Assembly: GCA_963768655.1 (NCBI GenBank)
Contig: CAVYIM010000003.1
Location: forward strand, 768,001 to 832,000
DNA: 64,000 nucleotides
Origin: an uncultured Chloroflexia bacterium
Lineage (GTDB): Bacteria; Chloroflexota; Limnocylindria; Limnocylindrales; CSP1-4
Direction: 5' to 3'
The notes beneath the pieces were generated by a model, which saw nothing but the letters and a program-made list of their open reading frames with translations, did not search any database and had not been told where the DNA came from. Shown here piece by piece: positions 1 to 64,000 of the stretch. The translations under genes were made by a program, and so were the position numbers. Each line of letters begins with the position of its first letter. Positions within the stretch are counted from its first letter, which is position 1.

Positions 1-918
1 GAGACGGCCGAGGACGAGGAGCCCTCCGAGCCGGCGGGCCCCGTCGACGAGCTCTTGGCGCTAATCCGAAACGAGCTCGACCGCGGCACGAACCGCCGCG
101 TTCGCCAGATCGAGCCCGGTCAGTACTGGCTCGGTTCGGAGGAGGACCGCTCCGGGGCCGCTCAACCCCTGGCGGATCGGACGGAGTGGGCCGTCTTCAG
201 CCTCCTCTCGTCATCGCGCCAGATGTCGGAGGCGGCCGTCTTCGAGCGGACGATGGGCCTCTTCCAGGATCGCGACGTTCCGGATGGCGAGCTGATGCGA
301 GCCTGCCTGATGAGCTACAGCGCGCCGGGCAGCACGCCTGAGGCGGTCGCGACCGCCGATCAGCTGGAGCGACGCTCGGCCGAGCACGACGCCATGATCG
401 CTGCCATAGCGGATCTGGGCCATCGCCTCGGGACGCGCGTCTGGATCGGGCGCCGCCAGCAGGCCCGCCGCTTCGACGGCCGCCCGCTGGCCGATCGGCT
501 CGACATGGAGGAGCGCGACATCGTGCCGACCGTGATCGCCTGGGGTCCGGAGGCCGAGCTCGAGCGCGTCGACTGCGCCTGGTACGTCCGCCACAAGGCG
601 ACCTTCTTGTTCGAGGTCGAATGGACGGCAATGCTCGGCGATCCGGTCCTGGTGCGCCACAGTCGCTTCCCGAGCGACGACAAGGTCGTTCGCTTCCTCG
701 TCATCCCGCCCGAGCGCGCGGAGCTGGTGCGCTACAAGCTCGCCCGTTCGCCGTTGCTCCGCCGGGCCTTCGCGGATCGGAACTGGCACGTCCTCAAGTG
801 GGACCAGCTGGCCGCCTTCGCGGCCCGTACGGAGGTGTCCCTGGCCGACCTCGAGCCCTACCTGGGACTCGACGCCGACGCGGCCGGCGGCGAGCAGCTG
901 CCGTTGTTCGAGGGTTGA
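1..918 (+). CDS. 5'-truncated protein with C-terminal PD-(D/E)XK restriction-endonuclease-like domain
   Basis: Frame is open from the window start; motif VDCAWY...FLFEVEWT...FLVIPPER resembles the DVxW...FEVExT...lvaP nuclease-like signature. Confidence 0.55.
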   Translation, partial: ETAEDEEPSEPAGPVDELLALIRNELDRGTNRRVRQIEPGQYWLGSEEDRSGAAQPLADRTEWAVFSLLSSSRQMSEAAVFERTMGLFQDRDVPDGELMRACLMSYSAPGSTPEAVATADQLERRSAEHDAMIAAIADLGHRLGTRVWIGRRQQARRFDGRPLADRLDMEERDIVPTVIAWGPEAELERVDCAWYVRHKATFLFEVEWTAMLGDPVLVRHSRFPSDDKVVRFLVIPPERAELVRYKLARSPLLRRAFADRNWHVLKWDQLAAFAARTEVSLADLEPYLGLDADAAGGEQLPLFEG

Positions 919-1040
919 GCGGCGCCCGACGGTCGGCCGCGGTAATCTCGCGACGATCTCGCTGGGGGGTACGCTAACGCCCGAGATCCGGCCGGCTCAA
1001 CGTCTTTGTCCCGGAGGAGTCAGATCGCCAGGAGGTTCCG

Positions 1041-2777
1041 GTGAGCGAGGTCCGCAACCCAGCCGCCGCCGTCAACGAGCTGGCCGAAGGGTTCTGGAAC
1101 GGCCTGCTCGAACTGTCGCCCATCACGGCCACGGTTCTTGGCTACGACCAGTACGACGATCGCCTGGACGACCCGGGCCCCGAGGGGCGAGACCGGGCGC
1201 GGACTCTCTTCCGCGAGACGCTGCACGCGACCGACGCGATCGAAGCGCAGGTCGCCGCCGGTGTGGCCGGGTCGGACGGCGGCGCAGGCCTCCCGGGTAC
1301 CGGCCTCCCGGTCGAGGAGTCGATCACGCTCGACATCCTGACGGTCGTCTGCCGATCCGAGCTGGAGCAGCAGATTCAGCGTATCGACCGGCTGAAGGTG
1401 GTCGATCAGATGGAAGGGCCGCAGACGGTGATGCCGCTTCTGGCGACCTTCCAGCGCACCGACACGCCCGAGCGTTTCGGCCGCTTCCTGGCGCGCATCG
1501 ACGACTACCCACGCTACATGGCGGCCGTCGCGGAACTCACTCGGGAGGGTCTGGCGAGCGGGCTCACCGCGGCCCGGATCGTGACCGAGCGCGTCATCGG
1601 CCAGCTGGAGAGGCTGCTCGCCGTTCCGGACGAAGAGTCGCCGATCGCAGTCGCCGCTATGCTGCCGAGGCCCTCGGACAGGGACAGGTTGGTCGCCGCC
1701 ATCCGCCGCTCGATAAGGCCCGCCGACGAGGCGTTTCTCGAGGCCCTCCGAGGTGCGTACCGTGACGCCTCGCGCGAGGAGCCGGGGCTATGGTCGGCGC
1801 CGGACGGCGAGCAGCTGTACAGGACCCAGGTTCGGGCCTGGACGTCACTGGACCTGGATCCCGGGGATCTGCACCGGATCGGCCTCGAAGAGCTGGAGTC
1901 GATCGAGGCGGAGCGGCGTGAGATCAGCCGCTCGCTCGGTCTGGGCGACGACACGAAGGCCGCTCGCGCGGCAATCGAGAAGAGCCCCGGAGCGATTCCG
2001 GCGACGGCCGACGAGTTGCTGGACCACGCCCGCGGCCAGATCGAGCGCGCCCTGGCCCGATCGCCGGAGTTCTTCGGCCGCCTGCCCAGGTCTCCCGTCA
2101 CGGTTCGAGCGGTGGAGCCATTCAAGGAAGCCGACGCTCCATCCGCCTTCTACTACGCGCCCGCGGTCGACGGCAGCCGCCCGGGCATCTACTACGTCAA
2201 CACCTACGACCTGCCGAGCCGCAGCTACTTGAGCCTGGCCAGCACGAGCTTCCACGAGGCCGTACCCGGGCATCACTTCCAGATCGCGCTCCAGACCGAG
2301 ATGGCGGACCTGAGCGCCTTCCGCCGCATGGGCGCCCGAATGGCCGGCATGGCCTACGTCGAGGGCTGGGGTCTGTACGCCGAACGCCTGGCGGACGAGA
2401 TGGGGCTCTACCTCAATCCGACCGAACGATTTGGCATGCTCGACGGGCAGGCCCATCGCGCCGCGCGCCTGGTAGTCGACACCGGGATCCACGCCTTCCG
2501 CTGGTCGCGCGAACGCGCGATCGCGCAGCTGCTCGACGCGGGCCTGTCGGAGACCGACGCCGCGATCGAGACCGACCGCTACATCTGCTGGCCGGCCCAG
2601 GCCCTGACCTACAAGGTCGGTCAGCGCGAGATCGAACGGCTCAGGAAGGAGGCTGCGGTGCGCCTCGGTTCCGCGTTCGATCTGCGGGCATTCCACGACG
2701 CCGTGCTGGGCCACGGCACACTGCCACTCACCACTCTCGCCCGGGAGCTGCCGGGGTGGCTGGCGAAGCCGAGTTAG
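1041..2777 (+). CDS. DUF885 family protein (putative metallopeptidase)
   Basis: HEAVPGHHFQ, EGWGLYAE, R-LVVDTGIH and PAQALTYKVG motifs; AGGAGG RBS before GTG. Confidence 0.9.
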   Translation: MSEVRNPAAAVNELAEGFWNGLLELSPITATVLGYDQYDDRLDDPGPEGRDRARTLFRETLHATDAIEAQVAAGVAGSDGGAGLPGTGLPVEESITLDILTVVCRSELEQQIQRIDRLKVVDQMEGPQTVMPLLATFQRTDTPERFGRFLARIDDYPRYMAAVAELTREGLASGLTAARIVTERVIGQLERLLAVPDEESPIAVAAMLPRPSDRDRLVAAIRRSIRPADEAFLEALRGAYRDASREEPGLWSAPDGEQLYRTQVRAWTSLDLDPGDLHRIGLEELESIEAERREISRSLGLGDDTKAARAAIEKSPGAIPATADELLDHARGQIERALARSPEFFGRLPRSPVTVRAVEPFKEADAPSAFYYAPAVDGSRPGIYYVNTYDLPSRSYLSLASTSFHEAVPGHHFQIALQTEMADLSAFRRMGARMAGMAYVEGWGLYAERLADEMGLYLNPTERFGMLDGQAHRAARLVVDTGIHAFRWSRERAIAQLLDAGLSETDAAIETDRYICWPAQALTYKVGQREIERLRKEAAVRLGSAFDLRAFHDAVLGHGTLPLTTLARELPGWLAKPS

Positions 2778-2813
2778 CCCTGGTTTCGGACGCCCGCCCC
2801 GGCGTCGGTGAAT

Positions 2814-3476
2814 TCAGGGCTTCGAGGCTTCGCGGAGCATATCGGCCAGGGCGGCGTGCCCGCCCGCGTCGGCCAGGTCGGGCGGCGTGCAGCCATCGTC
2901 GGCGGGTCGAGTCGGATCGGCGCCGCGAAGGAGCAGCAGGTCGACGATCGCCTCGTCGCCGTTGTGCGCGGCCGTGTGCAGCGGGGTCCAGCCGCCCTTC
3001 TGGACGGCGTTCGCCGAAGCGCCAAGGGCGAGCAGCAGGCCCGCCAGGTCACGCCGGCGCGCCGCCACAGCGCTGTGGAGGGGCGTGACGCGTGAGTCGT
3101 TGGCGGCGACTGCGTTGGGATCGGCGCCGCGCTCCAGGAGCAGCCGTGCCACCTCCAGCTGCCCGAAGTAGGCGGCCAGATGGAGCGGTGCAAAGCCGTC
3201 TTCGCCACGCTCGTCGGTCTCCCAGCCCTCGGCCAGCCTGCGGCGGACCACCGCCACGTCGCCGACGACGGCGGCCTCGAAGAGGCTCAGCCCGTCCGGC
3301 CCGACTCTCTCGGCCAGGTGTTCGGCCAGTCGGGGATGACCGCCGTAGGCGGCGGCGAGCACCGGCGAGAGACCGGCCTTGTCCCGGGCCTTCAGCAGGC
3401 CTGCGTCGCCCGCGACCGCCTCGTCAGCCGCCCTCTCGTCCCCGTTGCGGATCGTCTCGAAGAAGTCGGCCGTCAT
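2814..3476 (-). CDS. Ankyrin repeat protein
   Basis: GFAPLHLAAYFG, TPLHSAV and GWTPLHTAAHNG repeats; ATG at 3476 overlaps the upstream TGA (ATGA). Confidence 0.9.
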   Translation of the reverse strand: MTADFFETIRNGDERAADEAVAGDAGLLKARDKAGLSPVLAAAYGGHPRLAEHLAERVGPDGLSLFEAAVVGDVAVVRRRLAEGWETDERGEDGFAPLHLAAYFGQLEVARLLLERGADPNAVAANDSRVTPLHSAVAARRRDLAGLLLALGASANAVQKGGWTPLHTAAHNGDEAIVDLLLLRGADPTRPADDGCTPPDLADAGGHAALADMLREASKP

Positions 3477-4894
3477 GCGCTGCCCCTCCTGGTGTGCTGG
3501 GCGATGTCGCCGAGCGCCTCGACCAGCCGGTCGATCTCGGCCGCAGTGTTGTAGTGGACGAAGCCTGCGCGCACCATGCCGCCCGATTCGGCCAGTCCGA
3601 GGGCGCGGATCAGCTCGTACGCATAGTAGTCGCCGTCCCACACGGCGATGCCGCGCCGGCCGAGCTCCGTGGCGACCCGGCGCGGCGAGTGGCCTGCCAG
3701 CGTGAAGGCGAAGGTCGGGACGCGCTCGGCCAGACGGTTCGGGTCGACGACGCCGCGCAGCCTCAAGCCCGGCACATCGCCCAACGCCGTCAGCGCGCGC
3801 CGGGCCAGAGCTCGCTCCGTGGCGCCGATGACCGCCATGGCCGCGCGGAGTCGGGCGCGCCGCGTCGCGGCCGCGCCACTTCCCGCGCCGCTCCCACCGC
3901 TCTCACCGGCTCCGCCACCGGGCGCGGCGCCGCCACTTGCCGCGCCACCCGTGCCGTACGTCTTGCCCAGCCACTCCAGATACTCGAACGTGGCAAGCAA
4001 CCCGGCCAGCGACTCGCCCGGGAGAGTGCCTGTCTCCCATTTGCCCGGCGACTCGTTCGGGGCCGGTCGGACCTTGTATGCGGCCAGGCTCTCGAGCAGA
4101 TCGCGCCGCCCGTAGAGGAGCCCCAGATGTGGCCCGAAGAACTTGTAGGGGGAGCAGACCAGGAAGTCGGCCCCCAATGCCGCCACGTCAAGCGGCACGT
4201 GCGGCGCCGCATGAACGGCGTCCACGTACGTGAGTGCGCCGGCGGCGTGGGCCATCTCCACGATCCGGGGGATCGGATTGAGAGTGCCCACGGCGTTCGA
4301 GGCGAGCCCGACGGCGACCAGGCGCGTGCGCGGCCCAAGCGCTCGCTCGAGGCCGTCCACATCGAGCGTGCAATCTTCCGGATGGATGCCGATCCATCGG
4401 ACCCGGACGCCGCGTTCGCCTTCGAGTGCCAGCCAGGGCGCGACGTTGGCGTCGTGGTCCAAGTGCGTGACCACGACCTCGTCGCCTGCTTCGAGCGTCC
4501 GCCCGATCGCCCGGCTCAGCGCGAAGGTGAGCGTGGTCATGTTCTGCCCGAAGACGATTTCGCCGGCATCGGCCGCCCCGACGTAGTCCGCCGCGGCGGC
4601 ATGAACCTCGGCCAGCATGGCGTCGCTTTCCTCGCTCGTCGGGAATGCGCCGTCGTGGTTGGCGTTGAAGCGCTCCAGGTATTGCGCCATGGCGTCGATC
4701 GTGCGGCGCGGTACCTGCGTACCGCCGGGGCCGTCCAGGTACACATACGGCCGGCCGTCGTGCTCGCGCGAGAGGGCGGGGAACTGCGCTCGGATCGCCT
4801 TGAGTCCCGCCTCCGTCAGTGGCGTGGCTGCTGCACCCGCGAGCGTAGCTGGCGTCGTGGACGAGGCATGGGAGTCGATACGATCGGCCGGCAT
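3473..4894 (-). CDS. Cysteine desulfurase-like class V aminotransferase (Cys-less VC1184-type subfamily)
   Basis: YLDGPGGTQVP, DHDANVAPW, DAVH, SPYKFFGPH (PLP Lys); GDYYA in place of the catalytic GHHCA; start uncertain. Confidence 0.88.
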   Translation of the reverse strand: MPADRIDSHASSTTPATLAGAAATPLTEAGLKAIRAQFPALSREHDGRPYVYLDGPGGTQVPRRTIDAMAQYLERFNANHDGAFPTSEESDAMLAEVHAAAADYVGAADAGEIVFGQNMTTLTFALSRAIGRTLEAGDEVVVTHLDHDANVAPWLALEGERGVRVRWIGIHPEDCTLDVDGLERALGPRTRLVAVGLASNAVGTLNPIPRIVEMAHAAGALTYVDAVHAAPHVPLDVAALGADFLVCSPYKFFGPHLGLLYGRRDLLESLAAYKVRPAPNESPGKWETGTLPGESLAGLLATFEYLEWLGKTYGTGGAASGGAAPGGGAGESGGSGAGSGAAATRRARLRAAMAVIGATERALARRALTALGDVPGLRLRGVVDPNRLAERVPTFAFTLAGHSPRRVATELGRRGIAVWDGDYYAYELIRALGLAESGGMVRAGFVHYNTAAEIDRLVEALGDIAQHTRRGSA

Positions 4895-5173
4895 GGTGCT
4901 CCGCGATAGAGCGGTGAGAAACCCGTTGATGGTACGACGCGTCGGCCGCCCGCGGCTCGCCCGCGGCCCAGTGAGATCCGCCTCGCCCCGATCGGGCCGC
5001 CGCCGCAGGCGCGTCAGATGAACATCATGCAACCTCACCGGACGCCCTCAAGCTGCAACGAAATCGCAGGGTCCTGGGCCGGCTTGAGACGCCAGATTGA
5101 CGGTCTCTGGCGTTCCATCCCACAAGTAAGGGTAGTGGTAGGAGGACCATTTGGCAGGCGCCGGACGGGCCAC

Positions 5174-5226
5174 TTGACTAATCCTGAGTAACTGTGTATA
5201 CATTAGGACGTTCCGCTGGGCGAGAC
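5174..5226 (+). promoter_or_regulatory. Putative sigma70 promoter and IclR-type operator
   Basis: TTGACT (5174-5179), AT-rich -10-like TATACATT (5197-5204), imperfect palindrome GTTCCGC-N3-GCGAGAC (5210-5226). Confidence 0.45.
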
Positions 5227-5398
5227 GAAAGCAGCGGCCGGGACCTCACCGGCAGGCTCGGATCGGCCGGTCAGCGGATCTCCTGACAGACGCAGATAGC
5301 CTCGCTCCGGTTCGGGCGCGGAGCGACGAAACCAACGGGCCAAGTCTGCCGACAGGCAGATCGGCGGCCCACCAGGTGGCAGCCCGCAAGGAGTAACA

Positions 5399-6169
5399 GT
5401 GGTGCTCGACGGGAACGCGGTTCGGTCCGTTGACCGAGCGGCCTCACTCCTGATCGCTTTGGGGGAATCGCCAGGCGAGGCGGGCGTAACGGAACTCGCC
5501 CGGCGCCTGGGACTCCACAAGTCCACCGCGTCGCGCTTGCTGGCGACGCTTCAGAAGCGGGGCCTGGTGGAGCAGGACGACGACTCGGGCAAGTACCGGC
5601 TCGGACTCGCCGTCGTTCGGCTCGGCGGTCATGCCGAGCGGACACTCGATCTGCGGTCGATCGCGATGCCGGAGCTCGAAGGACTCGCGCGTGGTATCAA
5701 GGAAACCACGACGCTGGAGATCCTCGAGGGCGACACCGCACTGACGATCGCCTATTCGGACGCCTCGGGAATGGGCCGCGACCGGTCGGGCCGAAGCTCA
5801 CCGCTCCACGCCACGGCCCCGGGCAAGATCCTGCTCGCAAATCAGCCCGAACGTGAGGTCATCCGACTCTCGAAGGTCGGCTTCACGCCGTACACCTCCC
5901 ACACCATCGTTCGCGTCGATCTGCTGCTCGAAGAGCTGGCTCGCGTTCGCAAGCGCGGCTTCGCCACTGCCTTCGGCGAGTTCGAACCGTCGGTCAACGC
6001 CATCTCCGTGCCCGTCTACGATCAGCGGACCTCGGTCGTGGCGGCGCTCGAGGTCAGAGCCTCGGGCAATCGCATCCTGCCCAGCCGTGTGCCCGAGCTG
6101 GTGGAGCGGGCCCGCGACGCTGCCGCCGTGATCACGGAGCGCATCGGCGGGGTCGCCGCCGCGGTCTAG
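5399..6169 (+). CDS. IclR family transcriptional regulator
   Basis: VRSVDRA...LGLHKSTASRLLATL HTH; LHATAPGK effector domain; AAGGAG RBS. Confidence 0.93.
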   Translation: MVLDGNAVRSVDRAASLLIALGESPGEAGVTELARRLGLHKSTASRLLATLQKRGLVEQDDDSGKYRLGLAVVRLGGHAERTLDLRSIAMPELEGLARGIKETTTLEILEGDTALTIAYSDASGMGRDRSGRSSPLHATAPGKILLANQPEREVIRLSKVGFTPYTSHTIVRVDLLLEELARVRKRGFATAFGEFEPSVNAISVPVYDQRTSVVAALEVRASGNRILPSRVPELVERARDAAAVITERIGGVAAAV

Positions 6170-6307
6170 GCTCCGGCCTCCTCGGCTGGCCTACGCGCCG
6201 GGCCAGGAGCGACAACCACACAAGTCCACCTTTCGCGGCCCCTCGGTCCCCCTCCCGAGGGGCCGCGCCATATCTGCCAGCCGCGCGGCCCGAGCCCGCG
6301 CTAGGCT

Positions 6308-7243
6308 ATGGGGATGCCAGCCCTCGCGATCAACGTGACTCCGCCCTGGGGCGGTTCGCAGCAGGATCTGGGTCCGTACCTCGGTCCCGCCGCGGCGTTC
6401 ATCGGCATCCTGATCGCGGCCGCGATCATCATCAGGCTGACTCATGTCTTCGTCCGCGGCATCGTACGGACACTCCTCAACCGCGAGAACGTGGAGGGGA
6501 CCGCCCACGAGCTGACGGCCGCCGAGCTCAGGAAACGCCAGGACACGATCGAGACCCTGGTCGTCAACGTGGTCCGATTCTTCGTCGTCGTGATCGCGGC
6601 CCTGATGGTCCTCGAGACGGCCTTCAGCCTCGATGTCGGTCCCGCCATTGCCGGCCTGGGGATCATCGGCATCGCGGTCGGCCTGGGCACGCAGAGCCTG
6701 GTCCGCGACTACCTCAACGGGGCCCTGGTCTTGATCGAGAACCAGTACTCGATCGGCGACGTGGTCAAGATTGCCGGCGTCTCGGGCAAAGTCGAGGACT
6801 TCACGCTTCGGAGGACGACGCTGCGCGACCAGGATGGCGCGGTGCACACGGTGCCCAACGGCCTCATCACGGTGGCCACGAATCTCACGCGCGAGTGGGC
6901 GCGCGTGAACGAAGACGTTCGCGTGGTCTACGGCACGGACATCGAGAAGGCCACCGCCGTGGTGGACCGCGTCGGGCGACAGCTGGCGTCGGAATTGGAT
7001 TGGGGCCCCCGGATCCTGGAGGCGCCGCGGGTCGAGCGGGTGTCACAGCTGGGCGAATTCGGGGTGACGCTCAAGGTCCTGGGGACCGTAAGGGCGTCGG
7101 AGCAGTGGGCCGTCAGCGGTGAGCTTCGCAAACGGATCCTGGCCGCGTTCGCGGAGTCCGGCATCGAGATGCCGCAGCCGCAGCGAATCGTCCTGGCCGG
7201 GCCGAAAGCACGCGGCGCCAGGCCCCGGCCGAAAGCGGAGTAG
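6308..7243 (+). CDS. Small-conductance mechanosensitive channel (MscS family)
   Basis: Three TM segments; GIAVGLGTQSLVRDYLNG...ENQYSIGDVV...VPNG. Confidence 0.92.
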   Translation: MGMPALAINVTPPWGGSQQDLGPYLGPAAAFIGILIAAAIIIRLTHVFVRGIVRTLLNRENVEGTAHELTAAELRKRQDTIETLVVNVVRFFVVVIAALMVLETAFSLDVGPAIAGLGIIGIAVGLGTQSLVRDYLNGALVLIENQYSIGDVVKIAGVSGKVEDFTLRRTTLRDQDGAVHTVPNGLITVATNLTREWARVNEDVRVVYGTDIEKATAVVDRVGRQLASELDWGPRILEAPRVERVSQLGEFGVTLKVLGTVRASEQWAVSGELRKRILAAFAESGIEMPQPQRIVLAGPKARGARPRPKAE

Positions 7244-7310
7244 GCAGAAGCAGGCCGGGGCGAGGGGACGAGAAGCAGGAGAGACGCCCGGCGTCGGCCG
7301 GGGCGATGAC

Positions 7311-8567
7311 CTACGAGGCGCGAACCGATGGGTTGGTGTTCCGCCCGCCGCCGAAGATTCCGAGGAAGCCGCTGCCGACCTTGGCCACGCCGGGCTCGGC
7401 CGTGGCGATCATGCGGTCCGCGAGCGCTTCGATGTCCTCGATGACCTTCTCCTTGGGGAAACGCTCGACGGCGGAGCGGCCCTCGTTGGCGGCTCGAACG
7501 AAGAGCATGCCGGCAGACCGAATCTCCGCCAGGGCGGGCATGCCGACGGTCCGTTCCATGTCACCAACCGACACGCCGCTGTTGGCACGGTTCACGACCA
7601 TGGCCAGGCGCTCGCGGATCTCGAGCTCGACTGCCACCTCGCGGAGCTGGACCGCGGCCCGGATGGCCGGCACGTCGGGCGTTACCGGCACCAGAATCTT
7701 GTCGGCCCGCTCGAAGATGACCTGGTTGAGGGGCCCGTAGTCCGGGTGCATGTCGACGACGACCCAGTCGAAGGCCTGACGAGCGGCGGTGATCGCCTCG
7801 GCCACCCGCTTCGGCTCGAGGATCTCAGTGTGCAGCGGTGACTCCGCCATCACCAGCACCGCGACGCCGTTGTGATGGGCGGACGCGATCTCGGCGAAGG
7901 ACTCGGCCGCGCCCGTTGTGAGGTCTTCCGTCCACGCATCCGCGACGGTGCGGACGTTCTCCATGCCCAGCGACGAGGCCACGTGCCCCGTCACGGTATC
8001 GCAGTCAACCAGCAGCACGCGCTGCCCCTTGCGGAGCTGCAGCATCGCCGCAACGTTGACCGCAATCGTCGTCTTGCCAACGCCGCCCTTGGGGTTGAAC
8101 ACGATGACGATCTGGCCGCGGCGGGAGTCTCCGGCGTCAACCGACGGAACGTCGTCTGTGTGGATCACGCCGCCGGTGGACTCGTCCGTGGGAATCTCGG
8201 CGCGGATGAGCATCGCCTCGACGCGCCAGCGCAGCGACTCCGCAGAGTAGGGGCGAGTGAAGTACTCGTCACTGACACGGGCTCGTCCCGCCATCCCCAT
8301 CCGGTCCAGCGCCCGGGCCGCAACGACCATCAGCGCCGGGATGTTGCGATCCTCTTCGTGGAGGAGGGCGTACATCTCGATCGTTCGATCGAAGTCGTTC
8401 TCCGCGTCCAGGATGGCCACGCCGATGTCGTTGCGCAGGCTCAGGAGAGTCTCGAGCTCATCGGCAGTGTTGACGGCGATGGCGTCGTAGCCGGCCTCGA
8501 TCAGCTGTGCGGCGACAGCGGCCAGCTCCGCGGGCGGTAGGGCGATTGCGACTGCTGACCGGGGCAC
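7311..8567 (-). CDS. CpaE/TadZ-like protein: atypical receiver domain plus ParA/MinD ATPase
   Basis: N-terminal receiver-like fold (VAILD, YFTRPY); deviant Walker A PKGGVGKTT; VLLVD, DWVVVD, VVNR motifs. Confidence 0.85.
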   Translation of the reverse strand: MPRSAVAIALPPAELAAVAAQLIEAGYDAIAVNTADELETLLSLRNDIGVAILDAENDFDRTIEMYALLHEEDRNIPALMVVAARALDRMGMAGRARVSDEYFTRPYSAESLRWRVEAMLIRAEIPTDESTGGVIHTDDVPSVDAGDSRRGQIVIVFNPKGGVGKTTIAVNVAAMLQLRKGQRVLLVDCDTVTGHVASSLGMENVRTVADAWTEDLTTGAAESFAEIASAHHNGVAVLVMAESPLHTEILEPKRVAEAITAARQAFDWVVVDMHPDYGPLNQVIFERADKILVPVTPDVPAIRAAVQLREVAVELEIRERLAMVVNRANSGVSVGDMERTVGMPALAEIRSAGMLFVRAANEGRSAVERFPKEKVIEDIEALADRMIATAEPGVAKVGSGFLGIFGGGRNTNPSVRAS

Positions 8568-8611
8568 TGTGACGGGGTCTCCCTTGGGTGCGCGGGCGGG
8601 ACTCGGTAAGT

Positions 8612-9547
8612 CTAGCCTTCCGCCTCCGGGTCATGTGCGGAGACGTTGAGCACGCCATCGCGCTCAGAGACGACTCTGGCCTGGAAGTTGGGCAGCGTGG
8701 GGATGAGCGAACCCAACGAGATCTCCGGGCCGTGACCCACGGTAAAGATGAACTCGCCGTCCGGGCCGGACGAGACGCCGACGTTCTTGACGCCTGGCAG
8801 GCGCCCGAGTTGGCGCTTGAACGTGGCAATGCTGGCCACGCTGACGAGCCCGACGACGACGACCTGAGTGGACTCGGGCACCTCTGGCTTGGGCACGGCA
8901 GCGGCACGGGCGGCCCTGGCGGCCTCCTCTTCGGCGGCTGCAGCAGCTGCTTCATCTTCGGCGGATGGCCCCGGGGGAGGAGCCACCGGCGCCTCCGCTT
9001 CGCTGCCGAGCAGGTCCTCGGTGCGCATGATCTTCTCGCGCCGGGCCTTGATCTCGGTCGCGAGAGTGCCCCGTTCGGATTCCGCAAAGGTCGGCGGATC
9101 CGGCATCTGCGCGGCCATGCTGGCGAAGACCGTTGGGTCGGCTTCCTGGAGAAGCTGCTCGAAGAATTGGGCGACTTCTTCCTCGAACCCCGATACGCGC
9201 TTCTGGACGCGCTCGATCTCGAACTCGATGGCGGAGTTGTACTCCTGGAGCTCCTGCTCGAGCAGCTCGCGACGCCGGGCGATCCGCTGCTCCGTCTCGA
9301 CACGGATGCGCTCTACTTCTGCCTTGGACCAATCACGGATGGCGCTGACATCGGCTTCGGCGCCCTTGCGCAGGGACGCCGCCTCGTCGTCCGTGCGGGC
9401 GTGGAGCTTCTCGACGTAAACCTTCGCATCTGCCTGGCACTGATCAATCGTCGCCTGCCGCGCCGTCTCGGCGGTCGAACGCATGGCCTGCGTGAGGTCC
9501 GCCAGGAATTGGTTCGGATGACGCGCGGCCGTGTCGTTCACGCTCAT
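8612..9547 (-). CDS. Hypothetical coiled-coil protein with C-terminal globular domain (paralog A)
   Basis: Long charged helical region; clearly homologous to 9899..10606; GGGGAG RBS. Confidence 0.8.
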   Translation of the reverse strand: MSVNDTAARHPNQFLADLTQAMRSTAETARQATIDQCQADAKVYVEKLHARTDDEAASLRKGAEADVSAIRDWSKAEVERIRVETEQRIARRRELLEQELQEYNSAIEFEIERVQKRVSGFEEEVAQFFEQLLQEADPTVFASMAAQMPDPPTFAESERGTLATEIKARREKIMRTEDLLGSEAEAPVAPPPGPSAEDEAAAAAAEEEAARAARAAAVPKPEVPESTQVVVVGLVSVASIATFKRQLGRLPGVKNVGVSSGPDGEFIFTVGHGPEISLGSLIPTLPNFQARVVSERDGVLNVSAHDPEAEG

Positions 9548-9712
9548 CTCCCCGTTCGTTTCTCCGGGCCCCGGCCGGGCGCCGGAGTCTACCCGATTTC
9601 GTATGCTACCCCGCGCTTGACCCCAGGAACGTTACCGCAACGGGCCCGCGGCTCCAAGCGTAATTATCGCGGGTCCAAGGGTTCGCATCCGGAGACTTTC
9701 GCTCTGTTGGAT

Positions 9713-9780
9713 CATGGGCCGGGTGTTGCCGCCGGGCACTCCGCTGGAGGTACCAGGACTAACCGCCCTTCCGTACCGCC
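9713..9780. repeat. Conserved 68-bp upstream element, copy 1
   Basis: Ungapped 57/68 match to 10760-10827. Confidence 0.8.
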
Positions 9781-9898
9781 TTACAGCCGCCCGCCTCCGC
9801 ACGCGTGGCCACCGGAGACCCGGATGACGAGCTGTCGCGACGGGCCGGGGCGGTTCAGAGGCGGGCGACGCCCAGGCGCGATGGGCCCGAGATCGCCT

Positions 9899-10606
9899 CT
9901 ACCGGTGCTCTTCCGCCTGGGTTCGGGCCGCGCCGGTGGCGGATTCCCTCCACCAGCGGCCCCGAGGCTCCTCCGGCTTCTGGCCGTTGGAGCCGGCCGT
10001 CGGCGGGGCCTCCATCGGCGGGGCCTCCGGAGCCGGAGCGGCGGCCGTTTCGAGGGGTTCGCCGCGTGCAGCTCGTTCAGCCCGCTCGCGTCTCTCTCGG
10101 AGCTCGGCGGCGAACGACTCTCGGTCCAGATCGGCGAAGACGGGCGGATCGGGCATCTTGGATGCCATGGTGGCGAAGACGGTGGGATCCGCGCTGCCCT
10201 GGAGGAGCTGCTCGAAGAACTGAGATACCTCGGTCTGGAAGCTCTCGATCCGTTCCTGAACGCTGCCGATCTCCGCCTCGACGTCGGCGTGGAACTCCGT
10301 CAGCTCCTGCTCGAGCAGCTGGCGGCGTCGCAGGATACGTTGCTCCGTTTCCTGGCGAACTCGTTCCACCCTGGCCCTCGCTCGCTCGCGGATGGTGGCC
10401 ACGTCGGCCTCCGATGCCTGCCGCAGCACCTCGGAATCTTCCAGCGTTCGCGCGCGGAGCTGTTCGATGTATGTTTTGGCGTCGTTCTGGCACTTTTCGA
10501 AGTCAGCCTGCCGCGAGGCATCAGCGGCCGAGCGCATAGCCTGAGTCAGATCCGCCATCAAACGGTTCTGGTGCTGCGCCGCCGAGTCGTTCACGCTGAT
10601 CTCCAT
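9899..10606 (-). CDS. Hypothetical coiled-coil protein (paralog B, lacks the C-terminal domain)
   Basis: SVND..A.H.N...ADLTQAMRS...QFFEQLLQ..DPTVFA.MA..MPDPP.FA shared with paralog A. Confidence 0.8.
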   Translation of the reverse strand: MEISVNDSAAQHQNRLMADLTQAMRSAADASRQADFEKCQNDAKTYIEQLRARTLEDSEVLRQASEADVATIRERARARVERVRQETEQRILRRRQLLEQELTEFHADVEAEIGSVQERIESFQTEVSQFFEQLLQGSADPTVFATMASKMPDPPVFADLDRESFAAELRERRERAERAARGEPLETAAAPAPEAPPMEAPPTAGSNGQKPEEPRGRWWRESATGAARTQAEEHR

Positions 10607-10759
10607 GGTCCCAGCCCCCGCATCCTCGAAGAGCGGGGGCTAGAGGCCCACGATACTACCCCGCGTCCCGCCCGCGCCCAACCATGACACACCAGGCACC
10701 TCGAGACGCCAGCCCATTGTTGCCAGTCCCAGGCCGGGCGGCGAGGGACTTTTCCCAAG

Positions 10760-10827
10760 CATGGGCGGGGTGCTGCCCGCCAGCACCCGGCTGGAGGTAC
10801 CAGGACCAACGGCCCTTACGTACCGCC
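10760..10827. repeat. Conserved 68-bp upstream element, copy 2
   Basis: Matches 9713-9780; contains perfect hairpin GGGTGCTG-N5-CAGCACCC. Confidence 0.8.
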
Positions 10828-10868
10828 GCACGCGGCATGTCAGGCCCGCGAAGTTGGCCGACGCAGCC

Positions 10869-11753
10869 TCAAGTCTCGGGCGGCCCCGGAGGATCCGAGC
10901 GAGCCCTCGTTGCTCTGTCGGCCCAGGCCGCCAGGACCCGGTCCTTGTGCGGGCGGATGGGGCAATGCTCGTCGCGGTTGGCGGCCTCGTCACAGTAGCC
11001 GAGAGGCACGCACTTGGGGGCGAGGAAACTGCCCAGGAACGGGCTGACGGCGAAGACCTCGTGGCGGACGAGCTGAAAGAGCCGCCGGATCTCCCACTGG
11101 GCCATCGTGCACAGCCGCAGGCCGGACATGTGGATCAGAGCGCGGAGGTTCGCCGTCATGACCAGGTTCGTGCGCGTGGCGTTGGGAAAGACGAAGCGGG
11201 CGTCCTCGCCTGGTATGCCGGCATCGAGGAGCTCCGAGTACACCTCGAGCGCCCCTTCGAGCTGATCCTCGTAGCGGCGCAGCAGCTCTGGATCGGCCTC
11301 GGCGATGGTCGCCGGCAGCATTGTGGAAGCGCCCTTCTTGTACGAGACGTACCGCTGGCTCTGCTGGTCGAAGGCGACGCCGGCTCGATGTCGGACGAGC
11401 TGGTGGCTGAGGGTTCGGCTGACCCCGGTGATCGCAAACGTGAAGACGACATGCTCGATGGTCGAGCCGTGCCCGGATTCGATCACCCGGCCGATCAGCT
11501 CGCGCTGTTTCTCCGGTGTGATCCGCCCGTCGACCGCGCGCTCGAAGATGTCGTCCGGGGCGAGCTCCGAGTAGCAGGTGCGGCACGCCGTGTAGATGAG
11601 CGGTACGTAGTAGCGCTCGACGATCTCACGACTGGGGAAGATGAGCGTGGCTCTCATGCCAAGGTCGTGGCGACCCGGGTTGCGCGGCATCGCGGAGCTG
11701 GCTGTGCTGACTGGAGCGCCGGGGGAACTCGCGGCGCCGGGATCGACGGTCAC
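10869..11753 (-). CDS. thyX: FAD-dependent thymidylate synthase
   Basis: GHGSTIEH, SRTLSHQLVRHR..AFDQQSQRY, EDARFVFP, AQWEIR; true start may be 11690 or 11657. Confidence 0.93.
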   Translation of the reverse strand: MTVDPGAASSPGAPVSTASSAMPRNPGRHDLGMRATLIFPSREIVERYYVPLIYTACRTCYSELAPDDIFERAVDGRITPEKQRELIGRVIESGHGSTIEHVVFTFAITGVSRTLSHQLVRHRAGVAFDQQSQRYVSYKKGASTMLPATIAEADPELLRRYEDQLEGALEVYSELLDAGIPGEDARFVFPNATRTNLVMTANLRALIHMSGLRLCTMAQWEIRRLFQLVRHEVFAVSPFLGSFLAPKCVPLGYCDEAANRDEHCPIRPHKDRVLAAWADRATRARSDPPGPPET

Positions 11754-11843
11754 CGCGTCAGGATAGCGACTCCGATCGGCTCCCGACCGCTCGTGCCCGG
11801 ATTACCCGCATGCTGCGACGGGCCCCTGAGTCTGTCTCGCATG

Positions 11844-11917
11844 TAGTCGTCATCGACTGTTGAGAGACAAAGTAGCCGTTGACGGCTATCAGATCCTTTG
11901 TTAGCCTGATGGCGTGG
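11844..11917. promoter_or_regulatory. TAGYC palindromic boxes at 29-bp spacing upstream of satD
   Basis: TAGTCGtcatCGACTg (11844), perfect TAGCCGTtgACGGCTA (11873), half-site TAGCC (11902). Confidence 0.55.
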
Positions 11918-12582
11918 ATGAGGCGCGAGGACTGGTGCTGTTCGGCGACGTGGTCGGGTCGCGGCGCGACCCTTCCGGGGCCGCCGAATGGCTGCGCCGC
12001 CTCGTCGACGAGCTGGACCAGGCCTATGGCGAGCAACGGCTGGCCCCTTTCGGGTTCACCCAGGGCGATGAGTTGCAGGGGCTGCTGGTTGCCGATGCGG
12101 ATCCACTGGTGGCGGTCCTGCACGCGGATCTCAATCCATCGGCGCGACCGATGCGCTGGGTGTGCGTGAAAGGCGGAGTGGATCCGGGAGAGGGGCCGGC
12201 CACGCAGCGTACGGGCCCGGCCTTCCTGGCGGCTCGAGACGCGATCGAGGCGGCTCGAGCGGGGCACGATCGCCTGGTCATACAGACCGGCCAGACGGAG
12301 GTAGATGAGCTTCTTGCCGGCATGACGCCGGCCCTGGCCGACATGCTGGAGGGCTTGACGCCGCGCCAGCGCGCCGTCGGCCGCCTGGCTTTGATCGAAG
12401 GCCTGCGCCAGTCGGAAGTCGCGGACCGGCTGGGCGTGCGCCGGGCCACGATCTCGGTTTCGTTCGGACGGGCCAGGGTCCAAACCCTGCAGCGGCTCGT
12501 GGCCGCGATCCGCAAGGTCTACTCCAGTGCCGGCGCCAGCGCCGGCGCTCAGGCGAGTGGCGCCACCGGAACCGGCGCCTAA
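11914..12582 (+). CDS. SatD family protein (nucleotide-cyclase-like domain plus C-terminal HTH)
   Basis: GDVVGSR, TQGDELQG, TGPAFLAAR; LTPRQ...QSEVADRLGVRRATIS HTH. Confidence 0.85.
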   Translation: MDEARGLVLFGDVVGSRRDPSGAAEWLRRLVDELDQAYGEQRLAPFGFTQGDELQGLLVADADPLVAVLHADLNPSARPMRWVCVKGGVDPGEGPATQRTGPAFLAARDAIEAARAGHDRLVIQTGQTEVDELLAGMTPALADMLEGLTPRQRAVGRLALIEGLRQSEVADRLGVRRATISVSFGRARVQTLQRLVAAIRKVYSSAGASAGAQASGATGTGA

Positions 12583-12593
12583 GGGAGAACGTC

Positions 12594-13505
12594 GTGACCG
12601 AACCGCTGCTCCTGCTCGGCTGGCTCCTGGTGAGCCACCTCACGGCCGATTTCGTTCTCCAGACGGACGCGAGCGTCGCCGACCGGAACGAGTCGGGGCC
12701 ACGGGCGCGGCGCGCCCTCGGGTTTCATGCCCTGGTTGTCGCCGCCGCCATGGCGCCTTTCTGGCTCGCCTTCGGGACGCCGGGTTTTCTCGCCCTGCTC
12801 GTGGCCGCCATACCTCATCCGTTCATCGATGCCGTCAAGACGCGCGTCACCGAGACGCGCCGCGGTGCTTCCGCCCAGACGGAATGGTCCCCCTGGCCGG
12901 CCGGCCTCTTCCTGGCGGACCAGGCGGCCCACCTGGGGCTCTTGCTGGGGGCGTGGTGGGTCTTCCTGCGTGACGCCGCCTTGAACCCGTGGTTTGCCGA
13001 CCGTGTGGCGGGGGCGACGTCGGGAATTGCCGCGTCGGACGTCCACAGCGCGGCCCTCATTCTTATCGTCGGCTGGTCCCTGGCGGTGATCAACGGGCGG
13101 GCGGCCCGGTTCTTCGTGCCGCTCCTGCTCCCGCCGGAGGCTGGATCGGGCGTGGCCACGGCGGCATCGGGCGGCGCGCCGGGGGTCACACTCCAACGGG
13201 CGGGCGGCTACAGCGTCAAGCTTGGCCCCGTGTCGGGCCGTATCGAGCCGGACCATCCTCCCGTTGTCGAGACCCCGGACAACGTCGGCGCCGTCGTAGG
13301 TGTACTCGAGCGGCTGCTGGTGGTCATCCTGGTCCTCGACCACGCGGAGCTCGCCATCGGGCTCGTCGTGGCGGCCAAGACGCTGGCGCGGTTCAAGCAG
13401 CTCGACGAGCGGCCGTTCGCGGAGAAATACCTGGTCGGGACGCTGGCGAGCGTGACCGTGGCGGTGGCGAGCGGTCTGGCGGCTCGAGCCGTGCTGGGCG
13501 TCTAG
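12594..13505 (+). CDS. DUF3307 family membrane protein (SatE-like)
   Basis: HLTADFVLQT, H-x-x-ID, DQAAH, GVLER, AAKTLARF, EKYLVGTLAS. Confidence 0.85.
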   Translation: MTEPLLLLGWLLVSHLTADFVLQTDASVADRNESGPRARRALGFHALVVAAAMAPFWLAFGTPGFLALLVAAIPHPFIDAVKTRVTETRRGASAQTEWSPWPAGLFLADQAAHLGLLLGAWWVFLRDAALNPWFADRVAGATSGIAASDVHSAALILIVGWSLAVINGRAARFFVPLLLPPEAGSGVATAASGGAPGVTLQRAGGYSVKLGPVSGRIEPDHPPVVETPDNVGAVVGVLERLLVVILVLDHAELAIGLVVAAKTLARFKQLDERPFAEKYLVGTLASVTVAVASGLAARAVLGV

Positions 13506-13541
13506 TTCGGCCGGTCCCGCGCGGGCCGCGGTCGTGCCACC

Positions 13542-14192
13542 TCAGCCGATGACGTGGGCCAGGCGCAGGCACAGCGCGCCGATCCCGGCCAGCGACCACG
13601 ACACCCACAAGACGGCGATGAGCGTTGGCACGCGATTCTCGATCAGCCGGCGGGTGGCGCTGAACGGCTCGATCAACCTGTCCAGGCCGGTCTCGTCCAG
13701 CCCGGCGTCGGATAGCGCCAGAGCGGCGAGCTCGTCCGTGTCGGAGTGGTTGCGCGACCGCTGCAGCAGCTTGAAGCGCGTGAACACGCGCCGCTCCGGC
13801 GGAAGCTCGCGCTCGGCGCGGACGATCTCGCGATGCCAGAAGCGAACGTCGTCGCCAAGGCCCAGGGCGGCCCGCCGCATTCGGGCGAGCAGCAGCAGGC
13901 TGCCGGTGGCGTCGACGAGCAGCAGCACGGCGGGGACCCACGCCCGGCTGACTTCAAGAGTGAGGATCGACACGAGCAAGCCGCCGGCCAGACCCAGGAG
14001 GATGACCTCCATCACGAGGTAGAGGCTGCGAAAGCCGTGCAGCCACGAGTCTCGCCACTGGGCCCCGGCGAGCATGAAGCCGAGCTGGGGCGCGGCAGCG
14101 TGGTGGCCGTCCAGGCCCTCCAGGCGCCGCTCCAGCGGAGTGCGTTCGGAGGCAGGGGAATCGGTTGGACGCGGGGAAAGGATGGGGGCCAT
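13542..14192 (-). CDS. Hypothetical membrane protein (about 3 TM helices)
   Basis: Hydrophobic segments LVMEVILLGLAGGLLV, VPAVLLLV, LIAVLWVSWSLAGI; start chosen at MAPILSP. Confidence 0.6.
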   Translation of the reverse strand: MAPILSPRPTDSPASERTPLERRLEGLDGHHAAAPQLGFMLAGAQWRDSWLHGFRSLYLVMEVILLGLAGGLLVSILTLEVSRAWVPAVLLLVDATGSLLLLARMRRAALGLGDDVRFWHREIVRAERELPPERRVFTRFKLLQRSRNHSDTDELAALALSDAGLDETGLDRLIEPFSATRRLIENRVPTLIAVLWVSWSLAGIGALCLRLAHVIG

Positions 14193-14543
14193 GTCACGCT
14201 TCGGTGCCGCGGACTGTTCTGCACCTTCGGGCCGCGATCTCGGCGTCCGCGTGGCGAGATCGGGTAGTTGACCAGAGCATCGCCCCGTGGCGGCCCGTGC
14301 GCCGAGGGCCAACGGGCATCGGGCGGCGGTGCCGAGTGGCGCGGGGGCGCCGCCAAAGGGCATCGAATCGGCGGCGGAGGGCTCCATGGCGGCGAGTGGC
14401 GCCGCCCTGCAGCGCGCCGCCCCGCTGGGCGCCGCGGCCGTTCGGCGCGCCGCGGCGAGGGCCGCCAGGTCGCCGCGGGCGGTTCGACCGCGATGCGTGT
14501 AGGCTGGCCGGACCGCAACATGGCAACGCGAGGAGGAATCGAG

Positions 14544-14915
14544 ATGGCCGACGGCGCCGCCAGGCCGGTCACGGTCCAGTACTTCTACAAGGTTCGCTGG
14601 GGCTTCCAGGACGAGTTCGTCGAGCTTTTCGAGCGGAACCACTGGCCGCTGCTTCGCGCCCAGCTGGAGGCGGGCCGGCTGCTCGAGGTGCGCGCCTACG
14701 AGCCGCGTTTCCACGGCGACGGTCGCCAGGACTGGACCTTCGAAGTCACGATCACGTACCGCGACTGGGCCTCCATGGAAGAGCACACCGACCCCGCCAT
14801 CATCGCCCGCCTCTACCCCGATGCCGAGAAGCTGGCGCGCGAGGAGCAGCGCCGGTTCGAGCTGATCGAGGCACACTGGGACACGCCCCTCGAGGAGCAC
14901 GCACTGCCGCGGTAG
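14544..14915 (+). CDS. Hypothetical protein, NIPSNAP/dimeric alpha-beta barrel-like
   Basis: GAGGAGG RBS then ATG at 14544; YFYKVRWG..DEF.ELF..NHWPLL and AHWD pattern. Confidence 0.75.
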   Translation: MADGAARPVTVQYFYKVRWGFQDEFVELFERNHWPLLRAQLEAGRLLEVRAYEPRFHGDGRQDWTFEVTITYRDWASMEEHTDPAIIARLYPDAEKLAREEQRRFELIEAHWDTPLEEHALPR

Positions 14916-14933
14916 CGCGGTCGCCGGCCGCCG

Positions 14934-15123
14934 CAACCTGGTCAAATGACAGCCCTGGTAGCACGAGACCGATTTGGAAGGCCGACTCGGCGGCCGCGGG
15001 GCCCTGGATGGGTGCCGCACCGGCGGTCGCCACGCTTGGGATTGCGTCGGGCCGGCCTCGTGCGGGGCCCGCAAGCCGGGGAACCTGCCCGCGTGCTACT
15101 CGGGTTTGCATATGACCAGGTTG
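14934..15123. mobile_element. MITE/REP-like 190-bp element with 32-bp imperfect terminal inverted repeats
   Basis: CAACCTGGTCAAATGACAGCCCTGGTAGCACG vs reverse complement of 15092-15123, CAACCTGGTCATATGCAAACCCGAGTAGCACG (26/32). Confidence 0.6.
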
Positions 15124-15154
15124 GCTGCGCCCAGCTGGCCGAAAGGGCCTTGAC

Positions 15155-16234
15155 TCAGACCGGTCGCGTCGAATCCTCGAGCGACTCGATCGTCTGGCGC
15201 AGCACCTCGGCCGACTTCCGAACGCCCCGGGCCTCGCGCGGGCTCAGGTCCAGGCGCAGCACCCGCTCGATGCCGCGCCGGCTGATAACGGTCGGCAGGC
15301 TGAGGCAGACGTCGTCGATGCCGTAGTAGTCGCTGACCAGGCTCGAGATCGACAGGACCGTGTTCTGGTCGCGCAGGATCGCCTCGGTGATGCGCATCAG
15401 ACCCGCGGCCACGGCGTAGTAAGTGGCGCCCTTGCGGCTGATGATCTCGTACGCGGCGTCGCGGGTCTGGCGGAAGATCCGCTCCATCGTGTCCGTGCCG
15501 AGCGGGATGCCGTTCTCCGAGCAGAAGGTCGGCAGGCGCATGCCCGCCACGTTGGCCAGCGACCAGACCGGCACTTCGCTGTCGCCGTGCTCGCCGATGA
15601 TGTAGGCGTGGACGCTTCGCGGGTCCACGCCCAGGTGCTCGCTCAGCATGTATCGGAAGCGGGCTGTGTCGAGGATCGTGCCCGAGCCGAAGACACGGCG
15701 GGGTGGCAGGCCGGCCAGCTTGAGGGTGACGTAGGTCAGGACGTCGACCGGGTTGGTGGCGACGACGATGATCCCCTCCGGGTTGGCTTCGGCCACCTGC
15801 GGCACGATCTGGGCGAAGATCGCGGCGTTGCGCTTGACCAGCTCGAGGCGGGTCTCGCCCGGGCGCTGGCCCACGCCGGCGGCGATGACGGTGATCGCCG
15901 CGCCTTCGCAGTCGGCGTATTCGCCGGCGCAGATCTTCGTCGGATGCGCGAACGGCACGGCGTGGTTGAGGTCCATCGCCTCGCCCTCGGCGCGCTCGTG
16001 GTTGGCGTCGACGAGGACGATCTCCGAGGCGATGCCCGACAGCAGCAGCGAATAGGCGAAGGTCGAGCCGACCATTCCCACGCCGACGATGGCGATCTTG
16101 GTGGGGCGGCCGGTCTGGTAGTCCGGCTCACGGGTCATCGACGGCTCGCCCGTAGGCCCGCTGCGGCCGCGGCGGGCGGTCGGAGCAGAAGCCCCGGTCG
16201 CTGGAGCGGTGGTTGGATCGACGATCTCGCTCAT
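15155..16234 (-). CDS. ldh: L-lactate dehydrogenase
   Basis: GVGMVG Rossmann fold, GVGQRPGETRL (Gln specificity residue), TNPVD, GEHGDS, KGATYY; start may be 16138. Confidence 0.93.
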   Translation of the reverse strand: MSEIVDPTTAPATGASAPTARRGRSGPTGEPSMTREPDYQTGRPTKIAIVGVGMVGSTFAYSLLLSGIASEIVLVDANHERAEGEAMDLNHAVPFAHPTKICAGEYADCEGAAITVIAAGVGQRPGETRLELVKRNAAIFAQIVPQVAEANPEGIIVVATNPVDVLTYVTLKLAGLPPRRVFGSGTILDTARFRYMLSEHLGVDPRSVHAYIIGEHGDSEVPVWSLANVAGMRLPTFCSENGIPLGTDTMERIFRQTRDAAYEIISRKGATYYAVAAGLMRITEAILRDQNTVLSISSLVSDYYGIDDVCLSLPTVISRRGIERVLRLDLSPREARGVRKSAEVLRQTIESLEDSTRPV

Positions 16235-16347
16235 GGCGTCATGCTGCCACGGAGCGGCGAACTCTGTGCATCGAAGTTCGAGCGCGACCGCCCGGCCGGT
16301 CGTTCGATCGACTGTCTCAGATGGGGCGGACGCCGTCAGCGGCGCCT

Positions 16348-17634
16348 CTACGACCGCTCGACCGGGAAGAAGCGCGGCAGGTGGCCGCGGTTCGCTTCGA
16401 GCAGCGCGCCGAGCAATGGCACGGCGACGTCCCACTCCGAGACCAGCGGATTCGACAGGAGCGCGCGCAGCGCTGTCACTCGGTCGCCCGTGATCGCGGC
16501 TTCGACGGCCAGTCGTTCGTACGCCTTCGCGTGCTGGACGAGCCCACGCATCTCGGGCGCGAGCGGTCGAAGCGGGAGTGGATGCGCTCCATCACGGTCG
16601 ATGCGAGCAGGTATCTCGACCACGTCGTCAGCCGCCATGTCGGGCAGCGCGCCCCTGTTCCTGACGTTCACCACCTGCACGTCGCCGGTGCCGGCGTGCA
16701 GCGACGCCATGAGCTGTGCGGCGGCCTCGCTGTAGAACGCGCCCCCGCGCTGCTCCAGCAGCGCCGGCTTGGCGTGGAGCGCGGGATCGCGGTACATCTC
16801 CAGGAGCTGTCGCTCGATCTCCATCACCTCGGTCGCTCGCGTGTGGCCCGCCCGCTCCTCGGCGAGCACCTCCGAAGTTCGGTAGTAGTAGCGAAGGTAG
16901 TAGGAGGGCAGGGCGCGGATGGCACGGAGGAGATCGACTGGGAGCTCCAGCTCCTCGGCGAGAGCCGCCGCGGAGACGTCGTCGTCGAGGGACTCGGGCA
17001 AGATGTCGTGACCATCGACGCGGACCGCGCGCTCCCACGTCAGGTGGTTGAGGCCGACGTGCTCGAGCTCGACCCGTTCCGGCGCGACACCCCGCGCGGC
17101 GGCGATGCGGCGCTGGAGCGTGATCGCCACGTTGCACAGGCCCATCGCCCGGTAGCCGGCATCGAGCAGCGCCTGGGTGACGATTCCCACCGGGTTCGTG
17201 AAGTCGAGGATCCAGGCGCCGTCTCCCGCCCGGTGTGCGGCGGTTTCGGCGATGTCGAGCACCACTGGAACGGTGCGCAGCGCTTTCGCGAACCCACCGG
17301 GGCCCGTCGTCTCCTGACCTATGCAGCCGAAGCGGAGCGGCAGCGTCTCATCGACGAAACGGGCAGCCTGTCCCCCGACGCGCAGCTGGATGACGACGAA
17401 ATCCGCGCCGTCGAGCGCCGCGTCGCGGTCCTCTGTCACCGTCAGCTGGCCCGACCACCCTCGACGACGGAGCATGCGTCCGGCGAGCCCCGCCACGACG
17501 TCCAGGCGCGGGCCGTCGATGTCCAGGAGGGCGAGCTCGTCCACGGGCAGTCGGTCGGCGCGCGTCGCCAGCCCGTCCACCAGCTCGGGTGTGTACGTCG
17601 ACCCGGCGCCGACTACCGCGATCTTCACTCCCAA
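16348..17634 (-). CDS. GH4 family 6-phospho-beta-glucosidase-like enzyme (CsnH-like)
   Basis: KIAVVGAGSTYTPE, GQETTGPGG, FTNP, GLCN, GLNH, RGGAFYSE. Confidence 0.9.
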   Translation of the reverse strand: MGVKIAVVGAGSTYTPELVDGLATRADRLPVDELALLDIDGPRLDVVAGLAGRMLRRRGWSGQLTVTEDRDAALDGADFVVIQLRVGGQAARFVDETLPLRFGCIGQETTGPGGFAKALRTVPVVLDIAETAAHRAGDGAWILDFTNPVGIVTQALLDAGYRAMGLCNVAITLQRRIAAARGVAPERVELEHVGLNHLTWERAVRVDGHDILPESLDDDVSAAALAEELELPVDLLRAIRALPSYYLRYYYRTSEVLAEERAGHTRATEVMEIERQLLEMYRDPALHAKPALLEQRGGAFYSEAAAQLMASLHAGTGDVQVVNVRNRGALPDMAADDVVEIPARIDRDGAHPLPLRPLAPEMRGLVQHAKAYERLAVEAAITGDRVTALRALLSNPLVSEWDVAVPLLGALLEANRGHLPRFFPVERS

Positions 17635-17638
17635 CGCG

Positions 17639-18718
17639 TTACCTCGCTTCTCGACCGGAGACCGGCAAATCACCTGGCGGAATAGCGCCGGCGGTCGCTG
17701 CGGCGTCGGCGGCGGCCACATGACAGGCGGCGCTGTGATCTGGAGCCAGGACCCGCAGCTGAGGCGTAACCCGTCGGCATTCATCGATGGCGTAGGGACA
17801 GCGTTCGCGGAAGCGGCACCCCTCGCCGGGGTTCACCACCTTGGGCGGCTCGCCGACGGCGGGCGAAGTCGAAACCGAGATGGGCTCCCGGGGGTCGGGC
17901 ACGGCCGAGAGCAGGAGCTTGGTATAGGGGTGCCTGGGGTCGACCAGCACCGTCTCGGTCGGGCCGGCCTCGACGATGTGCGCCGCGTACATGACCATGA
18001 TCCGGTCGGCGACGTACCGGGCGCTGGCGATATCGTGGGTGATGTAGAGGATGGATACCCCTTCGCGTTCTCGCAGGTCGGCCATCAGGTTGAGGATCCC
18101 GGCTCGAATGGAGACGTCGAGCATCGACACCGGCTCATCGGCCAGGATCAGCTTGGGTCGCACTGCCACCGCTTGGGCGAAGCCGACGCGCTGACGCTGG
18201 CCGCCGCTCATCTCGTACGGGAACTTCCGCAGCATCTCGCCCGCCGGGGTCAGCCCGACGAGGGTGAAGACCCGTTCCGCCTCCTGAAGCCGCTCGGCGC
18301 GGCCCAGCTCGGGTCGGTGCAGCTTCAGGTTGCGCATGACGCCGTGCGAGACACGGAACACCGGGTTCATCGAGCTGTACGGGTCCTGGAAGACCATCTG
18401 CACCTGGCTCCGGTAGTGGAGCAGGTCCCGGCGGGAGTGCAGGCTGTGGACGGAACGGCCCCGGAACTCGATCCGGCCGCGGGTGGGCCTGTAGAGCATG
18501 GCCAGCAGCCGAGCGATCGTGCTCTTGCCGCTGCCGCTCTCGCCGACCAGGGAGACGATCTCCCGCTCGCCGATGGCCAGACTGACGTCGTCGACGGCAT
18601 GCAGCACCTGGTTCGAGAAGAGGCCGCCGAGGCGAAAGTGCCGGGTCAGACCGACCGTGCGCAGCAGCGGCTCGTCGACTGGGGCCGCCCCGTTCTCGTC
18701 GAACTCGACGCCCGCCAT
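17639..18718 (-). CDS. Opp/Dpp-type ABC transporter ATP-binding protein (OppF-like)
   Basis: GESGSGKST, MSGGQRQR, DEPVSMLD, C-terminal GCRF..RCP. Confidence 0.93.
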   Translation of the reverse strand: MAGVEFDENGAAPVDEPLLRTVGLTRHFRLGGLFSNQVLHAVDDVSLAIGEREIVSLVGESGSGKSTIARLLAMLYRPTRGRIEFRGRSVHSLHSRRDLLHYRSQVQMVFQDPYSSMNPVFRVSHGVMRNLKLHRPELGRAERLQEAERVFTLVGLTPAGEMLRKFPYEMSGGQRQRVGFAQAVAVRPKLILADEPVSMLDVSIRAGILNLMADLREREGVSILYITHDIASARYVADRIMVMYAAHIVEAGPTETVLVDPRHPYTKLLLSAVPDPREPISVSTSPAVGEPPKVVNPGEGCRFRERCPYAIDECRRVTPQLRVLAPDHSAACHVAAADAAATAGAIPPGDLPVSGREAR

Positions 18719-19695
18719 CAGTCGGCGTCCTTCTGAGCGTCGGCGTGCAGGAGGCAACGGACCCATGCGCCCGCGACCGTGTAGAGCTCGGGATCGGTCG
18801 TGAGGCACTGGGGCATCACCACCGGGCAGCGGGGGTGGAAGCGACATCCCGAGGGTGGCCGGGCGAGATCGGGCGGGCTGCCCGGGATGCCGGTGAGAGG
18901 CCGGCGGGGCCCGCGGATCGACGGGAAGGCCTCCAGCAGGCCCTTGCTGTAGGGATGGAGCGGACGGTCGAACATGATCTCGGTGACGCCCATCTCGGCG
19001 ACCTGGCCCGCGTACATCACCATCAGGCGGTCCGAGTAGTGGCGCACAAGGGACATGTCGTGGGTCACGAAGATGACGGCGAAGCCAAGACTCTGTTGCA
19101 GCTCCTTGATCTGGCTCATGAGCGAGCGCTGGGCGACGACATCGAGGGCCGAGGTGGGCTCATCCATGATCACCAGCTCGGGGGTGAAGAGCAGGGCCAT
19201 GGCGATCATGGCCCGCTGGCGCATGCCGCCGCTCAGCTGGTGGGGATAGCTCTTGAGGTGCACGGCGTCGATGCCAACCAGGTGGAGCACCTCGGCCGAC
19301 CGCTCGTGGATGGCTGCAGCGGACATCCGGGCATGGGCCTGCATCGTGTCGCGGAACTGGGCCTCGATGCTCAACATCGGGTTGAGAGCGTTCATGGCAC
19401 TCTGCATCACCACCGAGTAGTCCCGCCAGCGGATGTGCCTCAACTCGTTCTCCGTGAGCCGCACCATGTTCTGACCCTTGAAGGTCACCGAGCCCCCGGC
19501 AATCTCGGCCGGTGGCGAGAGCAGCTGGGCAATGGCGAAGAGCAGCGTGGACTTCCCGCAGCCGGATTCGCCGACGATCCCAAGGAACTCTCCGGGCCGG
19601 ACCTCGAGGTCGACGCGGTCGACCGCGCGCACGTCTCCCGCGTCGGTGATGTAGTCGACCGAGAGGTCCCGCACCTCAAGCAGAGGGCTTGGCAC
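18718..19695 (-). CDS. Opp/Dpp-type ABC transporter ATP-binding protein (OppD-like)
   Basis: [34 protein letters not shown]. Confidence 0.93.
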
Positions 19696-20611
19696 GACGC
19701 CTCCTCACCGGTCTGAGCGCCGGATTGCCGATCTCATCGAACGCGTAGTTCAAGAGGGCGAAGCCGGTTCCAAGCAGGGCGACTGCGGCCCCGGGCGCGA
19801 GCATCCACAGGGCGTTGCCGCTCTCCAGGGCACCGTTCTGCTGGGAGTAGTAGAGCATCGTGCCCCAGGTCAGCTCGGTGCTGTTGCCCAGCCCGAGGAA
19901 CTGCAGGCCCGCGGCGAAGCCCACGACGAAGACTGCCAGCCCGAGGAACGAGGCCACGAGCAGCGAGATCATATTGGGAAGGATCTCGACGATGATGATG
20001 TAGGAGCGCCGCTCGCCGCGCACTTTGGCCGCTTCGAGGAAGTCTCGGGTGCGCAGCGACAGGCCCTGGGCCCGCAGTTGTCGGGCCGCGAAGGCCCAGC
20101 TCGTCACGATCATGACCGCGGTGATGGTCAGGGAGCCGCTGGGGAGATACGCGGTCAGGACGATCAGGAGCGGCAGCGTGGGGAGAACGAGGAAGACGTC
20201 GGTCAGCAGCGACAACGAGCGGTCAGCCATCCCGCCGGCGTAGGCGGCGGTCACGCCTATCAGGACGGAGATCACGGTGGCGACCAGGCTGACCACCACG
20301 GTGATGATCAGTGTCAGGCGCGTCCCCCAGATCAGCTGCGAGAAGACGTCCTCGCCCACTTGGGTGGTGCCGAGGAGATGCTGGGCCGACGGACCGACCT
20401 GCTGATCGTAGATGGCCGCGTGGGGGTCGATACTGGTGAAGAGACCTGGGAACGCGGCCACGAACGTGATGACGGCCAGGATCAGAAGCCCCGCCGTCGC
20501 CTTTCGATTGCGCAGGATCGCCTGGGTCAAGCGGCTGCTGCCACCCTGCCCTCGCTGCGCGGGAGCTTCGCCCAGAGCACGGGCGTCGGGGTTGATCGCT
20601 GGTGTCGTCAT
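19676..20611 (-). CDS. ABC transporter permease (OppC-like)
   Basis: HLLGTTQVGEDVFSQLIWG; EAA loop DFLEAAKVRGE. Confidence 0.92.
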   Translation of the reverse strand: MTTPAINPDARALGEAPAQRGQGGSSRLTQAILRNRKATAGLLILAVITFVAAFPGLFTSIDPHAAIYDQQVGPSAQHLLGTTQVGEDVFSQLIWGTRLTLIITVVVSLVATVISVLIGVTAAYAGGMADRSLSLLTDVFLVLPTLPLLIVLTAYLPSGSLTITAVMIVTSWAFAARQLRAQGLSLRTRDFLEAAKVRGERRSYIIIVEILPNMISLLVASFLGLAVFVVGFAAGLQFLGLGNSTELTWGTMLYYSQQNGALESGNALWMLAPGAAVALLGTGFALLNYAFDEIGNPALRPVRRRRAKPSA

Positions 20612-20622
20612 CTACACGGCCC

Positions 20623-21594
20623 TCAGGCGTCGCGTGTCCGCGGGTCAAGCAGGGCGCTGGCGAAGTCGGCGATCAGGACGCAGATCAGGATCGCCAGCGT
20701 GTACACGAGGAAGAGGGCCGACTGCAGCGGCAGGTCGTGGTCAGTTGTGCCGGTGTAGAAGAGGTAGCCGAGCCCCGGGTACGAGAACGTGTACTCGACC
20801 AGGATCGACCCGCCGAGCACGTAGCCGAGCTGCATGGCGAAGCCGGTTAGATTGGGCAGGATCGCGTTCCGGGCTGCGTAATCGATCATGATCCGCCAGC
20901 CCGGCAGCCCCTTGGCGCGGGCCATCCGCACGTAGTCCTCGGCCAGCGTGGTCACCATGTTGTTGCGCATGGTGTAGATCCAGGAGCCTGCCGTGACGAT
21001 GACGAGGGTGGCCGCGGGAAGGATCGCATGCGCGATCACGTCCCAGATGAAGCCGAGCGAGAGCGAAGGCGTCGCGGTGAGGCTGTAGTTGGACTCGAGT
21101 GGCAGCCATCCCAGAGTGACGGCGAAGACGTACAGAAGAACCAGGGCCACGAAGAAGACCGGTAGGGTCGAGACGATGAAGAGAAGCGGCGGGAGGATGT
21201 TGTCCAGTCGGCCTCCCCGTCGCCAGGCGCTGAGCACGCCGATCATCGTGCCGATCACGAACGCGATCACCGTGGTCACACCCACCAGACCGAGTGTCCA
21301 GGGCAGCTTGTCCATGATGTCGGTCATGACGGGGACCCGGGCGGCCGTCAGGCCGAATTGACCGGTCAAGCAGTTGCCGAGGTACTGGAAGTATGTGACG
21401 ACGATGTTCTGGTCGGTGTTTATCCCGAACTCGACCTGCAACGCGTGCAGCGCGGCCGGGTTGACGCCCTTCATCCGAGACAGCACCGACGTCGCCTCAT
21501 CCCCCGGCATCAGCCGGGGGATGAGGAAGTTGACGGTCAGCGCCGCCCAGAGGGTCAGGACGAAGAGTCCCAGCCGGCGAGCGACGTATCTCAT
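20623..21594 (-). CDS. ABC transporter permease (OppB-like)
   Basis: PRLMPGD, EDYVRMARAKGL, VEYTFSYPGLG, LDPR. Confidence 0.92.
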   Translation of the reverse strand: MRYVARRLGLFVLTLWAALTVNFLIPRLMPGDEATSVLSRMKGVNPAALHALQVEFGINTDQNIVVTYFQYLGNCLTGQFGLTAARVPVMTDIMDKLPWTLGLVGVTTVIAFVIGTMIGVLSAWRRGGRLDNILPPLLFIVSTLPVFFVALVLLYVFAVTLGWLPLESNYSLTATPSLSLGFIWDVIAHAILPAATLVIVTAGSWIYTMRNNMVTTLAEDYVRMARAKGLPGWRIMIDYAARNAILPNLTGFAMQLGYVLGGSILVEYTFSYPGLGYLFYTGTTDHDLPLQSALFLVYTLAILICVLIADFASALLDPRTRDA

Positions 21595-21633
21595 GGACGG
21601 GACTCCCGGGCGCTGCTGCTCACGTGGCCGCGG

Positions 21634-23448
21634 TTAGTTCGTCGGGAACAGGTGCGTCAGCACCACGCCATTATCGGGTGTTGCCCAGACCGGAGGCTGG
21701 GCGTAGGGGTCGTCCGGCGTGGGCCAGCCGCCGAAGCTGGTGGTGTCGTACTGATACCAGTCGACACCCTCGACGACAGGGATGACCGGGACGTCGTTGA
21801 CCATGACCTGCTCGATCTGGTCAATGATGCCGACCTGGTCGGCGGCGCTGGCCGACGCGTAGTTGTTGAACAGCGTGTCGACGGCCGTCGACTTGTACCG
21901 TGAGTAGTTGGTCGACCCGATGTTGCTGCTGAGCAGCATCTGCCGGAGCTCGTAGTAGGGAAGAGGCCCACCGGTCTCCTCACCGAAGGCGAGCTGGAAG
22001 TTCCCTTTCTGGAGGTCGGGCGTGTAGACGGTCGTGTCCTCGTCCTGGACCTTGACCGCGATGCCCGCTGCCTGCAGCTCCTGCGTAATCACTGTCAGCG
22101 ACGAGTCCCAGTCGGTGTAGCCGCTGATCGTCTTGATCGTGAACGAGAGCTTCTGGCCACTGGAGTTCGCGTAGATGCCGTCAGACCCCTTGGTGAAGCC
22201 GGCGGCCTCCAGGGTCTGGTCGGCCTTGGCGACGTCGAAGGCGGTTGTGTCGATCGTCTTGTCGTACCAGGCGTTGTACGTCGGCAGGACGATACCGGTC
22301 TGATTGGCCGGCGGCTCATACCCCGACTCGCCTCGCTGCGAGACGTCGGCGCGGTTGATGGCCAGGCTGATGGCCTGGCGGACCGCTACGTTTGCCAGCA
22401 GCGGGTTATCCAGGTTGGGGAAGAGCGCCACGTTGAGAACGGCCGGGAACCAGTAGTGGCGATGAGCTGGGTCCTTGGCGACGTAGAAGGAGTCGATGTT
22501 GGGGATGTACTGCGCGCCCCACTGCGCTTGCCCCTGGGCCAGCAGCAGATTGGCTGGAGTGTTGCTGAGGAAGGAGGGGTAGTCCAGCTCGGCGATCTGG
22601 GGAACCGGGTGGCTGGCCGTGCTCTGCCAGTAGTTGGGGTTGCGCAGGTACTTGATGTTGTTCTGACTGCAGTTCGACATCAGGTAGGGGCCGGTGCCCA
22701 CGGGGGCGGTGTCGGCGTACGTGTCGAGCTTGGTCTGATCCAGCGTGGACCAGATGTGCTGGGGGATTATCGGAATCTGGTCGGCCACGTAGTAGAAGTA
22801 CGTCTGGGCCGGGCCTGAGAAGGTGAAGACCACCTGATTGCTGCCCTGGGCGGCTACGCTGGTGAGCGGGCCGCCATCGGCAGACCAGAGGGCGTTGAGA
22901 TCGAGGGCCGAGTCAGCCTTCAGGGCGTTGAACGTGTAGACGACGTCCGCGGCGCTGAATGGCTGGCCGTCACTCCACTTGGCTCCGTCGCGGATAGTGA
23001 AGGTGAGGGTCGTGAAGTCGGGGCTCCATGTGGATGAACTGGCCAGCCACGGAGTCACCACGTTGGAGCCGTCGGCGTTCGTCTCGAGCGCGTCCACGAA
23101 CTCGAGCGGCTCATAGATGAAGCCGACCGATGTGCCGCTCACCGACGGGTTGTATGGGTTGAACTGGCAGGTCCAGGTGCTGCCGCTCTCGTTGTCGATG
23201 ACGAGCGTGCCGCCGATCTTCCCGGTGTTGACGGGGCCGCTCGCCGTCGGACTTGCGGTGCTGGCCGTTGGAGTTGTGGCACTCGCGCCCGGAACGGTGG
23301 CACTCGCGCCCGGAACGGTGGCACTCGCGCCCGGAACTGTGCCGCTGGGGCTCGCGCTCGGCGTGCTGCTACCACAGGCGGCGGCAATCACGCTGGCAGC
23401 GACCACGAGACTGAATAACCTGGAGCCTCTCATCCTGGAGCCTCTCAT
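21634..23448 (-). CDS. ABC substrate-binding lipoprotein, family 5 (probably oligosaccharide-binding)
   Basis: Lipobox IAAAC; KWSDGQPFSAADVVYTF, PVGTGPY, VRQAISLAINR; GGGAGA RBS. Confidence 0.9.
   Translation of the reverse strand: MRGSRMRGSRLFSLVVAASVIAAACGSSTPSASPSGTVPGASATVPGASATVPGASATTPTASTASPTASGPVNTGKIGGTLVIDNESGSTWTCQFNPYNPSVSGTSVGFIYEPLEFVDALETNADGSNVVTPWLASSSTWSPDFTTLTFTIRDGAKWSDGQPFSAADVVYTFNALKADSALDLNALWSADGGPLTSVAAQGSNQVVFTFSGPAQTYFYYVADQIPIIPQHIWSTLDQTKLDTYADTAPVGTGPYLMSNCSQNNIKYLRNPNYWQSTASHPVPQIAELDYPSFLSNTPANLLLAQGQAQWGAQYIPNIDSFYVAKDPAHRHYWFPAVLNVALFPNLDNPLLANVAVRQAISLAINRADVSQRGESGYEPPANQTGIVLPTYNAWYDKTIDTTAFDVAKADQTLEAAGFTKGSDGIYANSSGQKLSFTIKTISGYTDWDSSLTVITQELQAAGIAVKVQDEDTTVYTPDLQKGNFQLAFGEETGGPLPYYELRQMLLSSNIGSTNYSRYKSTAVDTLFNNYASASAADQVGIIDQIEQVMVNDVPVIPVVEGVDWYQYDTTSFGGWPTPDDPYAQPPVWATPDNGVVLTHLFPTN
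23275..23343. repeat. 21-bp tandem repeat x3 encoding a TVPGASA linker
   Basis: GTGGCACTCGCGCCCGGAAC(G/T) repeated. Confidence 0.85.
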
Positions 23449-23545
23449 CGGTGGTCTCCCTTTCATCCTCAGCGGATCCTGCGCCGCCAAGTCACCTCGT
23501 CCTCCGCAGCCACCTAGCCTCGGTCGAACCTAGGTGCTATGATGC

Positions 23546-23579
23546 ATAGGAAGGTTACCTTAATATTCACGACAGTCAA
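23546..23579 (-). promoter_or_regulatory. Promoter of the ABC operon with overlapping CsnR-like ROK operator
   Basis: Minus-strand TTGACT-N16-TAACCT; ATAGGAAGgTTACCTTA (23546-23562) resembles AGGAAAnTTTCCT and covers the -10. Confidence 0.65.
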
Positions 23580-23747
23580 GCAATCAAGGGCCATCTGGTC
23601 GCGGCGGCTGTGTCGGGCCCAGCTGGACGACGAGATTTCTGGCCGCAGGGAAGCGCGGCCAACGCTTCGGCACCCGCGCCGGTTCGACGGCGATGGTTGC
23701 CGGGTGATGAAGGCGAGTTGCCAACAGCATCACATCGGAGGACGGCG

Positions 23748-25061
23748 ATGCGGGCACGGGAGGCGGCGAAGCCGAGTCTGCTGCGGGCCATCAACCTCCG
23801 CGCGGCCTTCGACGCGGTTCAGGCTCGCGGACCGATCGGCGCCCCACAGGTGGTGCGACAGACCGGCCTCTCCCGACCCACGGTCGGCGAGGTCATCGCC
23901 CGGCTTCTCGATCTCGGTTTGATCCGAAGGGTGGGGCGCACAAGGGGACATCCCGGGCCGAGCGCTCAGCTGTACGACGTCAACCCCCGGGCCGGCTGGG
24001 TGCTGAGCCTCGACGTGGGGCGGCAGTGGGTGCGAGCGGCGATCACGGACCTGACGGGCACAGTGGTCGCCCGCACAGCGTCGCGGACCTCGGCCTCGAC
24101 CGCCCCGGCGGCGATTGCCCAGCTCCGCGGAGCGGCCGATCAGCTCACGGCAGAGGCGAAGATCAGTCTGGCCGACCTTCATCAGGTCGTCGTCGGAACG
24201 CCTGGCGTCATCCGACCCGGCGAAGACCATCTTTCGCTTGCTCCCAACCTGCCTGGTTGGGCCACCGCGGGGGTCATCACGGACATCCGTCGAGCGCTGG
24301 TGGCCCCGGTCCTGTTCGAGAACGACATCAACCTTGCCGCCGTGGGCGAGCACGTCCAGGGAGTCGCTCGGGGGGTCGACGATTTCGTGCTCCTCTCGGT
24401 CGGGACCGGAGTGGGGATGGGAGTGGTCCTGGACGGCGAGTTGCGCCGTGGCGCCGCCGGCCTCGCCGGCGAGATCGGCTACCTCGCCCTGGACATGGAT
24501 GCCGCGGCCTCGGGACGTGTCGCCGCCTGGGGCGACGGCGCCTTCGAGGCTCTGACGTCGGCGGCGGCCATCCTCGCCCTTGCCCGCGCCGCGGGGTTAC
24601 CGGAAGCGGCCTCGGCCGCTGACATCTTCGACGCCGCTCGCTCCGGTGAGCCGGCGGCGGCCACCGTCGTAGCGATCGAAGCCCGCCGCCTCGCACACGC
24701 GATCGCCGCCATCGCGGCCGTGCTGGACCCGCATCTCGTGGTATTGGGCGGTGGTATCGGCACAGGAGGCGGCGACCTTCTGCTCGGGCCAGTTGCCGAT
24801 GCGCTCGCCGCGATCTCCCCGTTCTCGCCCAGGCTGGCGATATCCGGGCTGGGCGCCGACGGCGTCATCGCCGGAGCCGCCGCGACCGGGCTGCGCCTGG
24901 CCCTGGATCGGATCTTCGAACGGGCGGCGACCAGCGCGCCGGGTCTCGAGCTCGGTCGGCCCGACGCCGGTATCGCCGCGGGATCGATCGCGGCCTGGCA
25001 TCCTGAGAGCGCCGAGGTGTCAGGCCGAGGCGCCCGCATGGACCCGGAGGCCCAACCTTGA
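23748..25061 (+). CDS. ROK family transcriptional repressor
   Basis: GGAGG RBS; N-terminal HTH TGLSRPTV; ENDINLAAVGE, GTGVGMG, AGEIGYL. Confidence 0.9.
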   Translation: MRAREAAKPSLLRAINLRAAFDAVQARGPIGAPQVVRQTGLSRPTVGEVIARLLDLGLIRRVGRTRGHPGPSAQLYDVNPRAGWVLSLDVGRQWVRAAITDLTGTVVARTASRTSASTAPAAIAQLRGAADQLTAEAKISLADLHQVVVGTPGVIRPGEDHLSLAPNLPGWATAGVITDIRRALVAPVLFENDINLAAVGEHVQGVARGVDDFVLLSVGTGVGMGVVLDGELRRGAAGLAGEIGYLALDMDAAASGRVAAWGDGAFEALTSAAAILALARAAGLPEAASAADIFDAARSGEPAAATVVAIEARRLAHAIAAIAAVLDPHLVVLGGGIGTGGGDLLLGPVADALAAISPFSPRLAISGLGADGVIAGAAATGLRLALDRIFERAATSAPGLELGRPDAGIAAGSIAAWHPESAEVSGRGARMDPEAQP

Positions 25062-26095
25062 CGGCTGCGCTGCCCGCGGTTCTGGCCATCGACGTTGGCA
25101 ACTCGAAGACGGACGTGGCCCTCGTCGGCGCAGACGGGGCGGTCCTGGGCGCGTCGAGAGGCCCGACGGCGTCGCACCAGCAGGTGGGCTCGGAGAGAGG
25201 CTCCGCGATCCTGGTGTCGTTGGTGGAGCGGGCCTGCGCGCAGGCCGGTCTCGACGCGAGGGTGCGGCCGGCCGCGCATCTGGCGGTCTACTGCGCGGCC
25301 GGCGTGGACCTTCCGAGCGACGAGCGGTTGCTCGCCGCGGAGCTCCGACGGATCGGGCTGGCCGCCTCCGACCTGGTCATCAACGATTGCTACGGAGGCC
25401 TGCGCGCCGGCACGAGCCGGACCTGGGGAGTCTGCGTCATCAGCGGCAGCGGCATGAACTGCCTCGGCGTGTCACCCGGCGGCCACGTGGCGCAATTCGA
25501 GGCGCTGGGAAGTCTGTCGGGGGACTGGGGAGGCGGTGGCGCGGTGGGCCTGGCGGGCCTGGCGGCGGCTGTTCGGGCCCAGGACGGTCGCGGTCCGGCC
25601 ACCATCCTCGAGCGGATCGTGCCGGCCCACTTCGGCGTGGCTCGACCGCGGTCCTTGAGTGTGGCCATGTATCGAGAGCGCATTCCCTACGCCCGCCACC
25701 TGGAAATCGCCCCCCTCGTCTTCGAGGCCGCGGCCGGGGACGACGCGGTGGCCCGGTCGATCATCGACCGACTTGCCGACGAGGTCGTAGCCTGGGCCGG
25801 CGCCGCGATCCGGCGGCTGCGCATGCAACGCCTCGACCCACACGTCGTGCTTGCCGGCGGCATCTTCCAGGCCGAGGATCCGCTCTTCTACGAGCGCATC
25901 GGCAGAGGCATAACGGCCGTCGCGGCTGCGGCGCAAGTTCGCCGGCTCACCGCACCGCCGGTCGTCGGCGCCGCCCTGCTGGGCTTCGACCGTCTCCATG
26001 ACTCACCGACGCCGCCGGACCTGGAGCGCCGTTTGCGCGCCGAGCTCACCCACGAGCGCCTGTCGCAGGGCGCGGCCCGGGGCAGCCTCGACTGA
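25058..26095 (+). CDS. BadF/BadG/BcrA/BcrD-type amino-sugar kinase
   Basis: AIDVGNSKT, INDCYGG, ISGSG, GDWGGG, LAGGIF. Confidence 0.88.
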   Translation: MTAALPAVLAIDVGNSKTDVALVGADGAVLGASRGPTASHQQVGSERGSAILVSLVERACAQAGLDARVRPAAHLAVYCAAGVDLPSDERLLAAELRRIGLAASDLVINDCYGGLRAGTSRTWGVCVISGSGMNCLGVSPGGHVAQFEALGSLSGDWGGGGAVGLAGLAAAVRAQDGRGPATILERIVPAHFGVARPRSLSVAMYRERIPYARHLEIAPLVFEAAAGDDAVARSIIDRLADEVVAWAGAAIRRLRMQRLDPHVVLAGGIFQAEDPLFYERIGRGITAVAAAAQVRRLTAPPVVGAALLGFDRLHDSPTPPDLERRLRAELTHERLSQGAARGSLD

Positions 26096-26135
26096 GTCGG
26101 AGCGGCGACGCCGGCGCGTCGGGCAGGAGGCCTGC

Positions 26136-27599
26136 CTAGGGCAGGGGCGGCAGTGACGCCGCCGCGACCGCCTGGCCGTGCCGCTTGTCGCGCTCGGAGA
26201 CGGATTGGAACCGCAGGCGCTCGGCGAGCGAAGGACTCTCGGCGATCAGCACGGCTCGCGCCTGCTCCCGGATGACCTCGCCCCCTTCGCCGGTCAGGAC
26301 GCGGCCGAGGAGCAGCACCTGTTCGAACTCGTAGAAGGCGCGGTACTCGAGCAGGGCGTAGCCGAGGTACGTCCCGATGGTTTCGTAGACCGTGGCCGCC
26401 CTCCGGTCCCCCGCGGCCAGCAGCTCCTGGAGTCGCACGAGCCTCTCGGGCGGGGACGATCCCGCGTCGACGTCGATCCCGGCCCTGTCGAGCAGCCTGG
26501 TGACGGCCTGCTGGGACAGATACTGGGCGCCGCAGCCCCGATCGCCTGACCATTCGTCCGCCGGCGCGTCGGGCGCGTAGTCGAGAGGCACGAAGGCAAG
26601 CTCGTTGAGCCACTCCGTGAGGCCCCCATCCGCGGTCACGTAGCCTGCAGCCTCGCTCGACCCCATGGCGATCCCGAGCAGCTCGCCCGCGCCTGAGATC
26701 ATGGACCCCGCCAGCGCCGTTACCTCGCCGTCGTTCACGACCACGAACGGAACGCCGCCCCAGGCGCGCCGCAGCTCTTCGAAGATGCCGCGTACGCGGC
26801 CGTCGAAGAGATCCCTGGGCACGGCCCGGAAGAGAGAGGCGACCCGAACCTCGCCGTCGACGTAGATGCCGGCCGCGCTCCCGCCGATCGCGTCCACTCG
26901 CGGCAGATGGTCGGCGGCGCTACGCAGCGAGGCCATGATCTGGTCCACGTGCCACTGAGGGTCGCCGTGTTTCCCGGGGTCCCACGAGACTTCCTCGCTG
27001 AAGACGACCTTCCCGTCGATCACAGCCGCCGCCTTGCGGTCGCTGGCGCCGAGGTCGAATCCTATCCGGCAGCCCTCGATGTGCCGCCCGAGGGCCCTGG
27101 TCGAGTCGCGTGGCGCCGGGATCTCGTCGGGTGACACCCGGACGAGCTCGAACGGCCTCCGATATACGTCGCCCATGACGCGGGCATCGAAAACGCCGGC
27201 AGGATCCTCCGCATAGTGACGGGTCAGGGCCTCGGCGAGCCCGGATGGGCCGGCGACGAGGACCCGGCTGCCGCCGCGCGACCACAGAAGGGACTTGAGC
27301 AGGCGCTCCGCGAACCAGTGGCCGAGCGCGGCATCGGGGTGCCCATCGGCGAGGACCCAGGTGCGACGCACGGAGATCGAGCCGCCCGGCTGCTCGACTG
27401 CGATCGCGGCCGGCTCACAGCGGGCCCAGGCGCGCAGCAAGGACTCCGCGCGCGCCCGCGCCAGGAACGCCGGGTGGAAGCCGGGGTCGAGCGGTGCGCC
27501 AATTCGCGGTGCGAGGAGGAGCGGCGAGATCCCTGCCGGTCTGACGGAACCGCCACTGGCGATGCTGGACGGCTCGCCGTCGGGCGCGCTCTCGCTCAC
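26136..27599 (-). CDS. ROK family protein (putative sugar kinase, extended N-terminus)
   Basis: IGFDLGASDRK, NDGEVTALAG, MGSSEAAG, NELAF; GTG overlaps the nagA stop. Confidence 0.8.
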   Translation of the reverse strand: MSESAPDGEPSSIASGGSVRPAGISPLLLAPRIGAPLDPGFHPAFLARARAESLLRAWARCEPAAIAVEQPGGSISVRRTWVLADGHPDAALGHWFAERLLKSLLWSRGGSRVLVAGPSGLAEALTRHYAEDPAGVFDARVMGDVYRRPFELVRVSPDEIPAPRDSTRALGRHIEGCRIGFDLGASDRKAAAVIDGKVVFSEEVSWDPGKHGDPQWHVDQIMASLRSAADHLPRVDAIGGSAAGIYVDGEVRVASLFRAVPRDLFDGRVRGIFEELRRAWGGVPFVVVNDGEVTALAGSMISGAGELLGIAMGSSEAAGYVTADGGLTEWLNELAFVPLDYAPDAPADEWSGDRGCGAQYLSQQAVTRLLDRAGIDVDAGSSPPERLVRLQELLAAGDRRAATVYETIGTYLGYALLEYRAFYEFEQVLLLGRVLTGEGGEVIREQARAVLIAESPSLAERLRFQSVSERDKRHGQAVAAASLPPLP

Positions 27600-28756
27600 G
27601 AAGCCGGCCCCGACTCGACCCTTTCCCGTCCAGGCTCGGGCTCCCACGCAATCGCTCCGTCCACGACCGTGACGACCGGCGTCCATTGCCGGTCGACCAG
27701 CACAAGGTCGGCCCCGCGGCCGACTTCCACGCGCCCGAGTGACTGGTCGAGCCCGAGGAGGCGCGCCGGGTTGAGCGTGGCCGTCCGCACCGCGACCGCC
27801 GGGTCGATGCCGGCGGCCACGACGAGATTGCGGAGGGCGCGGTGCAGGGGCAGAAGCGAGCCGGAGAGCGTCCCGTCGGGTAGCCGGCCGCAGGTGCCAT
27901 CCGAGATGTACTCGCGCCCGGCGATCCGGAAGGGACCCGGTGGCATCCCGAGTCCTGCCAGCGCGTCCGTGACGAGGACAAGCTCGTCGGGTGCCTTGGC
28001 GCGCGCCAGGAGCGCGATCGTCTCGAAGGCCAGGTGGTGGCCGTCGCCGATGAACCCAACGGGGAGGTGCGAGGCGAGCAGGTACCCGACCAGCCCGGGG
28101 TCGCGGTGCCGGAACGGACGCATCGCGTTGAAGATGTGCGTCCCGAAGCCAATGCCGGCCGCCGCTCCCGCGCGAGCCGTTTCCCAGGTCGCGTCGCTGT
28201 GGCCCATGGACACAACGACGCCCCGTTCCGCGAGATAGGCGATGAGCGCCTCGGAGCCGGGCAGCTCGGGAGCGATCGTCACGATCCGAACGTTACCGGC
28301 CATCAGCCAGCCGGCCGCCACGTCCACGCTCGGGCTTCGCAGGAGGGCCGGGTCGTGCGTGCCCGGATAGTTCGGGCTGAGGAACGGCCCCTCGATGTGT
28401 GCGCCGAGGATGTGCGCCGTGCCCGGACTCGGGGCGCGCCGCAGGTTCTCAAGCACCGGCCCGTACGCTTCGAGTGGCGACGTCACCACCGTGGGCACGA
28501 AGGCGGTCACGCCGAATCGCGGCAGGCGGCGGCAGACGAGGTCCATGTCCGCGTCCGGGTCCGAGAAGTCGAGCCCGAAAGCGCCGTTGATCTGGATGTC
28601 GATGAGCCCGGGCAGAATCGCCATCTCGGCACTGCCAAGGCTGTCACCGGTCGGGCCGTCGGCGGGGTCGATGGCCGAGACGCGGCCGTCCTCCACGGTG
28701 ACGAGGCTGAGGCCGCGGTCGTCGGGCGCAAACAGCCGGCCGAACAGACGGATCAT
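27596..28756 (-). CDS. nagA: N-acetylglucosamine-6-phosphate deacetylase
   Basis: PGLIDIQING, HIEGPF, TIAPE, GHSDA, THIFNAM, DGHH, LVTDA, LSGS. Confidence 0.92.
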   Translation of the reverse strand: MIRLFGRLFAPDDRGLSLVTVEDGRVSAIDPADGPTGDSLGSAEMAILPGLIDIQINGAFGLDFSDPDADMDLVCRRLPRFGVTAFVPTVVTSPLEAYGPVLENLRRAPSPGTAHILGAHIEGPFLSPNYPGTHDPALLRSPSVDVAAGWLMAGNVRIVTIAPELPGSEALIAYLAERGVVVSMGHSDATWETARAGAAAGIGFGTHIFNAMRPFRHRDPGLVGYLLASHLPVGFIGDGHHLAFETIALLARAKAPDELVLVTDALAGLGMPPGPFRIAGREYISDGTCGRLPDGTLSGSLLPLHRALRNLVVAAGIDPAVAVRTATLNPARLLGLDQSLGRVEVGRGADLVLVDRQWTPVVTVVDGAIAWEPEPGRERVESGPAS

Positions 28757-29781
28757 CGCGTCAGGGTGACCTTCTTGAGGTTGCGCGGAGCTTCCGTGTC
28801 GATGCCTCGTGCGCGGGCCAGGTGGTAGGCGAACAGCTGGGCGGGGATGATCGCGACGAGGGGAGCCAGCCATTCCGGGACGGGTGGCAGGAGAACTCCA
28901 TCGCCCATTTCGAGCGCGGCCCGGTCGTTGGACAGGACCAACAACCTGGCCTGGGCGGCCCGGAGCCGGCCGAGCAGCTCGATCATGCCGGGCAGCGCCT
29001 TGCCCGACGTCGCGATGGCGAGGACAGGGAATCCTTCCTCGATGAGGGCGATCGGCCCGTGCTGGAAGTCGGCTGCGGAATACGGGTCGGCGAGCACGTA
29101 CGCGAGCTCCTTGAGCTTCAGAGCCCACTCCCGTGCCGTCGCGTACTGGAAGCCTCGGGCCAGCACCGCGCAGCGCTGCTCCTCCGCCCATGCGGCGGCG
29201 AGCCGGACGACCTGGGCCTCGACCTCGAAAGTCGCCCGGAGGGCGGTCGGAAGCGCGGCAAGCTGCTCCGCCGACTCACGGTCTCCCGACAGGGCCGACG
29301 AGAGCATGGCGATGAGGGCAGTCTCGGCAAGGTACGTCTTGGTCGCGGCGACGGCACGCTCCGGACCGGCCTCCAGCTCGATCACGTGGTCGGCGGCCGC
29401 CGCCAGGCCCGAGGTTGGGTCGTTCGTGATCCCGACCGTGAGCGCCCCCTGGCGGCGTGCCTCCGCGAGCACGGAAACCACGTCGGGCGACTGCCCGGAC
29501 TGGGAGATCCCGAGCACGAGCGCATTGCAGAACCGAGGAGGGGCGTCGTAGAGCGTCACCAGCGACGGTGCCGCGAGAGCGACGAGGAGCCGGTTCCGGG
29601 CGCCAAGGACGTACTGGGCGTAGATGGCGGCGTGGTCGGACGTGCCGCGTGCGGCGATCACGACGAGATCGATGGGCCGCGCGCGGACGGCGCGGGCCAC
29701 TTCGTCGATCGGCCCCACGGCCCTCTCGAGTAGCCGCTCGACGGTCGTCGGGCTCTCTCCCAGTTCACTGCGGGTTGTCAT
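28753..29781 (-). CDS. SIS-domain glucosamine-6-phosphate deaminase/isomerase (NagB-II, GlmS-like without glutaminase domain)
   Basis: ARGTSDHA, ISQSGQSPD, AVAATKT, EWALKLKE, HGP, PRNLKKVTLT. Confidence 0.88.
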   Translation of the reverse strand: MTTRSELGESPTTVERLLERAVGPIDEVARAVRARPIDLVVIAARGTSDHAAIYAQYVLGARNRLLVALAAPSLVTLYDAPPRFCNALVLGISQSGQSPDVVSVLAEARRQGALTVGITNDPTSGLAAAADHVIELEAGPERAVAATKTYLAETALIAMLSSALSGDRESAEQLAALPTALRATFEVEAQVVRLAAAWAEEQRCAVLARGFQYATAREWALKLKELAYVLADPYSAADFQHGPIALIEEGFPVLAIATSGKALPGMIELLGRLRAAQARLLVLSNDRAALEMGDGVLLPPVPEWLAPLVAIIPAQLFAYHLARARGIDTEAPRNLKKVTLTR

Positions 29782-31421
29782 GCGGGTGCCTCCAGTGCCA
29801 CGGGAAGCGTACCGGTAAAGGGGATGCGGCCCAGAAGCGCGTCGGCGAGCGCCTCCATCTGCGGTGGTTGGATCCCGTAGGTGCAGGCGCAGAGCGGCGC
29901 CTCAGGGTAGCGCTCGATGTCGAACGGCCCACGGAGCGCGACTGCGATGACGCGGCGATCCGCCCCCGAAGCGGACCGACCCGGCACCGTGCTCGACCCA
30001 CTCACGCCACCTGACGGTTCTGCCCCGATGACCGCGCGGACGACGTCCGCCTGCCCGAGGTGACCGAACCCGTCGAATGTCCCCACGATCACGACGTCGT
30101 GGTCGTGCACGGCTTCCGCGAGGGCGGCGACCTCCGCGGGGGTCGGGTCGAGAGGCGCGACCAGTTCGTCGACTCGCAGCCCGCCATGGCGCAGCGCGTC
30201 GGCGAGCGAGAGCCGGAGATACGAGGCGCTCTCCGCGGGCGTCAGGTCGACCGGGACGGGAGCCACGATCGCGACCCTTGCGCCGGGCTCGAGGCTCAAC
30301 GGGACGCTGCCGGCGCGGTCCCGAACCAGCGTGACGGAACGCTCGGCGACCTCGCGCGCCAGCGCGCGATGGGCGCGTGAGTCGACCACGTCCAGCGGCG
30401 GCTGACCGTTGCCGGCACCGAGCCAGCGTCGCAGGGCCATGATCCGGCCATGGGAATCTGCGAGCGCGTCGGCACCGAGCCGGCCATCCTTCGCCGCCCG
30501 CAGGAGCGACTCGTAGGCCAGGTCCTCGGTCGCGGGGTCGTGGAGCATCAGCAGCAGGTCCATCCCGGCACGCGCCGCCTCCACCACCGTCAAGTCGACC
30601 CGGTCGCCGGCACCGGCACCGCTCATGTCGAGGGCGTCGCTCACGATGACGCCCTCGAAGCCCAACCGGCCTCGCAGGAGCCCCCGCAGGATCTCGGGGG
30701 CGACCGTCGCCGGCACCGCCCGGCCGTCCGTCAGCGCGGGCACCGCGAGATGTCCCGGCATGACGACCCGGCCGCCGGCGGCGATCGCGGCCCGGAACGG
30801 GACCAGCTCCTCGGCTTCCAGCGCGGCGAGGTCGCGGCGCAGAATCGGCAGCGTGTTGTGCGAGTCGCCGACGGCCGACCCGTGGCCCGGGAAGTGCTTG
30901 AGCGTGGCCGCGACGCCGGCTTCCTGGATCCCGCTCGTCATTGCCGCGGCGAGCCGTCCCGCCAGCGCCGGGTCGTCGCCGAAGGGTCTCGTCCCGAGGT
31001 TGGTCGCCGTCTCGCGGTGGAGCAGGTCGCAGACCGGTGCCAGGAGCAGCGTGACTCCCATCGCCGCCACCTCGCTCGCGATCGCACGTCCGACGCGCCG
31101 CGCCAGCTCCTCTGAACGCGCCGCGCCGAGCGCGAGGTTGCCCGGCCATGCCGTCGCGCCCTCTCCGACCGCCTGCAGCTGCCCGCCCTCCTGATCGAGC
31201 CCGATCACGAGTGGGGGGTCGTCCACCGGCCTTGCGGCCTGGAGCGTGCCGCACAGCTCCCGCACCTGGGCTGGAGACCGAACGTTCTTCGCGCGGAAGA
31301 GCGTGACTCCGCCGGCACGTCGACCGGCGATCGCGTCGAGGATATGAGGCGTCGGTTCGGTGCCCTCGAACGTGCGCAGCAAGCGCGGCCCGACGAGTGC
31401 GGCCGCTTCGGATTCGTTCAC
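29778..31421 (-). CDS. nagZ: GH3 beta-N-acetylhexosaminidase
   Basis: DQEGG, KHFPGHGSAVGDSH (NagZ Asp-His dyad), SDALDM. Confidence 0.88.
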   Translation of the reverse strand: MNESEAAALVGPRLLRTFEGTEPTPHILDAIAGRRAGGVTLFRAKNVRSPAQVRELCGTLQAARPVDDPPLVIGLDQEGGQLQAVGEGATAWPGNLALGAARSEELARRVGRAIASEVAAMGVTLLLAPVCDLLHRETATNLGTRPFGDDPALAGRLAAAMTSGIQEAGVAATLKHFPGHGSAVGDSHNTLPILRRDLAALEAEELVPFRAAIAAGGRVVMPGHLAVPALTDGRAVPATVAPEILRGLLRGRLGFEGVIVSDALDMSGAGAGDRVDLTVVEAARAGMDLLLMLHDPATEDLAYESLLRAAKDGRLGADALADSHGRIMALRRWLGAGNGQPPLDVVDSRAHRALAREVAERSVTLVRDRAGSVPLSLEPGARVAIVAPVPVDLTPAESASYLRLSLADALRHGGLRVDELVAPLDPTPAEVAALAEAVHDHDVVIVGTFDGFGHLGQADVVRAVIGAEPSGGVSGSSTVPGRSASGADRRVIAVALRGPFDIERYPEAPLCACTYGIQPPQMEALADALLGRIPFTGTLPVALEAPA

Positions 31422-31475
31422 CGTCGTCGCCTCGTGCCTGTGGCCGCGGCCGACCCGCCGCCACCGCGCCCGCCG

Positions 31476-32273
31476 TTACCTCTTGGCCTTGCCCAGCTCC
31501 GTGAGGACCGCGCGGAACGGCTCCGCGTAGCCGGTGAAGCCGGCGAAGAGACGCCAGACCTCCTCCGGCGGGCGGCCCGACCTCATCAACCCCGTGCTCC
31601 AGCTCTTCGCGTTCGCGCCGGTCCGTGGACCGAAGCAGCCGTAGCAGCCCCGGCCGTAGGTCGGGCAGAGCGCGTTGCAGCCGGACGCAGTGACGGGGCC
31701 CATGCAGGCCTCGCCGGAGGCCACGACCATGCAGACGATGCCCTTGCGCTTGCATTCACGGCAGACCGCCTCTTCGCGGATCTGCGGCCGGCGGCCTACG
31801 AGAACGGCCGTCAGCAGCTCCAGGAGCTGCCCGCCGTCGATGGGGCAGCCTCGCAGCTCGGCGTCCACCTTGACGTGGTCCGAGACGGCCGTCGCGGTTG
31901 CGAGCGACTCGACCCATTCGGGGTGCTCGTAGATCGCGGCGCGATAGGCGTCGTGGTCGGCCCAGTTGCGCATCGCCTGGATGCCACCGGCCGTGGCGCA
32001 CGCCCCGATGGTGACCAGAACACGCGCCTGCTTGCGCAGGGCCTTGATCTGGTCCAGGTGTTCCGGCGCGCTGATCGAGCCCTCGACGAAGACGACGTCG
32101 TACGGGCCGGGGGAGTGGTGAGAGGTGGCCTCGGGGAACTCGACGATGTCGAACCGGCTGACGATCTCGAGGAGCTTGTCTTCGAGGTCCAGGATGGTGA
32201 GCTGGCAGCCGTCGCACGAGGCGAACTTGGCGACGGCGACTCGCGGGCGGACGGCCTTGCCGGTCGTAGCCAT
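31476..32273 (-). CDS. Group 3b [NiFe]-hydrogenase small subunit-like protein (sulfhydrogenase delta)
   Basis: FASCDGC, EGS, GACATAGG, GCP, VCRECK, CMGPVT..GC.ALCP, GCYGCFGP. Confidence 0.88.
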   Translation of the reverse strand: MATTGKAVRPRVAVAKFASCDGCQLTILDLEDKLLEIVSRFDIVEFPEATSHHSPGPYDVVFVEGSISAPEHLDQIKALRKQARVLVTIGACATAGGIQAMRNWADHDAYRAAIYEHPEWVESLATATAVSDHVKVDAELRGCPIDGGQLLELLTAVLVGRRPQIREEAVCRECKRKGIVCMVVASGEACMGPVTASGCNALCPTYGRGCYGCFGPRTGANAKSWSTGLMRSGRPPEEVWRLFAGFTGYAEPFRAVLTELGKAKR

Positions 32274-34282
32274 CAGATGCCCTCCCGGACGTAGAGATCG
32301 CCGAGCTCACTCAGACGGAACACCGGGCCGTCCTTGCAGACGAAATACGGCCCGGTCTGGCAGTGGCCGCACAGCCCGATGCCGCACTCCATGTGGCGCT
32401 CCATCGAGACGTTGATCCGTTCGGGCGGAACGCCCTTGGAGATGAGCGACTGGACCGAGGCCTGCATCATCCGCTCCGGTCCCACGACGAAGGCGGTGAT
32501 CTTGGAGCAGTCGCACGACATCATGTCGAAGAGCGTGGTCACGACGCCGACACGGCCCTTCCACTCGGGGCCGGCCCTGTCCACCGTCACGGCGACGTCG
32601 ATGGCGTTGCCGGCCGACCAGGCGACGAGGTCGTCACGGAAGAGCTGGTCCTCCGGCGTGCGGGAGCCGTAGTACAGCGAAACCGACTCGAACCGGTCGC
32701 GGTTGGCCACGAGCGCCTCCACCAGACCGTGGAGCGGCGACAGACCGACGCCTCCGGCGACCACGACGGCATGCCTGCCGTACGCGTCTTCGATCGGCCA
32801 GAAAGTGCCGAGCGGCCCGCGGACACCGACTTTGGCGCCCGGATGCAGATTCACCAGGGCTGTGGAAGTTGGCCCGACGGCGCGGATCGTGAGGTCGATG
32901 CCGTTCGCACGGAAGCGCGAGATCGAGATGGGGACGGCCGGGAAGGCCGGCAGGGCGACCATCACGAACTGGCCCGGGCGGCCGGCGAGGAAGGCTCGGT
33001 CGAGGTCGGTCAGCGACAGCGTCGTCGTGTCGTCAGTCTCCTCCTTGACCGAGGCGAGGCGCGCGAGCGAGAAGCTGCCGGGGCTGGCGGCCACGGGCTC
33101 GACCGCGACTGGCCGCTCGATCGGCTGGATGACCGGCGCGATCGCCTGGAGCTCCTCGCGGACGTCTATTCGGACCGGGCACCAGGTGATGCAGCGACCG
33201 CAGCCGACGCAGCCGAAGCTGCCGAACTGGTCCATCCACGACGAGAACTTGTGAGTCAGCCACTGGCGGTAGCGGTCGCGCGGGCGGGCCCGGAAGTCGC
33301 CGCCGGCGACCTTGGCGAAGTTGACGTCGAAGCAGGAGTCCCACTGCCGTTCCGTGACGCTGGTCCGACCCTCCATGTCCGACCGCTCCGTCACCGAGGT
33401 GCAGAAGCACGTCGGGCATGCCATCGTGCAGTTGCCGCATTCGACGCAGCGCTCCGCCACGATGCCCCAGCGTGGATTGTCCAGCTGGTGCTTGAGGCGC
33501 TGGTCGATGCCGGCCATCGGCAGCGGCTCGCCGATCTGGGTGCGGACTGCCTCGACGACGTCGACGGCGGCGCCGGTCTCGGCGTGCGTGGGCCGGCGTG
33601 TGGGCAGATGAGCCACGATTGCGGCCCCGGCCGGAGAGCCGGCCTGCATGACGAAGCCGTCGTCGATTTCTGTCAGGAGGATGTCGTAGCCGCTTCGAAC
33701 TTCCGGTCCGGTTCCCATCGACGAGCAGAAGCAGGTGCTCGAAGACGTAGTGCACTGCACGGCCACGATCAGGGCGGCCTTGCGTCGGGCTCGGAAGTCC
33801 TCGTCCGTGAACGGGCTGCCGAGGAAGACCCGATCCTGCATCCCAAGAGCCGCGATCTCGCAGGCGCGAACGCCCAGGAATGCCAGCTGCGGCGCGACGG
33901 TCTTGGGCTGGTCGAAGCCGAAGCCGCCGGACAGGTGAGCCGTCGCGATCGGAAGGTTGGGTGGGAAGGTGAAGCGCTTCCAGGGCGTCGGTCCGACGGT
34001 GTAGCCGAAGACGCGCTCATCCGAGCGCTCGGCCAGCCGGTAGCGACCGGCGACCTGTTCGTCTCTGATGCCCACAGGCAGATCCGCGGCCGACTGGATC
34101 TCGTCGTTGACGATGGCTCCGTCGCGGACGGTTGGACCGATGACGGTGCGCCCCGCCTTGCGCAGGGCCTGGATCAGGGCATCCAGGTCGGAGCGCGCCA
34201 GGAACCACTGCCTGGCCACGGCCGCCGGGCTAGGGACAGGGTTGGTGATCACGGATCCAGTAACCTCCCGGGCGCGATTCAC
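32273..34282 (-). CDS. Fused sulfhydrogenase beta (2x4Fe-4S) and gamma (FAD/NAD-binding, 2Fe-2S) subunits
   Basis: CVECGNCTMACPTCFC and CVGCGRCITWCP, continuing in frame into PGQF, RGPLG, AGGVG, MECGIGLCGHC...CKDGPV. Confidence 0.88.
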   Translation of the reverse strand: MNRAREVTGSVITNPVPSPAAVARQWFLARSDLDALIQALRKAGRTVIGPTVRDGAIVNDEIQSAADLPVGIRDEQVAGRYRLAERSDERVFGYTVGPTPWKRFTFPPNLPIATAHLSGGFGFDQPKTVAPQLAFLGVRACEIAALGMQDRVFLGSPFTDEDFRARRKAALIVAVQCTTSSSTCFCSSMGTGPEVRSGYDILLTEIDDGFVMQAGSPAGAAIVAHLPTRRPTHAETGAAVDVVEAVRTQIGEPLPMAGIDQRLKHQLDNPRWGIVAERCVECGNCTMACPTCFCTSVTERSDMEGRTSVTERQWDSCFDVNFAKVAGGDFRARPRDRYRQWLTHKFSSWMDQFGSFGCVGCGRCITWCPVRIDVREELQAIAPVIQPIERPVAVEPVAASPGSFSLARLASVKEETDDTTTLSLTDLDRAFLAGRPGQFVMVALPAFPAVPISISRFRANGIDLTIRAVGPTSTALVNLHPGAKVGVRGPLGTFWPIEDAYGRHAVVVAGGVGLSPLHGLVEALVANRDRFESVSLYYGSRTPEDQLFRDDLVAWSAGNAIDVAVTVDRAGPEWKGRVGVVTTLFDMMSCDCSKITAFVVGPERMMQASVQSLISKGVPPERINVSMERHMECGIGLCGHCQTGPYFVCKDGPVFRLSELGDLYVREGI

Positions 34283-34302
34283 AGGCCGGTTCGGACGTCA
34301 CC

Positions 34303-34767
34303 CTAGCGGGCGAACAGATCCAGGAGCTGCAGCCGGGTGGCGCGGAGGCGTCTGGCCACAGCCTTCAGGACTTGAGGGTAGAGACTGGCGGCGAGGGCAT
34401 GGTCTTCCTTGATGGCCGCTCGAAGCTTCACGCCGTCGATGACGAGGGCTCGGCTGGCCTCGGTGGCCACGACCGTTGATTGAGCCTGGCCTTCGCTCAT
34501 CACGGCGGACCAGCCGAAGATGTCACCCGGCTCGACGCTGAGGATCGTGACCGGGCCACGTTCGGGCACGAGCGTCCGCAGAGCAAGTCGGCCGGACACG
34601 AGGATGCCCATCGCTCTGGTGTCGTCGCCCTCGTGGAGGATCACTTCGTCCGCTTCGAAATCCTGGATATCGCCGAGTTTGGCCAGGCGCTCCTGCGTCT
34701 CGGGTGCGAGATCGGCTCCAAACCATGTGTGGTTGAGCATGGCGATGACCGCAGCGTAATCGTCCAT
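34303..34767 (-). CDS. Stand-alone cyclic nucleotide-binding domain protein
   Basis: VILHEGD, LVSGRL, PGDIFGWSA, RLRATRLQLLDL; no HTH; start uncertain. Confidence 0.8.
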   Translation of the reverse strand: MDDYAAVIAMLNHTWFGADLAPETQERLAKLGDIQDFEADEVILHEGDDTRAMGILVSGRLALRTLVPERGPVTILSVEPGDIFGWSAVMSEGQAQSTVVATEASRALVIDGVKLRAAIKEDHALAASLYPQVLKAVARRLRATRLQLLDLFAR

Positions 34768-34801
34768 TGCGCGAGCATGCATTTGGGCCCCGGCCACGGG
34801 C

Positions 34802-34840
34802 AGTGCCATCAGGTCGGCGAGCGTGGGCCATTCGGCCCCG
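34802..34840. promoter_or_regulatory. DosR/DevR-like primary and secondary box
   Basis: AGTGCCATCAGGTCG-N8-GGGCCATTCGGCCCCG; both blocks recur identically at 39476-39514. Confidence 0.6.
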
Positions 34841-34895
34841 TTGCCCCGAGTGGCCGCTGGCACCGGGCGCGTGCCGCATCCCGCGGTCGGCGCCG

Positions 34896-36871
34896 CTACA
34901 CCTGCACCGGCCGCAGACCCTCCGCAACCACCTCGGCGATATCCATGACGCGGATGGTCTCCACGCCCGTGTCCTTGAGCCCGTCCTCGAACATAGTCAA
35001 GCAGTAGGGGCAGGCCACGCAAACCGTCGATGGGCCGGCCGCCAGCGCGCCAACCGCCTCGCCGACTCGGGCGACGTTGATCCGCTCCCCTTCCAGCTCC
35101 TCCATCCACATCCGGCCACCTCCGGCCCCGCAGCAGAAAGCGTTCTCGCGGTTGCGCGGCGCTTCGACCGGCGGCTCGCCGGTCACGGCGGCAATGGCAC
35201 GCCGCGGCTCGTCGTAGATGCCGTTGTGCCGGCCGAGATAGCAGGAGTCGTGGTAGAGGACCTGCCCGAGCGCCTTCGCCTGGCGATTCGGCTTGATCTT
35301 GCCGTCCGCCAGCAATCGCCCGAGCAGCTCGGAGTGGTGCAGCACTTCCAGCTCGAGCCCGTACTGGCGGTAGTCGTTCTTGAGAGTGTTGAGGCAGTGC
35401 GGGCACTGGGTGATGATCTTCGTCACCTTTCGGTTGACGAAGATCTCGACGTTCTCTCGCGCCATCTGATCGAACAGGTACTCGTTGCCGAGCCGCCTGG
35501 CGCTGTCGCCGCAGCACTTCTCGTCTTTGCCGAGTACGCCCCAGCTGACCCCGGCCATGTCCAGCACCGTGGCAATGGCGACCGTGACCGCCTTCTGCCG
35601 TGCGTCGAACGTCCCGGCGCAGCCGATGTAGAACAGGTACTCCGTCTCGCCCGCGACGAAGTCCCTGACCTCCATTGTGGTGTGCCACTTGGTTCGCTCC
35701 GTCGGAGCGATGCCCCATGGGTTGGATCGCTGCTCCATGTTCTCGAAGAGGTTCATCAGCTCTTCGGGGAACTCGCTCTTCATCTCCACGAGGTTCCGGC
35801 GCATCTTGATGATCTTGGGCATGTGCTCGATCAGCACCGGGCAGGATTCCATGCAGGCCCCACACGTGGTGCAGGACCAGATGGCCTCCGGGGTGTTGGT
35901 GGCTTCGCCCTCGGTGCCGATGAGCGGACGTGCGGCTCCCGACCTGCCTTGAGATCGGCCGAGTTGGCCATCAGATTCATCTTGATCGAATGGATGACCT
36001 GGCGCGGATTGAGGGCCTTGTTGGTGGCAGTCGCCGGGCAGGCTTCCTGACACCGGCCGCACTCGGTGCACGAGAACGAGTCGAGCAGGTCCTTCCAGGT
36101 GAAGTCGCTGACTTCGCCTGCGCCATACGTGTTGCCAGTGGTGAATTCCTCGCGCGGCTGGGTGTTGGGCTTGTCGAACCTGGCGAAGAAGGAGTTGGGG
36201 ATGGCCGTGAGGATGTGCATGTGCTTGGAGATCGGCAGGAAGACCAGGAACGAGCACAGCACGACGGCATGCACCCACCAGAAGAACGTGCCGTAGGCGC
36301 CGTCGCCGGGAAGCCGAGCCACCAGCGAAGACACGGGCATCCAGCCCGACAGGGGCTCCTGGCCGCGGGCGATCTCGGCGCCGTGAATGCCGAAATAGGC
36401 GACCATCAACAGGCCGATGAAGATGAGGATCAGGAAGCCCTCGAGACTTCGCCGCTTGACGTACTTGGTGTCCAGCTTGAACAGGAGGCGGCGCACGATC
36501 GCCAGAAGAACGGCGACGAGAGCCAGAAGCGATACGACGTCGAACAGCAGGAACAGCGGCCCGCGGAGATAGTCGGGGAGCAGGCGAAGGCTGATGCCCG
36601 GAAACAGACCGCTGACGATGAAGTCGGTATTGGCGATGAGCAGGACCAGGAACGACCAGAAGATGACGAAGTGGTTGAGCCCGAAGGGCCGCGCCAGCAC
36701 GCGCTTCTGTCCGAACGCGTATAGGAGCATGTCCCAGGCGCGCCGGGGCAGGTTGTCGAACCGGTTCTCGGGCTTGCCGAAACGAATGAGAGACAGCCGC
36801 CTCCAGGCGAGAACGCCGAACGCGACCGCCGCCAGGCCCGCCAGGACGGCGAACGCGAGTTGCTGGCTCAT
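34896..36871 (-). CDS. Membrane-bound Fe-S oxidoreductase (FadF/HdrD-like, putative ETF:quinone oxidoreductase); one frameshift near 35933
   Basis: N-terminal TM His-containing domain, CTECGRCQEACP, CTTCGACMESCP, CCG domains; one missing base joins the two ORFs as EP(A)RPLIG. Confidence 0.85.
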
Positions 36872-38205
36872 TCGGGCGCGCTCGCGGCCTTCATGTCGCG
36901 CAGACGGCTGGTTATGGCCGGGATGATCGTGAGGACGTCACCGACGATGCCGTAGGTCGCGACCTGGAAGATCGGGGCGTCCTTGTCGCGGTTGATGGCG
37001 ATGATCACGTCGGAGTCCTGCATCCCGACGAGATGCTGGATCGCGCCGGAGATGCCGCAGGCGATGTAGATCTTCGGGCGGACCGTCTTGCCCGTCTGCC
37101 CGACCTGGCGATCCTGGGGCATCCAGCCGGCGTCCACGACGGAACGGGAAGCTCCGACCACGCCGCCGAGCTCGTCGGCGAGCTCCTGGAGCATGGCGAA
37201 GTTCTCCCTGCCCATCATCCCCCTGCCGCCCGAGACGATCAGGTCTGCGCCGGCGATGTCGACGTCATGCCGTTGCCTGTCGCTGACGGTCTCCAGGACC
37301 TTGACGAGGATGTCGTCTTCCTCGATCTCGCAGGTCTCCCGGACTGTCGTGCCGCTTCTGCCCGGCTGCCTCTCCGGCATCTGCATGACATGCGGCCTTA
37401 CCGTCGCCATCTGGGGCCGGAATCGGTCGCACATGATCGTCGCCATGATGTTGCCGCCAAAGGCGGGGCGGGTCTGCATCAGGTTGCGCTTGTCGTCGAT
37501 GGCGAGGCCGGTGCAGTCTGCGGTGAGGCCGGTGCCGACGGCGGTGGCCACTGCTCCGGCCAGGTCGCGGCCCAGACCGGTTGCCCCCATCAGGATGATC
37601 TCGGGCTTGTACTTCGCGATCAGCTGGCAGACTGCCTGCAAGTAGCTCTCGGTGCGGTAGTAGCGGAAGGCCGGCGCGTCAACCAGGTAGGCGTTGTCGG
37701 CGCCGTACTCGAACGCTTCGGTGCAGAGGTGCTCGACGCCGGCACCGATCACCAGCGCCGAAAGCGGCACGGCCAGCGTATCGGCAAGCTCGCGGCCTTT
37801 GCCGACCAGCTCCCACGATACCTTGGCCGGGTCTCCCTCGGTCTGCTCGACCAGGACCCAGACTCCCTTGTAAGCGGCGAGTTTGCGGGCCAGAGCTCGA
37901 GCCTCCGGGTCGTCGGAGCCATCTGGAGCACCGCCGCGTTCGGCCAGGATCTGGGCGAGAACGGCCTGTTCCTCAGGCGTGAAGAACATGTCGATGGCCT
38001 GGGCGGGGCAGACCTTCACGCATTTCACGCAGCCGATGCACTTGGACTCGTCGATGACCGGCGAGTCGGTGGCGGCATTCATCTCGATGCAATCGTCGAC
38101 CGGGCAGGCAGCCTGGCACCTGGCGCCACAGGCGATACAGCGCCCCTCGATCAGCTGGGCCTTGCCGCGCGGCCGCTTGACTATCGGCTTTCTCGCTTCG
38201 GTCAT
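36868..38205 (-). CDS. etfA: Electron transfer flavoprotein alpha subunit with N-terminal 2x[4Fe-4S] ferredoxin domain
   Basis: [53 protein letters not shown]. Confidence 0.93.
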
Positions 38206-38248
38206 GGGTGACTTCCGGAGTCCTCTCTTGTCGAAACGGATGCTCTGA

Positions 38249-39061
38249 CTACAAGGCGACGAGGTCTTTGCTCAACAGCTTGTCGACCAGGAGATTGGCT
38301 GCGCCGATCGGATCGTTGGCGCCGTCGCCGATCATTTCGCCCTTGTCGCGCTGCGGCGAGAAGATGCGGCTGACCCACGTGGGTGAGCCCTTGAGGCCGA
38401 TCTCGCGGACGTTCAGCTTCAGCACGCGGTTGCCCCAAACCTCGACGTCATGCTGTTGCGCGAGGAGGCGCATCGGCACGGTCGGGTAGCGCGGACGGTT
38501 GATCTCCCGCACGACGGTGATCATCACCGGCAGCGGGGCTTCGACGATCTCGTGGCGCCCTTCGAGCTTGCGACGAACGCGGATCCGACCCCGGGCCAGG
38601 TCGATGCTGATGATCCGATCCACGAGTGTCAGCTGGGGGTAGCCGAGCCTGGTCGCTATCCCGGGACCTACCTGGGCCGTGTCGCCGTCGATCGTCTGCC
38701 TGCCGCAGAAGACGATGCCGATCTCCTCTTCGTCATTCAGGCGGCGGATTGCAGCGGCAAGGACGTTGCTGGTGGCGAGCGTGTCTGCGCCGCCGAACAC
38801 TCGATCTGACAGAAGCACTGCTCGGTCGACACCCAGGGCCAGCGCTCGTCGCAGCGTCGCCTCGGCGTTGAGGGGCCCCATCGAGATGGCCGTGACCCGG
38901 CAGTGTGAGCTGTCCTTCAGGCGCAGCGCCGTCTCGAGGGCTTGCGTGTCGTAAGGATTGACTATGAACGGGATGCCTTCACGGACGAGGGTGTTGGTGA
39001 CCGGGTCGATCTGGACCTGAGTCGTATCCGGAACCTGTTTGATACATGCGACTAGCTGCAC
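38249..39061 (-). CDS. etfB: Electron transfer flavoprotein beta subunit
   Basis: CIKQVPD, NPYD, GADTLAT, GRQTIDGDTAQVGP, GLKGSPT. Confidence 0.94.
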   Translation of the reverse strand: MQLVACIKQVPDTTQVQIDPVTNTLVREGIPFIVNPYDTQALETALRLKDSSHCRVTAISMGPLNAEATLRRALALGVDRAVLLSDRVFGGADTLATSNVLAAAIRRLNDEEEIGIVFCGRQTIDGDTAQVGPGIATRLGYPQLTLVDRIISIDLARGRIRVRRKLEGRHEIVEAPLPVMITVVREINRPRYPTVPMRLLAQQHDVEVWGNRVLKLNVREIGLKGSPTWVSRIFSPQRDKGEMIGDGANDPIGAANLLVDKLLSKDLVAL

Positions 39062-39138
39062 AGATATACCTCAACCCTTGGGGGCCAAGTCCGAGCTGGT
39101 GGTGTGGGGGCGGCGCGTGAGCTTCGCGCCTGAAACGG

Positions 39139-39396
39139 TCAGCTCGCCATCAGCGGCAGGCGTGCGGTCAGGGCTCGGTTCGTGCAGGCGGCCGGGTGGC
39201 GCAACCCGTCGATTGCCTTCGCCTCGCTGGCTCCGGCGACCTCGACCGTGGGCTGAACCTGCGTGGGGGCGGGGACGGCGGCCGCGGACTCCTGGATCGT
39301 GCCCAGCCGGACCGGGCGCTCCGGGCTCTCGGGCGTGAGCTCGCGGCCGGATGGTGTGTCGTTGGGCCTGGCGATGATCGAGGCGTGACCGTCCAT
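39139..39396 (-). CDS. Possible small hypothetical protein
   Basis: ATG-start ORF between the repeat array and etfB; no recognisable motif. Confidence 0.25.
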   Translation of the reverse strand: MDGHASIIARPNDTPSGRELTPESPERPVRLGTIQESAAAVPAPTQVQPTVEVAGASEAKAIDGLRHPAACTNRALTARLPLMAS

Positions 39397-39428
39397 GGCC
39401 GGAGGATGCCCCGCCGCGCGGAGGGCAC

Positions 39429-39514
39429 GGGAGTGCCATCAGGTTGCGGTGGGAGTGCCATCGGGTTGCGGCAGGAGTGCCATCAGGTCGCGGCGGGCGG
39501 GCCATTCGGCCCCG
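39429..39514. promoter_or_regulatory. Array of three 22-bp direct repeats plus a palindromic DosR-like box
   Basis: RGGAGTGCCATCRGGTYGCGGY at 39429, 39451, 39473, then GGGCCATTCGGCCC at 39499. Confidence 0.7.
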
Positions 39515-39593
39515 CCGCATTACCTGCGAGGTCGCAGGGTTCGGCCCGACGCCGCTAGACTGCACCGAGTCTCCGCACCGCAGTGGAGTCGCG

Positions 39594-40632
39594 ATGGAAT
39601 CCAGAAGGCTTGTCGTCGCTGGGCTGACGGTCGCGGCGGTGGCGCTCATCGTCGCGGGCGTGGTTGCAGTCGCTATCGACTCCGGATCGCCGGCCGGCCC
39701 GTCCACGGCGTCGGCGAGTCTGCCCGGGACACAGACCGGCTCGTACTCCTTCGGCACGCCGTCCCCCAGCGCGCCTCTGCCGACACCGTCCGGGTCTCCC
39801 GGCCAAACGCCCAGCCAGGTCTCTCCGTCTCCGTCGCTCGCGCCCTCGCCCTCTGCCGGCACGACCGGCTTCGTGGTGCGAGGCGCCTCGATCGTCTACT
39901 ACGCGGCCGATGGCACAGTCGTGCCGGTGGAGCCAGTCCCAGGTCTGGGCATGGCTCTCGTCGACGGTCAGGCGCGGTACTACGCGCTAGCGACCAACCC
40001 TTACGGTCTTCGGGCGGGTGCCTATGCGGGAGAGTTCATGCCGAACGTGACCATGCAGCAGGCTGACGGCTCGAGCGCGCAGACTGGTGGGATCGTGCTG
40101 GTCGGGACTGTCGCCAATCGGCTCATCGCCACCCAGCTGGCGTCCTATTCGAATTCAGGCCGACCGCTGGATCGTGGCCTTGCCGGTGGACATCAGAGGG
40201 GCCACGGGGTCGGTCGGAGTCGTGTTCGATCAGTTCGGTTTGCACGGCTGGTCGGATACGCCGCGTGTCACGGTCCGCTTCTCCGGCCAGCTGCCCGTTG
40301 TCAACGTCATCCCGGCCAACACCGGCTACCACGTGCTCGTGGAGCAGCTCGGGGTCACGACCTGGCAGGCGATCGACCCGACGCGGCTCAGTCTCTCGAC
40401 CACCGCCCTGGACCCGAGTCACCTGATGAACGAGCTGCTGATCTACGGGACCGGGACTCCCAGCACACGCACGGACGTCACCGTAAACAAACGCGTGCCG
40501 GTGGGCCGGGCGATGCTGTCCGCGACCGGCGAGGTGAGCGTCTCGTTGGTGGTCCCCGGCAGCCGAGCTGACCTCGGGCCGGATCGGATCCTCACGGTGG
40601 CTGACGTCCCTGTCTTCGTCGCGTCTTCCTAG
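39594..40632 (+). CDS. Hypothetical secreted or membrane-anchored protein; frameshift near 40155
   Basis: N-terminal TM, Ser/Pro linker; coding-style sequence continues in the +1 frame (QADRWIVALPVD). Confidence 0.65.
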
Positions 40633-40807
40633 CCTCCCCCCTGGCCGCGGCCGGGGCCGGCTGCGTTTCTGCCGGCTGCGTTCTGGGCCTGCCGGGTCCT
40701 TCTCCGGGAGGGTTCGTCCGCGCCCCGAATCCGACCTGGGAATGATCCGGGCGGTGGGTCCGATCACTAGACTTGACGCGGCCGAAGGGCGAAAGCGAGG
40801 TAGGGCG

Positions 40808-41458
40808 ATGAGCAACTGCTGGGACGATCGGGATCGCGACAGGGAACACGGCGGGCTCGCCCTGGGCGTCCTGCTGATCGTGCTCGGGGTTCTGTTCCTG
40901 GCCGGCGAGCAGTTCCACGTCGACTGGGGCAGCTATGGCTGGCCGATGTTCGTGATCGTGCCCGGCGTCGTGTTGCTGGTCGTGGGCCTGGCCGTGCCCA
41001 ACGAAGCCGGCCTGGGCATGGCGATCCCGGGCGGGATCATCGCCACCGTAGGTCTGATTCTGGCCTTCCAGGATTCGACTGACACCTATGCCAGCTGGTC
41101 TTACGCGTGGGCCCTGGTAGCCCCCGGATCGGTTGGCGTTTCACTCTTCCTGTACGGGCTGCTGCATCGTCGAGCCGACCTCCTGGACTCAGGCATGCGG
41201 ACGGCCGCGGTAGGTCTCGGCCTGTTCGTCGGTTTCGGGCTCTTCTTCGAAAACGTGATCGGGATCGACGAGGGCAGTTCCACCACGGCGCTCCGTGACG
41301 CGATGCCCTTCCTGGCCGTAGTGCTGGGCGTGATCATCGTCGTCCTGAACGTCCTGCCGCGACCGCGCCGTAGCGGCGACAGGCCGGCGCCCTCCGATAC
41401 CTGGCAGGACGGCGGCGGGTCAGTTCCGCCCGCGCCGCAAGGCCCGGCCGGGGCCTGA
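40808..41458 (+). CDS. LiaI/LiaF-like membrane protein
   Basis: LGVLLIVLGVLFL...WPMFVIVPG; six hydrophobic segments. Confidence 0.75.
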   Translation: MSNCWDDRDRDREHGGLALGVLLIVLGVLFLAGEQFHVDWGSYGWPMFVIVPGVVLLVVGLAVPNEAGLGMAIPGGIIATVGLILAFQDSTDTYASWSYAWALVAPGSVGVSLFLYGLLHRRADLLDSGMRTAAVGLGLFVGFGLFFENVIGIDEGSSTTALRDAMPFLAVVLGVIIVVLNVLPRPRRSGDRPAPSDTWQDGGGSVPPAPQGPAGA

Positions 41459-41510
41459 GGACGCGCGCCCGTCTCAGCCGGATCGGGCCGCGGCGAGCCG
41501 CCGTGACAGG

Positions 41511-42809
41511 CTAGCGGACCTCGACGACGAGGAAGTCCATCGAGCCCGCGGGGATCTCGACGCGGATCTTCTCGCCGGCCCTGCGGCCAATCAACGCCCG
41601 CCCGATCGGTGACGTGAAGCTGATCTTGCCGGCATTGGCGTCGGCCTCGGCCGAGCCGACGATGGTGAACGTCTCCTCGCCGTGGCGGTCGGTCTCGACG
41701 ACGACTGTCGATCCGAGCTCGACCACGCTGCCGCCCTCGCTGGTGGAATGGATGATCACTGCATGCTTGATCATCTGCTCGAGCTGCTGGACGCGGCCTT
41801 CGAGGAAGGACTGCTCCTTGCGGGCGGCTTCGTAGTCGGCGTTCTCGCTCAGGTCGCCCAGCTCACGGGCGGCCTTGATGCGGGCGATGACCTCCGGGCG
41901 ACGGCGTGTCGTGAGCTCCTCCAGCTCGGTGCGCATGTTGGCCAGGCCTTCGGCCGTAAGGTGGGTCGGCGCGATCGCCATTCCGGGCGGGGGCGCGGCC
42001 AGCCGTCGGGCGCGGGTGGCAGGCTCGGCCCTGGGGATGGGCCGCCGCCGGGGCGTGTTGTCTCGGGACGAGACGGGTCTGGCCGGTGCCGGCTTGCGCG
42101 CGGCGGAGGCACGAGCGGCAGCGCGTGGCATAGAGGTACGTGCGCCGCGCGCGGAGCCGCGTGCCGGCGGAACTTCTTCCGGACCATCGGGCAGAACGGT
42201 CACGTGGGTCGGCCCGGCGGGGAGGCTGCCGGCGCTCTCGTCGTGCAGGGGCGCGGTCAGGCCGTGGCTCCGGTGTTCCCCCGACGGTGTGACCAGCACG
42301 CCGTACGGCAGCGCACCGGCCGTCTTGACGAAGCGGTCTATCAGGGCGTCCTCCCACAGTTCGGCGTCCCGAGTGGGGGACCACCAGATCCGGGTCCGGT
42401 TGAGATCGTGGAGCGTCTTGAGCCAGTAGCCGGCGGACTGCGGTCGCCGCTCACCGAGCAGCGTCTTGTACATGCCCGACAGGCGTGCGCCGACGGACTT
42501 CTGGCTCGACCCGACGTAGAGGATCACCTGGTTGGGCAGCCAGAACGAGGCCAGGCGCGTCTGCAGCTCAGCGACCGTCGGGCGCTTGCCGTCGAGGCGC
42601 AGGTCGGGCGCGCGATCGAGCCACTGGCGGACAGCCGTCGGGTCGATGGAGACCTTGGGCTGCGGCGCCGGCAGCTCCACGATGAAGACGCCGGGCCCGC
42701 TCGGGACGACGGGTCGTCCCCACAGGATCGGGCCTTCTACCGGGAGCTCGAGGGCCCGCAGCAGGTCATGACCGTTCAGGATCGTTGCCGGGGAGGGTGA
42801 AGTCGTCAC
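41511..42809 (-). CDS. greA: Transcription elongation factor GreA with N-terminal GIY-YIG-like domain
   Basis: C-terminal LTAEG...GDLSENADY...ISFTSPIGRAL; N-terminal GPGVFIV...ILYVGSS...GARL. Confidence 0.88.
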   Translation of the reverse strand: MTTSPSPATILNGHDLLRALELPVEGPILWGRPVVPSGPGVFIVELPAPQPKVSIDPTAVRQWLDRAPDLRLDGKRPTVAELQTRLASFWLPNQVILYVGSSQKSVGARLSGMYKTLLGERRPQSAGYWLKTLHDLNRTRIWWSPTRDAELWEDALIDRFVKTAGALPYGVLVTPSGEHRSHGLTAPLHDESAGSLPAGPTHVTVLPDGPEEVPPARGSARGARTSMPRAAARASAARKPAPARPVSSRDNTPRRRPIPRAEPATRARRLAAPPPGMAIAPTHLTAEGLANMRTELEELTTRRRPEVIARIKAARELGDLSENADYEAARKEQSFLEGRVQQLEQMIKHAVIIHSTSEGGSVVELGSTVVVETDRHGEETFTIVGSAEADANAGKISFTSPIGRALIGRRAGEKIRVEIPAGSMDFLVVEVR

Positions 42810-42989
42810 CTGTGAACCGTGCTATGCGGCGCCGTTCTTGTCAAACGCGACCCCTCGCGGGCCCGCCGTGAGGCGTGGCGGGGCGTCCCGGGCATCCTTT
42901 CGCGCGGCAAACGATTGCCGCTGTAGCATGGGCCCGGCCCATGTTCGTGGCCCGGAGGGGACCCTTGCCTGGTTCGGAGGAGAACTCAC

Positions 42990-43285
42990 GTGCGACGGAT
43001 AGGTTTGGTCCTCGCGGCGGCCGCGGTCTTGATCGCCGCTCCGACTTCAAGCTCAACTGGAACGTATCGCCATACAAGGGGCCGGGGACCTACGCCGATC
43101 CCTCGACCTACCAGGGCTCCGTAGAGCTCGACGCCAGCAACGGAGACGAATACGACCCGGTGACGGCAAGCGTGTTGTCTCTCACGGTCAAGGCCGACGG
43201 TTCGGGCTCGGCGACGTTCAAGAACCTGGAGGATCAGTACACCAACGCGGCCGTGAGCGGCAGCGAGACGTGGACCTGTGGCTGA
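42990..43285 (+). pseudogene. Internally deleted secreted or lipoprotein gene remnant
   Basis: GGAGGAG RBS and GTG encode signal peptide MRRIGLVLAAAAVLIAA; beta-rich C-terminus (...GSETWTCG) lies in another frame. Confidence 0.55.
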
Positions 43286-43363
43286 GCCCGGGGCCGCTCG
43301 GCGGGCACCGGATGTGGATCCCGCTCCTTTGCGAGTTGCGGTAGCGGGCCGCCTGGCGACGAG

Positions 43364-44566
43364 CTACCTCATGAGCGTCGGATCCTCTGCGACCGGGATG
43401 CCGAGCAGGAGCGGCAGGCCCATGCGGTTGGTGTAGATCGGGCGGTATCGATCGACGTTGTACATCGTGGCGATATCGATCGAGCGCGGGCCCTGGTCGG
43501 GATTCGGCAGCGGGGAGTGGCTGTACTTGCCGCCGCGGATGGCGACCATCCGGCCGCTGATGCCGTCGGCGATCAGGTTCATGGCCACGTTGGCGAAGGT
43601 GATGCCGACGATCGAGTCGACTGCGTCCGGGTCGCCTGAGCGCAGGTCGTAGGTCAGCTCACTGGCGAGCGTCTCATGACCCGAGCGGGCCTGGATCTCC
43701 GACGCGAGCACTTCGGCGATGTTGGCCTTGTGGCGGTGTCCGAAGGAGTCGGCGGGGCCGTACTCGGTCAACTCGCCGCCCTTCCAGATCGCGCCCTCGG
43801 CGGCGATGGCAAATGAGTACTTGCTGGGATTGTTGCGCTTGTCCTCGACGAGCAGCTCGACCAGGTGGTCCAGGTCGAACTCGTACTCGGGGATCAGGCA
43901 GCGACCGCTGGTGACGTAGGCCGTGTACAGCGCAGTGAAGCCGGCGTCGCGGCCGAAGATGCGGAAGACGCCGATCCGCTCGTGCGAGCCGAGGGTGGTC
44001 CGCTGGCGGTTGATCGCCTCCTTCGCCCGGGTGATGGCCGTCGAGAAGCCGATGCAGTATTCGGTGCCCTGAACGTCGTTGTCCATGGTCTTGGGCACGG
44101 CCACGAGCTTCACGCCGGCGTCGGCCAGGACCTGGCTGAAGCTCAGCGTGTCATCGCCGCCGATCGGGACCAGGTAGTCGAGACCGAGGCGCTTGATGTT
44201 CTCGAGGACGATCGGGGTGAAGTCGTAGACGCCGTCCTTGACCTCGAGCTGCTTCAGGCGTTCGGCCGAGACGTGCGCCGGGGTCTTGCCGGCCTTCATC
44301 TTGCGGGCGTTCGTCCGCGAGGTGTGCAGCCATGTTCCGCCGGTTCGATCGATCGAGCGGGTGTTGGTCCGATCGAGCGGAATGATGTAGTCGGTGTCGA
44401 GGCCGGGGCCCGGCTTCATGTGGGTCAGGCCTTCCCAGCCGCGCCGGATGCCGTAGACCTCGTAGCCAAGCTCGGTTGCGCGATAGACAACGCTCTTGAT
44501 GACGGCGTTGAGTCCGGGGACGTCGCCGCCTCCGGTCAGGATGCCGATGCGCGGGGTTCGAGTCAT
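43364..44566 (-). CDS. pfkA: 6-phosphofructokinase (group III, probably PPi-dependent)
   Basis: TGGGDVPGLN, GGTWLHTSR, GGDDT, PKTMDND, FGRDAG. Confidence 0.9.
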   Translation of the reverse strand: MTRTPRIGILTGGGDVPGLNAVIKSVVYRATELGYEVYGIRRGWEGLTHMKPGPGLDTDYIIPLDRTNTRSIDRTGGTWLHTSRTNARKMKAGKTPAHVSAERLKQLEVKDGVYDFTPIVLENIKRLGLDYLVPIGGDDTLSFSQVLADAGVKLVAVPKTMDNDVQGTEYCIGFSTAITRAKEAINRQRTTLGSHERIGVFRIFGRDAGFTALYTAYVTSGRCLIPEYEFDLDHLVELLVEDKRNNPSKYSFAIAAEGAIWKGGELTEYGPADSFGHRHKANIAEVLASEIQARSGHETLASELTYDLRSGDPDAVDSIVGITFANVAMNLIADGISGRMVAIRGGKYSHSPLPNPDQGPRSIDIATMYNVDRYRPIYTNRMGLPLLLGIPVAEDPTLMR

Positions 44567-44765
44567 GCGTGCCTTCCGTGGATGAGGGGCGCGGCCGGGG
44601 CAGCGGTCGCGACGTTCAGGCGCAGCCGAATTCCGGCCGCGATGGACCCGTCCGATTTGCCGGCCCATTCTAGGCGACCGGCGACGCCGCGCGAAGTGGC
44701 CGCGAAGCGGCGCGGCTGGGACGCGCCCGTGACGGCGCCGCGCGTCGGCCCCCCGCCCGTCCGCG

Positions 44766-45644
44766 CTACCGCTCGAACTGGTACCGCAGGAAGAGGTCGT
44801 CGCCGGCGCGGCGGACGGCGAGCAGCTTCGACCAGCGGCCGTGATGATCGCCGAAGCTCGTGCCTTCGACCAGGGCCAGGCGGTGCGCGTACGTGTCGCG
44901 GCCGACGATCTGCGGCGCCAGCGTGAGGAACAGCTCGTCGATGAGGCGCGCCCGCAGCAGCTCGCCAAAGAGGTGCGGGCCGCCCTCGCAGAGTGCCAGG
45001 CGGGCGCCCGTGCCTCGGACCAGCTCCAGGATCGCCCCGGCCGGAACCCGCTCCTCGGAACCGACCGCCTCCACCTTCATGTTCGCGGGGAGCGGCCGCG
45101 CGCCGAGGCGCGCCGCTCCGGCGGGGGTCGTGGCCACGATCACCGGAACATCCGGCGCGGAGAGGCCCGGGTGAGCGGGATCGAGGTTGCCGCTGGCGGT
45201 CACGACGATCGTGGTGGGCTGGACCGGCAGCCACAGCTCGGCGCGCCACGCGGCGAAGTCATCGGCGAGGGCCGGATACAGGTAACCGGCCGTCCAGCGG
45301 TGGCGGTTCCCGACGCGCACCGTCCCGGCCCCGACGATCACGACGTCCGCGAGGCCCCGCAGCAGGGCCATCATGAATCGGTCGGCGTCGGAGAAGCCGC
45401 TGATCTCGCCCCCTCCGGCAGCGGGCTCGCTCGGGCCGAGGGCGACTGCGCCGTCGACGGTCGACACGAAGTTGGCGATCACCGTGGGGCGCTCCGGGAT
45501 GAGCGTCACCGCAAGTTCGCCTGCGTAGCGCGCTGCCAGAGCCGGCGGCAGCGGCCCGCCTCGCGCATCGACTCCCTCGGCAGACACGGTCTCCGGGGCG
45601 TGCCAGAGCGGCTCGAGCGCCAGCCCTTCGCTACGACCTGCCAC
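44766..45644 (-). CDS. RibD C-terminal/dihydrofolate reductase family protein
   Basis: ANFVSTVDG, VGAGT, CEGGPHLFG, IDELFLTLAP. Confidence 0.85.
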   Translation of the reverse strand: MAGRSEGLALEPLWHAPETVSAEGVDARGGPLPPALAARYAGELAVTLIPERPTVIANFVSTVDGAVALGPSEPAAGGGEISGFSDADRFMMALLRGLADVVIVGAGTVRVGNRHRWTAGYLYPALADDFAAWRAELWLPVQPTTIVVTASGNLDPAHPGLSAPDVPVIVATTPAGAARLGARPLPANMKVEAVGSEERVPAGAILELVRGTGARLALCEGGPHLFGELLRARLIDELFLTLAPQIVGRDTYAHRLALVEGTSFGDHHGRWSKLLAVRRAGDDLFLRYQFER

Positions 45645-45679
45645 CTGGGCTCCTCGTCACGTCCGGTGCGCCGGTGTCG

Positions 45680-46438
45680 TCACTCGCGGACCCCGCGTCC
45701 CATTCCGGCCAGATCGTAGAACTCGGAGCGCAGCGCGGCGCTGGTTTCATACGCCCCGCGGAACGCGGTCGTGCGAGTCATCGGATGGGTTTCGCGCACG
45801 CCGCGCATCTGGGTGCAGAGATGGTGCGCCTCCATTGTCACAGCCACGCCGTGCGGTTCGGTCAGCTCGACCAGGGCCTCTGCGATCTGGTTGGTCATCC
45901 GCTCCTGGACGCCGAAACGGCGCGTGGCGATGCGAACCAGCCGGGTCAACTTGCTGATGCCGATGATGTGCTCGTGGGCGATGTAGCCGACGAAGGCATG
46001 GCCCATGAAGGGCAGGGCGTGATGCTCGCACAGCGCGGTGAAGGGGATCGGCCCCTCGACCACCTGGGACAGCTCGCAGCTGGCGCCGCCGTAGCACTCG
46101 GTCGGGAAGACGGTCACGAGCTTGGGGTCGCCGTCATAGCCCTCGGTCGAGTCGAACAGGGCGCGAACGAACCGGCGCGGTGTGTCGCGCGTGCCGGGCG
46201 TGTCGAGCTGCAGACCCATCGCCGACAGTATCTCGCCCATGTTGGCCTCGTAGCGCGCCCAGTCCTCCGGCGAGATGGCGGCACGGCGGCGGCGGATGCC
46301 GGCGTCGTCGAACTCGATCGACAGGCCGGCCGCATGGTGGTGGACCACGCCGTCGAGGTCGTCGTCCGAATGCTCGTGGCGGTCAAGCCGCAGCGGCGCG
46401 TTCAGGTTCGCGTTGCCGGCTTCGTCGTGCGTCGTCAT
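45680..46438 (-). CDS. folE: GTP cyclohydrolase I
   Basis: TPRR, LCEHHALPF, GISKLTR, VQERMT, HLCTQMRGV. Confidence 0.92.
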   Translation of the reverse strand: MTTHDEAGNANLNAPLRLDRHEHSDDDLDGVVHHHAAGLSIEFDDAGIRRRRAAISPEDWARYEANMGEILSAMGLQLDTPGTRDTPRRFVRALFDSTEGYDGDPKLVTVFPTECYGGASCELSQVVEGPIPFTALCEHHALPFMGHAFVGYIAHEHIIGISKLTRLVRIATRRFGVQERMTNQIAEALVELTEPHGVAVTMEAHHLCTQMRGVRETHPMTRTTAFRGAYETSAALRSEFYDLAGMGRGVRE

Positions 46439-46556
46439 TTCGGCCTCCCTGTCCGAACATCCTCCCTGTCCGAACAATATGGCCCTTCGTCGCGACTCGC
46501 CCGCCGGGCCGGCCGGCACGGTCGCGGCGTCGGGAACGAACCCGCGCCGCGACCGG

Positions 46557-46979
46557 TCAGAGCAGCCGCAGTTCGGTGGCTTCGTTCGTGTCGATGCTGC
46601 GGGCGCAGGTCGGGCAGTACCAGCGCGCTTCGAGCGGAGTGCCGCAGGTCTCGTGCCGGAGGGCGTCGGACGAGTCGGCGCGGGAGCCCCAGTCGGCCAG
46701 GAGGCGCAGCGCGCCGGCGAGTTCGAGGCCGTCGGCGGTCAGCTCGTAGCTCAGGCGGAGTGGGCGCTCCGAATAGGGCCGCGTCAGCAGAACCCGCTCG
46801 CGTTCGAGGCGTTTGAGCCGGTCCGACAGGATGTTCGGGGCGATCCCCGACAGTGCCGTCTGCAGGTCGTTGAAGCGGCGCGGGCCGTCGAGCAGCGCCT
46901 CGACGACGAGCAGGCTCCAGCGGTCGCCGACGCGATCGAGCGCGGCCTGGAGGGGGGATGGAGCTGCTTCTCCGGTCAC
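46557..46979 (-). CDS. HxlR family winged-helix regulator
   Basis: VGDRWSLL..GPRRFNDL..GIAPNILSDRLK..YELT..G; C-terminal HxxC...CxxC. Confidence 0.9.
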   Translation of the reverse strand: MTGEAAPSPLQAALDRVGDRWSLLVVEALLDGPRRFNDLQTALSGIAPNILSDRLKRLERERVLLTRPYSERPLRLSYELTADGLELAGALRLLADWGSRADSSDALRHETCGTPLEARWYCPTCARSIDTNEATELRLL

Positions 46980-47026
46980 GGCGACATCGTAGCGAGTCCG
47001 GGTCTTGCGCGATCCGGCGTGGCGTT

Positions 47027-47049
47027 GTAACTTGCAACTCGCTAGTTAC
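47027..47049. promoter_or_regulatory. Palindromic operator between divergent hxlR and protease genes
   Basis: GTAACTTGC-N5-GCTAGTTAC (8/9 inverted), AT-rich island in GC-rich DNA. Confidence 0.55.
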
Positions 47050-47103
47050 TACGACGGACGTTGACGAGGCCGCAAGAGCGGCGCGGCCAAGGAGCAGTTT
47101 CGA

Positions 47104-48031
47104 ATGGGCGCACTGGACGAACTTTCGGCGGCGGTGTCAAAGGTGGCCGGGCTGGCGGGCCCGAGCGTGGTCGGGATCGGCGGGCGATGGCGCCGCGGGT
47201 CCGGGGTGATCGTGGCGGAGAACCGAGTGCTCACCAACGCCCACAACGTCCACGGTGACGAGGCCACGTGCGTGTTCGCGGACGGCCGTCGAGCTCGCGG
47301 CAGGCTGCTCGGTGAGGACATGGATGGCGATCTCGCCGTTCTCGAAGTCGACACGGCCGGCGCGGCCGCGCTTCCCTGGGCGAACGCGAAGTCGGCGCCG
47401 GCGGTCGGCTCGATCGTGTTTGCCGTAGCCAGCGCCGCGGCGGGCGGCGTTCGGACGACGGTCGGCATGGTCTCCGGCGTGGAGCGCTCGTTCCGCGGCC
47501 CGGGCGGCCGGCTGATCGGCGGCAGCATCGAGCACACGGCGCCGCTGGCGTCGGGCTCGTCCGGAAGCCCGGTCCTGGACGGCGAGGGGCGGCTGCTCGG
47601 TATCAACACCCAGCGGATCGGCGAGGGGTTCTACCTCGCGCTTCCGGCGGACGAAAGCCTGCGGGCTCGAAATCGACGCCCTGGGTCGAGGCGAGTCGAC
47701 CGTTCGGCCGCGGCTCGGCATTGCCGTCGCGCCCGGCCACGTGGCCCGACATCTGCGGCGAGCGGTCGGCCTGCCCGACCGTGACGGCGTCCTGGTTCGC
47801 GGCGTCGAGGAAGGCAGCCCGGCCGAGTCGGCGGGGATCCGCGAGGGCGACCTGATCGTGTCCGCCGGCGGCGCTCCCATCGAAGACCCGGACGCTCTGC
47901 ACGAAGCCCTGGCGCGGGCCGGCTCCGGCAACCTCGACCTCGGTCTGGTTCGTGGGGTCGAAGAGCTGACGGTCACGGTCGACCTGGGCGGCGAGGCTTC
48001 GGGTGGCGAGGCTTCGAAGAAGGCGAACTGA
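47104..48031 (+). CDS. HtrA-like trypsin serine protease with PDZ domain; frameshift near 47671
   Basis: TNAHNV, DLAVL, GSSGSP triad; removing one A gives RIDALGRG..RLGIAV..GSPAESAGIREGDLI. Confidence 0.85.
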
Positions 48032-48154
48032 TCGAAGGCGTTAGCTGGGTCGAGGAACCGCTGGCGAGGCACGCGGAGCCCCGCTCGGCAGGCCTGGCCT
48101 GTGCGCTAGTCTTGAGGCGCTCCGGCTCGTGGGAGATGCCTGCAGTGGGGCCGT

Positions 48155-50321
48155 GTGATGGGCGTGTCTTTCCTGACAAATCTGCGATCGCGTCGAGCCG
48201 CGAGCGCCCGCCTCGCGGAGGCCCGTCGACTTCGGGCGCTCGGCCAGGCGAATGAGGAGATCTCCTGTTACGAGGATGTCATCGCCCAATTCGGCGAGAC
48301 CTCCGACCGGCGCCAGCACGAACAAGTCGCCTATGCCCTCCAGTGCAAGGCGTTCGCGCTGCGCGAGGCGGGGCGCCTCGATGATTCTTTGAAGTCATAC
48401 GAGTCGCTTGTCAGTCGGTTCGATGGAGACCGGGAATCTCGTATGCAATGGAGAGTCGCGCACGCTCTCCTGAACAGGGCCTCAGTCCTCAGGGATCTCA
48501 AGAGGCGAGAGGAGGCTCTGGACGCCTACGAGGAGGTCGTCAGCCGGTTTGGCGACCGCCCCGAACGTTGGATCCCGCCTCTTGTAGGCTCCGCACTGTA
48601 TGGCAAGGCGTTCATCCTCAGCACCCTGAACCGCCATGCCGACGCGATACGGCAGCTCGACGAACTGGTGGCGAGATTCGGCGACTCGCGCGACTCGACG
48701 CTCAAAGAGTTGGCCGCGACGGCCCTGGTCTTGAAGAGTGGATCGCTGCACGAACTTGGCAGGCTTGACGACGAGACAGCCGTCCTGAACCGCGGTATCG
48801 CACGTTTGGAGGCCATTCCTTCGTCGCCCGGCCGCGATGCAAGGCTGGCGAGCGCCCTGGTTCATCGAGGCGATGCGCTCGACCGGCTAGGCCGGCATGA
48901 GGTGGCAATCGCCGCGTACGACAGAGTTATCGACGACTTCGGCGAAACCGTCGATTCCGATCTAGCGGAGGATGTCTATTGCGCTCTGGCGGGCAGGGCG
49001 CAGGCGGAGCTCGAGACGGGCCGACCGGTGCAGGCACTCTCGACACACCGACTGACCATTGGGTGGCTGGAAGAGCGCATCAAGACCGTTCCGGATCCTC
49101 GCCTTCGTGAGCTGCTCGCTGACACGTACGTTCGGGCCGGCCTCTTGCAGAGCGACTTGGGACGGCCAGACGAGGCAATTGCCACTTACGACAGACTGAT
49201 CGAACGACTGGGCGATGCACCTGAAGCCGCGGTGCGCGGCTGGGTCATCCGCGCTCTCGTGCGCAAAGGGACGCTTCTCTCCGGGGCCGACATGTTCGCT
49301 GAGGCGGAGCCCGCGTTTGAGCGAGCCGGCGAACTCTACGATAGCGCCCCTGATCACGCCCTCGCCGAGGAGGCAGCGGCCGCGCTGATAGGTGAAGGCC
49401 TCGCCTATCAGTGGATGGGACAAGAAGAAGAGGCGTTGACAGCGTTCGATGGGGTGATCGAACGATTTGGGGAGGCGCCTGATGCCTCTCTCGTCCTGTA
49501 TCTCGTCCGGGCCTTTGCGTGCAAAGGAAGCGTGCTCCTTGAGATGGGTCGATTCGAGGCCGCCATCCTTTCGTTCGACAGCGCGTCGCGCCGCGCCGGG
49601 GAGTCGCCCCAGGGCGCGGTCTTGGAACAGGCGGTCGCCGCGCTTGTCAACAAAGCGTCCGCGCTGGCGCATCTGGATCGGCACGATGAGGAGCTGGCGA
49701 TCTGCCACGACATCGTGGCGAAATTCGGAGCGAGAGCGGAGTTGGACCTTCGCAAGAACGTTGCGACATCGCTGTTTTGCGCGGCCCGCACCCTGGAGGA
49801 AATGGGGCAGCCGGAGGAGGCCCTCTCGAACTACGACAACATATTGGAGCGCGTGGAGGCGGCTCAGGAAACGCCCCTTCGTGAGCTGGCCGCAATGTCC
49901 TTAGTGAAATCGAGCCCGGACCCTCTCGAATCTGGGGCGGTTTGGCGACGCGCTTATCGCCGCAGACCAAGCCACGACTCGCTGTGCAGAGGCAACGGAA
50001 CAGCCGCTGACCGAGCAACTCGCCCGCGCTGGCGTCGCCAGGGGCGTCGCCCTCGCCGGCCTCGCACGCCGAGACGAGGCGCTGGCCACGTGCGAGGAAG
50101 TCTTGGCGCGGTTCGGGGCATCGAGCGACGCTGGGTTCGCCTACGCCGTGGCCACCGCACTCGGCAACAAGGCCCATCTGTTGGCCGATGCGGGTCGTCC
50201 GGCGGAGGCTCGCGCCACGCTGGACGAGCTTGCCGCTCAATTCACCGGAGCGTCAGACCCAGACCTCCTCGCAACGCTGGCTGACGCGGCCGAACTCAGA
50301 TCAAGTCTGGGCATGACCTGA
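48155..50321 (+). CDS. Tetratricopeptide repeat protein; frameshift near 49908
   Basis: Repeated AL..K/RA..L..LGR..EA...YD.V..RFG units; removing one A continues the repeats into the 50103..50321 frame. Confidence 0.82.
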
Positions 50322-50380
50322 CCCCACGAGACTTGAACGGCGGGGTGCCGGTGCGCTCGCAACTGAGCCATGATCTAGCC

Positions 50381-51895
50381 ATGGCGACGCTCATCGGGGT
50401 AGACGTCGGGTCGACGCATATCAAGGCCGTGCTCGTGGCGCCGGGGAGTGGCGTGGTCCACGTCGCGCGGCGCGACACGCCGACCGACGCGGTTTCGGGC
50501 GGCGGCGCCACGCACCGGCCTGAGGAGCTGCTCGCGGCCGTGGAGTCGGCGATCGCGGAGTGCGTGGCGGCGACAGCGGGGTTCGCCGCGGGCCGTGGGC
50601 CCGGCGCCGCGCCCCTCGCCATCGGCATCGCCAGCATGTCCGAGGCCGGCGTGCCACTCGACGCGCGCGGCCGGCCGGTCGGCGAGATCGTGGCCTGGTT
50701 CGACCAACGGCCGGCGCCCCAGGCGGAGTGGCTCGAGCGGCGCGTCGGCGCCCCGGCGCTCTTCGCTCGCACGGGTCTCCGGCCGGAGGCAAAGTACACT
50801 CTGCCCAAGCTGCTGTGGCTGCGCGAGGAGCGGCCGCGCGAGTTCGCCCGGCTGCGGCGCTGGGCGGGCGTCGCGGAACTGGTCGCTCACCACCTCACGG
50901 GCGAGTTGGCCACGAACGCGTCGCTGGCCTGCCGGACCGCGGCCTTCGCCGTGGCCGATCGACGCTGGGATTCGGAACTCCTCGCGCTTGCCGGGCTGAC
51001 GCCCGAGCAGATGCCGGGGGTACTGCCGCTCGGTCGACCGGTCGGTGGGCTGGCCGCGGGCGCCGCGGCGCGCCTCGCGTTGCCCACGGGCACGCCTGTC
51101 GCGATCGCCGGCCACGACCATCTGGTCGGGGCGCTGGGCGCCGGCGTCACTCGTCCGGGCGACGTCCTGGACTCGATGGGCAGCGCCGAGGCAACGTTCC
51201 TGGTGACCGGGCAGCCGACCCTCGCCGACGAGCTGCGCCGGAGTGGGTTCTCGTCGGGCTGCCACGCGCTCGACGGGGCGTGGTACGTCGGCGGCGGGCT
51301 GCAGGCTTCGGGGGCGCTGGTCGAATGGTTCATAGCTCGGTTCATGCCGGCCGCAGATTCGAACCTGGACCGATACGCCGCCTTCCTCGCGCTCCTCGAC
51401 CGCGCCAGTCGCGAGCCGGCGCGCCCGCTGGTTCGACCGTACCTGCGCGGCCGGACCGCACCAAATCGCGACCCTTCGGCCGCCCTGGAAGTCGAGGGTC
51501 TGACCGAGTCGGACGGCCTGCCGGAGCTGGCCGCCGCGCTGATCGACGGCGCCGCATTCCACGTGCGTTGGATGCTCGAGGAGCTGGAACGTCTCACTGG
51601 CGTACGGCCCGGCTGCGTCCGCGTCATCGGCGGGGGAGCGCGCAACCCGCGCTGGCTCTCAGCGAAGGCAGCGCTCGGCCCGGGCCGGTTTGAGGTCGCG
51701 CGAACCGCCGAGGCCGCGGCTCTCGGGGCGGCCCTCGTCGGCGGGGTCGCCGGCGGCGCGTATGGGACCGTGGCCCAGGCCCTCGCCGACGCCGCTGCCG
51801 CCGAACGCGTCTCCGTCTCGCCCGGCGTCCGTGCCCGCTACGACGCCGCGTATCGCGACCGCTGGCTGCCCGCCGTCCTGGCCAGGCTCCGTTGA
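50381..51895 (+). CDS. FGGY family carbohydrate kinase
   Basis: IGVDVGSTHIKA, AWFDQR, KLLWL, AGHDH, SMGSAE, PYLRG, GGGARN. Confidence 0.9.
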   Translation: MATLIGVDVGSTHIKAVLVAPGSGVVHVARRDTPTDAVSGGGATHRPEELLAAVESAIAECVAATAGFAAGRGPGAAPLAIGIASMSEAGVPLDARGRPVGEIVAWFDQRPAPQAEWLERRVGAPALFARTGLRPEAKYTLPKLLWLREERPREFARLRRWAGVAELVAHHLTGELATNASLACRTAAFAVADRRWDSELLALAGLTPEQMPGVLPLGRPVGGLAAGAAARLALPTGTPVAIAGHDHLVGALGAGVTRPGDVLDSMGSAEATFLVTGQPTLADELRRSGFSSGCHALDGAWYVGGGLQASGALVEWFIARFMPAADSNLDRYAAFLALLDRASREPARPLVRPYLRGRTAPNRDPSAALEVEGLTESDGLPELAAALIDGAAFHVRWMLEELERLTGVRPGCVRVIGGGARNPRWLSAKAALGPGRFEVARTAEAAALGAALVGGVAGGAYGTVAQALADAAAAERVSVSPGVRARYDAAYRDRWLPAVLARLR

Positions 51896-52053
51896 TCGGG
51901 CAGGTCCGTCGCCCCAACGATGCGCCATCCGGGCCAATCATCGCCGGCGGCCGCCTGCGCCAGCCAGGCTCGTATCTTCTGCCGACACGGGGCCGCGGCA
52001 CGTCAGGGCCGCAGACGTCTGGCATACCGGGCCGGCACACAGGAGGACACACT

Positions 52054-52451
52054 GTGGCGCGTGTAGTGCATTTCGAGATCACGGCGGACAAGCCTGAAAG
52101 GGCGGTCCGGTTCTACAAGCAGGCCCTGGGCTGGCGGATCGAGCCATGGGGCGGCCCTTCGCCGTACTGGCTGGTCTCCACCGGCGCGGACGCCGAGTCG
52201 GGCATCGACGGGGCGATCAGGGACCGGGCGGGCGCCGGTCAGAGCACTATCAACACCGTTTGAGATTCCGAAATCTGGAGGCGGCCATCGAGTCGGTCCG
52301 CGCCGCTGGCGGCACGGTCGTCGGCGAGATCCAGATGGTCCCGGAGGTCGGCCGGTTCGTCTACGTCGCCGACACCGAAGGCAATCGCTTCGGCCTGATG
52401 GAGACGATGGCGCAGGCGACCGATCCGGATCCGGGTCTCCGCGTGGTGTAG
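52054..52451 (+). CDS. VOC/glyoxalase family protein; two inserted bases near 52260-52272
   Basis: AGGAGG RBS; VVHFEI..FY...GW, GIDG, DTEGNRFGL; INTVEIPNLEAA restored by deleting one T and one A. Confidence 0.82.
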
Positions 52452-52501
52452 CGTTTGGCGACCTTTCGCGCGGACGCGACAACCGAATTAGCGATGCCGC
52501 G

Positions 52502-53182
52502 TCAGCCGATCGGCGCAGCCAAACGCAGTCGCGGACGCTCGGGATCCGCGTTGTCCACTAACGCATTCGCCTTCTCCATGGGACGGGCCTGGTCGAAGTA
52601 GAGGCGCTGACCGGGCAGGTAGCGGACGGCGTAGCGGTGCAGAACCGCGGCTTCGTCACCGAACAGCGCCCGATCGCGCACCGCCGCTCGTCGTTGCGTC
52701 TCCGCAAACGGCACGGCCACGAAGACGCTGAAGTCCCAGGCGTCGATCAGCTCGCGGCGGAGCAGGAAGACGCCGTCGAACACGAGGACGGCGTTGGGCG
52801 GCGCCGCCTCCGTCGAGGCGGCCACCGGCCCATCGGTCCGAAAGTCGAAGACGCGGCGGCGGAACCGCCGGCTGCCGCCGGGACCCAGCGGGTCGAGAAG
52901 CGCCGCCCGCAGAACCGGGTAGTCGAACGAGTCGTAGAAGTAGCCCTCGGGCAATTCGGGGCCGCGAGCCAGGCGCTGCGCCCGCGGCCGGTGGAAGCCA
53001 TCCACGGATGCCCGAACGACCGGCCGGCCCGCTCGCTCGATCAGCGGGGCCAGCTCGTCGGCGAGGATCGTCTTGCCGGCGGCATCGGGTCCATCGATCG
53101 CGACGCGCACCGGGTGCGGTCGGTCGACCTCGAGGATCAGCCCGGCCAGCGTCTCAAGGCAGCTCCAACGCTCGGGGGTCAT
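52502..53182 (-). CDS. Uridine kinase-like P-loop NTPase
   Basis: AIDGPDAAGKT, DGFH, FDGVFL, RYLPGQRLY. Confidence 0.8.
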   Translation of the reverse strand: MTPERWSCLETLAGLILEVDRPHPVRVAIDGPDAAGKTILADELAPLIERAGRPVVRASVDGFHRPRAQRLARGPELPEGYFYDSFDYPVLRAALLDPLGPGGSRRFRRRVFDFRTDGPVAASTEAAPPNAVLVFDGVFLLRRELIDAWDFSVFVAVPFAETQRRAAVRDRALFGDEAAVLHRYAVRYLPGQRLYFDQARPMEKANALVDNADPERPRLRLAAPIG

Positions 53183-53277
53183 CGGGCCGATTGTAGGTTG
53201 GCGGGCGCCGGGTTCGCGCTGCGGATCGCCCTATCGGCCCGCGCTTCCCGTCCTCGCTGGCGGCGTAGACTCCATCC

Positions 53278-53989
53278 ATGAACTGGTTCGTCGACCCGCA
53301 CAAGAAGCGGATGCCTGCTCCGGATGAAGTCCTGCCCGGCCGCCCCGACGCGATGCCGGTTCCCGAGCGACACGCCGTCCTCGGCTCAGCCTCTTCGACC
53401 TCCGTACCCTGCCGGCAGCGAGATCGCCGAATTCGGCATGGGCTGCTTCTGGGGGGCCGAGAAGCTCTACTGGCAGCAGCCCGGCGTCGTCTCGACAGCC
53501 GTGGGTTACTCGGGCGGTTACACGCCCAATCCGACCTATGAAGAGGTCTGCACCGGCCGGACCGGCCACATCGAAACCGTCCGCGTCGTCTTCGATCCCG
53601 CCAAGGTCTCGTACGGCGAACTGCTCAAGCTCTTCTGGGAGGAGCACGATCCGACGCAAGGGATGCGCCAGGGCGGCGACCAGGGGACGCAATACCGCTC
53701 GGCGATCCTGACCCACGGCGAGGCACAGCAGCGGGAGGCCGAGGCGTCGCGCGACGCCTTCCAGGCCCGCTTGAAGGCGGCCGGCCACGGCACGATCACG
53801 ACCGAGATCCATCCCGCGCCCGAGTTCTACTTCGCCGAGGAATACCACCAGCAGTACTTGAAGAAAGTCCCGAACGGCTACTGCCCGAACCACGCCACCG
53901 GCGTGACCCTGCCGGCCGACTTCTTCAAGTCCGAGACGGCGGCGCGGAGGGCAGCCGACGCGGCCGCGGCGATCCAGAAGGCTCGCTGA
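53278..53989 (+). CDS. msrA: Peptide methionine sulfoxide reductase A; frameshift near 53385
   Basis: [47 protein letters not shown]; N-terminus lies in the preceding frame. Confidence 0.9.
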
Positions 53990-54016
53990 CCGGGCGACCC
54001 TCCGAGCCAGGAATCA

Positions 54017-54046
54017 CGAAACGGGCGGCAGGTGCCGCCCGTTTCG
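54017..54046. terminator. Probable bidirectional terminator hairpin
   Basis: Perfect 14-bp inverted repeat CGAAACGGGCGGCA/TGCCGCCCGTTTCG between convergent msrA and flp. Confidence 0.75.
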
Positions 54047-54064
54047 CCTTATCGGTCGCGAGAA

Positions 54065-54205
54065 CTACAGGGCGTGGCCGATGGTGCTGAGGATCGTGTC
54101 GATCTGGCCGCTCAGGAAGAGCAGAGCGGTGATCGCGAGGATGGCGATGAGTGCCAGGATGAGGGCGTATTCCGCAAGGCCCTGGCCGCGAGAGGTGAGG
54201 CGCAT
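54065..54205 (-). CDS. flp: Flp/Fap type IVb pilin (46 aa, below the ORF-track cutoff)
   Basis: GGAGGT RBS; MRLTSRG/QGLAEYALILALIAILAITALLFLSGQI... Confidence 0.9.
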   Translation of the reverse strand: MRLTSRGQGLAEYALILALIAILAITALLFLSGQIDTILSTIGHAL

Positions 54206-54416
54206 GATACATACCTCCGATGAATACCTTCCCCCCGGGATGGAGGGTGGACGATTGCCCGGCGATGGTACGTCATATGTGCCCGCGTGAGCAGGGCGAA
54301 AGCGTCATCGTGGTGCGTCTTGTCCACACATCGAGCGGCCGGATCATGGGCGTCGCGGCATCCTCGATCGCCGTAGGATGGCTCGCTCGCCTGGGCCGCG
54401 TGAGATTGCGATGAGA

Positions 54417-55446
54417 TCATTCGGGTCGATGCGTCAGAGCCGGCAGATCGTCGGCCAGGCACGCCGCCCCCGACGGGTAGTCGTACTCGAGCTCGCCGAC
54501 GATGGCGCGCAGCCGGCTCTCTGCCTCCCCTCGACTCGTCGCTCCATCGAGCGCGGCCCAGTAAGCTCGCCGTATTCGTTCGTGGAGGAGTGGCTTCTTG
54601 GGCAGCTTGGCCAGGACGTTGCGAAGGCGATGGACAGTGCAGCGCTGCCGGTCGGCGTCGGGCCAGAGCTGCCCGATTGCGGCGATGAGCCCAGGCGCTC
54701 CATCGGACACGACCAGGAGCGGACTCGCCAGACCGCGGGCAGCGAGGCCACGGCCCAGATCGAGCCAGTCCTCGGTTCGTTCGCGCTGACCCAGACAAAC
54801 ATCGAGCAGCACACGTTCGCCATCGAGCGTGTAGCCCCAGGCCACCAGAACGCCCTCCTTGGGACCGTCCGGGCGCACGGGCAGGTAGATCGCGTCGCAC
54901 ATCAGGCTCAACAGGCGGATGCCGGCGAGGTTCTTCGCTCGAAACGCCCGATAGCGGTCGCGCAACTCACGGCAGACGTCGGACACGGCGGTCTTGCTGA
55001 TCTGGCCCAGCCCTGCCTCGGCCGCGAGGGACTCGATGTCGCGCGTGGACAGGCCCCGGACGTAGGCGCCGATGACCAGGGCCTCGAGCGGTCGGGTCCG
55101 GATCGAAGTGCGACAGTCGGGGATGACCGAACTCACGAAGCGGGTCAGGCTGTCGCGGACCTGGGGCACTGCGATCGTGAGCTGTCCCTCGGCGGTCACG
55201 ATCTCGCGTGGTCGGTGGCCGTTGCGCGAGCCGCGGGCCTGCGGCGTGCGCTCGAACCGGGCGCGGCGCAGGAACCGCTCGACCTCCTCCTCGATGGCCC
55301 GCTGGAACACGAGCTGGGCGCCCAGGCGGCCGAGCTTGCTCAGCTGATCGAGGCCGTCAACCACCGTCCCCGCTCTCGAGGCCGTCGAGCAACAACTGCT
55401 CGATCTCGGCTTCGATCTGGACACTCGGGGCTATCCTTGCTTGCAC
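54417..55446 (-). pseudogene. IS256 transposase, frameshifted near 55359 and 3'-truncated
   Basis: RNGHRPR, GLSTRD, CDAIY, VSDGAPGL, QRCTVHRLRN; ends before the TNxxER catalytic Glu; AGGAGG RBS and GTG at 55446. Confidence 0.85.
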
Positions 55447-55529
55447 GGCGCAGTCCTCCTGATGCGAACTTCCTAAGGTCCGCTTCGGAGCCTACGCCGT
55501 CTTCACTTTTGCAGCAGTCTCAGGACGCC
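54417..55529 (-). mobile_element. Truncated IS256-family element
   Basis: Probable left end GGCGTCCTGAGACTGCTGCAAAAG at 55529; no matching right end seen. Confidence 0.8.
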
Positions 55530-55653
55530 ACCGTGGCCGCCCGTTCCGCTGACACAAGACGCCCGGCGCCGGCCCCGAAAGTGTGCGCCAATGGCACCAG
55601 AGACGGGCGTCTGCCTGCCCTATTCGCACGACGCTTCAGGGTCGAGCCTAACC

Positions 55654-55800
55654 CTACGGCTGGTACAGCTCGGCTGAGTCGAGATTTGATCCGTTAGCCT
55701 GCGAGCCCGGCGGACTCGAAGTCGATCCTCCGGCGATGAGGACGCGGCCGTCGGACAGCAGAGTGGCGGTTTGCGAGTGCCGATCTGATCGCGCCGCGCC
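55654..55800 (-). pseudogene. Kelch/galactose-oxidase repeat gene remnant (last blade only)
   Basis: RHSQTATLLSDGRVLIAGG...LDSAELYQP stop; no upstream blades. Confidence 0.65.
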
Positions 55801-56008
55801 GAACCTGACCTCCGATCGACCGGGGTCGAACCCGGCGCAGCCCACGTCCGGGCCGCGCCGCCCACCGAGCGCCTCCGGTCCGCGAGAACTTGACAGCTCC
55901 GTCGCCGGACCGATAGTTCGTCGGGTCAACTCCAAACGAGTCTGAGGCCTTCGCGAGCCGCGGTACCTGCCCGCGCGGCCGGGGACATGTCGCCGGAGGA
56001 TAGGGAAC

Positions 56009-59000
56009 ATGCGCGACCGGACGATCCGAGGCAGCAAGTGGCTGTCGGCTGCAACGACCTTGATCCTCGTCGCGAGCCTCGGGCCCGGCGTCGCGGGCAC
56101 GGCGGGGGCCAGTCCCGGCACGACCCCGCCGAGCGCCCCGACCGGGCTGTCGGTCGGCGACCGTCAGGCGCCTCTCGACGTCGCGGGGACGCCTCAATTC
56201 GGCTGGCTGCCGCAGGACGCCGACGGCAACGAGATCGAGACGGCGTACGAGATCCAGGTCAACCGCGCCAGCGACGGTGTGCTGATCTACGACAGCGGCA
56301 AGGTGGCGTCGTCGGCTGAGACGTACGTCCCGTACGCCGGCCCGGCGCTGGCGAGCGGCACGAGTTACAGCTGGACGGTTCGCACGTGGGACCGGACCGA
56401 TCAGGTATCGCCGTGGGCGGCGACCTCGCACTTCGACACTGCCATCGGCGACGGCGACTGGTCGGGCGCGCAGTCGATCCGTCGCGTAACCTCCGGCAAC
56501 GACCTCAAGGTCGACTACACACTTGCCCGCAAGCAGTTAACCCTCAGCAATTCGACGAGTCCGGTCGTTCGGGCGCGCGTCTACATCGCCGAAGAGGGCG
56601 AATGGCAGCTCCACGTCAACGGCCAGGTGATCGACACCCAGTACGACTACCAGGCGCCGGGCGAGACCTATTACGACGTTGAAGACATCACCGCCCAGGC
56701 GCTGGCTGCCCAGCAGGCGAGCGGAGCGGCCGCGAACCAGCTCGCCGTTGGGATCAAGTACGCCGCCTGGGCCACGACCGAGGCCGAGCCGCGCATGGAG
56801 GGCCCGGTCGCAGTGAGCACCACGCTCTCTGCGGCCGCGAACGCCGGCGCCACGACAATCGCCGTCTCCAGCTCGTCGTCGGCGGCCTTCTACGCCGTCG
56901 GTGAGAACCTGGGCATAGGCACCGCCGGCTCGTCCACCTTCGAAGTGGCGACGATCCGCTCGATCGCGGGGACGACGGTCACGCTGATCGCCGGGCTCAA
57001 GTTCGCCCACGCCAGCGGTTCGGCCGTCGTGACCGAAGACGGTCCGTCGGGCCTTCTGGTGAAGGTCGTCGTCGACCACGCGGATGGTGTGCGGGATACG
57101 TTCGTCTCCGACCCCAGCTGGCTGGTCACCAAGGACACCTCTGAGCTGACCACCACCACAACTCTGCGCAGCACCCAGAACGCCGGGACGTACGTCGAGT
57201 ACTACGACGTCCGCAACGAGATCAGCGGCTGGGACACCGTGGGCTTCACCCCAGGCAGCGCGTGGGTCGGAGCGACGAGCCTGGGGGCGCATCCACTGCC
57301 GAACCCCCGCAGCTGCTCCAACTACCTCAGCGCCGGGTCGCCGTGCGGCTTCACCCACGTCATTCCGATGCAGTCATCGCTGGCCTACAAGACCGTCCAT
57401 CCGGTTTCGGTCAGGACGCTCACCGACGGCACCGTCGTGGCCGACTTCGGCACGGCCATCTACGGCGTGCCCGCCGTCAGCTTCAACAGCGGCTCCGCCG
57501 GACGAACGGTCGACCTGGACGGCAGCTACCGGCTCGATCACGGCACGCTCTCTTCAGCCACCTCCGCCGGCGCGACAACGATCAGCGTGGCGAGCCTGAC
57601 GAACTTCGCGGTCAAGGTTGGCGACACCGTGACCGTCGATGCGCCTGCCGACGGCTACGGGGCAGGTCATCCCGAGGAGCGAACCGTCACTGCGATCAAC
57701 GGCACGACTCTCACATTGAACGCGGCGCTCTCGCAGTCGCACGCGGCCGGCGTCTGGGTCGAAGGCTCCCGCGTCGGCACGCAGGCGCTCGACAACCAGT
57801 CGACCAACCTCAACTTCTACTTCACCGAGAGGGCCGGCTCCCAGGCGACGAACTTCTTCGTCGGCGAGGGCTTCCGCTACCTGCAGATCTCCGGCGCCGG
57901 CGAGGCGCTTTCGGCCTCGCAGATATCGGCCGTCGCTTCCGCGGAGAACGCCCCGGTTGGGCTCGGCGTGTACGCGATCGGGCAGGGCAGCTCGCCGGCC
58001 GGGAACGAGGCGACGTTCACGAGCAGCAACGCGACGCTCAACAACGTGTTCGCGCTCTTCGAGCGCTCGGCGCTCTACAGCGGCGAGGAGGAGTTCAACG
58101 ACTCGCCCGACCGCCAGGATGGGCAGTTCTTGGGCGACGCCGTCGACGAGTCGATGGCGACCATGGAGGCACTCGACGAGCGCGGACTCACCGTGGAGGC
58201 GATCGACAACTTCATCTACTCGCAGCAGCGTTACTGGCTGAGTGCCGGGTCGCAGTTCGGGGACATGAACGCTGTGTACCCGGACGGCGACGGCAAGCGC
58301 GACATTCCCGACTACACCGAGATGTTCACCGAATGGGTGATGGCGTACTACCAGCTCACCGGCGACCGGGCGACGCTCGCGTCCGCCTATCCGACGATGA
58401 AGAACGTGGGCGCCTACGTCACGGCCAACATCCCAACGAGCGGTCCCTTCGCCGGCCTCGTCTATGACCTCGCCGGCGGATCCAGCAGTTCGTACAAGTA
58501 CGGCATCCTCGACTGGCCGTCCGACATGCGCTACGACATGCTCTTCCTCGGCTCGAACAGCGGCGGCGCCGCCGAGGCCCTCGTGAACGATCGGGCGGTC
58601 GAGGTCTACCGCGACCTCGCCGCCGCCGCGGCGGCCCTGGGCAACACCGCCGACGCGGCCACCTACACGACGGCGATGAACAACCTGATCAGTGCGATCA
58701 ACTCCAAGCTCGTCGAATCGAACGGGCTCTACGACGACGGCCTGGAGGCGACGAACTCCCAGGGCACCGCCGCGCAGCTCACCGGCCACGCTTCGGAGCA
58801 TGCCCAGGCGTTCGCGATCGAATACGGCGTCGCGCCCGCGTCGAGCTACGCGACACTTGCCACCTTCATCGCCGGCCAGGGAATGAAGATGGGCCCGATG
58901 GATCTCGGCCAGCTCGAGCAGGCACTCGTGGACGCCGACCGGCCCGACACTCTGGTATCGCTCCTGACCAGCGCGACGGCGGACGGCCCGGCCAGGATCC

Positions 59001-59461
59001 TGGCCGAGAACGGAACTTCGATGTGGGAGCAGTGGGACCCCGGCTGCTCCACGGCCGGCTGTACGGGCTCCTCGGTCAGCCAGACCAGCACCGAGAGCTT
59101 CTCCCACGGCTGGGGCTCCGTCGGCATCTACAGCATCCTGCGCGGGCTACTCGGTATCAGCGTGACCTCGCCCGGCGCCGCGACTGTGACCATCGCGCCT
59201 CCCGACGCCGGCCTCTCGTCGGCCTCCGGCAGCGAGTGGACCGAGAGCGGCCCGGTCGGCGTCAGCTGGACCCGCGGCACGAACGGTGTGACCCTCGACG
59301 TCACGATCCCGGTCAACCAGACCGCAACGGTCTCGCTGCCGGCCCCGAGCGGCCAGACGTACGTCGCCAGCGGCGCCGGCGCACCCGTCTACATCGGCCT
59401 CGTGAACGGCCGGCAGGTATATCAGGTTGGCTCCGGCGCGACGCACTTCGCCCCTGCCTGA
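56009..59461 (+). CDS. Secreted GH78 alpha-L-rhamnosidase-like protein
   Basis: Signal peptide; PQFGW..AYEIQV..DSGKV N-domain; ARVYIA; ADFG; GFRYLQI; D.P.R..GQFLGD; MWEQW; SFSHGWG. Confidence 0.85.
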   Translation: MRDRTIRGSKWLSAATTLILVASLGPGVAGTAGASPGTTPPSAPTGLSVGDRQAPLDVAGTPQFGWLPQDADGNEIETAYEIQVNRASDGVLIYDSGKVASSAETYVPYAGPALASGTSYSWTVRTWDRTDQVSPWAATSHFDTAIGDGDWSGAQSIRRVTSGNDLKVDYTLARKQLTLSNSTSPVVRARVYIAEEGEWQLHVNGQVIDTQYDYQAPGETYYDVEDITAQALAAQQASGAAANQLAVGIKYAAWATTEAEPRMEGPVAVSTTLSAAANAGATTIAVSSSSSAAFYAVGENLGIGTAGSSTFEVATIRSIAGTTVTLIAGLKFAHASGSAVVTEDGPSGLLVKVVVDHADGVRDTFVSDPSWLVTKDTSELTTTTTLRSTQNAGTYVEYYDVRNEISGWDTVGFTPGSAWVGATSLGAHPLPNPRSCSNYLSAGSPCGFTHVIPMQSSLAYKTVHPVSVRTLTDGTVVADFGTAIYGVPAVSFNSGSAGRTVDLDGSYRLDHGTLSSATSAGATTISVASLTNFAVKVGDTVTVDAPADGYGAGHPEERTVTAINGTTLTLNAALSQSHAAGVWVEGSRVGTQALDNQSTNLNFYFTERAGSQATNFFVGEGFRYLQISGAGEALSASQISAVASAENAPVGLGVYAIGQGSSPAGNEATFTSSNATLNNVFALFERSALYSGEEEFNDSPDRQDGQFLGDAVDESMATMEALDERGLTVEAIDNFIYSQQRYWLSAGSQFGDMNAVYPDGDGKRDIPDYTEMFTEWVMAYYQLTGDRATLASAYPTMKNVGAYVTANIPTSGPFAGLVYDLAGGSSSSYKYGILDWPSDMRYDMLFLGSNSGGAAEALVNDRAVEVYRDLAAAAAALGNTADAATYTTAMNNLISAINSKLVESNGLYDDGLEATNSQGTAAQLTGHASEHAQAFAIEYGVAPASSYATLATFIAGQGMKMGPMDLGQLEQALVDADRPDTLVSLLTSATADGPARILAENGTSMWEQWDPGCSTAGCTGSSVSQTSTESFSHGWGSVGIYSILRGLLGISVTSPGAATVTIAPPDAGLSSASGSEWTESGPVGVSWTRGTNGVTLDVTIPVNQTATVSLPAPSGQTYVASGAGAPVYIGLVNGRQVYQVGSGATHFAPA

Positions 59462-59992
59462 TCGCGAGTCGCGTTCGGTCGCGGCCCAAGCCCGGATCGG
59501 CCGGTCAAGCGCGCCGATCGCCTGACCGCGCGCCGGTCCCGGCTCGTGAGCCGGCAGCGTGGCTCATTTGACAGTGACTGCAGCCCGGTCGGGATCGCCC
59601 AGAGGGGAAGAGCCGACGACGACCCGCGAGGGCTGCACTTGGCGCCGCCGCACTCAGGCGGGCCCTCGGCCGCTTCGACCGACGCTATCTGGCGCGTGGG
59701 GACAAGGCGACCGCGAGCTGGACTGCCGCCACCGAGGAGTGGCCAACAGGTCGACGCGAGTCGGGCGCAGAGAGCCAGCGGTCGGACCCGCCGCCTCGTC
59801 CGATGGCGAGGCCTATCGGATAGCCATTGCCACGCGCCCGGCGTACTATCCGCCTGTTCCGGCACGGCCGGGCCGGGAGGAATGGCCCGCCGACCGAACG
59901 AAGCTCGCACTTTCCGGATGACGATGGGGGCACGTCAGCCCGATCGCGCACTGGGGATGCGAACGCGGTTTCGACGGAAAGGAGTGGGTCAG

Positions 59993-62900
59993 GTGAAGCT
60001 GCTCTCGTCTGGGGATCGTCGGGCACGCGGAGTCGCAGCGATGTGGGGGACTACCCTCGCCATGGTCATCGGTCTGCTCGGAGCCGGTCTGACGCCGTCA
60101 CTCGTGCCTGCCGCCCGGGCCGCCAACGGCACACCGCTGGGCCAGTCGGATACCTCGGTTGCCACCACGAGCGGATCGGTCATCTCCGCCGGCTTCTACC
60201 ACACCTGCGCCATCAAGACGGACGGCACCCTGGCGTGCTGGGGCTACAACGACCACGGCCAGGCCAGCCCCCCCACCGGAACCTTCACCGCGGTCAGCGC
60301 CGGCCTCTACCACACCTGCGCCATCAAGACCGGCGGCACCCTGGCCTGCTGGGGCGACAACGAGTATGGCCAATCCAGCCCGCCCGCTGGAACCTTCACC
60401 GCGGTGAGCGTCGGCTACTACCACTCCTGCGCCATCAGAAGCGACGGCACGCTGGCTTGCTGGGGGAACAACGCGTATTCCCAGGCCACCCCGCCGACCG
60501 GAACTTTCACCTCGGTGAGCGCCGGCTCGTACCACACCTGCGCGATCAAGACCAACGGCGCGCTGACCTGCTGGGGAAGCAACAACTACGGCCAGACCAC
60601 CGCGCCCGCTGGGACCTTCGCGGCGGTCGCCGCCGGCGGCATCCACACCTGTGCAATCAGGACCAACGGCACCCTGGCCTGCTGGGGGGACAACACCGAC
60701 GGCCAGGCCAGCCCGCCCGCCGGCACCTTCACCGCGGTGACCGCCGGCGGCGACCACACTTGCGCCATCAAGTCCAACGGCACGCTGGCCTGTTGGGGCT
60801 ACAACAGCGACGGTCAGGCGAGCCCGCCGACCGGGACCTTCATCGCTGTGAGTGCCGGCGGCTATCGCACCTGCGCCATCAAGACGGACGACTCCATCGC
60901 CTGCTGGGGCGACAACACCTACGGCCAGGCCAGCCCACCATCCGGTCGGTTCACCGGCGCCCACCTTCCGACCGTGAGCGCCGGTGCCTACCACACCTGT
61001 GCCATCAAGGCCGACGGCACGCTGGCCTGCTGGGGCTACAACGACGACGGCCAGGCCAGCCCGCCCGCAGGGACTTTCACCGCAGTGAGCTCCGGCGATT
61101 ACTACACCTGCGCCATCAAGACCAACGGCACTCTGGCCTGCTGGGGAAACAATGGCGAAGGCCAGCTCAACGCGCCCACCGGGACCTTCACCGCAGTGAG
61201 CGCCGGCGATTACCACGCCTGCGCCATCAAGACCAACGGCACTCTGGCCTGCTGGGGCGAGAACACATACGGCCAAGCGAGCCCGCCGGCCGGGACCTTC
61301 ACCGCAGTGAGCGGCGGCTCCTACCACACCTGCGCCATCAAGACCAACGGCACTCTGGCCTGCTGGGGAAACAATGGCGAAGGCCAGCTCAACGCGCCCA
61401 CCGGGACCTTCACCGCAGTGAGCGGCGGCTCCTACCACACCTGCGCCATCAAGACCAACGGCACTCTGGCCTGCTGGGGCGAGAACACATACGGCCAAGC
61501 GAGCCCGCCGGCCGGGACCTTCACCGCAGTGAGCGGCGGCTCCTACCACACCTGCGCCATCAAGACCAACGGCACTCTGGCCTGCTGGGGTGATAACACC
61601 TACGGCGAAGCCACCCCGCCGTCCGGGACCTTCACCGCGGTGAGCGCCGGAAACCTGTTCACCTGTGTGGTAGGGACCAATAGCACCGTGGTCTGCTGGG
61701 GGAACAACAACGAGAAGCAGTCGACTGTGCCTGCGGTCAAGCTCGTGGTGGCAGGGTTCCCGAGCCCGACAACTGCCGGCGTCGCCCACAACCTGACCGT
61801 GACCGCGAAGGACCCCTTTGGGGCCACCGCCACCGGCTACACCGGCACGGTCCACATCTCGAGCAGCGATGGCGCCGCGACCCTGGCGGGCAACGCCAAG
61901 CTCACATCGGGAGCCGGCACCTTTGGCGTGACTCTTCGCACACCCGGCACCCAGTCGGTGACCGCGACGGACACGACGACGGCCTCCATCACCGGCTCCC
62001 AGAGCGTCGTGGTCGCTCCGCCCGCCTCCACGTACCACGCCACTAGCCCGGCGCGGGTGCTGGACTCCCGCCCCACAGGCTCGGGTCACACCAACATCGG
62101 ACTATCCGGTAAGTTCACCGCAGGTACGGTCCGGACCTTCGCGGTGGCCGGTGTCATCGGCGTGGGGGCGAGCAGCGTCGCCGTACCGACCAATGCCACC
62201 GCGGTCACGGGCAACCTCACCATCGTGAACGAGACCGCCCCCGGAGTGGTCGCCCTGGGACCGACCATGACCGCCAGCGGTGCCACTACCACGATCAACT
62301 TCGTCAAGGGCGACATTCGGGCCAACAACGTGACTATGGGGCTAGGAGCCGGAGGCAAGCTCTCGGCGGTCTATCGCTCGGCTACCGCCGGAGCCACGAT
62401 CGATCTCATCTTCGATGTCACAGGCTTCTTCACCCCCGATACGAGCGGTGCCACCTATCACGTCCTCGCCCCGGGCCGGATCCTCGATACCAGACCGACC
62501 GGAGCGGGTCACACCAACATCGGTCTTGCGGGTAAGTTCGCCAACAAGAGTGTCCGGACCTTCGCGATCGCAGGGGTCAAGGCCCTGGGCTGGTCATCCG
62601 CCCTGGTACCGTCGGCCGCCACCGCTGTCACCGGCAACCTGACCGTGACCGATGCCAGCTCTATCGGCTATGTCTCGGTCGGTCCCACGATCGCGGCCGT
62701 ACCCTCGACCTCGACTCTCAATGTCGCCGCCGGCACCACCGTCGCCAACGGCGTCACCGTGGCCCTAAAGAGCGGCAAGCTAGAGGCCGTCTGGGATGGC
62801 ACCGCCGGATCATCGGCCGATGTCATCTTCGATGTCACCGGCTACTTCACCGCAGGGACCGGTGGTCTGTCCTACTACCCGATCGCACCGGTTCGGGTTC

Positions 62901-63235
62901 TCGACTCCTCGGTCAGTCTCGGACTGTCGGGTACCTTCGCGAGCCGGAGCGCGCGACTCTTCACCATCGGCGGTACTGCGGGTGTCCCAACTGGTGCCGC
63001 CGGTATCAGCGGCAACCTGACCGTGCTATCTCCCTCAAGCGCGGGCTGGGCTCTGGTATCACCTGAGATCGTCGCCACGCCGACCACCTCTACCCTCAAC
63101 GTCGCCTCCGGACACAGTGAGGCCAACGGCTTCGACGTCGCTCTGGGAGCCTCGGGTCACGTCGCTCTCGAGTGGGCCGGCACCACCGGCTCCAGCGCCA
63201 ACATCGCCCTCGATATCACCGGCTACTGGAAGTAG
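59993..63235 (+). CDS. Secreted RCC1/BLIP-II repeat surface protein (14 repeats, Ig-like domain, three C-terminal beta-sandwich repeats)
   Basis: AAAGGAG RBS and GTG; SAG.YHTCAIKT.GTLACWG.N..GQ repeats; P.R.LD.R...GNLT...DVTGYF repeats. Confidence 0.88.
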   Translation: MKLLSSGDRRARGVAAMWGTTLAMVIGLLGAGLTPSLVPAARAANGTPLGQSDTSVATTSGSVISAGFYHTCAIKTDGTLACWGYNDHGQASPPTGTFTAVSAGLYHTCAIKTGGTLACWGDNEYGQSSPPAGTFTAVSVGYYHSCAIRSDGTLACWGNNAYSQATPPTGTFTSVSAGSYHTCAIKTNGALTCWGSNNYGQTTAPAGTFAAVAAGGIHTCAIRTNGTLACWGDNTDGQASPPAGTFTAVTAGGDHTCAIKSNGTLACWGYNSDGQASPPTGTFIAVSAGGYRTCAIKTDDSIACWGDNTYGQASPPSGRFTGAHLPTVSAGAYHTCAIKADGTLACWGYNDDGQASPPAGTFTAVSSGDYYTCAIKTNGTLACWGNNGEGQLNAPTGTFTAVSAGDYHACAIKTNGTLACWGENTYGQASPPAGTFTAVSGGSYHTCAIKTNGTLACWGNNGEGQLNAPTGTFTAVSGGSYHTCAIKTNGTLACWGENTYGQASPPAGTFTAVSGGSYHTCAIKTNGTLACWGDNTYGEATPPSGTFTAVSAGNLFTCVVGTNSTVVCWGNNNEKQSTVPAVKLVVAGFPSPTTAGVAHNLTVTAKDPFGATATGYTGTVHISSSDGAATLAGNAKLTSGAGTFGVTLRTPGTQSVTATDTTTASITGSQSVVVAPPASTYHATSPARVLDSRPTGSGHTNIGLSGKFTAGTVRTFAVAGVIGVGASSVAVPTNATAVTGNLTIVNETAPGVVALGPTMTASGATTTINFVKGDIRANNVTMGLGAGGKLSAVYRSATAGATIDLIFDVTGFFTPDTSGATYHVLAPGRILDTRPTGAGHTNIGLAGKFANKSVRTFAIAGVKALGWSSALVPSAATAVTGNLTVTDASSIGYVSVGPTIAAVPSTSTLNVAAGTTVANGVTVALKSGKLEAVWDGTAGSSADVIFDVTGYFTAGTGGLSYYPIAPVRVLDSSVSLGLSGTFASRSARLFTIGGTAGVPTGAAGISGNLTVLSPSSAGWALVSPEIVATPTTSTLNVASGHSEANGFDVALGASGHVALEWAGTTGSSANIALDITGYWK
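60185..61730 (+). repeat. 111-bp (37-aa) intragenic tandem repeats, 14 units
   Basis: CTGCGCCATCAAGAC recurs every 111 bp; near-identical 222-bp duplication at about 61100-61590. Confidence 0.9.
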
Positions 63236-63390
63236 AGCGGGCGGGAGTGGGCCAGAGCAGGCCGCGCTGGGCGTGCGGCGCTGGTTGAGCGTGCCTGCCC
63301 CGGGAGATAACCGTCGTTCGGGAACCAGAGCCGTCCCAGTCGCGTCCCACCAGCGCGAGAAGACTCGTGCGCCATGCAGAGGTGAGGAAG

Positions 63391-64000
63391 ATGAGCCGAC
63401 CGACAGCCAACCCGAGCGAAACCGCTCGCACCATCCGAGTCAGGCTGTGGGGTCTAGGAGCGTTGGTGCTTGTCGGCGCCATCGTTTCGGGCTGCACGAG
63501 CCAGGTTGCGGCCATAGCGGAAGCGACGTCCGCGGCGACGCGCATTCCGGCTTCGTCGGCGGCTGCCAGTCAGGCCGCCGCGGCAATCGACGCCTTCGGG
63601 TTCGACTTCTACAAGAGCGACACCGACCTGACTTCGGGTGGCAACGCCGTCTTCTCACCAACCAGCATCGTCCTGGCGCTGTCCATGGCCCAGGCCGGAG
63701 CAGCCGGCCAGACGGCCTCACAGATGGACACCGTCCTTCACGCGGCGGCCGAAGCCGGCGGTGGCAACGGCATCAATTCCCTGGACCAGACCCTGACCGG
63801 ACTCTCGGGGACTTTCAAGGACGCCAATGGCGCCGATCAGCAGGTGACCCTTCGTATCGCCAACGCCCCGTTCGCCCAGCGCGGCCTGCAATTGCAGGAG
63901 CCCTTCCTCGCCACCCTGGCCTCGAAGTACGGCGCGGGCCTTCGCCTGGTCGACTTCGCGAACGACCCGGCCGGCGCCTGCCAGCTGATCGACAGCTGGG
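63391..64000 (+). CDS. Serpin family lipoprotein (3'-truncated by window)
   Basis: Lipobox VSGC; AFGFDFY, NAVFSPTSIVLALSMAQAGAAGQT..QM..VL, LRIANA.F, LRLVDF. Confidence 0.88.
   Translation, partial: MSRPTANPSETARTIRVRLWGLGALVLVGAIVSGCTSQVAAIAEATSAATRIPASSAAASQAAAAIDAFGFDFYKSDTDLTSGGNAVFSPTSIVLALSMAQAGAAGQTASQMDTVLHAAAEAGGGNGINSLDQTLTGLSGTFKDANGADQQVTLRIANAPFAQRGLQLQEPFLATLASKYGAGLRLVDFANDPAGACQLIDSW

Follow-up and report, generated by a model that had tools for sequence, protein, structure and literature searches.

To our knowledge, Gre factors are nearly always bare proteins of 150-160 aa, and their targeting to stalled polymerases is usually ascribed to transient binding alone. One group of Chloroflexota from soil and peat carries GreA in permanent fusion with a nuclease-shaped domain, and the question that this locus raises is what such a domain does on a Gre factor. 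The original prediction, made from one such gene, proposed a GIY-YIG-like nuclease or nucleic-acid-binding module tethered to stalled RNA polymerase, with a potential role in transcription-coupled repair or R-loop processing. We analysed this gene in a 64,000-nt stretch of DNA (hereafter the window), together with its database relatives. The reading that best describes the results is a working Gre factor with a pseudo-nuclease tether, binding either nucleic acid or a protein partner, and not a repair nuclease.

Layout, conservation and expression of the fusion gene

The predicted 432-aa ORF is present on the minus strand with a GTG start. Its parts, and the putative promoter elements upstream, are as follows:

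41511..42809, minus strand: fusion gene, GIY-YIG-fold domain plus linker plus GreA, 432 aa (ORF with GTG start; Pfam and NCBIfam)
42240..42779, minus strand: GIY-YIG-fold domain, aa 11-190, probably decayed catalytically (F42, Y98, G100, R109, Q124, E153, V171; AlphaFold2, VIA-align, residue counts)
42531..42671, minus strand: helical insertion, aa 47-93, between the GIY and YIG strands (secondary structure; alignment to the stand-alone protein P0227)
41976..42239, minus strand: Ala/Pro/Arg-rich disordered linker, aa 191-278 (pLDDT, composition)
41514..41975, minus strand: GreA domain, aa 279-432 (Pfam, NCBIfam)
41832..41858, minus strand: acidic coiled-coil tip GDLSENADY, aa 318-326 (D319, E322; D..EN..Y pattern)
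42839..42844, minus strand: putative -35 hexamer TTGACA (conserved motif, presumed function)
42816..42821, minus strand: putative -10 hexamer CACGGT (17 nt after the -35, 6 nt before the GTG; weak consensus match)

The GVF (40-42) and YVG (98-100) motifs, R109 within GARL and E153 within ELWEDAL lie where they were originally described, V171 occupies the position at which a terminal Asn had been reported missing, and the Pro/Arg/Ala linker, predicted to be disordered, and an intact GreA with its acidic tip are likewise present. In a full-length model (pTM 0.47), both ends are folded and the linker between them is disordered, with pLDDT <50 at residues 194-202 and 206-278. The linker varies in length among relatives and carries 16 K+R vs 5 D+E (aa 195-278); the N-terminal domain (N-domain) is slightly basic (21 K+R vs 18 D+E), with a GC3 of 0.88 vs 0.90 for the GreA part. 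The latter matches PF03449 (aa 284-352; 93.2 bits for a cutoff of 24.5) and PF01272 (aa 361-431; 79.5 bits for a cutoff of 26.9), exceeds the cutoffs of TIGR01462 (165.4 vs 139 bits) and of PRK00226.1-4, and stays below cutoff with the GreB models. The tip pattern D..EN..Y is kept in 118/119 close and 22/23 distant GreA fusions, and D319 and E322 presumably correspond to the tip residues D41 and E44 of E. coli GreA.

The fusion is genuine and conserved. The frame is open over 420-438 aa in 15/15 related Limnocylindrales-type loci despite linkers of variable length, and GreA is present in 119 of the 120 listed homologues (out of 169 matches) of aa 1-195 among proteins of 237-756 aa; note that these 120 include the window's own protein and that this size range could not reveal stand-alone forms. 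The 15 loci, confirmed among 341 pattern matches in GTDB by a single-protein scan reaching close relatives only (72-91%), come from MAGs titled Limnocylindrales, Chloroflexi, Chloroflexota, Chloroflexia and, in one case, Anaerolineaceae. The sole listed homologue without GreA, P0096, is seemingly frameshifted, and a GreA piece, P0294, lies on a contig of equal length. When aa 1-195 were searched among proteins of 101-342 aa, 25 matches were obtained, and the 12 examined are mostly fragments, frameshifts or distant members. Over 120/120 sequence pairs, the median dN/dS is practically the same in the N-domain (0.173) and in GreA (0.170), and reaches 0.50 in the linker, which aligns poorly; at the level of codon substitutions, this shows purifying selection on the N-domain as strong as on GreA. 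In the GreA tree, two NCBI proteins labelled Limnocylindrales (P0355 and P0369) group among the distant fusions, an indication that the fusion spans the order Limnocylindrales.

These observations bear on the trivial explanation, that a lost stop joined two genes or that the N-domain is a passenger and only a short GreA is made from M277. We consider it very improbable, even with probable indel errors in the contig near the fusion gene, an ATG no more than 14 codons away from the GreA core in 10/16 sequences, and short database calls such as P0288, P0291 and P0304. The lost-stop artefact is rejected on account of the open frames, the fused homologues and the equal dN/dS, and short-only translation is rejected since Met occupies column 277 in 12/120 sequences and no internal ATG lies near the GreA core in 6/16. 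As for the short calls, a search with the GreA part among proteins of 84-270 aa gave 1569 matches, of which 120 are listed; the closest of these (76-91%) mostly start with linker remnants or sit on short contigs, and resemble incomplete calls of the fusion; a few are ambiguous, e.g. P0304 on a 40-kb contig.

Another 51 of these 120 listed matches (a subset of P0317-P0407) form a separate clade of plain GreA, mostly of 153-157 aa and with true short N-termini in most members (SH-aLRT 99 in a quick tree of 130 rows). Their median identity to the close fused GreA is 53%, a value that does not compare with that of the distant fusions, as the plain sequences were selected for their resemblance to the query, whereas each distant fusion represents a 50% cluster. 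This clade may be the housekeeping greA of the same organisms, which we hold to be more probable than not; no second greA is found by tblastn with the GreA part in the 64-kb window, and K03624 is present in four Limnocylindria families according to a supplement of PMC13212565 that gives presence without copy numbers. The existence of the plain clade, together with the statement in a passage of PMC8989532 that Gfh factors inhibit RNA polymerase, argues for the fusion being a second, specialised Gre paralogue whose role, like that of Gfh1 in Deinococcus-Thermus, would be to modulate plain GreA or compete with it and not simply to rescue backtracked complexes. We regard this as unlikely, given that the fused GreA keeps a cleavage-type tip and passes the TIGR01462 and PRK00226.1-4 cutoffs; it can hold together with the pseudo-nuclease tether.

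Upstream of the first GTG, the arrangement TTGACA, 17 nt, CACGGT, 6 nt, GTG occurs in 13/16 sequences. A relaxed version (17-18 nt spacer, one base free, 6-8 nt gap) is found in 16/16, once per locus: it is single in the 64-kb window and in each of the 15/15 related loci, always at the fusion gene, and in one of them (L009) the GTG that it indicates lies a little upstream of the start in the alignment. Note that the pattern was derived from these same sequences; what counts as evidence is that it persists where the intergenic DNA has otherwise diverged. The -10 box agrees with the consensus at 2/6 positions, and a generic promoter scan reported no promoter at the fusion gene. Because the spacing from the -10 box to the GTG would place the first transcribed base at the G of this GTG, the pattern suggests a leaderless mRNA. 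As had been remarked for the internal Met, no SD-like 4-mer precedes the GreA core within 14 codons, M277 included, and an internal ATG and an SD-like 4-mer occur together near the core in only 1/16 sequences. The full-length protein is the likely product, and some lineages may also make a minor short GreA isoform.

The neighbours of the fusion gene, in the window and in its relatives, are a phosphofructokinase gene on the same strand and a gene for a LiaF-like membrane protein in convergent orientation. Several other features were observed in the window. The gene at 39444-40632 (+) is split by an extra base near 40151-40159 when compared to four related loci, in which its counterpart is one open frame of about 400 codons; the split is probably a sequencing error. 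At 34896-39061 (-), ETF beta, a ferredoxin-fused ETF alpha and an Fe-S/CCG oxidoreductase that is spread across two frames form a block that is missing at this position in four related loci (L001, L003, L004 and L005). A 669-aa ORF at 32273-34282 (-), beside an Oxidored_q6 gene, combines 4Fe-4S dicluster and FAD/NAD-binding Fe-S parts, which we take to resemble fused sulfhydrogenase beta and gamma subunits. The small divergent ORF region at 42875-43285 (+), in which a signal-peptide-like start lies at 42990 in a different frame, is possibly a frameshifted secreted protein; it has no Pfam match and no counterpart at this place in related loci. A Mutator-family transposase is encoded at 54420-55424 (-).

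Fold and origin of the N-terminal domain

The N-domain has no Pfam or NCBIfam match, so that its assignment to GIY-YIG rests on a fold search and on its relatives; sequence searches of the PDB gave nothing for it, and only Gre matches from the fused rows. The AlphaFold2 model of the N-domain, built from a 114-row alignment, reaches a pLDDT of 94.7 and a pTM of 0.90. When compared by VIA-align with 48,161 PDB representatives, its ranks 1-7 are all GIY-YIG folds (Z 4.0-7.6): T4 EndoII (2wsh; Z 7.6, rmsd 2.9, 107 aligned), the UvrC N-terminal domain (1ycz; Z 6.3, rmsd 2.3, 81 aligned), I-TevI (1ln0; Z 5.7, rmsd 2.4, 83 aligned), a plant glutaredoxin N-domain (Z 5.5), which we take to be GIY-YIG-like, Eco29kI (3mx4; Z 5.0, rmsd 4.5, 109 aligned), PD-T4-3 (Z 4.1), which presumably has a GIY-YIG domain, and Hpy188I (3oqg; Z 4.0, rmsd 3.5, 90 aligned). 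The first unrelated chain has a Z of 3.6; all these scores are <8, a range that the tool calls common, the values thus being modest and the ranking uniform. Foldseek also ranks Eco29kI first, at a non-significant E of 0.27, and gives no match at E <= 0.001 in PDB or viral models. The hairpin, Arg helix, linker strand and Glu helix follow one another as in GIY-YIG folds. Among the 114 aligned relatives, PF01541 is weakly detected in 11 (best E 0.01) and PF20815 in 13 (best E 0.003), and for the homologue P0009 the Atlas clusters carry 17% PF01541 at a score of 0.92. On the modelled structure, the N-domain has a GIY-YIG fold, in agreement with the original prediction.

By sequence comparison, this domain derives from a large unnamed GIY-YIG family. 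A profile search of 1.84 billion representatives retrieved 864 at E <= 0.001 (best 150 listed), and the stand-alone protein P0227 aligns to the N-domain with 39% identity over 170 columns (probability 99.7). Like P0203, P0216 and P0265, P0227 is about 200 aa long with a helical insertion in the hairpin, the insertion at aa 47-93 being common to the fusion and to this stand-alone family. The family shares a conserved PH.GG.W motif and lies below Pfam cutoffs where scanned; PADLOC (library from 2023) matched 0/10 proteins at E <= 0.1. Some intact members bear a further C-terminal domain, either HTH-like (P0251, P0278, P0282 and P0273) or of ~90 aa (P0219, P0225, P0258, P0263 and P0285), the latter resembling, we presume, the B3/EcoRII-N DNA-binding barrel; weak HARE-HTH matches are found in two intact relatives (E 0.11).

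The history of the domain was examined with a quick IQ-TREE of 84 rows (midpoint root, SH-aLRT, without bootstrap), comprising 8/119 close, 23/23 distant, 24/45 stand-alone and 14/20 other fusions, and 15 unassigned rows. All 31 GreA fusions fall in one clade of 46 rows (SH-aLRT 96), the remainder of which are the 15 unassigned rows, three of them with a non-GreA tail. P0138, P0156 and P0178, whose N-domains lie within the GreA-fusion clade, end in a winged-helix-like domain instead of GreA, which suggests domain swapping. Rows with intact sites branch early in the tree, and later lineages lose different residues. Because of this single clade, its early intact rows and the different later losses, the tree fits a single capture from a GIY-YIG nuclease family with intact sites, after which catalysis was eroded repeatedly.

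Catalytic residues and the role of the tethered domain

The six active-site positions of GIY-YIG nucleases are Tyr, Tyr, Arg, His, Glu and Asn (a passage of PMC3161791), with the GIY Tyr as proposed general base and, in an earlier proposal, the YIG Tyr (a passage of PMC3045582). We aligned 285 proteins with an N-domain match, of which 78 were dropped as incomplete at key columns or of unclear architecture, and assigned residues to the known active sites from motifs and from the order of secondary-structure elements; the fold search supplied ranges only. All five of GIY Tyr, YIG Tyr, Arg, Glu and Asn are kept in 42/45 stand-alone relatives (tail <= 20 aa, identity <40%, length <= 260) and in 18/20 relatives with other long tails, vs 0/119 close GreA fusions; note that the latter form one clade, and their counts are not independent events. 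Stand-alone relatives have Tyr42, Tyr98 and His124 in 45/45 each and Asn in 43/45, whereas the close fusions have Phe42 in 116/119 and keep Asn171 and the family His124 in 1/119 each. The YIG Tyr98 is Tyr in 75/119, including the window protein, and Phe in 44/119; G100, R109 and E153 are each invariant (119/119). The window protein has F42 at the GIY Tyr position and M113 four residues after the Arg, where stand-alone relatives have Tyr (25/45) or Phe (19/45); the equivalent of the His/Tyr four after the Arg may be Y114, which is kept, or His124, which is lost. Among the distant fusions, 4/23 keep all five residues (P0167, P0160, P0152 and P0197), two of them also His124, and the metal-site Glu (E153) is lost in 6/23.

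Substitution of the GIY Tyr in Eco29kI (Y49A) leaves 0% activity with DNA binding retained (Kd 49 vs 16 nM; PMC1952068, Table 1), and N154L keeps about 10% activity in the same source. The title of PDB entry 3nic names an inactive Y49F variant. Judging from these substitutions, the N-domain has probably lost the ability to cut, and the caution, voiced in the original prediction, that it may be inactive was well placed. That the protein is an active Gre factor carrying a non-cutting domain appears likely to us.

Could the domain instead be an active nuclease with a rearranged site, brought by GreA to stalled polymerases, where it would nick DNA or trim RNA? The invariance of R109, E153 and G100 in close fusions, the Tyr98 kept in the window protein and the four distant fusions with all five residues would be consistent with it, as would the effect of Gre factors on lesion-stalled polymerase (PMC8989532). 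A loss of cutting is also less certain in view of GIY-YIG sites that tolerate variation and exist as variants (PMC2630997), and of a rival mechanism in which the base is the YIG Tyr, which is kept here (PMC3045582). The active-nuclease reading is nonetheless decidedly unlikely: the GIY Tyr is replaced by Phe, the Asn and His are gone and even Phe98 is frequent in the close fusions, and the residues lost differ from one fusion lineage to another, a sign that selection for catalysis has been relaxed. A scan of 7 + 44 window ORFs turned up no repair gene. With the cutting residue substituted and no pointer to R-loops either, the proposed role in transcription-coupled repair or R-loop processing is not supported. 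We leave a slim chance to a GreA-carried active nuclease at stalled complexes in the early-branching fusions (P0167, P0160, P0152 and P0197), where intact sites may still cut, or even here; if true, one polypeptide would rescue backtracked polymerase and nick nearby DNA or RNA, coupling backtracking to repair or R-loop removal.

Returning to the pseudo-nuclease tether, the mechanism that we tentatively propose as a whole is the following. One full-length protein would be made from the leaderless mRNA, and its GreA half would enter the secondary channel of RNA polymerase as a normal Gre factor, donating D319 and E322 to stimulate cleavage of backtracked transcripts, as the conserved residues and established Gre biochemistry suggest (Gre factors stimulate transcript cleavage in the secondary channel; a passage of PMC8989532). 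The N-domain, presumably no longer cutting yet kept under purifying selection, would form with the basic linker a nucleic-acid anchor through its old substrate cleft, R109 and the metal-site E153 binding a backbone phosphate. Such an anchor would hold GreA near transcribing or stalled polymerases and lengthen its residence there.

The anchor role draws support from the Eco29kI Y49A variant, inactive yet DNA-binding, from the invariant R109 and E153, from the conservation of K131 (111/119), R180 (97/119) and H182 (117/119) in close fusions, and from the further C-terminal domains that intact relatives often carry, two with weak HARE-HTH matches. The only slightly basic character of the N-domain weighs against an anchor, and such a DNA-binding face would not be universal, because the distant fusions in part lose E153 and do not conserve K131, R/K180 and H182. 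The relaxation of these basic family residues is one argument for a different use of the presumably dead domain, namely as a protein-interaction or regulatory module that docks on polymerase, on GreA itself or on a protein of repair or replication, and thereby recruits or switches Gre activity. Four residues specific to the fusions and rare in the 65 intact proteins point the same way: E45 (119/119 close, 22/23 distant, 9% of intact), R140 (119/119, 23/23, 11%), W142 (118/119, 23/23, 12%) and D154 (116/119, 20/23, 17%). These residues may equally be shared by descent or structural, and no partner gene is conserved near the fusion gene in the window and related loci; we therefore view a docking module as possible, if rather improbable. 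A two-chain prediction of the N-domain with the GreA domain scored 0.00 twice, which speaks neither for nor against binding.

Relation to known systems

The literature search returned no paper naming both GreA and GIY-YIG (subscription papers being mostly outside the search) and no description of this Gre fusion in this lineage (bioRxiv supplements being outside it). We thus found no earlier description of the pairing of GreA with a GIY-YIG-fold domain, long Gre fusions as such being already known. A lineage-wide Gre factor with a conserved tethered domain offers a test of what tethering or partner recruitment does to Gre action. The graded series from intact nuclease to intact fusion to eroded fusion makes the passage from enzyme to pseudo-enzyme visible, and the fusion exposes a large GIY-YIG family (864 clusters) barely recognised by Pfam.

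Like GreA and GreB (PF03449 + PF01272, TIGR01462), the fusion has a coiled coil with an acidic tip and a C-terminal domain, but it has about 280 extra N-terminal residues, a folded domain and a disordered linker. The long Gre fusions PRK06330 (718 positions) and PRK14720 (906 positions), which we take to be chlamydial and spirochaetal, also have GreA at the C-terminus; they match the GreA part only (aa 285-416 and 286-431, respectively), and their N-terminal domain differs. Gfh1 is a specialised paralogue without an added domain that inhibits polymerase (a passage of PMC8989532).

On the nuclease side, the N-domain shares fold and order of elements with T4 EndoII, UvrC, I-TevI, Eco29kI and Hpy188I, and differs from them by the 47-aa hairpin insertion, Phe in place of the GIY Tyr, the loss of the Asn and the attached GreA. 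The UvrB-binding, RNase H and HhH parts of UvrC are absent from the fusion, and a UvrC/Cho excinuclease was rejected, as whole-protein Pfam and NCBIfam scans give only Gre-type families. The stand-alone ~200-aa family has the same insertion but keeps Tyr, Tyr, Arg, His, Glu and Asn and lacks GreA; its members are putative nucleases. In layout, the fusion can be set beside eukaryotic TFIIS, a secondary-channel factor to which an N-terminal domain I is added, the likeness being that of an extra module on a factor that works in the same channel.
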